A stretch of 63,771 nt of DNA, the filler included, from Craspedostauros australis (lineage: Eukaryota), in assembly GCA_030167865.1 (NCBI GenBank). It is 10 parts of 10 records of this genome, joined end to end, with 100 filler letters (N's around TTAATTAATTAA, not from the genome) between each part and the next. Parts side by side here need not be neighbours in the genome. Positions count along the whole stretch, not along the records: positions 1,924 to 14,231 come from JALAGF010002093.1; 9 more parts are not named here. The stretch is one strand, 5' to 3'. The translations under genes were made by a program, and so were the position numbers. The first letter of the stretch is position 1, and each line of letters begins with the position of its first letter. The notes beneath the pieces were generated by a model. The model did not search any database and was not told the origin of the DNA. It saw nothing but the letters and a program-made list of their open reading frames with translations. This document shows, one piece after another, positions 1 through 63,771 of this stretch.

Positions 1-976
1 AGGACACCAATTGAACTTGTCCATAGCAACATGCCCGACATTTCCATGTTCCGATCCACTTTCTTCCGTCCTGTGTTGTTCTTCAGGCCAATGACAAAGT
101 TCCCTGAGCATCCATTCAAACCAGGCTATATCCTGGGCATCGCGTGAATTCACGGGGATCCATTCACTTACCATATCTGGTTGCCACAAGACGAGGATAT
201 CAAGTGGGGCACAGTCCTCATGTGCAACATTGCCAAGCCGCGTATTCTGGAATACACAGACACTCTGCACATCAGCAATGGAGACATACAACGAATCGCA
301 AGGCTCAACCTCATTGACGCAACCACAAACAGCGCTTCGGGTGGCAGGGCATGAGCAAAGACAATACCGGCTGAGCCCGCTCAACAGGTCCAATAGGCCA
401 TCGATGCGATTGCCGTGTGGCCAAGAGCGGCGGCTCGCATCCCAGAACCTGGTCCAACGAGGGTCAGGAAAATCGAGGTCAACGCAAACACAGCTTCACT
501 AGAGGACCAATGGTTTGGACAGCCAAATGTTGTGCCTCATGACGAAGACATGAGCGGAAATGACACTGCAGATGTGATCTTGGACAGTGATGACAATGGT
601 GACAGCCAAATACCTGGCGACGTCTCTGAGTAGCTCGATAATTTGGCGGCAGTACCCATGCTAGATCCTTTGGAGCACCGGATTCAGGGGCATCAAAGCA
701 CTCTTGCAGAACAACAGCACAATGAGATGTTCCAAAATCAAATCAATAAGGTCGACAAGAACACACCTGAAATCACCAGCATCACAGGACACAGCTTCCA
801 CGATGGACACCTACACCTCAATTCCAAATAGGGAATGGAGACAAGAACATGGTTCCGATATGACATCATTCGAGTGAACCATCCAGAGCTGGTGGCTTGG
901 TACATCATTGCAAACAAACCAACTCGGCATGGACGACACAATTGGCAATCGCAACTGATGCTACAATGGACCAATC

Positions 977-1823
977 ATGCAATCCAGGCAATCAAGCGGC
1001 GCATCCAGCGTAGCGAACGCACACACCAATTCACGATCGACGGCAATGACATTGTCACTGTACTACAGCGGATTCGACCAGGCAAAAAAGAAGCCGAAAT
1101 GGGACTTCTTCACCACAGTATTCCAGTACAGGGGCGAAGTGCTACGCAACATGAAGCACGCACTACAACTCGACCAAGTCAACAACAACGACATGTGGAA
1201 GGCAGAAGCCAAGAAGGAGATTGATGCACTCATCAACCTTGCCTGCTTCGAGTTTTGTTCATCCACACATCAACCATCAACTGAATACCAGAGCACAAAG
1301 CTCAGGCTCATCTTTGTGGTCAAACAAGACCTGCGGCGCAAGGCAAGGCTCATAGCTGGAGGACACCTCATCAAGATTGTAGATAACATACGCATGTCCT
1401 CATCAACAGTCAACACCACCAGCGTGCGAATCCTCCATGTAATCGCAGATGCGAACAAATTCCAGCAACTCTGCAGTGATATTGGCAACACATTCGTCAA
1501 CACCTACACCAACGAGAAGATATACGCGAGAGCAGGAAAGGAATTCAATCACAGAGAGGGCCAGACAATTGTACTCAAGAAATCATTGTATGGACTCTGA
1601 TCCAGTGCCCAATGATTCCATGCTCACTTCGCCAACACACTATCTTCCATGGGATTCAAGCCATTGCGCCACAACCAAGATGTATGGATCAGACTCCAAG
1701 ACAAATCCGGAGACGACTACATCTGCACACATGTTGACGATTTCAAGATCGTACCGAAGGACACAAATCAATACACGAAGTCAATCCAACAGGTCAACAC
1801 AATCAAGGATATTGGCCCACCCA
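977..1823 (+). mobile_element. Degenerate Ty1/copia reverse transcriptase region, truncated by contig end
   Basis: Copia RT motifs: IFVVKQDLRRKARLIAGGH, SDIGNTFV (DIxNAF-like), LKKSLYGL, MGFKP...DVWIR and YICTHVDD. In-frame TGA stops at 1598-1600 and 1613-1615. Bases 1-976 are probably decayed integrase/linker of the same element. Confidence 0.9.
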
Positions 1824-1923
1824 NNNNNNNNNNNNNNNNNNNNNNNNNNNNNNNNNNNNNNNNNNNNTTAATTAATTAANNNNNNNNNNNNNNNNNNNNN
1901 NNNNNNNNNNNNNNNNNNNNNNN
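1824..1923. other. Artificial contig-join spacer (N-run, TTAATTAATTAA, N-run)
   Basis: The same 100-bp spacer with six-frame stops recurs at 14232-14331, 35148-35247, 36887-36986, 38968-39067, 49415-49514, 58195-58294, 60174-60273 and 62513-62612. Plain scaffold gaps lie at 35424-35562 and 59825-59927. Confidence 0.97.
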
Positions 1924-2748
1924 ACGAATATGTGCTTGGTTAGTTTGTAGGAGAGAAAATTTCTGGAGGTCCATTTCAAAGTGCAGGTCGACTCACTGAT
2001 CGGGCTCGTATAGAATGGTCTGCACGACAACTCGATCGACGGAATTTTGTTGTGAACCAGATTATGATCGCACGCTCTGAATCCATTAAAGACACATGCT
2101 CTATTATTCGCCCTCGTGTTGTTTCAGCCACAAGCACTCCGCCTCGGTTGCGTTGTGACCGTACGGCGACAGAAACTTCGACCAATGCGATCCATAAAGC
2201 TCGTTGCGCTCGCCCTCAGCATCGTCGTGGATCGCCCACAGACAACTGCGAAAAAACTCAATCGGCGGCGTCTTTTGCGCTTAACGTCAATTGGCTGAGT
2301 CACGGAAGTTTTATATTTATTGTTGTTGGGAAAGCTTCAATAACAAATTCAGATGTCGCATTCAACACCAGGATAAGAACAGAGAGTCATAAGTGCATAA
2401 ATGCGTGTCCATCTATTGCCAATAGGTCATTTATAGTTGCCACCGGTTAATTGTGCTCAACCAGAAAAGATTTGCCACTGGGCGCGTTACTGACGAAGAA
2501 TCGCATAGGAAGGCAACCTGGTGTGCGAAGTGATAGCAACAGCAACAGCAACAGCAACAGGAACAGCAGCCACGCCAAAACCAAGACAAGGGGACGTCGA
2601 GCCAAAAGATGAAGAGCAGCAAGGATTTGCAGAACTGAGGATGAACTCACAGTCCACGCAAATACAAAGCAAGAACAAACCTCACAACACCACCAGCAAT
2701 ACCACCAGCAACACCACCAGCAACCCAATCAGCAACCCAATCAGCAAC

Positions 2749-3820
2749 ATGCATCGCGGCAACCCCAACAACCTCAACAACGGCAACAACCAAGGAGGTA
2801 AGAGCACAGCGAGCCTGCCATATCTGTTTGCCAAGGAGATACAACAGTCAGACGAGAGGGAGCAAGAATGCGCATACATGGTTCGACTGCGGTTTTCAAA
2901 CAGATCTAATACCGCAACAACTGCACTCTTGCTCAACAATTTTGATTCTCTCCTTTTCTTGCTCCCTGCGCGCTGATTCATTTGCATCCATATGACCATG
3001 CAACAGCACCCCCACCAGGAGGTCTGCCACTGCCTCCACCCCATGGCGCGCCAGCAGCACCAGTAGCACCAGTAGCAGCACAGCCACAAGCAGTAGCCAA
3101 CCAGAACCAAGGAGCCGTCGACCGTTTCGCCCGTCACCAGGATGAAAATGGCGACATCTCACAAGCGGAGGTTGACGAGGCATTGATCGCCGACGCCAAC
3201 GGTGAGTATCGACGCTTGTATTAAATTGTACCTACGAGAGTGTACGTGAAGAACGAAGATTGGAGCGCATCACGCAAGTCTTCCTTGTGTTGTTCCTCTC
3301 ATCTTTCTCTCGCCGTTCTCTCATTTCCATGCTTCCTTTCCATTGCAACCATACTTTCACACAACCCTCTCTGCCATCGATGGCTCGTCGCTTGCTCTCG
3401 CTGCCTGTAAGGAGGATTCTTCTACTCCTGAGGAAACTTCCTGTGCTGTTGTTGTCGCTCGATTTTGAATGTGTTGATACCACAGGCTCGTCATCGTGGA
3501 CGACTCTCCACAATGTGTCCGAAGAAGATCGCTGCAGGACTTTTCAGAGATCCGATCAGCGTTGGCAAGGATGGGAACGACGCATTGGCAGCCTCACCTG
3601 GACTTGCCGGGACCTGGCGCCACGCCCAATTGGAGATTTTGACAGACAGCAACGACGGCTTGCCAAAGAAGATCGAGTGCTCCGGCAGGACGACCGACGG
3701 AGCCACTGCAATTGGCACATGGTGTATGTGCCGTATTGCTTTTTCGGATTCTGCTCAAAAGCAGCTGGACCAGACAGTTGCGATAGCGGCAGCAGTTGCA
3801 GGTGGCTCTACGTTAGTTAA
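2749..3820 (+). CDS. Possible multi-exon hypothetical protein with Asn/Pro/Ala-rich N-terminus
   Basis: ATG at 2749. A GTAAGA...CAACAG intron at 2798-3006 joins MHRGNPNN...QGG in frame to APPPGGLPLPPPHG...DANG. A second donor GTGAGT lies at 3202. The 3' exons and stop are uncertain. Confidence 0.35.
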
Positions 3821-4895
3821 TTTGACGATGCAGTTGCACAATTATCATACATGTCACACAGTGCTTGCACTCACCAAGACGTTTTATTGCACGAGTAGTA
3901 TACTCTGCATGATGCAAGCAGCACCACTTCTATCAGGTGAATGTAAATCAAATCGTCTCTGGATGGATTTGTGAGTTGAGAGTTGAGAGTTGCAAATCCA
4001 TGCGCGCATAATGGTAGATTACTTGACTACGACTACGGTATGACGAAGTTGCCGTGGTAGCCAGGCTCCGCGTCGCAGTTCAGCTTGTGCTTCCATAGTC
4101 GCACCTCATCTTGCGCTGCCATAGTGCCCTTCGTGGCCTGGATGCGAAGATTTGGTGGTGCAAAAACCAACTCCGACACAGACGTTGGGTTCAGGAAGCG
4201 AGGCCAGAGGCGTATGCAACGATGACGACATCACAGGAGCGAAATCAGCAAGCGCAGCCACAGCAAGAGCGTTAGGATACCGTCGGAGGGACACCAAAGT
4301 TGTCGCTGACACACGAGTGCGACTATGCTCTTATGCTTGCGATCCATCTTGCACGCATTTTGTTGCTCCGTGAGAAGCTCTCCTGTCGCAGTTCTCCTGT
4401 CGCAGTTCTCGAGCAGACAGAGCGACCGAAATACCCCTGAGAAATCGTCCTTTGAGAAACGTCATTCTTCGTCAGCAAGTATGCGCAAGTAAGAAGGTAA
4501 GAAGGTACTATGCAGGCGCATAAGTCTCCGAGGCCACCCTGGACGAGTGAGAAGCCTCTCTGTACCCATGTTTGTCGATTTTGCATCACATCTGCACGGA
4601 GGCCTCCGCATCTCTTGCCCTTCTCGATTGATGGCGCGAGTGTGACCATGCGTTTTGGAATCGAATGTGTCAAGCAAGCTTTGCGGGCAACGAAATGGTT
4701 ACTGCGAAAAAACCAAATTGCCGCTGACCCCAATATCTTGTTGAAGATCTTCCAAGACACACAACAACCACCCATCAATCCAAACCCATCAACGCAACCC
4801 GTGAGGAAGGAAGCCGCAGTTGGCGACAGCCCTAATAATTCGAGTGGGACGGTCCATAGCTCGTACTCCTCTGCTGTTATATTATTCTATTCGCG

Positions 4896-6008
4896 ATGAG
4901 AACGAGGACGATGGCTTTGCCATATGCGATGTGCTGGATAGCCAGAAGGACCGCAGGATTCTCTAGCACACAGCCATCATGCAGATTGTCGCATCGACTG
5001 GCATCCCATGGGATGACCACCAGATATTCGACACCATCGCTGCGCAAGACACGTACGAGGCTGTGGCAGTCCACGACCGTGCGAGAAGCGCTGCAATCGT
5101 CGATGGAAATCTTGCAGACACGCGATGTCCCGGAGCCGACGGAATCGGCCATCCATATCCTCTCCAAGGTGCTGCAATTGGATTGGGAGACGGGATGGAG
5201 ACAGCTGTTGCAGATCTCCCAACAATCACCGTTGCATGCAACGCAGGGACTGGCCGATCAATGCATGACCGACGCGCAGATTGCGCAATTCGATGCGCTG
5301 CTGCGGCGGCGCTACGAACATCACGAACCGATTCAGTACATCGTGGGACAATGGGATTTCTTGGATCACACCTTCGAGATCCGACCGCCGCTGTTGTGCC
5401 CGCGACCCGAAACGGAGGAGCTCGTGCTGCATGCGCTGCGTGATGTGCAAGCGCCTGCCAAAATCCTGGATGTCGGTTGCGGCACGGGATGCATCGGGAT
5501 TTCGATCGCGGCCCAGTTGGACGATTGCACGGTCGTCGCCATCGATCCCGAAGGCGTGGCCATTGCGACGTCCAACGCCAACGCGCAACGCATTCTGGGG
5601 GATGCGCAGTCGTATCGCACCGTGCAATGTGCGGCCGCGGAATTGGACGGCGATGACGTGCCGTTCGATATGGTGGTCAGCAATCCACCCTACATCCCGA
5701 CCAAGGACATGGCGACGCTGGAGAGCACGGTCGTGGCGCACGAAAGTCCATCCGCGTTGTGCGGCGGCGCGGATGGTTTGGATGTTGTTCGGGATATCGT
5801 GGCGCAGTTGCCCAGATGGTGTCGCACGGGTGCCATCTGTTGGATGGAGGTGGATCCCACGCATCCAAGCATGATCGAGGAATGGTTGTCTGCACCATCG
5901 TCAGCGTCATCGTCATCGTCGGCGGGTGATGTGGTATGGGAAGAGTCCGTCCAAGACATGTTCGGGCTGGATCGATTTGTCAAGTTGCGGGTTGTGAATG
6001 GGCGGTGA
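4896..6008 (+). CDS. prmC: HemK/PrmC peptide-chain release factor N5-glutamine methyltransferase, probably organelle-targeted
   Basis: EPIQYIVG, LCPRPETEELV, SAM motif ILDVGCGTGCI, VSNPPY and ALCGGADGLD. The N-terminal extension is Arg/Ser/Thr-rich. Confidence 0.93.
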   Translation: MRTRTMALPYAMCWIARRTAGFSSTQPSCRLSHRLASHGMTTRYSTPSLRKTRTRLWQSTTVREALQSSMEILQTRDVPEPTESAIHILSKVLQLDWETGWRQLLQISQQSPLHATQGLADQCMTDAQIAQFDALLRRRYEHHEPIQYIVGQWDFLDHTFEIRPPLLCPRPETEELVLHALRDVQAPAKILDVGCGTGCIGISIAAQLDDCTVVAIDPEGVAIATSNANAQRILGDAQSYRTVQCAAAELDGDDVPFDMVVSNPPYIPTKDMATLESTVVAHESPSALCGGADGLDVVRDIVAQLPRWCRTGAICWMEVDPTHPSMIEEWLSAPSSASSSSSAGDVVWEESVQDMFGLDRFVKLRVVNGR

Positions 6009-6427
6009 TGACAAAAAGTACCATTGCGCTCACGCTTCTGCTCTCTCCAATCAGCAGATGATGCAGTGGAGTGATGGTGGAGCTCGCACGCTATTATTCC
6101 AAAGATCACGGATACTCGTGCTGGTAGACTGCAAAACCCTATCACTCTATTCATAATTGTAGCGCTACCTACCTGCAAGTACTTGCCTACCTACCTGATC
6201 ATTGAACTTGTGTTCCTCTACCTAATTGTACGAAGGCTGAGCTTTCTCCCCAATTCTTGTGTTTTCACGGGTGGAGGTGCGTGCGTAGAATTCTGGACAC
6301 GCAATAACCTCAGCGACTGCAGCACCGTCATGTTCGTTTTTGTTTCCATTTCGCACATACCATACATCCAATTCGATCCATTCCTAATCCTACTTCTACT
6401 CTTGTTGCTGTCGCTGTTGCCGCTTGA

Positions 6428-8914
6428 TTACGAGATGACCTCAACCTCCTTTGGCTTGTCGTCGTCGTCATCGTTGTCGGAAGCAGGCTTCTTCTTGGGC
6501 TCCTCCTCCTCCTCCTTCGCCGCAACGATTTCGGCTTCTGGCACGGCTTCGTCGGCATTGTTCGACATGAGCCCCATGACACGCTGCGCGAAGCTCTTCA
6601 TGTTGGAGACCTCGTATCCCGAAGTCATACCCGCCACGTCGTACAGGAGCATGGCGAAATCCTGCGTGGCCGGACTCTCCTTGTCGGCCTTGATCATGGC
6701 ATCCAAATCGCGAATGATGGGATGGTTGGCATTGATCTCCATCACGGCCTTGGTCAGTTTGCCCATGGGTAGGTCGTTGTCGCCGGACGCCACGGCCTGC
6801 GCGCGCATGTACCGTTGCATGGTGGGGCTCATACCGAACGCGCCCTGCACCAAGGCAGCGGGCGAATCCGTCAGGTCCGTCGACACGGTGACCTTCTGGA
6901 CCTTGTCGGACAGAAGAGTTTCGAGGAATTCGATGACGCTGATGAATTCGCGGTTGAGATCCTCCTTCTGCTTCTTGGCCTCGTCACCCTCCTCCTCGTC
7001 GACCTTGAGATTCTCCTTGGCGGCATCGACCACGTCGATGTCCTTGAAGTTGCGCAGCGATTCAAACATGATTTCGTCGAGCGGTTCGGTCGCGAAGAGG
7101 ACTTCGAATCCACGCGACGTGAGCTTCTCCACGACGGGGGACATGGCGGCGCCATCGCGGCCCTCGCCGGTGACGAAGTAGATCTGCTTCTGATTTTCGG
7201 GCATGTTCTCGACGTACTTGTCGAGGCTGGTGTACTCCTCGCCGGACTTGGAGCTGTAGAATCGCAGCAGAGGAGCAATGTCGTCGCGGTGCTTGTCGCC
7301 CTCGACGATGCCGACCTTCATGTACTTGCCGAAGTTGTTCCAGAAGAGGACGTACTGGGCGCCGTCGTCGTCGGCCTCGGCAATGTCGCGGATCATGTCG
7401 AGGGACTTGCGCACGAGGCGCTTGTTGATGATGCTGAGGACCTTGGACTTTTGGAGGATCTCACGCGAGACGTTGAGCGGGAGGTCGTTGGAGTCGACGA
7501 CTCCGCGCACGAACTTGAGCCATCGCGGCATGAGGTCTTCGAACTGGTCGTTGATGAAGACGCGCTTGACGTAGAGGCGAATGTTGCGCGAATTTTCATC
7601 GAACATGTCCTTGGACAGCTCGAAGGGGAGCGAGCCTGGGATGTAGAGGATGGACTTGCATTCTACCTGTCCCTCGAGGACGAAGTGGGTGTGCTTCAAG
7701 GGGTCGTCGAAGGAATTCTTGAAGGCGGATTTGTAGAAGTTCTTGTACTCGTCCTCCGTGACTTCGCGTGGGGATCGCAGCCAGATCGGCTTTTGCGTGT
7801 TGACGCGCTCGAAGGCCTCGGTGGTTTCCGGGACGGTCTTCATCTTTGGCTCCTCGCCTTCGGCAAGGTCCTTGTTGGCCTCCTCGTCTGGAACCTTCTT
7901 GTACTCCGTGGTCTCCTTCCAGACGGAGATGGGGAATTCGATGAATTCTGAATATCGCTGCAGCAGCGTCTCGATCTCGTTGGTGTCCACGTACTCGGCG
8001 GCGTCGTCGCGCATGTGCAGAACGAGCTTGGTCCCGCTGTTGCTCTCGATGATGTCGTCGCCCTCAATCTCCTCGATGGTGTAGGACGACTCCGCCTCGG
8101 AGATCCAACGGTAGGTCTTGGCCCCGTCCTGCATGGACTTGGTGATGACCTCGACCTTGTCGGCCACGAGGTATGCCGAGTAGAATCCCACGCCGAACTG
8201 TCCAATGAGGTTGACGTCGGCCGTGCCGTCGCCAAGGGCCTCGGCGAAGGCGCGCGTTCCGGATTGCGCAATCTTTCCCAGGTTGTTCATGAGCTCGTCC
8301 TTCGTCATGCCGACGCCACTGTCCTCGATGGTGATCGTGTTGTCCTCCGCGTTGGTCTTGATCTTGATTTCCGGCGGCGCGGCCGCGGCCTCGTCGGTGA
8401 TGGAGAGGAAGCGCTTCTTGTCGCAGGCATCGGCGGCGTTGGAGATGAGCTCGCGCAGGAAGATGTCGCGGTCGGAGTAGAGGGAGTTGATGATGAGGTC
8501 CATGACTCGGCCGACGTCGCTCTGCGGGGTTGTAGAATGCAATTCAATACAACAGAGCACGTGTTGTTGAAATCAAGTATGGTAGAATATTATATAATAT
8601 TTGGAGAAAACAGAACGGAATGGAATGCAATGGAAACGCATGGAAATGTTAGATACGATAGTGAAGCACACAGATGTGAACAATCGTCAACACTCTCGAG
8701 CAGCACCAATCGCATGACGATACGAAACCCAACGCACCGTGAATTCGTACTTCTCTGGCGCCGCAGTGGCATCGAGGGAGACGAGGGAATGCCTCTCAGC
8801 ATGCTGCAGATTGGGCTGAAAGGCGACCGAGCCGGTGCGCGATCGGAAGGCGGGTGCGAAGGCAGCAGTGGTGGCCGCCGTGGCCAAGACGAGCGCTGCG
8901 GATGTGAACTTCAT
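6428..8914 (-). CDS. HSP90: Plastid-targeted HSP90 (HSP90C-like); exons 8914-8738 and 8521-6428
   Basis: NSLYSDRDIFLRELISNAADA, IGQFGVGFYS, GVVDSNDLPLNVSRE and MEINANHPII. A phase-0 GT-AG intron at 8737-8522 gives KYEFT/SDVGRVMD. The N-terminus MKFTSAALVLATAATTAA-FAP is a signal peptide plus ASAFAP-type transit motif. There is no MEEVD or KDEL at the C-terminus. Confidence 0.95.
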
Positions 8915-9536
8915 GGTCGTGCAAGGGCAGTTATGAGTTGCGATTGGATTTTATGAAGCACTCTGGATTGATTGGTTTGTTTCGTTGGTTGTGAACTGGT
9001 CCGAAGCCTTTTTGTTTGTCTCGTCAACACTTCGTCGTGTGGATTTTCGTCGGTTGTTTGATTGCTTGATTGATGGCTGGCTGCCGATGCATCTGGGTTT
9101 GGTGATGTGCGGCGAAAGAAAGTCTTCGGAAAAGATCCAACAAGGATTGGGAAAGATGCCTTCCACGTGTAACTGTTCTTTGCTGACGTCATCTCAGGTG
9201 GTTGACTCAACGGAACGATGCAAAGAAGCGAATCGAAATTCGTGTTGTTTTGTTGTGGCGGTTGCTGTGTTGTTTTGTTGTTTTGTTGTGACGAGAGGCT
9301 CTTTTCTGTGTTTCATGGAGAACGTGCAGAGCGATCAGCCATGTCTCTCTGCTGCAATTGCTCATACTTCTTTGTTCCCAACTGTCTTCTGATCCCATCT
9401 GACCACCAATACGCATTATCATACGACCTCCGTTTGGAAAGAAGTCAAACAAAGAGACTGCCTTCATCACATTCAACACAGACTCGTATCAGAGTGAGCA
9501 ACCGACACAACACACTCCATATAGAAGAGCTCGAAG

Positions 9537-10343
9537 ATGACAACAGGCATGACTCGTATTTCGTTGGCAGCATCGAAGCCTGCAGCTCTGGGACAACGAT
9601 TGGGTGCTGTTCTGTGCTCTCGTCCTGCATCCTTGTCACCATTGACAAGCATCAGAGCAGCAGCAGCACGAACAACAACAACAACAGCCATGCCAATCAG
9701 GCAGCAGCACACGGCATCCACCATCCAACAACCATGGAGGATCACCGCCAATCAGGCAATTCAATCAAGGCGCCATCCCCTCGCATTCACACGCAGATCC
9801 ATGGTGCAGATCACGCAAACGAAGGTCTCTCAGTTGTCGCCAGATGCTTCTATCGCCAGCGAACCAACTGTGACGAACACTAGCAGCAACATCAATGACA
9901 GCGCTGACAACAACAACAACAACAACAACACTACGACCGAATTCCTGCAACAGTACGAACTAGTATCGCAGGAGATACTGACGGTCACGGAAAGTTGCTT
10001 GAAACAGATCGAGGTCTTGATTCAGAAACAGCCACAAACGGGCCACTACTTGCGCGTCTACGTCGACGCCGGCGGCTGCTCCGGCTTCGAATACAAATTC
10101 GAATTGTGCCACGACGACCTCGAGGACGACGACATCGTCGTGGCCACAAAACGAGATGGTGCCACGCGGCTCGTCGTCGATGAGACCTCCCTCAACTTCC
10201 TGCGCGGCAGCACCATCGATTACGTGCGCGAGATGATCCGCTCCAGCTTCGTCGTGTCGCATAATCCACAATCGGAATCGGCCTGCGGATGCGGCTCGTC
10301 GTTCGCCGTCAAGAACTTTGGCTCCAATCCGGCTTTGGATTGA
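9537..10343 (+). CDS. IscA/ErpA-type (HesB family) Fe-S cluster assembly protein, ISCA2-like, with long presequence
   Basis: LRVYVDAGGCSGFEY, LVVDETSLNFLRGSTIDY and NPQSESACGCGSSF, which contain the three conserved cysteines. Confidence 0.92.
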   Translation: MTTGMTRISLAASKPAALGQRLGAVLCSRPASLSPLTSIRAAAARTTTTTAMPIRQQHTASTIQQPWRITANQAIQSRRHPLAFTRRSMVQITQTKVSQLSPDASIASEPTVTNTSSNINDSADNNNNNNNTTTEFLQQYELVSQEILTVTESCLKQIEVLIQKQPQTGHYLRVYVDAGGCSGFEYKFELCHDDLEDDDIVVATKRDGATRLVVDETSLNFLRGSTIDYVREMIRSSFVVSHNPQSESACGCGSSFAVKNFGSNPALD

Positions 10344-10390
10344 AGCGGTTTACGTTTATAATACTATTGCGTCCCGCAGTCTTTCGTAGT

Positions 10391-10834
10391 CTAACATTGT
10401 TTCGCAGCACGATTCTTGGACGCCGTCAGCAGTTGCTCTTGCGCGCGTTCCATCTCTTCGAGTTCTGATTTGGAAGGCTTTCGCTTCGAGCGTTTGGAGG
10501 GTTTCTGAGATGATGATGATGATTTGCGTTTGGCAATCGTCGTAGTTGTCTCAACCGCGGCCTGATGAGCTTGCTGAAATAAAGATTGAAAGTCCGGCAA
10601 CGACGCGAAGGCTTTGTGCAGATCTTCAATCGAAATTGCCCGGTTGGTATCTTCCTCATCGCAGTACGTGACCAACCGCTTGGCGACGATCTGCAAGAAC
10701 GAGAGATGCAGTATGCGCAAGGTTTGGACGGAGGCGTCCGTGAAGGCCACGTCCTCCGAACACTTCTGCAACGATTCCCAAAACACCGGCGCGTTGATGC
10801 AAAAGTGTGTTGGCGGTGATCGTTTGGCGGACAT
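10391..10834 (-). CDS. Divergent histone-fold protein, NC2-beta/Dr1-like
   Basis: From ATG 10834 (MSAKRSPP). The stretch DVAFTDASVQTL...FLQIVA...CDEEDTNRAISIEDLHKAF resembles the NC2b/NF-YB fold. A basic linker precedes ELEEMERAQEQLLTASK, resembling the Dr1 C-terminal helix. Recognised by eye only. Confidence 0.55.
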   Translation of the reverse strand: MSAKRSPPTHFCINAPVFWESLQKCSEDVAFTDASVQTLRILHLSFLQIVAKRLVTYCDEEDTNRAISIEDLHKAFASLPDFQSLFQQAHQAAVETTTTIAKRKSSSSSQKPSKRSKRKPSKSELEEMERAQEQLLTASKNRAAKQC

Positions 10835-10974
10835 GGTTTGTGTTTGGCGCTGTGGGATGGAGAGTGGTGTGGCGATAGCGCTTGTTCGGGTCTGTGCTGT
10901 GCTCTCTTGTTGTGCTTGGATTTGTGGCAGCAAAACGAGAACAACGAGCAAATCGCCACAACATGCAGCTGCGC

Positions 10975-10984
10975 AAAACAAAAA
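10975..10984 (-). terminator. Pol III oligo-dT terminator of the permuted tRNA
   Basis: TTTTTGTTTT on the minus strand begins after a 4-nt gap (cttc) following tRNA position 37. Confidence 0.6.
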
Positions 10985-10988
10985 GAAG

Positions 10989-11065
10989 TCGTAGTCAGAC
11001 GCCTTGCCGTTGGGCCAACAGGTCTCCAGAAACCTGCCCGGGATTCGAACCCGGAATCTTCTGAT
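10989..11065 (-). tRNA. Circularly permuted tRNA-Arg(ACG): 3' half 11065-11030, 5-nt spacer, 5' half 11024-10989
   Basis: Minus strand reads ATCAGA AGATT CCGGG TTCGAAT CCCGG GCAGGTT T ctgga GACCTGT TG GCCC AACGGCA AGGC G TCTGA CT ACG A. Swapping the halves gives a full cloverleaf: 7-bp acceptor stem (two G-U pairs), perfect T and anticodon stems, and anticodon ACG at 10992-10990. Confidence 0.88.
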
Positions 11066-11219
11066 GTCAAGTTCTGCCAACATTGCATCAATCAATGTTT
11101 CTAATCTCTTGCCAAATATGTCCATAATTTCATTTGGTTGAATGTGTTGACGCCTGCAGTGGAAACATGGCAACGAGGTAACCACAGAATGTAAAGAACA
11201 TCGAGCAGACGACGAGTAC

Positions 11220-12569
11220 CTACATACGCAAGGATTCACCCTTCTTCAGCGTCTCCAGGAACATGGCCTCCATCCGCGATGCCAACGACTTGGCTTCCAG
11301 CATGCCCACATGCACGCAGGCCACATTGGACCAGTACCGATGCCGATAGTGCTTCTGCCAGCAGCCCGTGATCCTCCAGATATTCCCATTCGTCCCGGGC
11401 CAGTAGCACACGTAGCCGTGTCCTTGCAACATATCGATCGCGTCCCGCAACCTCTGCGTCTTCCATTTACCTTTCCAATTGTACTCAAATTCCAGGTACT
11501 GCACCTGCTGCTGTGCCAGCAATTTCTGTCCACCCAACAGCACATCCAGATCGTATCCTTCCACGTCGATGCTGAGGAAATCGATCGTGCTGCTGGCGTC
11601 GCCGGTCATATACGACAGCGTTCCGACGTAGTCATCCAAAGTGTAGACCGGTATTTCGCTGCACAGTTTCACATCCTTGCCGTTTGCGTGAAGCTGCTGC
11701 TGCCGACGGCAATGATGCTCGAAATCCTTCAATCCACCCGATTCCGCACCCAGCAAGAACCGATCCGAGACCTGCATCGTGCCGCGATCCATGGCAAACG
11801 CTGCCTGCTCCAATATGAAGTCGTTGTTCCACTGCAGATGCAGCTTGGAACGGTACAGTTTCTCGAACGTCGCCGACACGGGCTCAAAACAGTACACGGT
11901 GGCTGGTCGGACCGACGTCGCCTGCACGTCGACTTGCGCCTTGTCGAACTGCGCGCAACTGCTGCCGGCAAAGCCCGATGCGTTATGTTGTTGCGCCGTT
12001 TGCGATTCCGACGATAACAGCGCGGATTTCCACACGTCGACATCGTACTTGGCATTCTGGCTGCCCATGCGCAATGCATTGACGGCATCGATGCCTTTGT
12101 TGCATCCGACAAAGAAGCTGACAAAGTGATCGTGCGATGCCGTCGTCGAGTACTCGGGTTGCAGCCACCGCATCGAATCGGGACAGCTCGTGGCACGCGA
12201 GAAGGAGCAGTTGCTGGTCCAGGGGAACTTCTTGTGCTTCTTGCAGTCCAATTCGGGCAGTTGCACGGAGAGGATCTCCATCTGTTCGGCTGTGCAATTG
12301 GGATGATGCGTCGCGATTTCCAGTTGTGGGTCCAGTCTTCGATTGATGGTGCTGGCGGATGCCGCTGTCAACGCATTCTGCGGATGTGTCTTTGGCAATG
12401 AATGGAAGGATCCATCCCTCTTCATCATGCCTATTGCGGACGGCTGTGATTGCAACACGGATGCGTGTTTGTTCAGGTGATGGGAAAGGAAGATCGGGCT
12501 CAACGTGACGAACGCAATGGCCATCACGAGCAGCACCCGCACGGGCCGGATCGTCCTGGTCCTCCTCAT
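11220..12569 (-). CDS. FkbM-family SAM-dependent methyltransferase with N-terminal membrane anchor
   Basis: FFVGCNKG, VYCFEPV, TLDDYV, IDFLSIDVEGYD and YLEFEY, plus a hydrophobic N-terminal segment. Confidence 0.88.
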   Translation of the reverse strand: MRRTRTIRPVRVLLVMAIAFVTLSPIFLSHHLNKHASVLQSQPSAIGMMKRDGSFHSLPKTHPQNALTAASASTINRRLDPQLEIATHHPNCTAEQMEILSVQLPELDCKKHKKFPWTSNCSFSRATSCPDSMRWLQPEYSTTASHDHFVSFFVGCNKGIDAVNALRMGSQNAKYDVDVWKSALLSSESQTAQQHNASGFAGSSCAQFDKAQVDVQATSVRPATVYCFEPVSATFEKLYRSKLHLQWNNDFILEQAAFAMDRGTMQVSDRFLLGAESGGLKDFEHHCRRQQQLHANGKDVKLCSEIPVYTLDDYVGTLSYMTGDASSTIDFLSIDVEGYDLDVLLGGQKLLAQQQVQYLEFEYNWKGKWKTQRLRDAIDMLQGHGYVCYWPGTNGNIWRITGCWQKHYRHRYWSNVACVHVGMLEAKSLASRMEAMFLETLKKGESLRM

Positions 12570-13052
12570 TCTCTAGAGATGCCGTTCGTCTTGTTGTCAA
12601 TGGTGTGTGTGCAGATATATATGGTTGGAGCTTGGGACAATGATGATGAAGTTGGCAGAGTGCTATCACCGACATCTCGTGAGTCGCCTCCCATCATCTG
12701 TTTCTGTGATTCGGCAGATACGCGCAAAAGATGATTGTTGGCATCGTGGAATTCGTTCGTGACTGGTTGTTGTTCCCGAATCACTCGCAAAACCGCCAAA
12801 CCAATCACCAACGTCACCCTTTCATCGTTCCTCCCAACTTCATTCATGTTCCACTAGCTACCGACGAGTTCCCGAAGATGCCTGTCAAGTAAAGAGGTGC
12901 TTCTAATGTTACATTATAGAATTGCTCCACGCTTCGCTTGCGACCACGTGTTGTCTCGGTTGTTGAATTGTCGACGCTCCTTTCTTCAGAGCGTAGTGGA
13001 ATGCCGTCTCCACTTCACTCCACTCCGGACAGTCGTATGCGCCTGCCTACTC

Positions 13053-13667
13053 CTATTTATGGTACTGGTAAGTGGAGGTGCTCTCGCCGTTGCCACCGAT
13101 GCCGTTGCGGGCCGCCTCCCGGTTCTTCTGCTCCAAGTACAGAACGCGAGACATCATGGGCAACAACCCGATGCTGGCACTGGTACCAACAAACAGGAAC
13201 CAGGCGACGATGTTCATGTCGAGCTCGCGCGCCTTGGGAAGGATGAAGACCCACGAGACACACAGGCAGTACAGCAGATCGTACCAGATCTGGTGTCCCA
13301 CGAAGTTGCTCGTGTGCTCCGAAAAGAACGTCGCGACGCCCTCCTGCATCACGGCGTACACGGTGAAGCCGAGGAAGAAGACGAAGACCCCGAACGGGAG
13401 TTGCCATGGCAGGTTGTACGGATCGGAAACACCGAACGTGGTGTGCGCCATGAAGACGAACGCAAAGGCTGATGTTACGGAATAAGTGGTGAGGGCATAG
13501 CGCATCGATGGAAGTTGAAACAGTGAAGCAGAAAAAGTGGTGGCAGAGTGAGTGAATTGAATTGATGCGGAGAGAGTCTTTGTTGATGTTGCTGAGAACA
13601 AGCCGTGTGATCCGAATGAGCACTCACCGTACATAACGAGAGGCATAACTTGGAGGTAGTCTGTCAT
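13053..13667 (-). CDS. Small multipass membrane protein; probable intron 13627-13469
   Basis: About four hydrophobic segments with coding-like codon usage. A GTGAGT donor and ACATCAG acceptor join in frame as MTDYLQVMPLVMY-AFAFVF. Confidence 0.65.
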   Translation of the reverse strand: MTDYLQVMPLVMYGECSFGSHGLFSATSTKTLSASIQFTHSATTFSASLFQLPSMRYALTTYSVTSAFAFVFMAHTTFGVSDPYNLPWQLPFGVFVFFLGFTVYAVMQEGVATFFSEHTSNFVGHQIWYDLLYCLCVSWVFILPKARELDMNIVAWFLFVGTSASIGLLPMMSRVLYLEQKNREAARNGIGGNGESTSTYQYHK

Positions 13668-15713
13668 GGTTGTCGTTGTTGTTGCTGATGCTGTTGGCTT
13701 GATGTCGATCTTGACCTTGATTTCGTTTTATGAGCTTGAGTTGTGTGTGAGGATTGTGATGTTTGGGATCAATTTGTGAGGATGCTTCCTGTTGCTTTTG
13801 TTGTTGCGGTTCGTTCGTGTTTCTGGAGAAGGTACGGTAAATTACGGAATCAAGCGTTTGTATTCTTATTGCTATCGCTGTGAGTTACAAACACTATTTA
13901 TGTATCTGCCTTGACTCCCTGGATGCGCCCCCAACTTTGGGAGCCCCTCGAGGGAGTCCACCCGCACTTTGAAATGGACCTCCTAACTTACAATCTCGGA
14001 TATCCGTAAGGAATTTTTTGTGTGGGCGTTTTCGTATATGACCCACGTCAGCCAATGACCGTACGACCACGGCAGGATTTTGAAAAAATGGGCTCCTATG
14101 GAGACTAAAATTTAACCATGTATAATTTAACACATTGGTAATAAGGGAAAGGTGCTAGACAGTGAGTCCGGGCATTGGTTATAAAGTTATGAGGTGGTGA
14201 AAATGGCCAAGCTATCTCTAATAGGGCCTTTNNNNNNNNNNNNNNNNNNNNNNNNNNNNNNNNNNNNNNNNNNNNTTAATTAATTAANNNNNNNNNNNNN
14301 NNNNNNNNNNNNNNNNNNNNNNNNNNNNNNNAAGGACGCCTACTGACGTCGACAGGATGTCATCGTGTCACCACGTCGACATCTGTCTCCGAGTCAGAGC
14401 AGGAGGCGAAGATCCAATGACCGAAGGGCATCAGCATCATGGATACAGAAGGTGAACTTCAAATGGTGAGTACTCATGGAGTAGGAGCCAGTACTGAATG
14501 AACGGAGTGTCGAATACGGAATACGTATTGAACATGGAGTATCGTGCGCGACAAGCACACGATGTTGAGAGAGAGAGAGAATACAGAGAGAAGCGAGAGA
14601 GCATCTCGCGTACCAACTCATAGTCGGAGACCGAATCTACGAAACAGATTGAAGCACCAAGAGCATCGGGCAAGAGAACGGCGTACACCGAGAGCATCGG
14701 AGTAGCCAACTAATGAAATAGCAAACAGAAGACTATCAGCCAACACCATCTTCCACGATCATAGGTTACCGTGCGCGGAACTTGCCAACATCTGACACGG
14801 TTGTCTCCCATCAACTCCATTCATTACAATCATATCGAATGCTGATCAGAGCATCAGCCTGGGCGCCTTGCTGCCGCAACTGTTGGTCCTCCTGGATGTT
14901 GATGCCTCATTGTCTTGTCCCGCTGTACATCATAGGTATGCTCATGGTGTGAAGGGATGCGGTACGAGGAAGATGGTGAACAGATGTGGGTTCTTCCTCG
15001 GCTGTTCCATCATGGCGCTGCCGATGTCGCCTCTCATTTCTGACCATTGTGGTCGGTGGCCATCGTCGAACGGGGTTGCGCAACAACAGACAGGTGACCG
15101 TGTTTCTCTGCGAGTGTGTTTGTGTGTGTCATCATCACTCACAAACCCATTCCACAACCGTGGCAAATTGAAGTGCGTCACCCAAACACGATCAGCCACG
15201 GATGACAGGCAGACGATTGAAGCATGCCAACAATTCTTGACATCACCAAAACAACGAACTGTTGATGTTGTGGCAACACAGAACAACTGCTCAACGACTA
15301 TGGTACTACATGTCCTCGTTCTGTGCAAGAGATCATGGTTGTACTCGCGTACGACTACATGCATTGATGGAGGTGTCAGCCAATGTGTCATAGTCGTACG
15401 CATACATGACCAGTAAAGCAATGCATGGGTGAAACAAGCAGCCACGCACAACGTCGCATGCCGAAAATGATGGATGAAGGCGACCATGGCAAGAGATGAA
15501 GATGATGTTGATGATGATGACGAATGGGAAGTGGCGATGAGGAGCGATCGCAAACGTATCGCATCGATCGGCGACATCAGAAAGGAAGGTATCAAGGCAA
15601 TTGCATAGGTAAACAATCACATGAACAATCGCAGCACCAACAACAGTGCCAACAACAGTGGTGAGAGACGCCATGGTTCCGTGATAAGCCCAGGATTCAA
15701 GTGATCAGCAGCA

Positions 15714-16570
15714 GTGCCCATGCCGGATGTGCCGTCGGCAGCTGAGATTCAATACCTGCTGGACGAGTGCATTCATGAGATCGGACGCAGCAACTTCTTC
15801 GGGGCCTGGACCACCGGCTGTTCGGAGATACTCCTTCTATTACGCCACCACTATGCGCACCATTACTGCCAACGCCCGCTCATGCTGAAGCTCAAAGCGA
15901 TGCATCGCAGCCACAACTGCAAACGATGAGATGGAGGCACTGTGTCATCGGATCCACAAACCGGAGAAATGATCTGCCAAGGAATCAGCAACTTTTCCCA
16001 CGGCTCGTCATCCTTGCCAGCCACATTGGGGCCCATGTGGCAGTGGCATGCGCTTGCGCCTTGCGTGATACCATGCAAGAACGGCGGCAGCAACACCAAC
16101 GAGCTGACAGTCGCGATACATACATCCCGCCCTGTCAAGGCGCAGTGGAGTACGACGATCCATGCATGACGCCAGCGGATACCACCATCCTTTCCTGCAC
16201 AATTCCTTCTGCACAACTCCTTCCACATCATCGAAACCAACGAACGCGGAAAGCAGTTGATTGACGACGACGACAACAGCGACAACAGCCGTAGCCAGAT
16301 CATCGTCTTCATACCGCACTGCCCAATGATGCTGTATGGTACACCAACATGCTGTTCCCCAACCAGGATCATCTACAACGCAGCGGCATGATCATCAGAA
16401 ATGTATTGGCCAAAGAGCATGCCTTGCCATCCAGTCAGGCTGTGCTGCAAATGATACGGTCGTGCATAGAACATCACGCTGCACGAATCACCAAAGGCGA
16501 ATTCCAAGACTTTCCGGGCGCACCATTGGATGCATCGCTGATAGATATCTTACGAAATATGGTGAAGTAG
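15714..16570 (+). pseudogene. SRR1-like pseudogene with stops and frameshifts
   Basis: Fragments in different frames match SRR1 motifs in the right order: MICQGISNFS (CyGlGsF), YDDPCMTPADTTIL (YDPvf), IETNERG, FIPHCPMMLY and NMLFPN...MIIRN. The region is CpG-poor and TG/CA-rich. Confidence 0.5.
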
Positions 16571-16646
16571 TTACTTCTCTGATTACAGCCTATTCATTTC
16601 CTCTCCTTCATGACACGCTCACTTCTCTGTCTACTGTTGTTGTGAT

Positions 16647-18668
16647 TCACTCCTCTTCTTCAGCAGCAGTGCCATCGGCCTCAGCCACCCTGGAAGGTGC
16701 GACGGACCGCACGAGGCTCACCAACGTTGCACGATCCATGTATGAATCCACTTGCGCAGGACCCTCGCTTTCATCCACGACCTTGTACAAATCCATCATG
16801 GACATGGCACTGTACTTGTCATCAACTTCATCGCTTGCCGCTCCCCCACTGCGGAGCACATGAATGCCTCCCATCAGTTGGGGATGTTGACATAACTTGC
16901 TGAAATCTTCACGAGCGAAGAAGGTCTGTATATTCGCAGCTGCCAGCCTCATGGACGCGTCTTTCAACAGTAAACAGCCATGTTGATTGGCGAAGATCAC
17001 CATATCTATCATGGTGTCCTCTGTGAGATGAGCGCGGGCCAACTCTGCTTCAAGAACAAGCTTGAGTCGCCAGAAGCCGAACTCGTTGGCCACAAGGATC
17101 AGCTGTTGTAGATCGTCCTGTCCATCGAGGGTGAGAGTTGGCTGGTCAGCGCCATCATCATCGTCATTAACGCCATCGCGGGTATCAGTATCGTTGTCCG
17201 GAGCGCTGTGATCGAAGGATATCTCACCTGTGTAGATGCATTCGAGGACACGTTGGACATGTTTGGGTTGATGGTTGGGAAGAGGGATGAGCCTGCGGGT
17301 GAGAGCAGTGGCAGAATCAGTGCCGTCATCAGTGCCGTCATCGACATGCTGATGCTGGATTCCCGAGTCGATCAATGTCTGAATGGACGGAACAGTGACC
17401 ATGAGGACTCCGGAGTTTGCTTTGATTGGCTGTTGTTCGTCGCCTTGTCCGCACAGGAAGGTGATGTCTGCCTTGGCCTCAGACCGAACAGCGCTGCGAC
17501 GATCTTGGTCGATGCTGATGTTGGTTGTTGTGTGGATTTTAGGATTGTCATGCTTGGTTGGTGTTGTGGTGGTGTTTGTGTGGCTTTGCTTGCGCACCTG
17601 CATCTCTGTTTGCAGCTGCGTCTGCAGTTGCAAGTTGCGACGACTGAGATGACCGAGACGCTTCATGATTGATCTCATCATCCTGACCTGCTTGTTCGCG
17701 TTGATTAATTCGACGGGTGTTTTGTTGTCGTTGTTTCGGATGTCGATATTGACCTTGGTTGATTCGATGAGGTACTCGACGCATTCAGACTTGCCGTTGA
17801 TGCATGCCTTATGAAGTGGAGTGTTGCCATTGTTGGCTTTGCAGTTGACATCAGCGTTGCATGTTTCGATGAGGCACTTCACACATTCCAGGTAGTCTCT
17901 GATGCATGCTTCATGAAGTGGAGTGTAGCCATTGTTGTCCTTGCAGTTGACATCGGCGTTGGTTGATTCGATGAGGTACTTGACCAACTGCGGATGGCCG
18001 TAGATGCATGCATAGTGAAGGGGAGTGTAGCCACCGTTGTCCTTGCAGTTGACATCGGCGTTGGCTGATTCGATGAGATACTCGACGCACTCCAGGCTGC
18101 CTGCATAGCATGCCCCATGAAGTGGAGTGTAGCCATTGTTGTTTTTGCAGTTGACATCGGCGTTGGTTGATTCGACGAGGTGCTTGACACACTCCAGGTG
18201 GCCATTGTAGCATGCCCCATGAAGTGTAGTGTAGCCATCGTTGTTTTTGCAGTTGACATCAGCGTTGGTTGATTCGATGAGGTACTTCACACATTCCAGG
18301 CTGCCTCCATAGCATGCCTCATGAAGTGGAGTGTAGCCATCGTTGTTTTTGCAGTTGACATCGGCGTTGGTTGATTCAACGAGGTACTTGGCACACTCCA
18401 GGTGGCCGGTGGCGCATGCCTCATGAAGTGGAGTGTCGCCATCGTTGTTTTTGACCGTGTTGACATCGGCGTTGGTTGATTCGATGAGGTACTTCACACA
18501 CTCCAGGTGGCCTCCATTGCATGCTCGATGAAGTGGAGTGCTGCCAAAGTAGCCGTATTTGACTGTGTTGACATCACGTCCTTCGTTTTGCTCCTTCCAT
18601 TCCTTCAACACTGACAGATCACCTGTGCCGGCAGCATCAAGGAGTTGTTCGTCTGAGACATTCGGCAT
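16647..18668 (-). CDS. Ankyrin-repeat protein with C-terminal BTB/POZ domain
   Basis: About nine ankyrin repeats (GxTPLHxAC...LECVKYLIESTNADVN). BTB features are ADITFLCG, VLECIYTG, ANEFGFWRLKLVLEA and FANQHGCLLLKDA. The likely start is MPNVSDEQ at 18668. Confidence 0.9.
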   Translation of the reverse strand: MPNVSDEQLLDAAGTGDLSVLKEWKEQNEGRDVNTVKYGYFGSTPLHRACNGGHLECVKYLIESTNADVNTVKNNDGDTPLHEACATGHLECAKYLVESTNADVNCKNNDGYTPLHEACYGGSLECVKYLIESTNADVNCKNNDGYTTLHGACYNGHLECVKHLVESTNADVNCKNNNGYTPLHGACYAGSLECVEYLIESANADVNCKDNGGYTPLHYACIYGHPQLVKYLIESTNADVNCKDNNGYTPLHEACIRDYLECVKCLIETCNADVNCKANNGNTPLHKACINGKSECVEYLIESTKVNIDIRNNDNKTPVELINANKQVRMMRSIMKRLGHLSRRNLQLQTQLQTEMQVRKQSHTNTTTTPTKHDNPKIHTTTNISIDQDRRSAVRSEAKADITFLCGQGDEQQPIKANSGVLMVTVPSIQTLIDSGIQHQHVDDGTDDGTDSATALTRRLIPLPNHQPKHVQRVLECIYTGEISFDHSAPDNDTDTRDGVNDDDDGADQPTLTLDGQDDLQQLILVANEFGFWRLKLVLEAELARAHLTEDTMIDMVIFANQHGCLLLKDASMRLAAANIQTFFAREDFSKLCQHPQLMGGIHVLRSGGAASDEVDDKYSAMSMMDLYKVVDESEGPAQVDSYMDRATLVSLVRSVAPSRVAEADGTAAEEEE
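17750..18570 (-). repeat. 102-bp near-identical tandem repeats encoding the ankyrin array
   Basis: Recurring gcagttgacatcggcgttggttgattcga...tcatgaagtggagtg with a period of about 102 bp. Confidence 0.9.
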
Positions 18669-20909
18669 GTTGGTCGTTGGTTGTTGAGCTGTTGGTAGAC
18701 AAACAATTGCTGGATGATTGCTCAATGTGTTCACGGTACGAGTCGGTCTTATGATGAAGATGCTGACTGATAGTATGAGACCAAACTGCTGCAAGGAATA
18801 GCAAGGTTGTCGTTGTCTTGTTCGCACGTTCTGTTTCTCTGTTCCATGATCGCACTCTGGTTTGTCGTGGAAGAGCTGGTTGGTGCGGATCCTTCTCGAC
18901 ATCCACCACAAAACACACACAAACAACACGAAAGAAACACGAACAACACGAAGAAGGAATGCGTGCGATCAAACTCGATTTTCTTGAGTCCATTGAGTCA
19001 TTCGATAGAACCTGCCCTGTTTGTGCCAAACTGTGCCGGATCGCTGGGTGTGCGTCCAACGACGTGGCTGTTGGCGCGAGCGACTTGGTCGCCATGATGG
19101 CTTGTCCATCACGCTCGTTTCCCCAGTCGCACACTTCCAACAGAACACCACACAAACACCATGATCTCAGACTCCCACAATAGCAATACCCACCCAAGCA
19201 CACTTCCTTCTGCAAACACCATCCAGATGATGAGCACGATTGCCAGTGCTTCAATTCCCCCATCTGAACAAGTTCGGGCGGAGGATGCACGCATTGTATG
19301 GAAATGTGAAACTGACGGACGACAGAGCTGAGGCCAGATCATGCATCATGCTGGAGATGTGTGCGATGCCTCAGTGTTGATGCCAATGTCACACATCTTT
19401 TATCCAATGATGCCTTTGGCCAAGTCGTCAAGCTGGAGCATTGCTCAAGACATGCACCCTGAGGCAACTTGGTACTGAGATGCAAAAAACAATGGCTTGG
19501 CACCGATGTATCACATGGCACCAATACATTGCACACAAAATGCATCAGTTTGGACACCAGAATATTTGCAAATCCAACCAATTGGTTGGACTGAAACAAG
19601 CCTTGCATGCTCCAATGGCAGCAATCCAAGGTGGTGGAGGATTAGAGGCAGGTGAGCATAGCTTTGCTATCAGCATGTACATGATCACATCAGTGGCAAA
19701 CTTCAATTGGTGTCACATGACATCCCCTTGGTCACTCTCCTGCTTGCATGCCATCTCTTTTTCTCTCTTATTGCTCAGCTCAATCCCAATCATGCAGCAA
19801 ATCCAGATCAAGAGCCACCCACACATGTTGAGTCAGATGCCATTGCAGCATTCACAAGTGATAGAACCCAGACAAGAATGGGTACTTACTTCAAGATTGG
19901 GAGTGATCAGGTCCATCAAACGAAGTAGAGTGAAGATGTTGGTAGTTGTCAGTGTGCTCTGAGTGGTTAATAGATGTTAGATGGTATGTATGCTGTCCCA
20001 ATTCAGAACTGTTGGAGTCTGAATTGTGAGCAGATGGAGATGAAATGATAAAAAATGATGCTGAGGCCACATGTGTTGCAACACACAGCAGAGCATGAAG
20101 TGCAGAGCATGAAGGTGTGGTTGAGTTTGCAAGGATGAGGAGGTTCATGGCACCTCCAATACCGACCTTGCTTCTTGGAACAACCATGATGCATGCAACA
20201 AATCCAATCATTGCAGAAATGCAATCTTGCCAAATTTGATGAGCTTGTATCTGAGCCAAGATGCTCAGATACATGCACTCAACAAGACAGTAGACATGCC
20301 CTGTGAAGCTGGATTCGCAGGGGTTCAGACATACATGTTCATGTGCACATAAGGACGATGGCAGGCAGGGCCTGACATCTATGTATTAGCTCGCTACCAT
20401 CCTCAGACACCAAGACAGGTATCTGAGGGCCTGCTGGAGTTGCGGGAAATGAGATAAACAGAGAAAGATAAAATGGTTCATGACCAAAAGTCTCATGCGT
20501 GACCTGACGCAGTCTACGGAGAACAAGATAAGACATAGACTAAGGTGAATATAGACTTTTGATCTAATAAGGCAAGATCCTACCAGACTCCTGTAGAATC
20601 CTATGTGTAGCCAAACATATCCAATCACAACTGGTGTGTCCGTTGTCAGATGGCAAAAACCACACCAAGGGAGTCAACAAACACATCAAGATCGACGAGA
20701 TAGTGGTAACAACAAGGTAATTTTATTACTTGCCTGGATAGCCCTGGCGCTTGGGTTTACATTGATATAAAGATATGTTGGATTGAGTGCTTACAAAATC
20801 AAGTCTGAGATCTGGACAAATGGGTTCAAATCTGTAGCCAACTGTAGCAAAAAATTACCATGTTTGGGGGGGGGCCTGTCTGTTGTGCACAAGACGTACT
20901 CATATCACA

Positions 20910-22274
20910 TCAAACTGAACCATTGTTGTCAATGCCACCAGTACCACCACTGGTATCACCAGCACCAATAATGCCGTCAACACCACTGCCTCCTCCTTCC
21001 TGAGCTTCCTGAGCTTTCTGACCACTCACATCGCATCTGTTGCGAAATGTCGGCTTGCAATCGGCCAAGCACGTCGATGGAATCCCGGTCCGATTCTGCA
21101 GGATGGCGCCTGCCATGGGATCATCGATCGACACCTCCACATACGTCAAGGAGGGATGCGTTAGCGCAAAGTCGCGCACCATCTGCTTATGCCAATTGTA
21201 GAAATTGGTCAGCACCGTCGTGTTGCGACCCTTGGTCATGCCGCACTGCTGCCACCGCACGGTCAGCATCCCCTTGCCCCATTTCTTGGCGCTTTTGACC
21301 CAGGCCTTCGTGTCCCTATTGAAGAGCACGATTGTGGCGTTGGGGTAGCCTTCGTAGAATTTGTCCAACGAGTAGACGGCGGGATAATAGCATTTGGTCC
21401 GTTGCTTCGTGACGATGATGCTTCCAGTGTCTGACCAGACATCGTAATCGCCGCATCCTTCCAACAATGGACGGCCGTTCTGTTCGTTGCGCATCATGCA
21501 ATGCCCGCTCTTGATAGTCGTGTTATCTGGAAGCCGGGCATACAGATGCGATGCGGTTTGCCCACCGCACAGAAAGTACCGCCACGCCGACGTCGTTCCG
21601 CTCTTTGGTAACGACGCCACGAAGATGGGTTTGGGTAGGAGGAAGGTGACGTTGCGGTGGGTTGGCAGGCGCGTCAACTTGGGCGCTTGCGTTGGTGCGT
21701 CTTCTTCCCGGCGCAATGATTCATTCGTCTTTTTCAATTTGGAAACGAAGAAGTCTCTGCGCGCTTGTTCCGATTTGGTTTTTGGGACGGGTGGTTGCTT
21801 CGCCATTGCGGTCCAATTTCGTTTGTTGATGCTGCTGATGCTGTTCACGTTGGCATTCCTCCCATCTCGTCTTGCGATGTTGCGATTGCTGGTAGATGCA
21901 TCCTTTCGTATGTGATTTTGGCTTGCGACCGTATCTTCCGCTGTCGCCGATCCTGATGTGGCACCTAACCTTGATGCGGGTGATTGTGCAGTGTGTGATC
22001 TCGCCTGTGATGGCTCATTCTGATACTCATCTCCTGCTCGCGTGCGCGCAATTGGCTGATCTTGCAATTGTATGACCGGCACCGTCGCCGTCGATTTCAA
22101 TTGTGCAAGATTGCTGAATGTCAGCACGAACACAATGATGAGGATGGCAACCTTGGGAAGATGTAGCGATTGCCGTTGTTGCTCGTGTCGTGAAGTTGTT
22201 GAAGCGGAGATGGCAGGCTGATTCGTGGCCGTTTGGAGTGGTATCGATGCTGATTGCTGCGCACCATCCATCAT
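20910..22274 (-). CDS. Type II membrane sulfotransferase-like P-loop protein
   Basis: TM segment VAILIIVFVLTF, PAPS-loop-like IFVASLPKSGTTS and YPNATIVLFNRD..WVKS. The likely start is MMDGAQQS at 22274. Confidence 0.75.
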   Translation of the reverse strand: MMDGAQQSASIPLQTATNQPAISASTTSRHEQQRQSLHLPKVAILIIVFVLTFSNLAQLKSTATVPVIQLQDQPIARTRAGDEYQNEPSQARSHTAQSPASRLGATSGSATAEDTVASQNHIRKDASTSNRNIARRDGRNANVNSISSINKRNWTAMAKQPPVPKTKSEQARRDFFVSKLKKTNESLRREEDAPTQAPKLTRLPTHRNVTFLLPKPIFVASLPKSGTTSAWRYFLCGGQTASHLYARLPDNTTIKSGHCMMRNEQNGRPLLEGCGDYDVWSDTGSIIVTKQRTKCYYPAVYSLDKFYEGYPNATIVLFNRDTKAWVKSAKKWGKGMLTVRWQQCGMTKGRNTTVLTNFYNWHKQMVRDFALTHPSLTYVEVSIDDPMAGAILQNRTGIPSTCLADCKPTFRNRCDVSGQKAQEAQEGGGSGVDGIIGAGDTSGGTGGIDNNGSV

Positions 22275-22854
22275 TCGATGCTCTGCCCTGCTCTGTTTGC
22301 TTCGCTCTGTTCGATTCTGCTTTTCCCTGCTTTGCGCAATGCTACTCTCTACTCTATCGTTGCAATGATGGCATGGATTAGCAGGCATACAATATGGCAG
22401 ATGATTGATTGATTGGTTGATTGGTTGGTTGGTTGATGGAATTGCCCACCGTTGTCTGCAGATCGGAGGTTGTTGCCGTTGTGCAGAACATGGCAACACA
22501 GTTGGTGTGTTGTTGCGGTCACAATTCGGTGACGTGTTGATGGTGTGGTCATCCATTCCTCCCTTTCCGTTTTCGCCGATCATGACGCGGAATCGAATTG
22601 TTGAAGGTTGATTCCTTCGACCACTTCAACTTCAATGAAACACCTCACAAATTCTCGTTCACGTTGATGATGGATCCAATCACAGCAGAACGTCGTGGAT
22701 ACTCACGCACGACATGTCCTGTTCGCGCAAGGTCACTCGGTGGTGGACAATTGCATCACCACACTTCCAAACACGGACTTCCCTCCTCTCCTTCCCTCTC
22801 TCCTGCTCTTCTCATTGAACTCAAATACTGCACGAGTGCAACAATCCAGCGACG

Positions 22855-23580
22855 ATGATGATCGCACTTGCATCGAAAGCCGCGCTGTGCGCCACCGTGA
22901 CCGTCCTTGGTGGGAGCTCGCTGCGCAACATCATCCAGACAAGCAGCATCATGAAGATGCACAAGGCAGCAGACGCAACTGCCGTTGGCATCATGGTTGA
23001 CACCGACGGTGCGGCGCCGCAATGCAGCATCCCACTCCTTGCGCAGTTCGAGTCGACGCAACAACAGCAATCGCCACTGTCCATCGACGAGGCGACGCGT
23101 CTGCTGCAGGCGATGAATCGCAACGATTTGCTGCATCTCTTTCTCGCGTCGCCGCCGCCCGCCACCGCAAGCGGCACATGGAACGGCCTGCTGCTGGACA
23201 ACAACGGGCCCATCATGAATCAGGTTTCCAACATCATGACGCACGTCTTGTTCGGCGGCATCCAAAAACGATGGCTGGGCAAGCGGCTGGGCGATACCAA
23301 AGGCGCCAACCGATTTGAACAGGACATTGAAAAGCACGGCTTCGATGTCACGATCGAGCCGTCGTTGATGCAACCCAACAAGGCGTCGCTGCATCTGAAA
23401 TATTCCAACTACCAGCAGCCGATATCGCTGTGGAAGACCATGGAAGATGAATTGCGCGTCGTTCCCAACACGGATGGCAAGGTCATGATCGGGATGGGAT
23501 GCCTGCATCTGACGGGCGGCATGCGCAACGCCGCGCCGTTTTGTTTGTATCAAGACGACGTCGCGGTTGTGAAGGAGTAG
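22855..23580 (+). CDS. Hypothetical protein (241 aa)
   Basis: Clean ORF with coding-like codon bias. Conserved-looking motifs are GTWNG, WLGK, GANRF and MEDELR. Confidence 0.7.
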   Translation: MMIALASKAALCATVTVLGGSSLRNIIQTSSIMKMHKAADATAVGIMVDTDGAAPQCSIPLLAQFESTQQQQSPLSIDEATRLLQAMNRNDLLHLFLASPPPATASGTWNGLLLDNNGPIMNQVSNIMTHVLFGGIQKRWLGKRLGDTKGANRFEQDIEKHGFDVTIEPSLMQPNKASLHLKYSNYQQPISLWKTMEDELRVVPNTDGKVMIGMGCLHLTGGMRNAAPFCLYQDDVAVVKE

Positions 23581-24256
23581 CGATGTGTGGCAAGGTGGAC
23601 TCGCCGGGATGTAAAGCAACCGAGTGCTGTTATGTTTTCCTTTGCTTCACGGTTCCGACCAGACCTCATTAAAAATGCCTTGGCGTTCGTCACAACATGA
23701 GAGAGTGATACAAGAATACATTAGATCAAAGTGAAACAACTCAACGCAGCAAATCGCATGATGGTCGTGTCAATCACACTCTTATCTGCGATCTCCGCAA
23801 TGTATGGCACAGTGCAGCACAGCACAGCGTAGCATCGTGGCCTCTGCCTCGTTCATTGATTGTTGAGTCAACTCGATGGTACGCTCTTGCTTCGTTGCTT
23901 CATTCCGCCACAAGTTTGCTCAATTTTGTTCCAAACCTCCGAAATCATACCTTATTTTGGACGGACACTCTCAATTGCGAATCACGAGCACGTTCAATCC
24001 CGTATTATCAAAATGACTGTTCTGTTGGCGCAGAAGAAACAGTTTTTGCGAAAGCGAATCTGAGAAATGCCAATCGTCGCAATGCGCGCCACGAATGCAC
24101 ATTCTGCACGAAAGAGCACGGAGCGGGAGATGGACGAAGATCGTCGCCAAGTTTCACAACGAGAGGCACACTTGCTGCCATCATCACAACTTGCCACAAG
24201 AAAGCGGTTCGACGAGACTGCCACTTCGCAATAGCAGCAACAACGACGCCGACAAC

Positions 24257-26748
24257 ATGAGCGACGCCGTCACCGACCACGATGAGGCGCCACGCACGAC
24301 GCGCCATCCGCCCTTCCTGTCGTCGTCCATGTGCGACATGTTCCAAACGCGATCGCATCACCAATCGGACGCCTGCGCTTTGGCCTGCTGCGGCATCTGG
24401 CTGTGGGAGCGCAACCAGTACATGATGGATGGCACGATCCCCAAGTCCTACAAGGAACGCCCGCTCGTGCTGGCCGTGGCCGTCGTCTTCGTCGGCGGCG
24501 TCGTCCTCATCAGCACCTCGCGCATCGGGGACGTGCTGCCGGACGACGTCGTGGCCTACGTGCAGCTGGGATTGTGCGTGGCCGTCGCCGTGCTGCTGTG
24601 CGGCTTTCGCAATGCCCGCTATGCGAGTCGTCGGCAGTTGGCGACGTTGCATTACACGATGTTTGAGATGACTGACGATAGCAGAAGTGGGTTGGGCGCA
24701 GCTGATGCCACCGAGCTCACGCAGATGGATCTCCTCAACGACAGGCCCTACCACGTCTTCCTGCACCGCCACAAGCAGCAGATCACCGGCGACCATGCCT
24801 GCTGCTCGTGCTACAAGAATGACCACGCCTCGTTCCCCGGCCGCGATCTCAGCAAGGACCGCGTGCATCACGATTTCTGCGCCAAACTGTGGCGGCTGCT
24901 GGCATCGATGTGCTGCGACGCGTGCTGCTCGTGCTGGTGCATGTGCTACGGCATCTGCTCCACGGCGCAGGAGCATCGTCATCTCGTCGCCATGGTCGAT
25001 ACCGCGGAATCCACCTTCGTGGAACGCTCGATGTGGCGTCGCGATTACATCACGTTTCAACCGTGGGAAGAGTACATTCCTGCGATTCAGCAGATCCGCG
25101 ATATGTGCGAACACAGCCTCGTGTCGCATATGTCCGCCATGTCCACACTTTCCAGGCGATTGCTCGCGGCGGTCTTTGCCATCGTGGCGTTCGTCTTGAT
25201 TTGGACCTTGCTTCCCTTCACGACGGTTCAATTTTGGCAGTTCTTGATCGTGAGTCGTTGTGAGGGTGTTTGTGAGAGTGCTTGTGAGGGTGTTTGTGAG
25301 GGTGTTTGTGAGGGTGTTTGTGAGGGTGTTTGTGAGGGTGTTTGTGAGGGTGTTTGTGAGGGTGTTTGCGCGCTCCTACGACTGTGCTGTCAATATGTCG
25401 TTTTGCTGCAATGTATTATACGAGTATTCGAGCGTCTTTATCCCATGTACTCGCAGTGGTGTGTGGCATTCTGATTTGCTCGCTGGCTGTTTGGGTGGTT
25501 GCCGAGAGACTCACTGATACCATACATTCATGCCTGCATTCATACATTCATACAGCCTTCCACGCAACCGGCAACACGAATGTATCCCTCACAACATCTT
25601 GTCTCCTTGCTTCCTTCCGCACTTTCGCAATCTTTCCGATCACCGAACGTGCCAAAACTCTCCAATTATTCCCAACTCCATTATTACACCGACGACAGCT
25701 CATTGCGACCCTTCTGCAACCGATCGTCATTCTGTACTTCGTGTACTGGGCCGGCAACCGATTCGACATCTCCATGGATGCCATCGTCAAGTACTTCGCT
25801 TCCGGCTTCGTCATCTGCACGAGCATGGCCTTGGTGTACGAGGTTGCGGTCAGCACCGCCTTGTCCGTCATCTTGATCGTCACGGAAATCATCGGTGCCG
25901 CGTTCTTCGAGGATGATACTGGCAACGCCCTCGATGGTTCTGCCGTGACGGGCATCTCGGAAGACATCGACAAGGACGATGATGGCTTCATCATCTTCCA
26001 AAAGATCCTCTGGGCATTCCTCAACTCCTTCCTCGTCGCCGCGCTCGTGGAAGAGATGGCCAAGCATCTCTGCTTCTGGATGGTCGAGCACCCGGATCTG
26101 CAGGACGTCTTCGATGCCAACACGATGCGTCGCAAATCCGCGACCGTCCTCTTCGAAGGAACGGATCGCAATACAAACGAGACGGACAAACCAGCCACCA
26201 CGCCTGAACCGGAATCATTGAACCGCGTCTCGAAAGGCGCCGCCATCACCATCGCCATGGTCACCGTCGCATTGGGCTTTGCGTGTTCCGAGAATCTCAT
26301 GTACATCTTCGTTTACACGCCACCGGGTGCCTCATCCGAAATCTCGACGTTGGTCGCGCGCTCCATCCTGCCGTTGCATCCCGTCTGTGCCGCCATCCAA
26401 TCCATCGGCGTGTGTCGTCGCGAATTGGAAGATACGAGCAAGCATCGCGCGACGATGGATTTCGGCAGCATTCTGTTGCCGGCCTGGTTCATCCATGGTC
26501 TCTACGATTTCGTCCTATTCGTTCTGGCCGCCGTCTATGGTGACGGCGGTGACGGCAAAAACGACGACGCGCTCGATGATGACAGCGCACCGCCAGCATT
26601 CTCCATCGCCATGGGCATCTTCCTGGCTGGGTTGGCCTACTATCAGATCTTTGCCTCGGCGCAACAACGGAGGTTGGAGCAGAAGGATGCAGGATCCAAC
26701 ATCGTCAACGAACCAACGGCGACCACGCTTTCCAATCAGGTCGTCTAA
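24257..26748 (+). CDS. PrsW-family intramembrane glutamic protease with Cys-rich PLAC8-like N-terminal region; intron 25250-25698
   Basis: PrsW motifs VEEMAK, GFACSEN, LHPVCA and IHGLYD. The N-terminal region has DACALACCG and CCDACCSCWCMCYGICSTAQEHRH (PLAC8-like C..QE.R). A phase-0 GTGAGT...ACAG intron joins QFLI/LIAT. Confidence 0.85.
25259..25367 (+). repeat. 12-bp minisatellite (TGTGAGGGTGTT), about 9 copies, inside the intron
   Basis: Directly visible just after the splice donor. Confidence 0.93.
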
Positions 26749-27055
26749 GGAAACTGTCGCGTAACCTTGATCGTACGAGTACGATAAACTGCTGGACTGC
26801 AGATAGAGTGTTGAAAATTAACTGTTAGAGATGAGTGCGATGAATCGCTGAGGGCATGGATGCGTCAACATCGGAGTATACGTACCTCTAGTGCCATTGA
26901 GTACTCTGCGCGACAAGGAGAAGTGTTGGTACAAGTGGGAAGAAGAGTATAATACTATATAGACTTAGAGTTTATGTGTGGATAGATTATGGCCTTTCGG
27001 GGTGGACTGCTCATCGCTCCGAGTGCCTACCCTGTTTCGGACGTTGCAACACAGA

Positions 27056-28291
27056 TCAAACGATTGGCCTGGAAGGAGAGTCATCTATCTCTTCCAAACG
27101 GACCTGCGACATTTCGTAGTCTGTTTGGGATGCCCCGTTGCCGCGGCTGTTGCCGTTGAAGAAGGTGAGCTTGACAGCGAACGCGGCGACGCCAGCAATG
27201 ACTAACATGACGAAGATGCCACCCGACTTCTTCGACTTGCCACCACCATCGGAGTTCTTGGCGTCACCGAGGGGTTCCGTGTCGACGCTGTCGGGATCTC
27301 CTGCCGGCGTGCCGCCGCCGCTGGAGCTCTCCAACGTGCACGCGAGGCTCATGTCGGACCAGATGGCGAGCAGGAGCTGTTCCACGGGGAAGCCGTCGCA
27401 GCTGGGCGCCATGCATTCGTACATGTGCTTCACGGTGACCTCCATGTGCTGACCGTCCTTCGTGCAATCGAAGACGTCGTTGTCAAAGCCCTGCATGATG
27501 CCGCCCGCCGTCTTGCACGCGGCAGTCAAGGCGGAGATGTCGGTCTTTGGAAAGTCCATGCCCATCTTGGTGAAAGAGACGGTGAGCTCCATGTCGTTGC
27601 CGTACTTCTCCTGGGCTGCGGCGACTGCGGGGTTGTTGTTCATGAGCGTATCCGTTTCATCCTGGCAGGTCTGCCATTTGTCGAGGACCGAGTTGCTGTT
27701 CGCGCCTATGCCGGTGCCGCCGCTGTTGCCTCCAGCGCCGGTTCCGCTGTTCGCGTTGGCGCTGCCACCGCCATCACCACCCGAAGTGGTCTCCAAAACG
27801 CATTCCAAGTCGTACCCCTTCCAGAGATCGGTGGCCTTTTGCTCGACGGGATAGCCGTCGCAACCAGAAGGGAAGCAGTCGTACAGGTTCTCGATCTCGA
27901 CCTTGACCACCGCGCCCGTACCTTTCTTCGTGCAATCAAAGACGTCGTCCTTGATGCCCAGCAGCTCGCCTCCCACGCTGGCGCAGAGGGGGCCATAGGC
28001 ATCGATGTCGGCCTGCGGCACCTTGAGGTCCAAGCCGCCATCCGTGGGCTCCATATCGAAGTCACTGATCATGTTGGTGGCGGCCTGCTGCAGCTTCGGG
28101 TTGTCCTCCAGCAGCTGCGCCACTCCGGCCTCGCACTGCTCCGTCGTGAGCTCCACGTTTGCCGCGGAGGCCGGTGCCATCATCGCTGCGGCGCACGACA
28201 GGATCATCACGAGCGGCCGGATTCTGCCCCAGGTTGGCGCTGCGATCATCGTCAATGCTGCTTCGTTCGATGGTTGGGTGGTGGCTTGCAT
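27056..28291 (-). CDS. Type I membrane/secreted protein with two copies of a Cys-rich domain of about 110 aa
   Basis: Signal-peptide-like ILSCAAAMMAPASA. Internal duplication: C..L..NP...C...GG...DVFDCTK.G......YxC....CDGxPVEQ....W....L.C.LE. Gly-rich linker and C-terminal TM. The start codon is uncertain. Confidence 0.8.
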   Translation of the reverse strand: MQATTQPSNEAALTMIAAPTWGRIRPLVMILSCAAAMMAPASAANVELTTEQCEAGVAQLLEDNPKLQQAATNMISDFDMEPTDGGLDLKVPQADIDAYGPLCASVGGELLGIKDDVFDCTKKGTGAVVKVEIENLYDCFPSGCDGYPVEQKATDLWKGYDLECVLETTSGGDGGGSANANSGTGAGGNSGGTGIGANSNSVLDKWQTCQDETDTLMNNNPAVAAAQEKYGNDMELTVSFTKMGMDFPKTDISALTAACKTAGGIMQGFDNDVFDCTKDGQHMEVTVKHMYECMAPSCDGFPVEQLLLAIWSDMSLACTLESSSGGGTPAGDPDSVDTEPLGDAKNSDGGGKSKKSGGIFVMLVIAGVAAFAVKLTFFNGNSRGNGASQTDYEMSQVRLEEIDDSPSRPIV

Positions 28292-28843
28292 GGTTGGGAT
28301 TGGGCTGTCCGGCGTTGATGTGGATCACAAGGATTGTGCGTACCTACGTATTGCGGATGTGATAGTCGCACGCTGGAGGGCTGTGTTTGTTTATGGCACC
28401 GTACAATGCCATACTGCGCCATGCTCGTCTGGTCAAAGCTGGCAAAGCGCCAGTTCGCAAACCTCGCAACCACCGGAATGGTGGTCGATCTGCCCGTCTC
28501 AAACCCGACCTGCCACGATGTCGCAAAACGGACAAACAGCAAAAGCCGTCGCAACAGCCTCGATCGAATCTTTTTGTCGTTGCTTCTGTTTGCCATGTTC
28601 TGTGCAACCAAAACACGACTGGATGGGGCGACATGCGCATCGATCGAATGAGTCTGAACTGGATATTGATTGATTAATCGGACTAATCTAACAATATGTC
28701 CAAAGTATGTCTGATCAGACATCTTGGATGGCTGTTTTCATTGTTCCACTGACGTGGTTTCGAACTGGCACAAACACAGATAGACATACAGACGCTACCA
28801 CCAACAGCATACACACAGACAGTCATGAATCAAACAAACAGCA

Positions 28844-30492
28844 ATGTACATCACGCTGGGAGACGCCGTGCTGGAGCTGGGGTATCCAATCTACATCAAC
28901 GAAACGGAGCGTGACATTTCCCTCTTCTCTCCCATCATCAGGCAGGCCTCCATCTACGAGGGACACAATGAGACAGAGGTCGATGCGGCCACTCCCAACT
29001 TGGCATATTCGTTCTTCAGCGGCACGTACAAGGCATCGGACACGGACAAACCATTCAACCGCAGACCCGTGTACTATCAGGATGGGATGAAGGGCGACTG
29101 GACGGCTGGTATGTTCTACTACTGTGAGAACGAGCAGGCATGGGTGTTCACCATCCCCACGATGCGCGACAACATTCCAGATGAATCTAGGAAGGTCTGC
29201 GAGCACGGTTGGTTGATGTAATCCCCCATCACCACTGCTGCGAGCCTGGAGGATGCCCCGCTGCAGGGATGGAACGTCTGGACGGGAGCCATCGACAAGA
29301 TGGATCTGGACATATCGTGTCATCAATGCACGCGAGATTCTGACTGCGGGCTGAAGAATGGCAGGTGCAACAGCAACTCTCGGTACTGCGAATGCGAGGA
29401 GGGCTTCATCGGCGCACACTGCAATCACGAAGTGGATCTATGTCCCGAAATGAGCTGGATTCGCTACGGATTAGATTCATCAGGGTTCAGGAGATCGTAC
29501 AGCGTCACACCTTTCCGCGACGAGGAGGCTGGTAACGAAACCCTCTTCTTGTACGACCGTCCGGCATTTTCAGCCGATCTTGATCTTGCTTCTTCGAACG
29601 CGACAGCAGTGATTCTGTACGCTGGATCCAGATGGCTGAGCGTGTTTTGGGACAGGAGCACCCTCAGACGTCTGCGACGCACGGAGACACGCCCATTACA
29701 TGCCTACTGGCACATCAATCGCAGATCCAAGCGCTTGGCATTCAGTGAGATCACGACGAGTTTCTTTCCACCCAAAAGGAATGGTTCTCCGTGCGCTCGT
29801 CCACATCCAGTGGCGCTGAGGGCGAGGTGCTGGATCAGGTATTCGGAATATACGGCGAGAGTGTCTATACTATGGAATGCACACGTCCATTGTATAGACA
29901 CGAGCCTGGGACCACCGGATTGGCTCAGGCCAAGGACCAACATCTCACCACCCACCGTGAAGTTTGCGGAAGTAATGGAGCACCAAATGAAACCTCGCAG
30001 ACGTGCCAGTGCAATGATGGGTACGCCGGCTTCAACTGCGAATTCAGCCCAAGCGATGAGTATGTGTCTCAGCAAGCGGAAGAGTTTCTCGCAGCTCACG
30101 AGCAAACAGATGACGATGATGTTCCCGAGTACAAGCAGAATGAGTTCCATCGCACTTTCTGGCCAGGCTACAACGACACAGAGCTGCATCAGGTGCTCGA
30201 CGAAGCTCTTAACGGGGAGTCCACCGATGACGACGACGATCTATTTTCGACACTATACGATATCTTCGTTGATGACGATGATGGTGGGTTTGGCTTTGGC
30301 TTTGGGTTTGGTGACAATGATGCCGATGCCGATGCTGACGCCGATGTCGATGCCGACGCCGACGCCGGCGACACTGATGGCAGCGATACCGGTGGTGGCA
30401 ATGCTGGTGGTGGTGATACGGGTGGTGGTGATACGGGTGGTGGCGACACTGGTGGCAATGATGGCATCCTCGACGATTTCTTTGGCCTGTAG
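28844..30492 (+). pseudogene. Disrupted EGF-like/Cys-rich protein gene with Asp/Gly-rich tail
   Basis: In-frame TAA at 29219-29221; the frame continues into ORF 29300. A frameshift near 29775 (CCCAAAAGG) leads into ORF 29791. EGF-like motifs are CECEEGFIGAHC and CQCNDGYAGFNC. Confidence 0.65.
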
Positions 30493-31197
30493 GGGATGGA
30501 CTCACCGACATGGGGGAGGCAAGTCAAACTCTTCAGGGTTCGACTACGAGCATGGCACAGATAAATTAGTTGCACAACAAACTGCGAATAATAGTAGTAG
30601 TGCATTTAGCTTGATTCTGATGAGTACAAGCTATGTAGGCAGCACGTAACACCCATCTGACCCTTCTGGATGAGGTCTCGAGCACTCTCTCTAGAGAGTG
30701 GATCGTATAGTAGCATGATCAAATCATAGCCTACGCTAATAGAAGGAGTCTAGAATTATCTTTGGCGTTTCGCCGATTCTCCCTTTTCAACGACGAGCGA
30801 AGACGCCAACGCGAAAGATAACAGTTGTTCGCGCAGAAGACGCCAACCCGAAATATAACAGTTGTTCGTGGCAGTTCGGTTAATTGCGACACAATCGTGT
30901 CTCACTTGCCGTGCTTCTTCGTGCAGTACTCTGCGCGAATTGTTCGTTCACATGAGGTGCGCCAACAAAGCGAGAAACGCCGTGGGCGGACAACAAAACC
31001 GTATCATCGCCACGAAGTTTAACCGCCACGCCTCCACTATTGCCACCTTCGCCCCACACCTCACATCTCGGATCACTGTTCCAGGCGTACATTGGTCGTG
31101 CTGCAGCACAACAGCGCTTGAAGTCGGGAGTGAAGTCCAGGGTTCCGAATCAGGATCCAACTTCCACACGCACCACACACCACCGACGAACATCGAA

Positions 31198-34100
31198 ATG
31201 GAAGACGAGAACCCATCCAGCAGAGGCAACCGCCACGACGGCAAAATGCGAGGCGGAGGCCGCGGCGATCACAAATTGGACAGCAGGAACAACCACAACG
31301 GCACGAGCGCACGTTCCCATCACAGAACAAACAAAGGTGGTGCCATGGACAAGGCAGGCAATGCAGAGCCCATGATCGGTGCGATCTCCGTGACCCCTTC
31401 ATCTGCGACGGCCGATTCGGCGTCCACAGAAGCCGTTCTCCGCAATGCAGACTCACGTTCAATGGAAACAACGTCGGGCCAGCAGCCTTCAGGAATCAAG
31501 GCGCGGCGCATGAATCACATCGTCGCATCGCCCGCTTCCAACAAGACGCACGTGGACGAGGCCAAGTCGACGCCGAATGATAGACTTTCTCTCGCTCCCA
31601 CCAACGCATCGTCGTTGGAGTTGGGCAAACGATCTCAATCCAGCCAATTCTCAGTATCCAACAGCAAGGCCGGAGCCGCCATGCAATCTTTGGTGGGAAA
31701 TCTCCACGGCAGCGGCCACAACAGAACGGATTCCTCCGCGGAGTTATACAATAAGATGCTCATCGAAGACAGCCGCGACAAGCCAGCGGACGACAACAAT
31801 GCGAGTGGTGGCGCAGATATCCAACACGAAACTCGGTTGAATTCATTTCAGGCATCGTCCGATGGTCCCATGATCTCCATGAGAGACATTGCACCAGCCG
31901 ACGAACCGGAAGATCCGAGCTCCTCAAAGTTCCTGCCTGAAGCGGTGCTGTTGGAAGCAGACCCGGCCACATCCGTCAACGACGATCGCACTGAAGTCAC
32001 TGACGCCGAACGCCAGATGATACGCGAAAAGGCAGAGGAGGATGTGCAGAAGAAGATGGATGAAGCCACGGTGCATGCCACGGCTGCCGAGGAGTATGTC
32101 AAAGACGAAGATGTTTCCTCAAGCAACAAACGGTCCAAATCGATCATGATCTGCATCGCCCTTCTCATCGTGATCGGTGTCATTGTCGGCATTGTCGTGG
32201 GAGTCTCAGGCGGCAGCTCCGGCTCATCCAACTCTTCAAACAATAGCCCATCGGATGGCGGCGATGATGGGAACATGGCAACCGGAGCACCAGCCGCCGA
32301 CCCGGTCGCAACAGTGCCACCAACTCCGATGGCAACCATGCCACCCACCTTCTCTCCACTCATCGACACGGATGCTCCATGTACATCCAACAACTTCTGC
32401 GAGTGCGCTCTGGAGATCAACGACACTCACATTGGCGAGTCTCTCTTCGGCAACACAGCCGGTGCAACACCGGATGCGGTCAGCACATGCGATGGCATTT
32501 CCAGGAATGGCGCTGGTGTGTGGTATCGCATGAGGAATAAACCCTTCATGGACAGCAACAGCAATCTAGGGGACACTCCGACCCAGCGCAGATTCTTCGC
32601 GTCACTCTGCGCAACACCTCCCGCAAACGACGGCAATGCCGATGAGCCCTTCCTAGAAGAAACTAACTTCGACAGCCAGATCTCGATCTTCACTGGCGAT
32701 CGATGTGACCGATTGAAATGTGTTGCAGGCAATGACCAAGGTGGATCTGGCTGCGACGACAAGAGCCGCGCATCGTTCGCTTTCAATACACAAGATGGTG
32801 GAGGCGGTGGCGGAGCTATTGATGAGACGTATTACATCTACGTTCATGGTTTTCGTTCTTCTCGTGGTGAATTCGTGATGCAACTTTCGGAGATGCCCAA
32901 CAATCTCCAATGCGAGGACGCCATCCGTGTATTTGCGAAATCATCCGTGGTCTCAACCACCAAAGGCGCAACCATCCAGCCACCGGAGATTGGAGATTGT
33001 GGAAACGCCATTTCCTCCGCACCCGGAGTTTGGTTCCAAGTGGAATTCGATGCATCCGACCTTGAGTTCATCAACAGTTTTTTCATGCGCACAAGTCCCA
33101 TCACTGACGGGTTCATCCCACAAGTATCGGTGTTCAGAGGCGACAGCTGTGGTGAGCTTCGGTGTGTCGGAGGTAACACCAAAGATACCAGGATATCTCC
33201 AGAAGTCGGGGTCAAGTATCATGTCCTTGTGCATGGGCTCGGCAACAGTGTCGGCGATTTCGTCTTCACCGTCACATCATCCAGCGAACAAGACCCACCT
33301 CCTCCACCACCGCCCCCAGCGGAGTGTGAATCGGCAATCGGATTGCCCGTGGGTTCCTTCGACAAGCAGGCACGATCAAAGCTAGGTCCTGGAGCTGATC
33401 CAATCGTATCTTGCGCCAACGATGTTCTCGTCGACATCAGAGGCAATCCTTCGTATACGTACCGAGGAAACTGGTTCAACACGACCGGGACCGGGGCACT
33501 TCTGCGTGCCTCGACATGTGACACAAGGACAAATTTCGACACCAGGATTCATGTTCTGGTGGGGTCATGTGGTGATCTTCAATGCGTCGATGCCAACGAT
33601 GACGTTCCATCGCCTACAGGCACGTCAGGTCGCGACACTGAATCGTGCAGTGTTGTGGAATGGTACGCGCATGAAGGTGTGGAGTACAAGATCATCGGTA
33701 CGTACTGTCGAGTATGGTACCCTTGCAAAGGGTGGTGTTTGTGGTCCTGATCTTTGCATACACGTTGTGGATCGGCGGTTGATATCATTTGTTTGCGTTT
33801 CATTTACAATCCTTTGCAACTTGACTCCCCTTTGTTCTTTCAACTTCTGACACTTGCAATTACTCATCATCTCCTCATTCTCTCAAATGCATCGGTCGTT
33901 TATCACCGCACTCTCATAGTTCATGGGTCCGTGGATCGACCAGGAGCTCGGACCTCTGTCTTCAAGATCACATTGGAAGAGGTTGAGTCTTCGGCAAACC
34001 AAACCTGCCTCATTGCAACTCACATACCGACTGATGGAACCACCACCATCACCACACTCGATCCAACCATCAAAACCATGGATCAGATGGATCCCGTTAT

Positions 34101-35147
34101 TCCCATCATCGTCGGTGACTCCGGCATTGCTTCTGACAACCACGACGAGTATCTATTCTGGTACACTGTCAAGGGAACTGGCACATCTCTCACTGCATCC
34201 ACTTGCCATCCAGGATCCATGCTACCAGCCACATCGGCAGCCGCTGCCACTTCCACATCCATCTTCATCCTCACCAATGATGGTAACGATGACACCACCA
34301 CATCATGCGACGACCTTCGTCAGCTCATCGATGTGACTTCAACAGCTCCATCACCCGAGTTCTTGGTGCACGCACCCTGCAATGATCACATGTCCGCCAC
34401 ATGGAAGACCACATTCGATCAACAATACTTCGTCGTCGTCAAGCTCACAGTCGTTGACAACACAGCCATCGACAACACCGCACTTCATCCAACCTTCACC
34501 CTCACTGTGGAGGATGCCGCTGTCAACGACAAGTGCAGATCGGCCATCGGTCCACTCCCTTTCGATGGACAGTACAGAACCATCACGACACGAAGCGCGA
34601 CCCGCAGCTTCATCAGCGTCAACGGTGATCGATCCATCACGGACTATCCAACATGTCCCTCCACCCTCTCTTCCATCATGGACAACGTGGACAACGTGGA
34701 CAACATGGACAACATGGATGGAGCGGATGGACGTGATGTGTGGTTCTCCTTCATTGGCAACGGGATGGACCTCATCGCATCCACATGCTCCATCTACACA
34801 CAGTTCAACACACAGATGACGATGTACCGTGGTGATGAATGCACATCGTTGTCATGTGTGGCTACTTCTGCAACCACCAACGATGGCAATGACTATGACA
34901 ACGACGATACAACTACACCACGTGGAATGGAGATGAACTGCAGCGATGTGTTCTTGAGCGAGGATCGTGACTTCAACAAGATCGCACAGGGCAGAGGAAG
35001 ATCCATCCGCTGGACAGCGAAGGAGGACGTCCTGTACTTCATCCGTGTGTCAGGTCGTGATGTGAATGAGGACTATGGTGTGGTGGACTTTCGCATCTCT
35101 CCCAGCAACGATGTGTGCAGTCGAGCGAAAGTGGTGAGGTTGACGGC
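31198..35147 (+). CDS. Large single-pass membrane protein with at least five repeated Cys-containing beta domains; intron 33698-33919; 3' truncated
   Basis: Disordered N-terminus, then TM IMICIALLIVIGVIVGIVVGV. Repeats follow the pattern GVWY/F...ASTC...FDT.I.V..G.C..L.CV..ND...Y.I.VHG. A GTACGT...CATAG intron joins KII-VHG in frame. Confidence 0.8.
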
Positions 35148-35562
35148 NNNNNNNNNNNNNNNNNNNNNNNNNNNNNNNNNNNNNNNNNNNNTTAATTAAT
35201 TAANNNNNNNNNNNNNNNNNNNNNNNNNNNNNNNNNNNNNNNNNNNNTGTTTTGTTCAGACCTTTTCTTGTTGATTGTTGCAGCTGCTGCATCCGTTCTT
35301 TCATCTTTGTCTTCGTCATTGCTGTTATCATCCTTGTCTCACTCTATGTTCGTAAACAATTCGGTGGACTCCGTCCTCGTGACTCGGGGAGGATGTCCAT
35401 CATGGCCGCTGTGGTATTCCCTGNNNNNNNNNNNNNNNNNNNNNNNNNNNNNNNNNNNNNNNNNNNNNNNNNNNNNNNNNNNNNNNNNNNNNNNNNNNNN
35501 NNNNNNNNNNNNNNNNNNNNNNNNNNNNNNNNNNNNNNNNNNNNNNNNNNNNNNNNNNNNNN

Positions 35563-36886
35563 CATTGCTATTGCCGCTGACAGTGCCATTGCTGGTGTGG
35601 TAGTTTTGGAACATGAGGTCCGCAAGAGACCTCATATCAGCAGAGAGCCTATCTTGGGTGTAGTGCAACTGAGAAGTCTCTCGCTCCACGCTGTCACGAT
35701 CCTCCTCCCAGCGGTGGCATGTATCGCGCATTTTTCTGTTGCTGATTCAACATGTGCTGGATGAATTGGCTGTTGTTGCTGTTGTTGTTATTGTCATTGC
35801 TACTGTCCCTGTCCTTGCTGCCATTTCTGTTGCCATTGCCATTGCCGCTATTGTGGATGTGTGCGCTTGCCTCCACAGCTGGTACTGAAAGGGGGGAAGC
35901 AGACCAGACCACCATGATTGGATGAAGTCCGGCTTGGGTGGGAGCAGGAGGCATTGCCACATGCAGCCAATCTGCGAGCTTGTTTCGGTTTTGTTCAGCC
36001 TGTTGAGGAGGCTTGCAGTATTCTGCATCTTCTGTTCCATACTCACGCGTGGCCTCTTCTCAGGCTTCGTTGTGGTGGATGACATGCAGAAAGATGAGGC
36101 ATTCTCTTCGCTTCCTGCTGCCTTCTGTTTGCGCGCGGCTTTGCCAGCCTATTCCTTTGATATTGCAGGGCGCAGGGCGAGCATGTGGGACCTTTGCTTG
36201 CTGGTGATGCTATTGCGTCCTTGAATTCTTTGCTCCAAGGTGACACAATCCTTGGCGTAGTCCTTGCGCTCCTGTATCAGGTTGGTGAGCTCATCGAGCC
36301 ACTGCTTCATATTCTCCGTCATGCCGCTGCAGCAAGGGGTGCGCTTCAGGAGTGTTTTGGTGAGCTCCATGAAGTTTTTGAATTGGTTGGCCAATGCGGA
36401 CTCTTGTGGCATATTCAGCAACACTGTGGAGTTCTGCTGGTGAAGTTTGTTGCAGATGATTGTCCATGTTGTGCCAATGAGTGGTATCAATGGCTTGTTT
36501 GGAAGCCTGGTCATCACATTCATGGGGATTCTGTTGCATGGTTGCAGTATGTGCAGCCAAGGCAAGCAGTCCACCTTTCCCTTCAGTTTGTAGTACATTG
36601 GAGGGAAACGCTATGCGGCCTTGCCAACAGTGGTGGTGGGATCAGGCCATGAAGTGGGCTGATTACTGTTGCTACCAACCGTCACAATTTTGAAGACTGA
36701 GGTAGGAGGAGCTGGCAGCTTCTTGCAATGGCATGCCCTCTTGTTGTTCGTCTGGTCCGTAGATGGCGGTGTTGTGCAGGGTAAGCCATCAGTGACAGAC
36801 ACAGTGCGGGATTCGTTGTTGTTGCATTCCATGTAGGCAACACCTGCATCCTGAGGAGACTGCACCAACGTGAATACATTGGGAAA
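35563..36886 (-). pseudogene. Decayed, CpG-depleted coding-like sequence with broken coiled-coil-like ORFs
   Basis: Several short same-strand ORFs (36598-36149, 36085-35747) in TG/CA-rich sequence. No family recognised. Confidence 0.3.
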
Positions 36887-36986
36887 NNNNNNNNNNNNNN
36901 NNNNNNNNNNNNNNNNNNNNNNNNNNNNNNTTAATTAATTAANNNNNNNNNNNNNNNNNNNNNNNNNNNNNNNNNNNNNNNNNNNN

Positions 36987-38967
36987 AGAAGGCATCGGTA
37001 ACATCAACGTTGTCATCTCCACAAGCTGTGGATCCAGCTTCACCTACCTTGTCCAAGGGCCAACAGTCACTTTCCTTGGCATGGGTAGTATGCGAGAGCG
37101 AAAGTTCCGGCACCAAAAGCAGTCAACCATCATCGAAGCATTCATACCTCCTGACGGTGACTATGGATTATGCACATACTCAATCGAGATCTACCCAACA
37201 CAGGACTTCCATGATTCGTACATGACATCAACACCGTTCGTGTTCACAACCATCGTGACTCTCGTCTTCGCGTTGACCTCGTTGGTGTTCGTTGGTTACG
37301 ACAAGCTCGTTCAACGACGGCAGGAGAAAGTGATGAATTCCGCCGCGAAGACAGATGCCATTGTCTCGGAACTCTTCCCCTCCGAGTTCCGCGATCGATT
37401 GTTCCACAATCGAATTAGAGCCAGCAGCACCAATAAACTTGGTGCCATGCCACAGAAAGGTACGCTCACAGGAAGCAACGTGACAAATGGCGCTGGTACC
37501 GGCGGATCACCTGTCGCAGATTTATTTCCGCACACGACAGTGATGTTCGCAGACATCCAAGGTTTCACGGCATGGAGCTCAATGCGCGAGCCCACGCACG
37601 TCTTCACACTTCTGGAAGCTGTGTACAGCTCATTCGATCGGATCGCGAAGCGACGCAAGATCTTCAAGGTCGAGACTGTGGGGGATTGCTACGTAGCAGT
37701 AGCAGGTCTACCAACACCGCGCCCAGATCATGCGGTGATCATGGCGCGGTTCTCAAGAGAATGCGTCGTTGCCATCCAAGAAGTCGTCTGCAAGCTGGAG
37801 CTGTTTCTGGGCCCCGGAACCGGCAACCTCGGCATGAGGTTCGGGCTGCACAGCGGACCAACGACGGCAGGCGTCCTCCGCGGTGAGAAGGCGCGGTTCC
37901 AGCTGTTCGGCGACACTGTGAACACGGCCGCCAGGATCGAATCGACCGGTCTACCCAACCGCATCCAGCTCTCGCAGCAAACAGCTGATCAACTTGTGGC
38001 CAGGAACAAGGCGCATTGGGTGAAGCCACGCGAAGATGTCGTCTTTGCGAAGGGCAAAGGCGAGCTTCGAACATTCTGGCTTTGCGACAACGACGGTGAC
38101 ATCATCCAAGGACGGTCTACCATCACGGAATTGAACCAACATACCAGTGTTTCCAATGTCACAACGAAGGAGCAGCAGGCCGACCTTCACAAGGCTCGTG
38201 CGAATGATCAGACCATTCAACGGCTGGTCGATTGGAACACGACGTTTCTGCTCAGGCTTTTGAAACAAGTCGTCGCAAGTCGAGATCCCCACCACAGCAA
38301 CCAAAGCATCGGCAACATGGCTGAGTCTCGACTGGTCGAACTGGAGAGTACGGTTGGGCTGTCCGACACCGTACTGGACGAGATGATGCCCGTCGTGGAA
38401 TTGCCAGACTTCGCGCACCGCCACAAGCACAGCGAATCGTCCCCCGTAGATCTTCCGATTGATACTGAGAAGCAAATGAAGGACTTCATCACACTGATCG
38501 CGGCATCTTACCGAGGTAATCCGTTTCACAACTTTGAGCACGCCAGTCATGTCGCCATGTCGGTGCACAAGCTGCTCTCCCGCATCGTCGCACCGAAGCG
38601 CCCAGACATCATTCATGAGATGGATGGGACGAATCAGGATGCGAGCTCGAGGCGAGGTGCCGAGGAACTGCACGATCACACATACGGCATCACTTCTGAT
38701 CCACTGACTCAGTTTGCCGTCGTCCTCTCGGCCCTCATCCATGATGTCGACCATCGAGGCGTATCCAACGCACAGCTCATCGCTGAGGACGCCGAACTCG
38801 GGAAGACGTACAAGAACAAGAGCGTCGCGGAACAAAACTCCGTGGACGTCGCCTGGGGAATGCTGATGGCCAATCGCTTCAAGGCGTTGCGACGATGCAT
38901 CTACACCAACGGAGATGAGATGAGACGGTTCCGGCAGATCATCGTCAATTCCGTCCTCGCCACCGAC
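36987..38967 (+). CDS. Membrane-anchored class III nucleotide cyclase fused to an HD-type cyclic-nucleotide phosphodiesterase; partial at both ends
   Basis: TM segment, then cyclase motifs VMFADIQGFT, FKVETVGDCY, GLHSGP, FQLFGDTVNTAARIES and KGKG. PDE motifs follow: YRGNPFHNFEHASHV, LIHDVDHRG and LATD. Confidence 0.92.
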
Positions 38968-39067
38968 NNNNNNNNNNNNNNNNNNNNNNNNNNNNNNNNN
39001 NNNNNNNNNNNTTAATTAATTAANNNNNNNNNNNNNNNNNNNNNNNNNNNNNNNNNNNNNNNNNNNN

Positions 39068-39374
39068 CTTCCGATCATACGTGGATCGCAAACTCATCGA
39101 GATCTACGCAATCGACACCGACGACCAGCTCGCTGACCTGTGGACGAAGCCTCTCGCGGACGACAAGTTCCACAAGTTCACAGAGCTCTCCATGGGATGG
39201 AAGTTCCCACAGAGGGACCAAGGTTGACAAGGGAGTGTGGGATTATTCCAGTGACTTAACTTTAAGGCACGGGAATTTCCCGATCGTGTCGGAAGCAAAC
39301 CTTCGATCATGATGAATTGATCATCGAATCATCCACGAATCGAAGATATCACTGCGCGCCACATTTTCTCAACA
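39068..39374 (+). mobile_element. 3' end of a Ty1/copia element: RNase H C-terminus, PPT and short LTR
   Basis: IYAIDTDDQLADLWTKPL with stop at about 39228. Purine tract AAGGGAG is followed by TGTGGG (39236) ... CAACA (39374). The LTR end is inferred. Confidence 0.75.
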
Positions 39375-39748
39375 ATGTCCATCGTGTGGGAGTCCGAAAA
39401 CACGATAACACAAAACACGCGATAAATGCATCCCAATCAACCGTGGAATTGGATGACAGATATCAACTCTACTGAATACGATATCGGAGTGCAGTCGCAA
39501 TGCAAGACCAAGACCAGAATAACACGGGACAGTGCGACCGAAACAAACAGAATGTCGACGATGCTCATGGCCGATAACGTGGCGCATCACGTCGAATGCA
39601 AACTGAATGATGATGATGATCACGGTCGTTCACACGAGAGATGCTGCTGACCCTGCAATTCGCAATCAGTCCAGAACAACATCTCATCCTCATCTCATAA
39701 TCCGAGAGTTCAAACAAACTCACCAACCAACAGTCAAACCAACTAATC

Positions 39749-40457
39749 TGTCAGGAATCGGGGGTACGACTCTGTCGAAGATACCCATGATTGCCGCAAC
39801 TCCCAACATTATTCGTCACACCATTGAATATTATCCATTCCACCCACGACACAAATCACATGTGAATGACCTCAGTCTTACCAAGCAAATCAGCCTGTCC
39901 TCAATGAATCAAGAAAAGCCACGACATCGAAATCATGTGAAGGAAGATGATGACCGACAGATTGGTGATCACCCCATCTGGAGATCAAGGCACGTGTCAC
40001 CCACGGACTAGAACAATTCAGAAAGAGCATCAACCATGGCATCAATCATGACACCAATCGTAAGGTTTGGTGTCAGGAGATCAAGAGAGAAACGCATGAC
40101 TGTGGAATCGTACCACAGGGAATGTAGAATGATGATATGCATGACGAGATGCATGACAAGAATGCCTGCGGATATGATCTCATGAATGCAAGCGAAGATT
40201 CATGATGATGATGAGATGCATGAATACAACAGTGTAACGCGATGTTGCTGCAGAAGATGCTATATGTGAAATGAAAGGCAAAGGAGCTGAAGAGAATGAA
40301 CTCACAGTTCTAAAATAGTACGATCTAACAACCAATTAGTTCCTACTAACATTAACCCCGGATTTCCAACACTAATCGACAACTAACGATAACAATTACC
40401 TGCAAACCTGAGCCCACGATCTCATCACTGCCTACGCCGGTCTAATCAGTGCTGACA
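39749..40457 (+). repeat. LTR-like dispersed repeat, copy A
   Basis: Starts TGTCAGGAATCGGGGGTACGAC...GATTGCCGCAACTCCCAACATTATT, contains AACCCCGGATTTCCAA and ends TGACA. Diverged copies are at 42624-43488 (-) and about 44554-45400 (+). Confidence 0.65.
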
Positions 40458-40470
40458 TCTGGACACAATA

Positions 40471-41991
40471 TCACCACATGTACGTCTTGTCGTTGACAAG
40501 CTTGCGCTGTGGTTCACCGGGCTTGGGCGCGTTGGACGACCAGCCCTGGCCGGCGTTGCGTTTGGCGTCGCGTTCCTTGGGCTTCCTGGAGTTGTTTCTC
40601 TTTCCGTCGTTCTTAGAGAAACCCTTGTGTTGCTCGAGAACGTTGGCGCTTGGATTCTGGACGGCGTTGTTGGCGTACGAGTACCTGGGCACGTTGCTAT
40701 CTTTGGTACGCCTGATGGCATGCCAGCGATTACCACGCACCTCGTTGTCGTACGACGACTGGGCCTTGTTGCAGATTGCCATCCATGTGAGATTTTTTGC
40801 GGCGAGCTTTGGGAGAGCGCGTTCGTACGTGAAGATGGGGAGACGCATGAGGATTTCCTCCAGGTCATCCTTCATCACATAGAGAGGACGTCGGTACTGT
40901 TCACCGGACCGAATCTGTCCTCCCACCTGAAGGAAGGCGTCGAGGATCTTGCGGAGGAGACGGAGGTCGAAGCGACCGGCGTCATCGAGGCGCTTGCAGA
41001 GGGCACGAAGGTGGACCTCCATGAGTCCAACGTTTTCGTTGGGGAAGCTTCTGCAGTTAACTTCGCGGATCTTGGATGCGAGAGCGTCTTCCTCATCCAA
41101 AGAGTTGGCCGAGTTGCCGTTCATGAATTCAATGAAGAGAGTGATGAAGTTGTCGTGGAACTCCGGCTCGATTCGGTTCATGAGCTGGTCTTCAAGACTT
41201 GGGTCAAGACTGTCGCGGAAGAATGCTGCGGCCGTCCAGTTGTTCTGGAGGTCGTAGTGATCCCACTTCAGGTGGTACTCGTTGAAGTGCTCAGTGGAAT
41301 CTTCGAGAGTGAAGGCGGCCGGTGAGTCCAGAACGCAGGTCATCTCTGACTCTGCTGTGTCGTCAGCGATGTACGCCATGGTGAGGAGTCCAGTTTTGGC
41401 CATGTGGTTGCACACCAGGCAGATGAACTGCTGGATGTTGCCTCCCTTCTTGAACTTGTCGGCAAGTCCTTGCTCTCGCTTGGACTGGTTAGTGGAGTCA
41501 GCACCGTCATGAAGGATTCTCTGTTGTTGAGAGTTGGTCCACCTGGTCTGTGACTCGTCTTGGAGGCCGGTCCACTGCGCGTTTGGTGCGCCTGCGGTCC
41601 AAGGTACCCATTTGCGTCCTTGCTTGAGGAGACCTCCCATGATGGGAACGGCGGGTTTCCCAGAGAGGTCATCGTCGTCGTCACTGTCCTCTACCAACTT
41701 TCTGCTCTTCTTGGGCATGGGAGTTTCCATGTCAAAGATGCTGTCGTTGAGGAAGGACTGGTCCGTCCGGGCTCGTGTGGCGTCAGCTGATAGGCTGCGC
41801 CCAAGACCGGAGCGGCTTGGGGTTGGGGTGGCTGTTGCTGCTGCTTGGGCAGTGGCTACAGCCGCGTTCGCTGCTTCTGCAGCGGCTTCGGTCGCCAACG
41901 TCGCCTGTGTGAGGCGAGCGTTCTCGACCGTGATCGCTTCGAGCTGCGCTTGCAGCTCTTCCAGCGTGGCAGGGGTTGTCTCTTCCGCCAT
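40471..41991 (-). mobile_element. Gag-like ORF of a diatom Ty1/copia (CoDi-type) element, truncated at the zinc knuckle
   Basis: N-terminal coiled coil, YDLQN...AAAFFRDSLDPSL and FPNENV. The ORF ends GWSSNAPKPGEPQRKLVNDKTYMW*, where a C-x2-C knuckle would begin. Confidence 0.65.
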
Positions 41992-42623
41992 GATGGATAG
42001 CGGGGACTTCTCGAGTAGTCTTCGGACTTCGAGTGGATCGATCTGTTTGCCTTCTCTTGCTCTTGCTCGGCTTCACTTCGTTGGAAGGTGTGCACTGAAG
42101 TTCGATGCAGGCTTGGAGAGGCTTGTACTCGGTCGGCGAGTGCGGTTATAGCTTGCTTTGGCAGAGGCTACTGAAGTTCGACTTTTGGTTGCTTACCTTC
42201 AGTTGGGACTTTTGTCCTCTTGAGTGGCTCGGTTTTCGAGCGTTGGGGGTCTGATTCCAAATCAGATGCATGCGATGAGGACGTGGTCCTTTGGTGAAGG
42301 CTCAGTTTGCGAGCTGTGCCTTTTGGCTTAGTCTCAGAGAGACTCTTGCGATCGGTTGGCAGAGGAAGATGCTCGGTGGAGTTGATAAGAGAGTATTTGG
42401 CAACCACTCGCAGCTACCAGTTAGGATTCGGGCGTAGACGGCGCGAATTGGTGGAGGATGCCTCTTGGATCTGCCGGCTTCGAGATAGCCGTGTGATGCA
42501 GTTCAAGAGAGGTGTACTGATTGAAGAGTTGTTACTGTAATGATGAGTAGAAGAGTGCTTTGTAGCTAATCCTTGTCTGTTTATTATGAGTTAGCTTGTA
42601 GTGTTAGTAGGGTGAAGAAACGA

Positions 42624-43488
42624 TGTCACACAACTTGGCGAGACCCTGCACTGATGTACTTGGTTCAGTGCTTGAGGGTAGACGATCATTACAGTGCCTT
42701 GCTCTCCATACATGTAAATACATTTTGGAAATCCGGGGTTATTGTTAGTACTGTAATCTAATCCGCTGTTAGAACTGTACCGTTTTAGAACTGTGAGCAC
42801 AATCTCACTTTCTCTTCCGATTTCATTCTTCATGGTAGGTATCTGTCGCGGTGGCGACACGAGGCGTCCTGTTGTTCCTAGGTGCTTCTCTCCCCATTCA
42901 TCATGCTCTGTTCTTGCTTCCTTGTCTTGGCATCGTTACTGCTTGCCTCTGCTTCATCGTAGCTATCTACGCTCGTATGGTAGGAATCTGCAGTCCTGAG
43001 CACTTGCCTATCATCTGCTTTCGTTGTTGATCTCATGACGCCATCGTTCCAAGATCGATGTCAGGCTTGGTGATGTTCCAAACCTGCAGATGTTCTGATC
43101 CTTTCTGATGTTCCAAACCTGCGGATGTTCTTGTCCGTAGGAGGGGCGCGTGCTGTCCTCTGAAGGAGGTGCGTCACTTGCCCATTGGCCTGCTGTTCTG
43201 ATCGACGTCGTCGTCTGCATGGTTGCCATGGGTGGTTTGGTATTGGGACCTCCTGATCCGTCATGGGTGTCGTCCTTACGTTACCAGAGGACAGACTACC
43301 CTCCTTGCAGTAGTACAGGTATCAATCACGTCCGTATCCTTAGTCATAGTCATAATGACATGGTATACAAAGGTGTGACAAATAGTCTCTGAACATGTGA
43401 CGAATAATATTCAAAGCTGTGACGAATAATGTTGGGAGGTGCGGCAATCACGGGTGTTCCGACAAAGTCGTACCCTCGATTCCTAACA
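42624..43488 (-). repeat. LTR-like dispersed repeat, copy B
   Basis: The minus strand starts TGTTAGGAATCGAGGGTACGACTTTGTCGG...GATTGCCGCACCTCCCAACATTATT, contains AACCCCGGATTTCCAA and ends TGACA. Confidence 0.65.
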
Positions 43489-43559
43489 AATACACTGCAG
43501 TGTAGATCATGACACCTGATAGTGACGGTCATGAAGCAGTGGATGTGGCTGGAGCTGAC

Positions 43560-44400
43560 CCTCGGATTCCATTGCTCGAGTTGAAGCAGGTTGGATACAC
43601 GTGTCAAGACTACGGCAGTGGTGCAGTAGTCATCAGCATGGAGAGAATCGAGGTATGTTGTAGTAAGAGGATCTGAGGAGCATATAGTTCCCAAGGTGAG
43701 GTGTGAGTCAGGTTGGTCATGCTTGAGTCATGATGGATTCGTGAATGGAGGAGAGAAAGGAGGAGAAAAGATTTGGTGGTCAATCAAGTCGAAAGATTTC
43801 ACGCCAAAACATATCAGCACAAAATCGAATAGTGCTAAGTTCGTTACTCCCGTAGCCCCCACTATCTATAAATTTCACTTGTGTTCGGTTCAGCAATCGC
43901 ATCGCCTGTAGCTCAACGGTAGAGCACCAGTAATTCTAACTGAGGTTCCGGGTTCGAATCCTGGCATGGTACTTTGCTTTTGCTCACCCCTTGTGATTTT
44001 TCGATAGTGCTCTAATAAAACAAGAATTTCTCCCATCGGGTTGATACCGTGTCCGGTAGTAGTCTGTCCCTTATTGAATCTCAATTCATCTTGATTGAGG
44101 TTGTAATTGAGAACATAGGTTGTCAAGCAATTGGAATTGCAGTTGGATTCCCTGCTTGTGTTGAAGCAGGGCGGATCTCCTTGTTGTTGTCGTGTGGAGT
44201 TGATTGTTGGCATGGCTGACAATGGAATCGAGATTGGCTGTAACACAAAGATTCAGAGGAGCATATAGTTCCTGGAGTGCGTTGAGTCCAGCGAATCAAT
44301 TGGTTTTGATTCAGCAATGATTCGTGAATGAAAGTGGGAGGAAAGGAGAAAGGAGGATTTTGCCGTATTCGTAGGCAGAAGGTTTCGCGCCAAAAGAACG
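43560..44400. repeat. Pair of diverged direct repeats (about 43560-43820 and 44145-44400)
   Basis: Shared blocks in the same order: GGATTCC..GCT...GTTGAAGCAGG, GAGGAGCATATAGTTCC, GATTCGTGAATG and TTTC.CGCCAAAA. Confidence 0.7.
43902..43971 (+). pseudogene. tRNA-like sequence (pseudo-tRNA or SINE head)
   Basis: A box TAGCTCAACGG and B box GGTTCGAATCC, with intact D and T arms. The acceptor stem pairs poorly and the anticodon loop AATTCTA is non-canonical (no U33). Confidence 0.7.
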
Positions 44401-44553
44401 CGGCAAAACAATTTCATGGTGCGACATGGGACACACAAAGTGGAAAGTAGTATGTTCTGTAGATGAACTTCAGCTACTGTCATCTGTGTGCCTGAGAGTA
44501 TTCACTTCGCATCCTGAGCATCCAAGCCTGTCGGAATAATTCGAAAGAATGTA

Positions 44554-45400
44554 TATCAGGAATCGGGGGTACGACTTTGTCAAGATACCCATGATTGCCG
44601 CACCTCCCAATAATATCTTCACGACTAAATGGATTCAACTTTGTTGATCACACTCGGACAACCTTGTAAGCCTGTCCCACCTCACACAACCAATCGTGTT
44701 TTGCATCACAGGGTCTGTCCATGGTCCGTCATGGAAGTGAGGGCGAACCTATGATTTTACCACTAGGGATGCATCCGCGCATGGGCCAACAACTATGGAC
44801 GACGCGAACAATAAATCCCAACCAAGTCGACGCGCCCCTACGGACAGAGACACTTTGGAGTCACCTGAAAGAGAGAAACGGTGAGAAGGAGACACGGAGG
44901 CGATCCCTTAGTCACCCAAGAGCACAAATGGCGACGCGACAGGTGACATGATGGTCGCGTGAGAGGAATGCCAAGGAATTGACGATGATGTGGGATCAAT
45001 CGTCATGAGACCCATGGCGAGGTACCTACACGGCTACGAGATGTACTGCATGAGCGTAGAGCGAAATGAAACTACTGAAATGCATGATGAGATGCATGCA
45101 GAGAGCAGGAGATGGAATATCTGAGATGAATGATNAGATGCANCNATACTGCAAGATGAGATGTACATGAAGTGCATGATGCATGACATGATGAAGCAGG
45201 AGACAGCACTACATGAGCAAGGGCAAGACTGTGTGCTACTGTGGATTTTGTATGCTATGGCAAATGGAATTGAAAGAGATGGAGATGTCGTACTCACAGT
45301 TCCAACAATGCAACAACAGGAATAGGTAATCAGATACTCCTACTAGAGACTGGGTTACCCTGGATTTCCAACAAATGTAGGACATGACCACACCAGCTGC
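44554..45400 (+). repeat. LTR-like dispersed repeat, copy C (right end uncertain)
   Basis: TATCAGGAATCGGGGGTACGACTTTGTC...GATTGCCGCACCTCCCAA, with CCCTGGATTTCCAA near 45360. Confidence 0.55.
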
Positions 45401-45597
45401 CAAGTTTTTTGGTCGATGAGTCGTGTTCAAATCGACTAGTTCAGTGTTTGGTCGCAAACAAGGAGGCCACCGACTATGCTATCTGCTCTTGATGCTACAT
45501 CTCAACAGCACATCAATTCAAATTAGCCCTAAACAGTACATAAGTTTGGCCAGTTGTGTTGGAAAAATTGGAGTGAATTAGATTCCGGGAATCCTGG

Positions 45598-47064
45598 TTA
45601 TTTCAATGATGTGAGGAGACCAAGCTGAGTTGGAAGTGGTCGAGTGAATTTGGTCCCTCGTAGATCAAGATAGGTGAGCGCTGTGAGTTGACCAATCTGA
45701 GATGGAAGCTGTCCAGTGAAGTCGGTCCATCTTAGATCAAGAGAGATGAGCGCTGTGAGTTGACCAATCTCGGATGGAAGCTGTCCAGTGAAGTTGTTCC
45801 CTCCCATATCAAGGAAAGTGAGCGCTGTCAGTTGACCAATCTCGGATGGAAGCTGTCCAGTGAAGTTGTTCCCTCCCATATCAAGGAAAGTGAGCGCTGT
45901 CAGTTGACCAATCTCGGATGGGAGCTGTCTAGTGAAGTCAAAAGATGCCAGAGAAAGATAGACAAGCGCTGTCAGCTGACCAATCTCGGATGGAAGCCGC
46001 CCAGCGAAGTCGGTCCACCCTAGATCAAGATAGGTGAGCGCTGTGAGTTGACCAATCTCGGATGGAAGTCGTCCAGTGAAGTCGTTGTGATTCAGGTCCA
46101 GATGTGTCAATTGTGTAAGTTGATACAATTCTGACGGAAACGCACCTCGCAGTTCCATGTGCACTAGAGTTAGCTCTGAGAGCATGCTCAACATGCCAAT
46201 ATGACTGAAGATGCTACCACGGAACCATCTGAAATAGTTGTATTTCATATCCATTGACCATTTCTCAAGGTGCGAGAGATGATACAGGGCTGGATCGAGA
46301 GTGCCCCGCATGTATCTGTCACCCAAAGCTACTTCTACCACATGACCATTATCGCATGTCACACCACCAGAGGAAGAGTACCAGTCGCACAGGTCAGCAT
46401 CATCTGATAGAAAGCCCATCTTGTCATTCCAATTGGCTCCATCGAGTGAAAAGTATATGCTCACTACTGCATAGTACTCCAATAGACGCATGGCATTGGC
46501 TTGTGCATCTTCCGCGATCATTGGTGTGAGATCTGGGTGGTTGCTGTTTGCCATCCAGTTCAATGTCCGGTGTGCAGTACTGGTTGGGCTGGCGAGTATG
46601 GTTGTATCGACGAACGTAGGCTCTTCTTGGAGTGTGGGCGCGAGCACCTCCCAAATGGTGAAGAAAGCATCCGATTGATCGAAGCTGTAGCTGCTGCTCT
46701 CGTCCCTTAGGAGGAACACTACGCCTGCCGCAATGGCACCGGCTGCACCGACGACGAGTAACACCACAGTCACAACACCTTTCCAGCTCCATCCTGCAGG
46801 ATTATCATCATTTTCAGGGACGACCTCTGGAACTGCATCTGGAAGATCGATTTCATTCTCTGAGCTATCATCAGGGTTGTGTTGATGTCCTGGTGTTTGA
46901 GTTTGGAACAGGCGTGAAATCCTATGCAATTCCCTTTGCGTTTCAGCTTGCATGTGGGCTTGCATGTGGGCTTGCATGTCTTCTTCAGACGCTACTGGCG
47001 CAGAGGGGACATGGATTGGTGGCGGAAGCTTTGCAGACGCATCACGTGTTGTCTCTTCATCCAT
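45598..47064 (-). CDS. Type II membrane leucine-rich-repeat receptor-like protein
   Basis: TM GVVTVVLLVVGAAGAIAAGVVFLL, LRRNT-like W...FLS...CDW...GVTC and about nine plant-type 24-aa LRRs (LxxLxxLDLxxNxFTGxLPSEIGQ). The likely start is MDEETT at 47064. Confidence 0.88.
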   Translation of the reverse strand: MDEETTRDASAKLPPPIHVPSAPVASEEDMQAHMQAHMQAETQRELHRISRLFQTQTPGHQHNPDDSSENEIDLPDAVPEVVPENDDNPAGWSWKGVVTVVLLVVGAAGAIAAGVVFLLRDESSSYSFDQSDAFFTIWEVLAPTLQEEPTFVDTTILASPTSTAHRTLNWMANSNHPDLTPMIAEDAQANAMRLLEYYAVVSIYFSLDGANWNDKMGFLSDDADLCDWYSSSGGVTCDNGHVVEVALGDRYMRGTLDPALYHLSHLEKWSMDMKYNYFRWFRGSIFSHIGMLSMLSELTLVHMELRGAFPSELYQLTQLTHLDLNHNDFTGRLPSEIGQLTALTYLDLGWTDFAGRLPSEIGQLTALVYLSLASFDFTRQLPSEIGQLTALTFLDMGGNNFTGQLPSEIGQLTALTFLDMGGNNFTGQLPSEIGQLTALISLDLRWTDFTGQLPSQIGQLTALTYLDLRGTKFTRPLPTQLGLLTSLK

Positions 47065-47599
47065 TGTTGGGTATGAATTTGGCTGCGGCTGCGGCTGTGC
47101 AGTTGGGCTGTGCGTCGGTTGCACCAGCGACGAAGATGTGAATGGCACCTGCGGAACTTGGGCTCTCTCTCGAGATTGTGAGTTGTGGTGGTTGATGGAT
47201 GATGTTGTTGATGTATTGTGAGGGTCAGAATTAAGATGGTCCAAACAAGTTCAGGCATGTCAACAAGACCAATGTTGGTCGAGGCAGAGAGAGCAACTTC
47301 GCTTCTCTGCAGCAACAATCCCTTGATCGCACTCATCAGTGAGGTCGTGGTGGCATTTGCACCAAGTTTGTCATTTGCATCCGTGGCGATGATAGTGGGC
47401 AGCTGAGGTGTCAACCATTGGTAGTGGTACCCTTTCGTACCGTTTCGTACGCATTGGTGCTGTGTCGTCCCCCAACGCACACGCTGTACTCGTAGAAATC
47501 AAAATCTCCGATTGTTTGTACTCGTACCACGCACTCTGGCACTCATCCTTCTACTTTCGCAGATGTTCTTTATCATGGGACACGGACAGAACAGCCAAA

Positions 47600-48425
47600 G
47601 CGGTATTCCCCATCCGCTCCTATGATCGCATGCTGGGTCGCACGCTCGGAAGGCGATGGGTGGAATGCGAACTACCAACAACACATCGAGGAATGAGTCT
47701 TCAATGCAAACAGAGAAACAGAAGCCAAAGTGGTAATCCTCGCCCGCTCCTATGATCGCATTCTAGGTCGCACGCTCGGAAGGCGATGGGCAGAGTGCGA
47801 ACTACCAACAATGTATCGAGGAATGAGTCTTCAATGCAAACAGAGAAACAGAAGGCAAGGCAGACACATCCCCTCCTATGATCGCATGCTATGATCGCAT
47901 GCTATGATCGCATGCTATGATCGCATGCTATGATCGCATGCTATGATCGCATGCTATGATCGCATGCCATGATCGCATGCTATGATCGCATGCTATGATC
48001 GCATGCTATGATCGCACCCTTGGAAGGCGATGGCTGGAGTGCAAACCCCCAACAAGACATCGAGGAATGAGTCTTCAATGCAAACAGAGAAACAGAAGCC
48101 AAGGCAGAAACGCCCGCTCCTATGATCGCATTCTAGGTCGCACGCTCGGAAGGCATTGGGTGGAATGCGAGCTACCAACAATACATCGAGGAATGAATCT
48201 TCAATGCAAACAGAGAAACAGATGGCAAGGCAGAAACATCCGCTCCTATGATCGCATTCTTGGTCGCACGCTCGGAAGGTGATGGGCAGAGTGCGAACTA
48301 GCAACAATGTATCAAGGAATGAGTCTTCAATGCAAACAGAGAAACAGAAGGCAAGGCAGACACATCCCCTCCTATGATCGCATGCTTGATTGCATGCTAG
48401 ATCGCACCCTCGGAAGGCGATGGGT
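47600..48425 (+). repeat. About 126-bp tandem satellite (about 6 units) with a nested 13-bp (CTATGATCGCATG) expansion of about 11 copies at about 47876-48016
   Basis: Unit CTCCTATGATCGCA...GGTCGCACGCTCGGAAGG...GAGGAATGAGTCTTCAATGCAAACAGAGAAACAGA recurs near 47617, 47747, 47873, 48117, 48243 and 48369. Confidence 0.92.
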
Positions 48426-49053
48426 CAAGTACGAGTAGCAGAAGAGGTCGGTCGGAGGGCAATGCCATGCGAGTACACACCTCTCTACTGTACACTGTAA
48501 TCGTATCCACCAGCGGCCTCCAAAGGCTCCGTTTGAGCGTTGCGTCGATACTCCTTCCAACATGTGCTGTGACGATGAGAAAGACGTCCGCAGAAAGTGA
48601 GATATATATTTTATTTACCGTATATCCCACCCAACAACAAACAGTGTGATCTTCAGCCGTTGGATCCAAGTTAACACACACATGCATTGGTATTGAGGGT
48701 TGCAAACCCAAAGGATGCAGATTATAAGGGTTATAGGGTCGTGTAGGATCGTCAGAGAGTACTCCAGCCTCCCGTGGTTGGGCGATGCCCGTGTTCGCAT
48801 GTTAATCCCGTTTTAACCGTTTCACATGTATCTCTGTTTGGTCCCCTCGATTCGCTGTGGCTTTGCTGACTGTCGGATCGTCACATTTCTGCTTCATATG
48901 GTATGTACCTGCTGCATGCCCCATGCGTGGGCACCACAGGGCGCTCATCCCATCCACCACGGATTGAATCCGTGGCCGGCCATCCATGGGTACTGTCGCG
49001 CAGTCTGTGTGTTAGAATAAGACGCATTGTGCCTGGGCTGTCCGTCTTGGTCC

Positions 49054-49414
49054 TCATTGTGGCTTCGTGAGCATGTCAGCGAGGTTGGTCTCTGATGGCG
49101 CATGTGAGACGGTCATCACACCCGCCGCGATGCTTTCTCGGACGAAGTGATATGCAATTGAGTTGGCTTTCTTTCGTAGCTGTGATGCGGGGAGTGAGGC
49201 GTTGTACACGACGCTCTGGTTGTCGACGCGCATGTCCGTCGGGCCGTCCATTGGGACGCCCATCATACACAATTTGTAACGCATCCCGACAACGATCTCT
49301 GTCACTACCTTGAGCGCGGTGAACTCGCTGCCGAACGTGGACGTCTCGATGCTGTTTTGTTTCTTGCTGTGCCATAGGATGGGTGATGAGTTCAGGTACA
49401 GTAGGACTCCGGTG
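49054..49414 (-). mobile_element. Ty1/copia RNase H domain, partial
   Basis: PILWHSKKQNSIETSTFGSEF, DNQSVV, SIAYHFVRE and NLADMLTKP. Confidence 0.93.
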
Positions 49415-49756
49415 NNNNNNNNNNNNNNNNNNNNNNNNNNNNNNNNNNNNNNNNNNNNTTAATTAATTAANNNNNNNNNNNNNNNNNNNNNNNNNNNNNN
49501 NNNNNNNNNNNNNNCGCGGTGTTTTGTTCATTGACCTTTTGCACCTCATCTTCACGCAGTAACACGCACATTTGTCGTGTTGTCTCCGTGTTAATTTCGT
49601 CTGCAATTGCATGAGATCATGTCATGCCTCTATCATGCTCACAGTTCCAAGAAGACAATCTTGTGAGCTCGACAGCATTCCAACTACCATACGAATAACA
49701 CAGTAAACCAACACTCTCCTCACCAACAACAACGACTTGATCACTCTACGTTCTCG

Positions 49757-50614
49757 GTGCGGTATCTTCAAACCCATCTACGATTACGTTCTAATAAGGA
49801 CGCAGCGACGCGTGCTGATGGAAGAAAGCTCTTCATCGACGACCTTGATCCGGACTTGGTGAAGCTGGGTCTTTCAGTGGCGCTGCCTCTGCTCGCGACT
49901 CGCTTTGCGGAATCCACCGTGAAGGTGCGCAGCTGCAGCCTGCGCTTCGTGGATTCCAGCACCACCCCAATCGAGACCAACAACCAACGCGATACCTCCA
50001 AGACCATGGAATGCATCTGCAGAACCTGCAACTACGACAACTAGCTCGACGCCAGCATCTTGGTGAAAGGCCCAGTCATTGAACAGAGCGACGCGGGATC
50101 GGTGAGCGAGTTTCGCTTCATCAGGGACTGCCCGGGAGGCGTCGGATCCTTCTTCGGAGGCTTCGGAGCAGCGGTTGGCGAGGACGCCGCCAAAATTGAG
50201 TCGGAGACCAAGGCTAACGCCGAGGGTGGCGACACTATCTTCGACAAGACCTCAACGGCCAACACCTTCGACTCCGTCCTGTGCGAGGATCTCGAAAATT
50301 GCGATGAGTTCAATCCATTCTTCGCCCTTCCCGTCATCGATGTCTCTCCCCAGCTCGTCTGGATGTGCCCCATGTCCGAGTCTCAGGGGAGCCTGCTCGG
50401 TGTCACACCAACAGACGCCTACATCCAAATTTGTGCATTGGACGACGATGCCCTCAGAAGTGGGAAGCTTCCGACCGGCAATGAATGCAAATCCAACGCC
50501 CTGTACGACACAACTGCAGCAGGAACCGCGACCGCCCAGCTGGTCGGCATGAACGGCGGTCCAACCTCATTCTTCGTCACCATGGTTTGCGACGAATCGG
50601 GTGATTCACGGTAG
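49757..50614 (+). pseudogene. Cys-containing hypothetical protein interrupted by an in-frame TAG at 50042-50044
   Basis: ORFs 49757-50044 and 50060-50614 are in the same frame with coding-like codon usage. The 5' structure is unclear. Confidence 0.45.
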
Positions 50615-51257
50615 AGAGGCAGCAGATCTTCGTTTGAACGTCAGCAAAGGACCACGCAACGATGTCGATGCAGTCGCAAAGCAGAGCCACAGCGAGTGTG
50701 CTCAATCATCACTGATTTCATTCTGACCCCCGTGGGGTGCAAGTATGGTCAACAATAACACAAAGCAAAGTATTTGCTAAATAATATCACAAAATATTCA
50801 ATGGCAGCGAGTAACAAAAGCAGTGAGCAATACTCAGAAGAGAAGCAATGAGAGCTGTTGCAGTGGTTGACGCTGTGCGATAGATAACAGGACGGCACAG
50901 GTGATGCAGCTGTGACTGTGGGGCCAATGTCCACATGAATGTTTCAACAACACAAGACTTCAGCCACGACGCATGGCTTGAGCGGGAACAATGACAGGTT
51001 TCGGATGAAAGCGACATTGTCTTTGCGCGTATTCTAATGTAACTTTGGTACAAATACACTTACCCACAACAGAGTGCCATACGGATCTGCGTCATCTCGA
51101 TCGATTGAAGATCTCGGCAGCACTTTTTAGGTCATTTCCAGATTCCCCTCATCCATCATGCTTCTGCAGGAGCACTGCTGCGGCACCGGCAGCCGCTATG
51201 GCCACCACGATCTTGTGCCTTTCGCAGCATCCCGTGCCCGCTTTTTCTATCGTGAAC

Positions 51258-52475
51258 TCACAATCTCGAACGGACCGCCGATCCGCTCGTCTCCCGAATC
51301 CAGCGGGGTGACATACTAGTACGAGTGTGTGCTACTTGCGTCTCCACAAAGATACGGCCAATCGCGACGCGCATCGAGGATGATGATCGTCTTGCCCACA
51401 ATTCGATGGCGAGTGAAGTTTCGTGTGATCCATCTGTTCCTGCCAAGCGCTCTGTATAGCAAGCCAACTCCGCGTTGTGGATGGGTGCTGCACCGATGTA
51501 TTGGATTTGGAGGGTTGTCGGATGCGCGGTGGAGATGCTTGTTTTCCAATCACGGTGCGTTGCATTCACCATCGCTTCCGCGTACGCCGCATGGTCAACA
51601 TGAGCTGCGTGGTTGACCATGAGCGGAGTGATAGGTACAGTGAACGCAGGCGTGGTGCTTGGTGGCGATTTCGCAGCATCGGTGGTTTGGAATCGATGGA
51701 TGGGCGGGATGAACAGTCGGGGTGCGCGGATGTTGGCCATCGGCAACATGGATGCGACGAACAGCCGTCTTGCAGCGGGTGGCAACGTCATTGGTCTTTT
51801 GGCTGACTTGGGGAGGAAAACAAAGGTTCGTTGGCATGATGCCAGGATGATGGGCGCTGCCGCGGAACTCGTTGACATCCCGTTGGTCTCTGTCATCATC
51901 TTCCCATCCACTCGCATCGTAATTATGAACGCCATCTTGAGCGATTTGCTACCGCAGTCGGATATCCACCCATGGGCATGAACGTCATCTGCTCCCGCAT
52001 AGTGGACTCTTGACATGATGTCGGGGAACGGTTGCGGAAAGCACGTGACGGACTGTCCCGCGCAGAGCCACGCGCCACCAATGCGCTGTGCTGTTCCGTC
52101 TTCCCAGATTAGCATCTTCGTGGCGTGCATGTGATGATCGACCAAGCGCAGGGCTGTGTGGAGTTTGAGGATCATGCACGGCGGATCATCACGGAGTCTG
52201 TCGATTCCGTTGATTCTGTTGATTCCATGCGATACGAAATCTCCATCATGGCTAGCGTCCGATTGATCGGCTCGCGCGTTGTTGCCACTACCAATCGGTA
52301 TCCCGCTCACAACGCTGGCTGATGGCTGCAGGTCGGATGTGCATCGCAGAGTGACAGGTCGTGATGCCACACGGGGATGTGCGATCAGCGCTGCGATGTG
52401 AGAGATGTTGGCGATGCTCGTGATACCCGTGATACTCTTTGCATCATTCGTCTCTTTGCTAATGTCGTCCATCAT
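51258..52475 (-). CDS. Double-hotdog-fold thioesterase-like protein (acyl-ACP thioesterase-like)
   Basis: AHGWISDCGSKSL...ILASCQRTFV (first hotdog) and MVNHAAHVDHAAYAE...LQIQY (resembles D.N.HVNN..Y). Confidence 0.55.
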   Translation of the reverse strand: MMDDISKETNDAKSITGITSIANISHIAALIAHPRVASRPVTLRCTSDLQPSASVVSGIPIGSGNNARADQSDASHDGDFVSHGINRINGIDRLRDDPPCMILKLHTALRLVDHHMHATKMLIWEDGTAQRIGGAWLCAGQSVTCFPQPFPDIMSRVHYAGADDVHAHGWISDCGSKSLKMAFIITMRVDGKMMTETNGMSTSSAAAPIILASCQRTFVFLPKSAKRPMTLPPAARRLFVASMLPMANIRAPRLFIPPIHRFQTTDAAKSPPSTTPAFTVPITPLMVNHAAHVDHAAYAEAMVNATHRDWKTSISTAHPTTLQIQYIGAAPIHNAELACYTERLAGTDGSHETSLAIELWARRSSSSMRVAIGRIFVETQVAHTRTSMSPRWIRETSGSAVRSRL

Positions 52476-53635
52476 GCTTCTTTGATCCCGAGTGAATGGT
52501 GGTGCTGCGTGTTACCTTGTGTTGCATTGCGCCCTAACATCAGAAGCACGTTTGTTCTTGAATTTGTATCATCAAGTGGTAGTGGCGGTAGAATGGAACA
52601 TTTGTCTCAATATAAATTTGGATACACGTTGGTGACTCAAAATCATGCAAAATGGTAACGAGATTTCAACTGAGCCAAACACAAACCAAAAAACGGTATC
52701 ACCTCAACCTCATCAGTGTGTCCCATTGTCGCATCCACTGTTGCCGCAGCGGACAGGGCGGCGCGATTGGCTGCATGCTTCACTTGGCATCTTGCCGAGC
52801 CGAATTCATGTCTCGGTGTCCATCCTCCTCATCCTTCACTGACATTTGGGGTCGCGCTGATGCTACTGGCGCGAAAGCCAAGTTCTGCAAACGAACGGAA
52901 ACTCGGAAATTCCTTCATCCCATCATCACCAAACTACTCAAAGAACAAGAACGAACGACAATAGCATCACAGAGCAACTGAGAATGACATACGAGAGCCA
53001 TAAGAAAACGCTCCCATGAGACTATTGAAACCATAAAAACGCCACTGATCACGAAAATGACATAATTGGAGTTCTTGTCGAAGCACGATCAAGGCAACCC
53101 AAGGTCACAATTTGACGACATCGTTGCCAGTCATCGCAAATCAAATCCATACACATCAAAACAAAACACCAACAACAAATGACAAGAGTAAACAAAAAGG
53201 GAAGTCCAAGGACACACCACCAATGCGTCTCCCACGCCATCCAAAGACGTCTGAAGCAGCCGGAGACGACACATCGTGACTCTCTGCTACGCGACGAGGT
53301 GCCAATGCACAGAGAGGGAGAGAGAGAGGGTGTCTCGCGCGTTGGGGTGGAGCCGGACGTGATGTCATTTGTCGGCACCACAGGAATCAGACGGAGAGCT
53401 GTCTCATGGTCTTCTCTCTGTGCGTGTGCAAGGCGAGACATTCCACCATTCCGAAACGCAGACAAGTGGTGTCTCTGTTGTCTTGGCGACACTTCTCGAA
53501 CTTGGGAGAGCACAACAAACTCAACTCCAGCCACGGTCGTAGGTCGTGACAACAACAGCAACAAAACCAGCAACATCAACATCAACATCAACATCAACAC
53601 TCGCAAGAGGATTGACGCCGCCGACAAAGACCACC

Positions 53636-56600
53636 ATGACGGCGCCAAAGGTGTCACTCGCATTCGACAGAGTCGGTCTAGTTGGGCGGGAAAAGGAGAT
53701 CCGCATACTGCTTCACGCCATCCAAAGCCGACAAACGAGGAAACTGACTTCACCCGCAGACTATGAAGATCCAACCAGCCCCCCGACGGATCAAGCCCCA
53801 GCAGCCGAGCAGGTTCACTGCAATACTCACACTGACACCATCACCACCTCGAGCAGCAGCAGTAGCAGCAGCCATAGTAGCGCAGCAAGTGACAGCGGGA
53901 GCCATGCGGAACAAGGTCACTCGCCGCCATTGCCACAGCTATCGCCACCAATCACCGCCCAAAACCAGATCCGATCGTTGGTGCTGATCTCTGGCCAGTC
54001 GGGCAGCGGCAAGTCATCTCTCATCCACCAAGTCCGCGAAAGGCTGCTGTCTCAACCAGCATGCTCGGACATTCCAGACCAGGTTGACAACAACGAAGCA
54101 GGTGTACCTTTCCACGGTTTCTTCGCAACTGGAAAATGCGAATTCTCCAGCAAGAAGGAGGGCGTGCCTTACGCAGGAATCCAGTCAGCTATGATGGAGC
54201 TGTGCGAGCAGGTCGCTAAGAGGGCCCGGTCAGAAATGAAAGCCTCCACAGTGCAGCAAGCGAATGCTCAGATCCCCAGGTCCAAACATCAGACAGTCAC
54301 ATCGTTGGTGTCGCAAGGGTTGACAACTGGAGAGCTCGCGCTGCTCTCCCACGTCATCCCAAATATCGAGATGCTCACAACACTCAATGCATCCAACAAC
54401 GCAAGTCGTGGCATCAAACTGGAGCCTGCCGTACCATCTCGAACTGTTGTGGCAGATGATGCAGTGTCCCTTTCCGCTTGCAGTGCTGCGGGGGGTGGTG
54501 ACTTGTCCATGAATTACAAAAGCCACACACTGCGAATCAAGTACGTGCTACGCAGGTTCATGCAGATCCTCTGCAGCTACTGCCCAGTCGTGATGGTCAT
54601 CGACGACCTCCAGTGGGCCGACCGCGAATCACTGGGTCTCGTCCAGTCCTGGCTGCTGGATAGCCGAAACGTATCATTGACCATCATCGGACTGTACCGT
54701 TCGAACATGTTGGATGAGAACCAGACCCTGAAGGCGACTCTAGCATCGTTGGAGGAATCGAAGAGAGAGCGGTCCATTCGGATCATTAAGCTCTCGGTTG
54801 AGGACTTGAGCATCGATGAAGTGGCTTTGTATCTGCAATGCCTCTTCCGTGTCTCTTCTCAACAACAGAGCGACAAGAGAGAACAGTCCGAAACCTCATC
54901 GTCGCTCGAACACTTGATGCCTCTGGCAGAGATCGTGCATGCGAAGACTGGAGGCAACATGTTCTTCATCCAGCAGTACCTTGACTCACTCGTCAAGGAT
55001 GGCCTCATCGCTCAGGCTTCTCAACCAGCACCGCCCGCAACAGCAGCAGCGGCACTCCCAGAAGTATCAGGAGCCACGTATGACGCCAGTCACGCAGCAG
55101 AATGGGTCTGGGATGTCAACGAGATCAACTGCAGATCTGCGGCTGCGGGTGACAACATCATGGACCTCATGAAGATGAGACTCCAAAAGTCCGCCTCCAA
55201 GCACTGGGTACTATCCATTGCGGCCTGTCTCGGAGCCACGTTCTCTACTTCGCACGTCTGCGCAGTCATCACTGGCCTCTTCATTCACTCCAGCCACTCC
55301 AAGTTCTTCCGCGAGGTATTCCAAGTCGCCAAGATTGCAAGGGAGGAAGAAATCATCGCTGCCCTCAAGACTTTCAGGGCAGAAGCGTTGATCGAGAAGG
55401 TCGACGCTGCTCATGCCCAAACCTCGGCACCAACCGACAGCAGCTCGCGACGCATGTCCAACACCGATAAGACCACAGCCACAGCCACGGGCACGGGCAC
55501 AAGCGTGCAACGCTCCAACAGCTCTCAATACTCATTCAGTCACGACAAGGTCCAAGAAGCCGCACTATCCATGATACCCACAGAAGACCAACTCTCGGAG
55601 CTCAAGTATCGTGTTGGAGAGATCTTGTTGTACGCGCTCTCTGAGAACGAGCTCAGCAACAAGATATTCATAATCGCCAACCTCCTCAACACGAGACCCG
55701 ATCTTATGCCCAGTCACCGGAAGCTGGACCGTCGCATGAAGATCGTCATGCTCAACCACAAGGCTGGACAGCAGGCCGCCAGTGCATCGGCCTTCCACCT
55801 GGCGTCTTCGTACTTCGCCATGGCGATCGATCTCCTTCCAGATGATCACTGGCAGACGCTGAGTGAGGAGAGCCTGGAGCTGTACTCATCGGCAGCGGAG
55901 AGCCACTTCGTGATCTCCAACCTCGCCGCCGCACGATCGTACTGCAAGGCCATCATTAATCATGATTATGGCATCCTCAACAAAGTGCGCGCATATCACG
56001 TCCTCGTCGATATCTCGTTTGCAGACACAGAGAATGCTGATGGAGAGGGACCAGTGGAGATGTGCCTTGACCTGCTATCACAGCTTGGTCATAATCTTCC
56101 TTCTTCCACCCTGGGTCGGATGTCGTACATCCTCCGAGGGTTGATGGCAACCAAGGGCACCCTTCGACGCCTGGAAAGCGATATGGCAGGCGCTTTCTCC
56201 TTGTCAAGCGACGAGCATCACCAAGCCGTCATGAAAACGCTGGACAAGCTCAGCATGTTCACTTACTTGAGTGCACCCGATATCGTGCCTTTGGTCGCAG
56301 TGAAGGCACTGAAATTGAGCTTGAAGCAAGGAATCACGATGTATTCTGCATCAGCTCTGGCCTTCCAGGGTATTCTTGTTGCTGCTCTCTTGGAAGATGT
56401 CGACATGGCGCACAAATATGGGACGATGGCGCTGAAAGTGAGCAGGGCGTCGGATGATCGTAGCCTGGACGGGAGGATTCTGCTGTACCAGCATAACAGC
56501 ATCCATCACTGGAAGCATCCGCTCGAGGAGAGTATCAATCCTCTGATGGAAGCATCCAGGTCCGGCATGTCCGTTGGTGACGTCGAATCTGGTGCATGGG

Positions 56601-57394
56601 GCTTATACTGTTCTCTTGTCGTCAGGTTTAACACCGGAAAATCGCTCGTTTCACTTGATCAAGATTCGTTGATTTACGGCAACACCATGAGGGACTTCCA
56701 GCAAACCATCCCATATCAGCTGACCCTCATGATACGGCAGATGGTCTTGAATCTCCGAGGTGCTTCCAACCACACAACGAAATTGATAGGAGACGCATAC
56801 GATGAAACATCACCGATATATGATGAAAACCACCCGGTGGCTGAAATGTACAATCAAGTGCGAGACACGTTCCACCTACACCTTGCGACATACTTTGGTG
56901 ACCACGAGCTTGGTTCCCGACTTGCAATCAAATATTGCCTGTACTGGCTGAAACAAACGCCATCCGTCTTTCCCCTGGCCAAATTCCTCTTCCTCAGCAC
57001 CCTCTGCTGCTTCGCCATGGCTCACAAGCACAAAGCATCCTACTACACAAAACATGCCCGCACATTCCTGAAGATATTGAAGAGGTGGGCCAAGAAGGGC
57101 AATCCGAATTGCGTCCCGTACATCGCGCTGCTGGATGCGGAGAAGAAATCCTTGAAGGGACAAGACGAAAAAGCAATGGAGCTCTACGAAACTGCCATTC
57201 GAATGGCGCAGAAACGGAAGCATACTCAAAACCAGGCCCTTGCGAACGAGAGATACTCTGCTTTCTTTGCTCGCCGAGGCAACAGAGAGAAGGCAAAGGT
57301 TCATCTAGAGGAGTCCATCGCTCTATTTAGAGAGTGGGGCGCGAACAAGAAGGTAGAGATTCTGCTGCAGCAATACCGGCGAGATTTTGAGTAA
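53636..57394 (+). CDS. STAND/AAA_16-type ATPase with helical TPR-like C-terminus; no kinase domain
   Basis: LVGREKE, Walker A ISGQSGSGKS, Walker B VMVIDDLQWAD, KTGGNMFF, YSFSHDKVQEAA, ALANER and FREWGA. Confidence 0.88.
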   Translation: MTAPKVSLAFDRVGLVGREKEIRILLHAIQSRQTRKLTSPADYEDPTSPPTDQAPAAEQVHCNTHTDTITTSSSSSSSSHSSAASDSGSHAEQGHSPPLPQLSPPITAQNQIRSLVLISGQSGSGKSSLIHQVRERLLSQPACSDIPDQVDNNEAGVPFHGFFATGKCEFSSKKEGVPYAGIQSAMMELCEQVAKRARSEMKASTVQQANAQIPRSKHQTVTSLVSQGLTTGELALLSHVIPNIEMLTTLNASNNASRGIKLEPAVPSRTVVADDAVSLSACSAAGGGDLSMNYKSHTLRIKYVLRRFMQILCSYCPVVMVIDDLQWADRESLGLVQSWLLDSRNVSLTIIGLYRSNMLDENQTLKATLASLEESKRERSIRIIKLSVEDLSIDEVALYLQCLFRVSSQQQSDKREQSETSSSLEHLMPLAEIVHAKTGGNMFFIQQYLDSLVKDGLIAQASQPAPPATAAAALPEVSGATYDASHAAEWVWDVNEINCRSAAAGDNIMDLMKMRLQKSASKHWVLSIAACLGATFSTSHVCAVITGLFIHSSHSKFFREVFQVAKIAREEEIIAALKTFRAEALIEKVDAAHAQTSAPTDSSSRRMSNTDKTTATATGTGTSVQRSNSSQYSFSHDKVQEAALSMIPTEDQLSELKYRVGEILLYALSENELSNKIFIIANLLNTRPDLMPSHRKLDRRMKIVMLNHKAGQQAASASAFHLASSYFAMAIDLLPDDHWQTLSEESLELYSSAAESHFVISNLAAARSYCKAIINHDYGILNKVRAYHVLVDISFADTENADGEGPVEMCLDLLSQLGHNLPSSTLGRMSYILRGLMATKGTLRRLESDMAGAFSLSSDEHHQAVMKTLDKLSMFTYLSAPDIVPLVAVKALKLSLKQGITMYSASALAFQGILVAALLEDVDMAHKYGTMALKVSRASDDRSLDGRILLYQHNSIHHWKHPLEESINPLMEASRSGMSVGDVESGAWGLYCSLVVRFNTGKSLVSLDQDSLIYGNTMRDFQQTIPYQLTLMIRQMVLNLRGASNHTTKLIGDAYDETSPIYDENHPVAEMYNQVRDTFHLHLATYFGDHELGSRLAIKYCLYWLKQTPSVFPLAKFLFLSTLCCFAMAHKHKASYYTKHARTFLKILKRWAKKGNPNCVPYIALLDAEKKSLKGQDEKAMELYETAIRMAQKRKHTQNQALANERYSAFFARRGNREKAKVHLEESIALFREWGANKKVEILLQQYRRDFE

Positions 57395-58294
57395 ATACAC
57401 AGGTACCATCCATACTTGGAAATGGTTGGCAAAGAGTATCCTATTTTGTGTTGTTGTCGAAATGCGCTCTCTATATGGGAGCTGCGGTATTAATGCCCAA
57501 AATGCTGAAGACAGACGCTCATCCCCGTCGAACTTCAGATTGTTGTTTTGGACAACAGAATGGCGCCAAAAAGGGCATCACTCCAAACCAACCGACAGCC
57601 AAAACGAGACACAAACGCAGAGATCTTAACCATACGACTAGTCGCGCGAGTAGAGTCCGATCCAGAGAAGTCTGGAGGGTGTGTGGGACAACATCATCCG
57701 GCCGCGTACTGGTCTCCATTTTCTCTCGCGCTGAAACCAGAGATACTTCGGTGACAATTGATTTGATTTTGTTGCCACAGCACAGCATGCATTCTTCTCA
57801 CCCCCCTGATACACCATTGAGGCCACATCAATTTTCGCCTTGGTTGTGATGGGTTGGGTGTGGGATAATATGGTATCCGAGAATCACATGCGGGACTCAA
57901 CTGGTATCCAAGGCACGAATCGATCGACTCGAAGGTATCCGAGAGTCAGACATGTGACACGATCGTATCCGAGACTGAGAAGGATCCCAGAAGCATAGCT
58001 CTACCGCCCCGCACAGTATACTACTTCAAATCGGATCCTGGAAGAGAGGCATGATTGGTTCAAACAGTCCCGCCCACCAATGACACGGATGCACGATACA
58101 TTCAAACCAAAAGAGGAGAAACTTCAGATAGCAACGCGAATGCCAAGCAACTCAATGAAGCAACATCCATACATAATTACACTCACAATTAGCANNNNNN
58201 NNNNNNNNNNNNNNNNNNNNNNNNNNNNNNNNNNNNNNTTAATTAATTAANNNNNNNNNNNNNNNNNNNNNNNNNNNNNNNNNNNNNNNNNNNN

Positions 58295-60173
58295 CTCTGT
58301 TCTGAGCCTCCATGTCAAGACTTCGCGTGGCGACCAACTCCTTCGCAAGCATCAAGCGAGCAAGGACGGTCGAGCTGTGTATCAGAGTCTCGTTGAGATT
58401 TACACCAATGGTGTCAACGGTGAGAGCGCGGCGATGGCACTTCGTGCTCGCATCGCCTCCTTCACCTTGGATAACAGCTGGAAGAAGAACCGTGAGAACT
58501 TCGTGGACACCTGGCAGGGAATCATCTCCGATATCGAAGATATGGAAGATGACGCTCTGCCGGACAACACGAAGAAGACGTGGTTGCACAACTCGATTGC
58601 TCCGGACAAGGACCTCCTCAATGCTCTCACGAGCACTTCCTACGTCCGCGACGAGATGCTCGCAGCTATGCCCTCCGGTTTCGAGATCAAGGCGGCTGGA
58701 TTCGATCACCATCTCAACTCGGTTCGGATCCATGCTCAGCGCCTCGATTCTTCCCACCCTCGTCAGACGCAAAAGCGTAACGTCAACAACGCTGCGACAG
58801 GGAAAGGAAAGGGTGGTTCTTCGGGCAAGTCTCCTGCCAAAGGCAACGGCAAGACTTACACCAACGACAAGCGCGGCCGCATTCCGAATGAGGAATGGGC
58901 AACCATGTCTTGGGCCCAGAAGAAGGACTATATGCACAACAACCCCTCCCGTAGTGCTGGCAAGGGCGACACCTCGCGTGCCGCTAATAAAGCCAAGTCC
59001 TCGGGTAACTCTTCGTCCACTCCGGCGACCAACGCTCCCGCTTCCTCCGACGCTGGCGGCAATGCGGATTCAAAGGGCGGTCCTCCGGGATCTGCTATCA
59101 ACCGCATGCTCGCGCAGGCTCGTCAGTCTGGTCAATCGACCGCTGATTTCGTCGATTCGGATGGCGGGGCGTGGCGACGGGTGAATTCTACCGTGGTCCG
59201 ATACAACTTCGAGACCTCGGTGGAGACGAAGACGGGTGCGCTTGTCGACAGTGGCGCCAATGGCGGCCTCGCTGGCGACGACGTGCTAGTTCTGTGCAAG
59301 ACGGGCACCACGGCGGACGTGAGCGGCATTGGTGATTCCACCATTGCGAGCCTGGACATTGGTACGGTCGCGGCCCTGCTTCACACGAGCAGCGGCCCGA
59401 TCATCGCCAAGTTCCACCAGTACGCTCTGTACGGGAAGGGCAAATCCATCCACTCCACCAACCAGCTCTCTGCGTTCGGTATGGATGTGAATGAACGCCC
59501 GCGTGGTCTCCCTGGTGGTCGGCAGACTGTCGTCACACCTGAGGGGCACGTCATCCCTCTGTCCATTCGTGCTGGCCTATCCTACATGGATATGCGCCCG
59601 CCAACCCCTGCTGAGATGGATCGGTACCCTCATGTGGACTTCACGTCCGATGATGTCTGGGACCCTTCCATTCTCGATCAGGAGTTCGGTCTTGATGATG
59701 TCCGCGCTCTCGCGGACGATGATGATGATGGTTCCGCATTCGCCGACCTCGATCGCCTGCATGTATATGCGGCATCGACGGATGAGGCGCGCGGCACTGT
59801 ACCGCATTCCGGGTCCGCTGGCANNNNNNNNNNNNNNNNNNNNNNNNNNNNNNNNNNNNNNNNNNNNNNNNNNNNNNNNNNNNNNNNNNNNNNNNNNNNN
59901 NNNNNNNNNNNNNNNNNNNNNNNNNNNACTTCCCAGTGGTACCGCACTTCGGAACGATTCGCGATGCGCAAGCATTTCCGCACTCGTTTTCCGGCGGCCA
60001 ACGTCGATCGTCTCCACGAGACGGTCGCGATGGACACTTTCTTCTCTGATACGCCCGCTCATGATGACGGTGTCCCTGGCCATGGTGGATGCACCATGAT
60101 CCAGGTGTTCGTTGCGCTCGACTCTCGGTACACATCGGGATTCCCGATGGCGTCCGAGCGGCAGGTCGCGGAC
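58295..60173 (+). mobile_element. CoDi-type Ty1/copia gag-protease-integrase region, partial
   Basis: Gag-like helical region, aspartic protease ALVDSGANGG, HQYA..GKGKSIHS..QL, GRQTVVTPEG, and integrase start RFPAANVDRLHETVAMDTFFS. Confidence 0.9.
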
Positions 60174-60273
60174 NNNNNNNNNNNNNNNNNNNNNNNNNNN
60201 NNNNNNNNNNNNNNNNNTTAATTAATTAANNNNNNNNNNNNNNNNNNNNNNNNNNNNNNNNNNNNNNNNNNNN

Positions 60274-60662
60274 AGCTGCTTCCAGACCGTGCATCCTATC
60301 TTTGGCGTGGTGAAGAAGACGAGCTTGTAGTGGGGAATGACGATCGGGCTTTCGTTGTACAAACGAGCCATCATCCTGTCCGCTCTGGAAACGTTGAAGT
60401 CGAACGCAAGGTCGACGTTGGTGTTGTCATTGCGTGCTCCGGCTCTCAGATGGCTGGGTGGCAACTGAACGTCCGGTGAAGAAGAAGACGGCGGTGCCGC
60501 CAAGTAATCTTCCGGCGGCACCGGATTCGTTCTTAACATACGTTGCTCCTCAGAAAATATGGTCTGCGACGCGATGATCATGAAGGCTGTTAGAGACCAC
60601 GCGGCCACGATTCCGATTCGCACCATCAACAGCCCTTTTCGGGATCGATCTTGCTTCTGCAT
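60274..60662 (-). CDS. Type II membrane sulfotransferase (Sulfotransfer_2-like), 5' part only
   Basis: N-terminal TM and KLVFFTTPKIGCTVWKQ (5'-PSB loop), cut by the contig end. Confidence 0.75.
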
Positions 60663-62021
60663 TTTGCTTGGAGTGAGTTGGCAATGGGGATATCAAGCAA
60701 TTCCTCTTTGGCGTTGCGAATACTCTCGAAAATGTGTCTGCGCTTGGTCTCTTCTTCTGTGGATGGATGGACGTCGATGGGCAATGATGGGAATGGATGG
60801 ATTTTGATGTGATGGTGGCAAAGAGGTATGAGACGAGTGTGCTCGTATGATCCTTGCTGCGGCCAGCATAGTATCTCACACTTCACCTTGGTCCATGGAT
60901 GCAGCAGGAGCGTACTCAAGATGTGCACACCTCTTTTTTTTTTTCTGCAACCGTTGATCGGGCATGGTTGAGTTTTGTACCCGCCTTTTCTGTTGATTTT
61001 GTGGGGGTGGAGGGCGCTTGTGGATTTTTGGGTCTTGTTGTTTGATTTCCTGTGGATGGGGTGTTGATCGTGACGACGCAAGTCAATGAAACTGCGCCAA
61101 CGCATGATGTCACATAGTGGTACATTTGATCCCTTCGACGTTCCAGTTGTTGTCAGGATCGTTATTCGTTCGTGTCGCAGATAACGTCAAGCCGTTGACA
61201 TGGTTCTTGATGGAAGCTCCGGGAATTCAATCGCCAATTTCAATGATGTTCATTCCCGTTTCGTTTCGTCCATGTTCCATGGTTGACGCGATGTTCGCAT
61301 TCCGACAGTTGTCGTGCAAAAGAGCGAAGGAGACAAAGCGATTTGGCATGTGAGAGGACAAGGAAGGAAGACGCAACGACAGCCAAGAGAGAAAGACAAG
61401 GCAAGATGAGAAAAAGCAAGGAGACAAGATCTGCTGTGCTCCTCCTCCGCCCAGTTAGCCGTGGTTCAAGATTGGTGGGCGCGACCAAGGTGATTCCGTC
61501 TCTGCCTGTCGCTTTCTCGCGACGCCGCGTTTCATGCCACGCCCCAGAGTCCCCCATCTCTTTGTCTATTCATGAAGTTTTGTTGTTTGTCGATGTGTTG
61601 TTGGTTCATTGGTCTATTCATTTACTTGTGCTGTATGCCTTGCGTAATATTTGCTTATGTATTGTTGGTCTTTCCGTTCTTTTCGTTGTATTCGTGACCT
61701 GTTTGTCAATACTGTTGTCGTTGTTGTTGTCAGTGTTGTTTCTGCTGATCCTCGCTCTGGTGTGCGAATGGAACGCAGAGTGTCAAGACCCCACACGAAA
61801 ATTGGGGTCTACCAGATGCTGTAAGTGTGTATGATATGGTACGGTATGGTTTGATATGGCATACTGTGTGTACTGCCCAGTCGATGGGAGTACTCTATGT
61901 ACACATGCTGTACTCGTGTGTACTCGTGTGTCCTCACGTGGAAGATTGTCCGGAGTCCTCCACTGCTGCGCAACTGCGATTGCAGTTGCACCTGAGAATG
62001 CGGCGGAGCGTGCGCTCGAAA

Positions 62022-62512
62022 TTAAGCAAAGGCACCTGCCTTGGCCGCTGCGGACTTCTTGGCCGCCTGCTGGAAGTTGTTCTGCTCGAACCTGCGCTGA
62101 GCACGGCGCTCGCCGTTCTTGGAGATCTTGTTGGCCGCGTATCCACCGATGGGGCCGCCGAGCACCAAGCCCACTGGGCCTGCCACTAACGTGCCAAAGA
62201 CGACACCGCCGGCCACGCCTGCGACGGTCTTGGCCTTGCGCTGTTGCTTCATGGTTTTCTTCTCTGGGTGGACGGCGTCGGATCCGTTTGGATTGCGGGT
62301 TCTTGGAGCGGAGAGGGATCTTCCGTTGCCATTGGCATTGCCGTTGTACTGAACGAGCGCTCCTCTTGGCGGAGTGACGCTTCTGGCCCTAGACTGACCG
62401 CGCTTGAATCTGGCGAGCGCATCCTCCTGGGCTTTGATGAATTCCTGAGAGTACCCGCTGGTGTTGTTGTCGGTGGCAACCAGATCGGTGGATACTGGCG
62501 TTGGTGTTGTTG
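62022..62512 (-). CDS. 3' part of a glycine-zipper protein
   Basis: The frame is open from the contig edge through VAGVAGGVVFGTLVAGPVGLVLGGPIGGYAA to the stop at 62022. Confidence 0.6.
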
Positions 62513-62612
62513 NNNNNNNNNNNNNNNNNNNNNNNNNNNNNNNNNNNNNNNNNNNNTTAATTAATTAANNNNNNNNNNNNNNNNNNNNNNNNNNNNNNNN
62601 NNNNNNNNNNNN

Positions 62613-63771
62613 CGTCATGGATGACGGGTGAGTAGTGCTCTTGGAAGTCCACTCCTGCGACTTGTGAATAGCCACATGCAACGAGCCGCGCTCGATATGT
62701 GCTGTCACGCTTCAACTTGAAGACCCATTTGCGCTTGCAGCATCTGCGGCCGTGTGGGATGGCGTCTGGTTTGATCTTGCTATACACCTTGCGTGTATCC
62801 ATGGAGTCGAACTCTTTCTTGATGGCTGCTCGATATCCCTTCCGATGGATAGGATCTGGGTGATTGAAGGCTCCGTCGAACGTTGTAGGTTCGATGTGCT
62901 TCTCTGGTTCCTTATTCTCGTCCTGCATCGACAGTCCGATGTCGATTGCTGGTGACTCGGTAATGATCGCGTTCATCCCGTATAGTCCTGTTGTACTATG
63001 ATGAGTGATTTCGATCTCTTCTTCTTCGTCTTCGATCTCTTCGTCATCTGTAGTTTCGTTGTTGGATTCGTCGGTTATCTCATCGCTGAGTTTGTCACTA
63101 TCTTCATTGGATGATGACTTGCTCTCATAGCCTTCCTCCTTTCGACCTCGTTCATTGAAGTCTGCGAGCTCACGTAGAGCTCTGGGAATACTCTTCCCTG
63201 TAGTTGATTTAGGATTAGCTTCTCCCTTCCTGCCTCGTGCTTCGTGACGTCGGATCCTCTCCTTTCTAGCTACGTCACGCTTGCTTGGTTTGGTTGGTGG
63301 AGGTCTCGATTGTGTATCATGCGTAGATCTTGCTGGTGTGTTCGGAGGAGTGACACCTGTGTCATCGTCGGCTTCGTCGCCGGATGGTGGGATATCGTCA
63401 TCCTCATGGTTGGACTCGCTCCGATCTTCATCGTCGTTATGAATTAGTTGAGTTACTGCTCCATCATCTTCATCATCCTCATCATCGCTGTCTGATAGGA
63501 TGTGATATTTGTTCGTGTCAGCGAAAGATACTCTCTTTGCTTCTGATGCTTGACGCGTTGCCGTCTTTGGCATTGCTCCCTTCCGTCCAATAGTTGTGAA
63601 GCCGTCTGCGTCCGTTGTTCCTGTTTCAATGGATATGTTCGGCGCTGGAGCCCAGCCGCAAAACTGTCCGTATGATTGGTTGAGCCACTTGATGTCGCAA
63701 GAACAGACCAGTGATTTGGTTGATGGTCTGTACATGTTGTAGACCCCTGATGCGTGTTGGTGTGCATATCC
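62613..63771 (-). mobile_element. Ty1/copia pol fragment: post-integrase region, acidic linker and RT start
   Basis: MYRPSTK...SCDIKW, EPTTFDGA, AIKKEFDSM and KRKWVFKLKRDSTYRARLVACGYSQVAGVDF...SPV. Confidence 0.93.

Follow-up and report, generated by a model that had tools for sequence, protein, structure and literature searches.

Permuted tRNA genes have been known since 2007, the year in which those of Cyanidioschyzon merolae were reportedly described by Soma et al. in Science. [quoted passage not shown] The original prediction for the locus described here had named C. merolae, T. pendens, prasinophyte green algae and a chlorarachniophyte nucleomorph, and neither an Arg(ACG) gene nor a stramenopile occurs among the 34 tabulated entries. 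The available text of a 2026 review (PMC13578239) names only red algae, O. tauri, B. natans and archaea, and a 2025 preprint adds the trebouxiophyte Auxenochlorella (bioRxiv 10.1101/2025.02.07.637104). In both reviews, permuted tRNA genes are treated as patchy curiosities (PMC3978253, PMC13578239). In the searched literature, we found no report of a permuted tRNA in stramenopiles, and the original prediction knew of none either.

According to the review of the 34 genes, C. merolae is the sole system in which the circular intermediate has been shown experimentally (PMC3978253). Its 11 permuted genes comprise four junction types, extra introns and strict bulge-helix-bulge (BHB) motifs at ectopic sites (PMC3978253), whereas the diatom family described below consists of a single isoacceptor with the 37/38 junction only and, at most, a relaxed motif. 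The two systems share a T-stretch downstream, the lack of promoter and terminator signals in the intervening sequence, the lack of an encoded CCA and, in 20 of 30 diatom contexts, a TATA-like box upstream (PMC3978253). The tRNA-iMet and tRNA-Tyr genes of Thermofilum pendens are likewise permuted, with a spacer of 1 to 7 bp and a promoter upstream; however, they belong to an archaeon, are joined at position 59/60 in the T loop and contain an additional 37/38 intron (Chan, Cozen and Lowe 2011, PMC3218864, as tabulated in PMC3978253). In the type II genes of the Mamiellophyceae (Ostreococcus and Micromonas) and B. natans, the 3′ half also comes first and the junction is also at 37/38 (Maruyama et al. 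2010, as cited in PMC3978253). Like the diatom gene, they have an AT-rich upstream region; they also have a relaxed junction motif and cut sites where the eukaryotic endonuclease cuts canonical introns, features that the diatom sequences suggest as well (PMC3978253). Published spacers range from 1 to 74 bp, and the 5-bp spacer of the B. natans nucleomorph is of the same length as the CTGGA spacer of our locus (PMC3978253). The hosts differ, as a green alga or a green-derived nucleomorph stands against the nuclear genome of a diatom, a stramenopile (PMC3978253). Furthermore, the permuted species are described in the review as not conserved among organisms, whereas in diatoms one isoacceptor appears to be permuted across many lineages (PMC3978253). 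The permuted tRNAs of Auxenochlorella, which differs in being a green alga, were found through an incomplete tRNAscan-SE set, and the diatom Arg(ACG) gene would be missed by the same route (bioRxiv 10.1101/2025.02.07.637104). Genes of this type are known; what appears to be new is the lineage, the isoacceptor and the conservation throughout the family.

The window analyzed here is a stretch of 63,771 nt, filler included, composed of parts of 10 records of the Craspedostauros australis assembly GCA_030167865.1. Its minus strand carries, in the region 10975..11075 and within the N-free stretch 1924-14231 (from JALAGF010002093.1), what we read as a permuted tRNA-Arg(ACG) gene composed as follows:

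11114..11130, minus strand: AT-rich upstream stretch with AAATTAT at −65 to −59 and ATATTT at −54 to −49, a weak, possible TATA-like element
11066..11085, minus strand: precursor leader, ending in ...CTTGAC, proposed to be removed by a cut between the leader and A38
11065-11030, minus strand: 3′ half, A38 to T73, 36 nt (sequence, ARAGORN and family covariance model)
11029-11025, minus strand: spacer CTGGA, between positions 73 and 1 (sequence)
11024-10989, minus strand: 5′ half, G1 to A37, 36 nt (sequence, ARAGORN and family covariance model)
10988-10985, minus strand: trailer CTTC (sequence)
10984-10980, minus strand: T5 run, likely RNA polymerase III terminator (sequence)

In the 3′ half, the anticodon stem (3′ strand) is followed by the variable loop, the T arm with a TTCGAAT loop, the acceptor stem (3′ strand) and the discriminator T73. 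In the 5′ half, the acceptor stem (5′ strand) and U8 are followed by the D arm (with G18, G19 and C20) and the anticodon stem (5′ strand), and the loop part of this half reads C32 U33 A34 C35 G36 A37. Across the permutation, the acceptor stem GACCTGT/GCAGGTT forms seven pairs (five Watson-Crick and two G-U) and the anticodon stem TCTGA/TCAGA five of five Watson-Crick pairs; the T stem CCGGG/CCCGG is also fully Watson-Crick (5/5), and the D stem has three pairs and a C13-A22 mismatch. The conserved tRNA positions U8, A14, G18G19, U33, T54-T55-C56 and A58 as well as A15:U48 are all present. As read from the sequence, CCA is encoded in neither half. The permuted gene contains no intron, a trait shared with the type II genes tabulated in PMC3978253, and the spacer CTGGA holds no promoter or terminator signal. 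On re-reading, the coordinates and the strand given in the original prediction for the halves, the spacer and the T5 run proved exact, and the acceptor, anticodon and T stems pair just as it had stated.

It had also been predicted that standard scans would miss such a gene. Indeed, ARAGORN returned 0 tRNAs on the unswapped 63.8-kb window and none between 9001 and 13000 with introns allowed, and it called tRNA-Arg(acg) once the halves were swapped in silico. An ordinary tRNA (RF00005; ARAGORN) was rejected, as neither a contiguous cloverleaf nor one with a 37/38 intron was detected in genomic order. At the gathering score, Rfam gave no match at the locus, the sole match in the window being an unrelated tRNA-like element at 43.9 kb. 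An order-specific pattern, consisting of the start of the 3′ half, 48 to 78 nt and the end of the 5′ half, matched the window once and matched 0 of 100 dinucleotide shuffles. When each 140-nt segment of the window was doubled end to end and submitted to ARAGORN, junction-spanning tRNAs appeared only at the Arg locus. Neither ARAGORN, nor Rfam, nor this doubled-segment scan of the window revealed a second half nearby, which bears out the prediction on this point as well.

The best weak Rfam match at the locus (positions 10975-11077; 20.5 bits, E value of 0.083) was to YrlA, whose tRNA-like domain is similarly rotated. This match would fit a non-decoding tRNA-like RNA, either a mimic of the YrlA type, akin to Y RNA, or the head of a tRNA-derived repeat. 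However, 20.5 bits is far under the gathering score of 69 bits (RF02553), and the YrlA identity was rejected on this ground. Moreover, once the two ends of the element are joined, the anticodon stem is fully paired and its loop has 7 nt, U33 and ACG included, and this anticodon arm pattern recurs in all 33 copies described below, although there it was fixed by the search. The element is also present as a single copy in 64 kb, and its relatives share the tRNA part only. We therefore consider a non-decoding RNA very improbable and continue with the permuted tRNA-Arg(ACG) gene.

One scan of JGI metagenome contigs was performed with the order-specific pattern fixing the two anticodon-arm ends, and it yielded 32 more permuted Arg(ACG) copies on 29 contigs. 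Since the anticodon arm and C49 were set by the pattern and the spacer was limited to approximately 25 nt, these features have no independent weight. All metagenome matches have the layout of a 3′ half, a spacer of 4 to 20 nt and a 5′ half, and swapping of the halves produced a tRNA-Arg(acg) call by ARAGORN in 33 of 33 copies, the window included. The family comprises 14 distinct mature sequences and 27 distinct spacers, and the mature sequence of the window differs from that of contig L008 at position 37 only. The likeness of these loci to the window is confined to the 76 to 111 nt of the element; we found no synteny between them and the window, and the flanks are unrelated apart from a few duplicate contigs (L002=L016=L028, L003=L009 and L020=L025). 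The GC content of the metagenome loci ranges from 30 to 49%. Protein matches between the loci and the window were dismissed, since they are translations of the tRNA itself and not shared genes. The doubled-segment ARAGORN scan detected no other permuted tRNAs in the window or the 29 loci; the other anticodon labels that it returned were set aside as the same Arg loci with differing intron placement. An order-neutral pattern for the 5′ half gave 0 matches in genome contigs and 0 in viral contigs.

We analyzed the conservation of the structure in an alignment of 29 distinct sequences, in which the T, acceptor and D stems contributed 15 pairs to the test and only C49 was fixed by the search pattern. 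Standard pairing was observed in 435 of 435 stem cells. Four pairs, namely 50-64, 3-70, 2-71 and 12-23, were changed on both sides (19 cells), and the compensated pairs 3-70 and 2-71 belong to the acceptor stem, which is formed only by folding across the spacer. The covariation score reached 0.227 compared with 0.105 in shuffles, and 0 of 500 shuffles attained this value, in a type of test that is inflated by kinship. When the partners were slid by 1 to 3 columns, pairing dropped to 30 to 58% of the cells. In addition, when the 28 metagenome sequences were turned into a covariance model, with the window left out, this model matched the window copy over its full length with 104.2 bits (rough E-value of 1.7e-32). 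Collectively, these data show that the structure across the permutation is conserved, with compensatory changes, in the homologues.

The same layout could also be produced if ordinary tRNA-Arg genes with introns stood in tandem and the locus were the middle of such a pair or array, with outer halves that were lost by a collapsed assembly or are present; the 5′ half of one unit and the 3′ half of the next would then form the true gene. Tandem duplication is the published origin model for permuted genes (PMC3978253), and in contigs L017 and L027 two complete permuted units follow each other at a distance of 100 and 51 nt, respectively; when introns are allowed, the inner halves of L017 can be read by ARAGORN as tRNA-Arg(acg) with a 100-nt intron. 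However, each unit in these tandem cases has its own T-run, and in both contigs a T-run comes straight after the 5′ half of the first unit; either pair is unlikely to represent one intron-bearing gene because transcription by RNA polymerase III would end at this T-run, within what is taken for the intron. With introns allowed, ARAGORN detected no tRNA in 26 of the 30 unswapped sources. The calls on the other four sources concerned L017 and L027, L015, where halves from two units 445 nt apart were joined, and L012, where the call with a 1143-nt intron was discarded as spurious. In the window itself, no further half is present and no N occurs within 3 kb of the locus, and the single-unit layout recurs on independently assembled contigs. 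A tandem of ordinary genes is thus a most improbable source of the layout, and single permuted units remain the preferred reading.

To evaluate the transcription signals, 30 flank contexts were compared with control positions; a few of them are near-duplicates (L003/L009, L001/L005 and L023/L024), and their kinship inflates shuffle tests. A run of at least four T residues within 30 nt after position 37 was present in 29 of the 30 contexts compared with 18% of the controls, and in the one context without a T-run the contig ends after 4 nt. A TATA-like motif starting between −60 and −25, mostly near −41, was found in 20 of the 30 contexts and in 10% of the controls. Ordinary P. tricornutum tRNA genes are described in PlantRNA as AT-rich at −30 to −40, with T-stretches downstream (PMC3531208). 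The AT-rich and T-run flanks of the family match this description, and therefore the permuted units look, as far as their flanks can tell, like ordinary diatom tRNA transcription units. In the window, the T5 run begins 4 nt after A37, and no match to the TATA-like pattern occurs at −60 to −25, where only ATATTT at −54 to −49 is found. The AT-rich stretch of the window is consequently a possible but weak candidate for a promoter element.

The junction between the halves lies at 37/38, the canonical intron site (type II). The leader carries a G at −3 in 19 and at −4 in 11 of the 30 contexts, and never at −2. Pairing of the leader with positions 32 to 35 at three or four of the four positions was found in 20 of the 30 contexts compared with 14% of the controls, and pairing at all four in 11 of the 30 compared with 1.2%. 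The pairing between the leader and the loop resembles the anticodon-intron pairing of canonical eukaryotic introns. A strict BHB motif is not formed: the strict register requires a 3-nt bulge of −2, −1 and 38, whereas the perfect helices lie in another register, and the 11 contexts with a perfect 4-bp helix would have a bulge of 4 nt, not 3. In the window, two of the four central-helix pairs form in the strict register, with G(−3):C32 and a 3-nt loop A-C|A38. The G at −3 of its leader (position 11068) is able to pair with C32, and according to the fold, UUG (−5 to −3) is alternatively able to pair with C35-G36-A37. Folding stability did not add to this picture. Whole-precursor folds were no more stable than those of shuffles (z of −0.44 and −0.38), mini-substrates consisting of the leader, the anticodon arm and the trailer had a mean z of −0.22, with 6 of 30 below −1, and the leader/trailer fold of the window, with a z of 0.05, was no better than shuffles. 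Counts of motifs compared with controls were therefore used as evidence in place of energies. Taken together, the sequences around the junction are suggestive of a motif for the splicing endonuclease.

The window copy stands at the weak end of the family, with two of four helix pairs and no TATA-like match, and it keeps the T5 run and G(−3). The lack of the box carried by 20 of the 30 contexts and the poor pairing of the leader would be expected of a silent or decaying relic, in which case another locus, permuted or ordinary, would supply tRNA-Arg(ICG). Decay is known within the family: contig L004 has, besides its first copy, another from whose T arm 13 nt have been deleted. However, the window copy is paired in every stem and intact at all conserved tRNA positions, and it scores 104 bits over its full length on the family model. 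Its terminator and the G at −3 have been kept, and its mature sequence equals that of L008 except for position 37. A relic is therefore an unlikely explanation, although it is the one among the alternatives to which we give the most room, and a functional gene is favored.

The gene sits between two convergent ORFs with Pfam domains:

11220-12569, minus strand: ORF with an FkbM-type methyltransferase domain (Pfam)
9537-10343, plus strand: ORF with an IscA-type Fe-S domain (Pfam)

A 282-aa ORF overlapping the tRNA element has no Pfam match and is probably a chance ORF. Among sequencing runs, a single one yielded a contig from this region; it covers 9400-10852, ends before the tRNA and carries no information on expression. 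An uninterrupted HSP90-family ORF of 710 aa lies 2.4 kb from the gene in the same gap-free stretch. Its named best matches, with 72 to 76% identity, are all diatoms (Nitzschia inconspicua, a Bacillariaceae MAG, Phaeodactylum, Cylindrotheca, Seminavis and Fistulifera), and because of these matches the window is, on sequence evidence, nuclear diatom DNA. The host is probably a raphid pennate that is not very close to any named genome. Two metagenome contigs, L018 and L027, were picked from the most divergent sequence groups; taxonomic placement covers 2 of the 29 contigs and the window. In L018, the permuted copy adjoins a CRAL-TRIO protein gene whose named matches are all diatoms, the best being a Chaetoceros-type transcriptome (52%), followed by Attheya, Odontella and Trieres. 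In L027, it adjoins a Tic110 gene with 76 to 77% identity to Nitzschia inconspicua and Cylindrotheca. The window, L018 and L027 thus appear to span raphid pennate and polar-centric (Chaetoceros-like) types. All copies have C or U at position 20, the window having C; C20 or U20 is a published peculiarity of nuclear diatom tRNA-Arg (PMC8975779). If the contig stemmed from a contaminating red or green alga, or were chimaeric, it would be uninformative on stramenopiles. No observation favored this. The diatom-only matches of the neighboring HSP90-like ORF, the diatom-type genes beside both relatives and the C at position 20 all speak against this, and we regard such an origin as scarcely credible.

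In eukaryotes, the codons CGT, CGC and CGA are read by tRNA-Arg(ICG), which is derived from an ACG gene (PMC8007984). Seven ORFs of the window with Pfam support contain 236 Arg codons, of which 135 are one of these three; in the HSP90-family ORF, the three make up 29 of 30. In a tRNAscan-SE survey of the annotated RNAs of P. tricornutum, ACG and GCG are missing (PMC7678280, Table 2); the list is long (41 tRNAs, 38 anticodons) and may reflect incomplete annotation. Further anticodons reported missing in Phaeodactylum are GCA, UCU, UGG, UAA and UAU. The ACG/GCG gap in P. tricornutum fits a hidden gene. Other tRNAs reported missing in Phaeodactylum, for example Cys(GCA), may be hidden likewise.

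We propose the following route of maturation, each RNA step of which is inferred by analogy with Cyanidioschyzon merolae. RNA polymerase III would make one precursor, composed of the leader, positions 38 to 73, the 5-nt spacer, positions 1 to 37 and the trailer, and would stop at the T5 run. The body would fold as a cloverleaf in which the acceptor stem is closed by the spacer loop. The ends would pair via the anticodon stem and thereby expose two cut sites, leader|38 and 37|trailer; to the tRNA splicing endonuclease, the leader and the trailer would mimic a canonical 37/38 intron. A tRNA ligase would then join A37 to A38, resulting in a circle, from which the spacer would be excised at the acceptor end by RNase P and tRNase Z. 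Upon addition of CCA and deamination of A34 to inosine, the tRNA would read CGU, CGC and CGA. Because the junction is at the canonical 37/38 position and the mature domain is intact, a eukaryotic endonuclease of the ruler type could act on this precursor without a strict BHB motif. For eight amino acids, P. tricornutum has tRNA genes that contain introns (PMC3531208), and homologues of Trl1-type ligases have been reported in diatoms (PMC4090602); therefore, the needed enzymes exist. Given that the layout recurs in many environmental diatom sequences, diatoms very probably have to cut, circularize and re-open this tRNA-Arg precursor to make it usable.

Collectively, the 32 further copies, the covariation, the flanks of the RNA polymerase III type and the diatom neighbors lend support to the original prediction that the gene is functional. 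With considerable confidence, we interpret the window gene and its family, which appears widespread in diatoms, as real and very probably functional permuted nuclear genes for cytosolic tRNA-Arg(ACG). We put at about even the chances of a further-reaching reading, according to which diatoms, pennate and centric alike, encode their sole cytosolic tRNA-Arg(ICG) only as a permuted gene, making the lineage dependent on a circular pre-tRNA pathway. As part of this sole-gene reading, the permuted diatom gene would probably have an independent origin, in the duplication of a gene that carried an intron.

If the sole-gene reading is true, this would be the first such nuclear case outside red and green algae. 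If the permuted family itself holds, with or without that reading, the range of permuted tRNA genes would widen to a major, ecologically dominant SAR group. It would also mean that a permuted layout can stay stable over long times for one heavily used isoacceptor. Furthermore, it would explain a gap in diatom annotation, namely the lack of an annotated CGU/CGC decoder in Phaeodactylum, which affects work on codon usage and expression design. Finally, genetically tractable organisms such as Phaeodactylum and Thalassiosira would make it possible to test the circular pre-tRNA pathway.

Complete permuted tRNA-Arg(ACG) units, each comprising a 3′ half, a spacer and a 5′ half, occurred as tandem pairs on three of the metagenome contigs that carry relatives of the permuted gene in the window. 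The two units lay 445 nt apart on L015, 100 nt apart on L017 and 51 nt apart on L027. Each tandem unit had its own T-run, the putative RNA polymerase III terminator. On L017 and L027 the second unit lacks an upstream AT-rich box of its own; all other tandem units have one. In formal terms, the inner halves of these pairs also fit an ordinary gene interrupted by a long intron. The tandem pairs are the intermediate expected if permuted genes arise by duplication, as in the published model.

On a further contig, L004, the intact copy (L004:358-432) is accompanied by another permuted Arg(ACG) unit about 130 nt away (L004:147-229). This second unit has a 13-nt deletion that removed most of the T arm, and its leader resembles that of the intact copy. 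It is a decayed duplicate, and it shows that entire permuted units are duplicated and die. The spacers between tRNA positions 73 and 1 also varied among the permuted copies. In one group (L003:1501-1591, L026 and the duplicate L009), 20-nt spacers hold the palindromes AGTGATATCACT and GTGAATTCAC, which would continue the acceptor helix as a hairpin. Most of the remaining spacers measure 5 to 6 nt and lack structure.

Two further features of the window were considered:

10391-11239, minus strand: 282-amino-acid open frame without a Pfam match
43902-43981, plus strand: tRNA-like element, matched by the Rfam tRNA model at 32 bits

The open frame spans the entire permuted tRNA element, lies on its strand and probably arose by chance; a gene caller might nevertheless annotate it and thereby mask the tRNA. 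The Rfam match of the tRNA-like element is limited to model positions 6 to 65, and ARAGORN made no tRNA call for this element. Given a TATAAA sequence at 43867-43872, approximately 35 nt upstream, and a TTTT at its 3′ end (43978-43981), the element may be transcribed; it could be a pseudogene, a tRNA-derived element or a tRNA of unusual build. Paired blocks of 44 N's with exactly 12 bases between them occur at ten places in the window (e.g., 1824-1923, 14232-14331, 35148-35247 and 62513-62612) and represent filler at part joins.

For the diatom Phaeodactylum tricornutum, Table 2 of PMC7678280 lists as missing the anticodons ACG, GCG, GCA (all of Cys), UCU, UGG, UAA and UAU. Cys(GCA), Leu(UAA) and Arg(UCU) are given as permuted in Mamiellophyceae in Table 1 of PMC3978253. 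It is possible that further tRNA genes lie hidden in diatoms.

Follow-up and report, generated by a model that had tools for sequence, protein, structure and literature searches.

Permuted tRNA genes, with circular intermediates and bulge-helix-bulge (BHB)-type junctions, have been described for red and green algae (PMC3978253, sections 4-6, 8). The 34 permuted genes compiled by Soma (2014; PMC3978253, Table 1) belong to one red alga, four prasinophytes, one nucleomorph and one archaeon, and this table includes neither a tRNA-Arg(ACG) nor a gene from a stramenopile; a 2025 preprint adds the green alga Auxenochlorella (PMC12633428). Among known cases, the gene analysed here comes closest to the type II permuted genes of Ostreococcus, Micromonas and the Bigelowiella natans nucleomorph (Maruyama et al. 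2010, as cited in PMC3978253). Nuclear introns interrupting tRNA genes at 37/38 are described as normally relaxed in their splice motif, and the eukaryal enzyme as measuring from the mature tRNA body and using the anticodon-intron (A-I) pair (PMC3978253; PMC4090602). A literature search, with subscription papers outside its reach, returned no report of a permuted tRNA for diatoms and none for Arg(ACG).

The window (the whole stretch of DNA that was analysed, 63,771 nucleotides) carries on its minus strand, from 11075 down to 10980, the two halves of a tRNA-Arg(ACG) in inverted order: leader, 3' half, spacer, 5' half and trailer. The 3' half (tRNA positions 38-73; 11030..11065) comprises A38 at 11065, the 3' strand of the anticodon stem, the variable loop AGAUU, the T arm (CCGGG UUCGAAU CCCGG), the acceptor 3' strand GCAGGUU and U73. 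The intervening sequence CUGGA (11025..11029) links position 73 to G1 (11024) and closes the acceptor stem as a loop, and the 5' half (positions 1-37; 10989..11024) comprises the acceptor 5' strand, a D arm with G18, G19 and C20, the anticodon-stem 5' strand UCUGA, and C32 U33 A34 C35 G36 A37. Both halves were delimited by sequence, helix covariation and RNAalifold. When assembled, they give a 72-nt class I cloverleaf with the anticodon ACG and the conserved tRNA elements U8, G18G19, U33 and UUCGAAU, circularly permuted with the break most probably at 37/38. This is the sole split yielding a 7-nt loop, CUACGAA, with A38; a 38/39 junction would yield an identical product in those relatives whose trailer starts with A. 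The 3' half lies upstream of the 5' half on the same strand, with the spacer between positions 73 and 1, which is the type II arrangement of Soma (2014).

Read on the minus strand, the flanks and the anticodon arm run GGC AGAA CUUG AC A38/UCAGA ... UCUGA C32 U33 A34 C35 G36 A37/C UUCU UUUUG. The initial annotation had drawn from them a relaxed BHB between 10984 and 11075, which are the outer ends of a 4-bp outer helix formed by the leader strand AGAA (-10..-7; 11072..11075) and the trailer strand UUCU (+2..+5; 10984..10987), and its coordinates and pairs are all correct. Inside this helix, the leader sequence CUUG (-6..-3; 11068..11071) faces C35 to C32 (10991..10994), and here again we agree with the annotation that only two of the four central positions pair: G-3:C32 and U-5:A34 do, U-4.U33 and C-6.C35 do not. 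On the 3' side the bulge would be A-C-A38 (11065..11067), with the proposed 3' cut, as we infer it, between 11066 and 11065; on the 5' side it would be G36-A37-C(+1) (10988..10990), with the proposed 5' cut between 10989 and 10988. The spacing of the window permits exactly 3 + 3 nt bulges, which exist only if the centre pairs. Of the components of a strict hBHBh' motif, the two flanking helices longer than 2 bp are present (the anticodon stem with 5 bp and AGAA/UUCU with 4 bp), and the 4-bp central helix H is not formed (2/4); the motif is of the relaxed, "no H" kind of Soma (2014; PMC3978253, Fig. 2 legend).

The expression signals around the gene are of unequal quality. The trailer runs into five T (10980..10984), a likely RNA polymerase III terminator that overlaps the outer helix by one base, its first T. 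Upstream, the best TATA-like word near the gene is the A/T-rich CATATTTG (11113..11120, minus strand). It lies 48-55 nt ahead of A38, which places it some 14 nt beyond the A/T-rich peak of the related genes described below (-45..-36 relative to A38, with 82-93% A/T at -42..-36). At -42..-33, where most relatives carry TATA-like words, the window has the weak A/T-rich stretch AGATTAGAAA (11098..11107, minus strand). The commonest word at -11..-9 across the family is C-A-A, which by comparison with plant tRNA genes is a possible transcription start site, and the C-A at -11/-10 in the window matches it.

ARAGORN reported zero tRNAs in the window and zero in 26 related loci, and the sole Rfam match in the window at the gathering threshold was an unrelated tRNA-like sequence (43907-43966). 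A scan for T arms found in the window only the Arg gene plus one odd tRNA-like unit, with one false positive in the related loci. The gene is present as a single copy in the window, with one Arg-type T arm in 63.8 kb and one matching region by BLAST.

Relatives were collected from JGI metagenome contigs using a pattern that matches the permuted order only (the beginning of the 3' half and, after 46-76 free bases, the end of the 5' half). The scan yielded 32 further permuted genes (28 distinct) in 29 metagenome loci; the same pattern gave 0 matches in 596 Gb of prokaryote genomes. Together with the window there were 33 matches, 29 of them distinct, of which one (locus L011, its trailer lost at the contig end) was dropped, leaving 28 for the analysis of the flanks. 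The nearest relative (L007), whose spacer is CUGGU, shares 97% identity with the window over the tRNA; spacers in the relatives measure about 5-21 nt (5 in the window). When five window proteins were searched against the 29 loci by tblastn, there was no match, so that the loci include no positional orthologue of the window locus. Three metagenome loci contain two copies 52-450 nt apart, a looser regular expression found no extra copies, and in one locus (L004) the second BLAST match is a dead copy without a T arm beside an intact copy. A run of at least four T begins 4-19 nt past position 37 in 27 of the 28 distinct genes.

The cloverleaf is conserved throughout these relatives. In an alignment of 18 genes (A1), its four helices are paired in 100% of cells despite changes on both sides of the stems (T stem: CG 14, UA 4; acceptor stem: UA 12, AU 4, GC 2), and RNAalifold predicted all four arms of the permuted cloverleaf de novo from these 18 genes. 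Judged by this comparison, the permuted cloverleaf is under selection and the permuted gene is real.

The register drawn in the initial annotation is also the one in which the flanks of the relatives show compensatory changes. Eighteen distinct genes, the window's included, have G at -3 (class A). In these, the outer helix (-10..-7 with +2..+5) is paired in 73.6% of 72 cells, compared with 47.4 ± 4.3% in shuffles, none of which (0/500) reached the observed value, in a control that ignores kinship between related and hence non-independent sequences. The covariation score of the outer helix was 0.672, against 0.207 when shuffled, and registers slid from this one had 31-61% of cells paired and scores of at most 0.165. 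When leaders were permuted against trailers, the observed 53 of 72 pairs were reached in 0 of 20,000 permutations. All four outer-helix pairs showed changes on both sides, the sequences varying widely (AAGU/ACUU, AAAC/GUUC and CGAA/UUCG, besides AGAA/UUCU in the window). The pair nearest the bulge, -7/+2, is standard in 17 of 18 genes and occurs as five types (AU 6, CG 4, UA 4, UG 2, GU 1), so that a covarying pair closes the 5' bulge and sets its place; -8/+3 is paired in 14 of 18 as four types; and the two distal pairs are mostly A-U (7/18 and 9/18). The remaining 26% of class A outer-helix cells are unpaired. Across all 28 distinct genes, the pair closing the 5' bulge is standard in 27. When the 28 genes were reduced to 14 flank clusters, this pair was standard in 13 (AT 7, TA 2, CG 2, GC 1, GT 1) and the second outer pair in 10, which tempers the concern over non-independence.

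How often such flanks arise by chance was estimated from the window itself. Among 384,773 random leader/trailer pairs, four of four Watson-Crick pairs in register occurred in 0.45%, in combination with G at -3 in 0.115%, and with G at -3 plus at least two of the four central pairs in 0.082%. When leaders and trailers of different relatives were combined, 30 of 294 combinations (10%) gave four of four standard pairs, and for this reason the outer helix of the window, taken alone, is only suggestive. As the window by itself does not set chance apart, the case for more-than-chance pairing rests on the relatives.

The inner part of the motif is less uniform. An A-I pair joins position 32 to intron position -3. 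In the window, G11068 at -3 lies opposite C32, a position that never varies in the family. The initial annotation had regarded C32:G as the conserved A-I pair. A G that faces C32 from -3 is found in 18 of the 28 distinct genes, and in the remaining 10 the G is at -4 (class B); with the cloverleaf enforced, folding predicts G-3:C32 in just 1 of the 18 class A genes, and the first outer pair in 13 of 18. In class A, 61.1% of central-helix cells are paired (G:C32 18/18; A:U33 13, by an A at -4 in 13/18 genes; U:A34 5; G:C35 8). Positions 32-35 are invariant, which leaves the central helix no room to covary. Class B has a perfect 4-bp GURG:CUAC central helix (40/40 cells), predicted in 9 of 10 genes with the cloverleaf enforced, and a 3' bulge of four nucleotides rather than three; its first outer pair is standard in 10/10 with four pair types, and its whole outer helix is paired in 57.5% of cells. 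Taken together, the alignments indicate that selection keeps the helix that begins beyond the 5' bulge and a G opposite C32, the central helix seeming less constrained.

Folding energies lend the window motif little stability. The cloverleaf alone was computed at -24.5 kcal/mol. Adding the outer helix lowered this by only 0.6 kcal/mol, to -25.1; further addition of the A-I pair gave -21.4, and that of both central pairs -19.3 kcal/mol. Shuffled sequences fold as well as the 102-nt precursor (z -0.02), and RNAalifold predicted no flank helix of any kind from the 18-gene alignment. The proposal that the flanks are a processing signal is supported in part, by the covarying outer helix, but not by the central helix, which costs energy in the window, nor by the consensus fold.

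Three other readings of the flanks were weighed against this evidence. The complementarity of leader and trailer could be a by-product of composition, a purine-rich CAA start facing a T-rich terminator, with the enzyme using the tRNA body alone. Mismatched combinations of leaders and trailers do pair fully in one case in ten (the 30 of 294 given above), A-U dominates the distal pairs, the helix is of marginal stability and absent from the RNAalifold prediction, and the eukaryal enzyme has been described with a ruler mechanism (PMC4090602, PMC3978253); matching at the distal pairs may indeed be partly owed to the start-site CAA and the terminator, through an A-rich leader and a T-rich trailer. 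However, covariation is strongest at the two bulge-proximal pairs, which lie clear of the CAA and for the most part clear of the T run, slid registers of the same composition and relatedness have fewer pairs and little covariation, and the first outer pair is kept in all but one of the flank clusters, making composition quite an unlikely explanation. Maturation might also bypass the splicing endonuclease, either by other nucleases trimming the ends before a ligase acts or by tandem read-through as an ordinary intron-containing gene. The three loci with two copies give the latter some basis, since a 5' half can be read together with the spacer and the 3' half that follows as a gene in standard order in L017 and L027; yet the window holds one copy, T runs sit between the tandem copies, and the endonuclease model predicts two features that the family conserves, a 5' bulge spaced at 3 nt and a G at either -3 or -4. 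We regard this route as very improbable.

The remaining alternative concerns the window copy rather than the family: the window gene would fold in a shifted register that buries both cut sites within or beside helices, and would be a poorly processed or decaying paralogue of a functional family. The shifted register (C35-G at -3, G36.U at -4, A37-U at -5) has -27.5 kcal/mol, which is 8 kcal/mol more favourable than the BHB centre as drawn, and is the inner register of the MFE structure, in which the outer helix is kept; folding predicts this shifted helix also for four relatives with A37 and the leader GUUG (two copies each in L017 and L027), and the TATA-like element of the window is weak or displaced. 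The dead copy of L004, beside its intact neighbour, means that decay does occur in the permuted tRNA-Arg family. Against this, the tRNA body of the window is intact and nearly identical to that of its nearest relative, with every cloverleaf pair kept; its outer helix matches the family register with four Watson-Crick pairs, and its T5 run is present. The shifted register is not favoured family-wide either (57.4% of cells across the 18 class A genes, against 61.1% for the register of the initial annotation), and short helices of this type may open when the enzyme binds the tRNA body. Poor processing or decay of the window copy is accordingly judged unlikely.

The window is most likely nuclear DNA of a diatom, as indicated by its neighbouring genes and by the tRNA itself. 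The Hsp90 ORF (6428-8560, minus strand) has its best named matches in the diatoms Nitzschia, Phaeodactylum, Cylindrotheca, Seminavis and Fistulifera (70-76% identity), and the FkbM-type methyltransferase ORF that adjoins the tRNA (11220-12566, minus strand) has organism-named matches in diatoms only (Seminavis 49%, Cylindrotheca 47%, Thalassiosira oceanica 40% identity). These protein matches speak against a prasinophyte such as Bathycoccus as the source. On the other side of the gene, a single contig from one sequencing run spans 10000-10852 and resembles the 3' end of the transcript of the neighbouring Fe-S gene; it leaves the tRNA uncovered, which has no bearing on expression of the tRNA gene. 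D-loop position 20, in the numbering of the present analysis, is C or U in 29 of 29 distinct permuted genes; C20/U20 has been reported as peculiar to nuclear tRNA-Arg of diatoms, the remaining photosynthetic stramenopiles of that study having A20 (Igloi 2022, PMC8975779). Among the metagenome loci, the neighbour gene in L020 has its best named matches in diatoms, mostly centric (a Cha... MMETSP strain, Conticribra, Cyclostephanos, Thalassiosira), and a Protein Atlas search on the affinity of L017 returned nothing informative (best score 0.88).

The reading that we prefer, and consider probable on these sequence comparisons, is that of a nuclear type II (37/38) permuted diatom tRNA-Arg(ACG) gene whose leader and trailer carry a relaxed "no H" splice motif. 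The motif would consist of the 5-bp anticodon stem, the A-C-A38 bulge closed by G-3:C32, a poorly paired centre, the G36-A37-C bulge and the AGAA/UUCU helix. All the enzymatic steps and cut sites of the following route are those that we infer from the pathway worked out for red and green algae (PMC3978253, sections 5, 6, 8). RNA polymerase III would transcribe the leader, the 3' half, CUGGA, the 5' half and the trailer, stopping in the T5 run, and the halves would fold as a cloverleaf with the spacer closing the acceptor stem. The tRNA-splicing endonuclease would then dock on the mature body and cut after A37 and before A38; the outer helix would hold both ends together and G-3:C32 would mark the 3' site. 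A tRNA ligase would join A37 to A38 to give a circle, from which RNase P and tRNase Z would excise the spacer, followed by CCA addition. The conserved features of the family, namely a helix beginning one nucleotide past position 37 and a G able to face C32, fit the picture of an enzyme acting as a ruler. The initial annotation had supposed that an enzyme of relaxed specificity would be needed, which is unnecessary: nuclear 37/38 introns are normally relaxed, and since the eukaryal enzyme is described as measuring from the tRNA body and using the A-I pair (PMC3978253; PMC4090602), a weak central helix at 37/38 would call for no special enzyme.

A diatom tRNA-Arg(ACG) with a covarying splice-type flank would extend permuted genes to the stramenopiles, major marine primary producers. 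The circular-intermediate pathway is already known; the diatom host and the Arg(ACG) isoacceptor appear new. As a broader and more tentative proposal, diatoms as a group might have only a permuted gene for the cytosolic tRNA-Arg(ACG) that reads CGU, CGC and CGA, a condition that would predate the split between centric-like and pennate-like lineages, would have been missed by standard finders and would exist with two flank designs. If this is true, dependence on the circular-intermediate pathway, so far known from red and green algae and from green-derived nucleomorphs, would extend for the first time to another lineage, the diatoms. They would use two splice-motif designs, one with canonical spacing and almost no central helix, the other with a fully paired central helix and four nucleotides in the 3' bulge, which would imply an endonuclease reading the tRNA body more than the motif. 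Diatom tRNA inventories can miss a permuted Arg(ACG), ARAGORN being blind both to the window locus and to the 26 related loci. The 28 natural variants also constitute a comparative series on which parts of the splice motif selection keeps.

Compared with the type II genes of prasinophytes and the nucleomorph, the window gene is alike in having a relaxed motif at the canonical position and a T-stretch after the gene, and it shares with B. natans a 5-nt intervening sequence (PMC3978253); it differs in its host, here a diatom (a stramenopile), and in its isoacceptor, Arg(ACG). The green-algal junctions are described as hBH, whereas the window has both flanking helices and a defective central helix (PMC3978253). 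With the red alga C. merolae it has in common the permuted plan, a candidate upstream A/T-rich or TATA-like element, the T-stretch and a BHB-type motif (PMC3978253, PMC3728597), as well as the route through a circular intermediate, which we propose here and which was established there by experiment, together with aminoacylation (PMC3978253). In contrast, the C. merolae junctions lie at 20/21, 37/38, 50/51 and 59/60, often with extra introns (PMC3978253). The archaeal hBHBh' motif and the genes of Thermofilum pendens resemble the motif drawn for the window in their two 3-nt bulges four positions apart and two flanking helices of more than 2 bp (PMC3218864, PMC3978253), but the central 4-bp helix is unformed in the window (2/4), and in T. 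pendens the junctions are at 59/60 and CCA is encoded (PMC3218864, PMC3978253). Ordinary nuclear 37/38 introns, processed by Sen/TSEN, share with the proposed precursor the cut sites, the loose motif and a mature body open for docking (PMC3978253, PMC4090602), as well as a 3' bulge of three nucleotides, which a pair to position 32 closes. Unlike them, the window gene has an open-ended "intron" made up of leader plus trailer, so that splicing would make a circle and the acceptor end would be opened afterwards.

The ten distinct metagenome relatives of the permuted tRNA-Arg(ACG) gene that carry G at -4 (alignment A2: L001, L005, L007, L008, L012, L018, L020, L023, L024 and L026) all form a perfect 4-bp helix between the leader and the anticodon loop (GURG:CUAC). 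The pair closing the 5' bulge covaries in these ten relatives, whose 3' bulge, running from -3 to A38, is four nucleotides long rather than three. In another metagenome locus, L004, a second permuted Arg(ACG) copy (100-300, minus strand) lies about 130 nt from its intact neighbour: the flank pair -7/+2 is C-G in the second copy, which is without a T arm, versus U-A in the intact copy. Judged from its sequence, this second copy is likely a pseudogene, since the T arm has been lost.

In the window, the permuted tRNA-Arg(ACG) gene and a gene for Fe-S assembly (IscA-like, 9537-10343) are convergent. The contig of the single public run listed corresponds to 10000-10852 of the window (plus strand), over the Fe-S assembly gene, and its end at 10852 leaves a gap of about 130 nt to the tRNA terminator; that this run is RNA is only a guess.

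A tRNA-like unit was found at 43907-43966 (plus strand; 43860-43990 with its flanks), matching the Rfam tRNA model with 32 bits, limited to model positions 6-65. TATAAAT is located about 38 nt upstream, CAA is close to the start, and TTTT follows the unit. The acceptor strands pair at four of seven positions (by eye), the anticodon loop is AAUUCUA, with A at position 33, and ARAGORN made no call here. The unit could represent a tRNA in decay, an element derived from a tRNA, or some other gene that has been disrupted.

N runs occur at 23 places in the window (e.g. 1824-1867, 35424-35562, 59824-59927), mostly as two 44-base blocks with 12 bases between them, and interrupt several ORFs. One ORF, at 37081-39015 (plus strand), encodes a guanylate/adenylate cyclase domain fused to a cyclic-nucleotide phosphodiesterase domain and is broken by an N run at 38968-39011.

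Tandem pairs of permuted copies were present in three metagenome loci: L015 (2001-2596), L017 (19-272) and L027 (2001-2205). For two of them, L017 and L027, a standard-order gene interrupted by an 'intron' of 50-100 nt can be read from the 5' half of one copy through the spacer into the 3' half of the copy that follows. A tandem-duplication origin has been modelled for permuted tRNA genes (Soma 2014, section 10; PMC3978253), and the arrangement in L017 and L027, as read from sequence, is the intermediate which that model expects.
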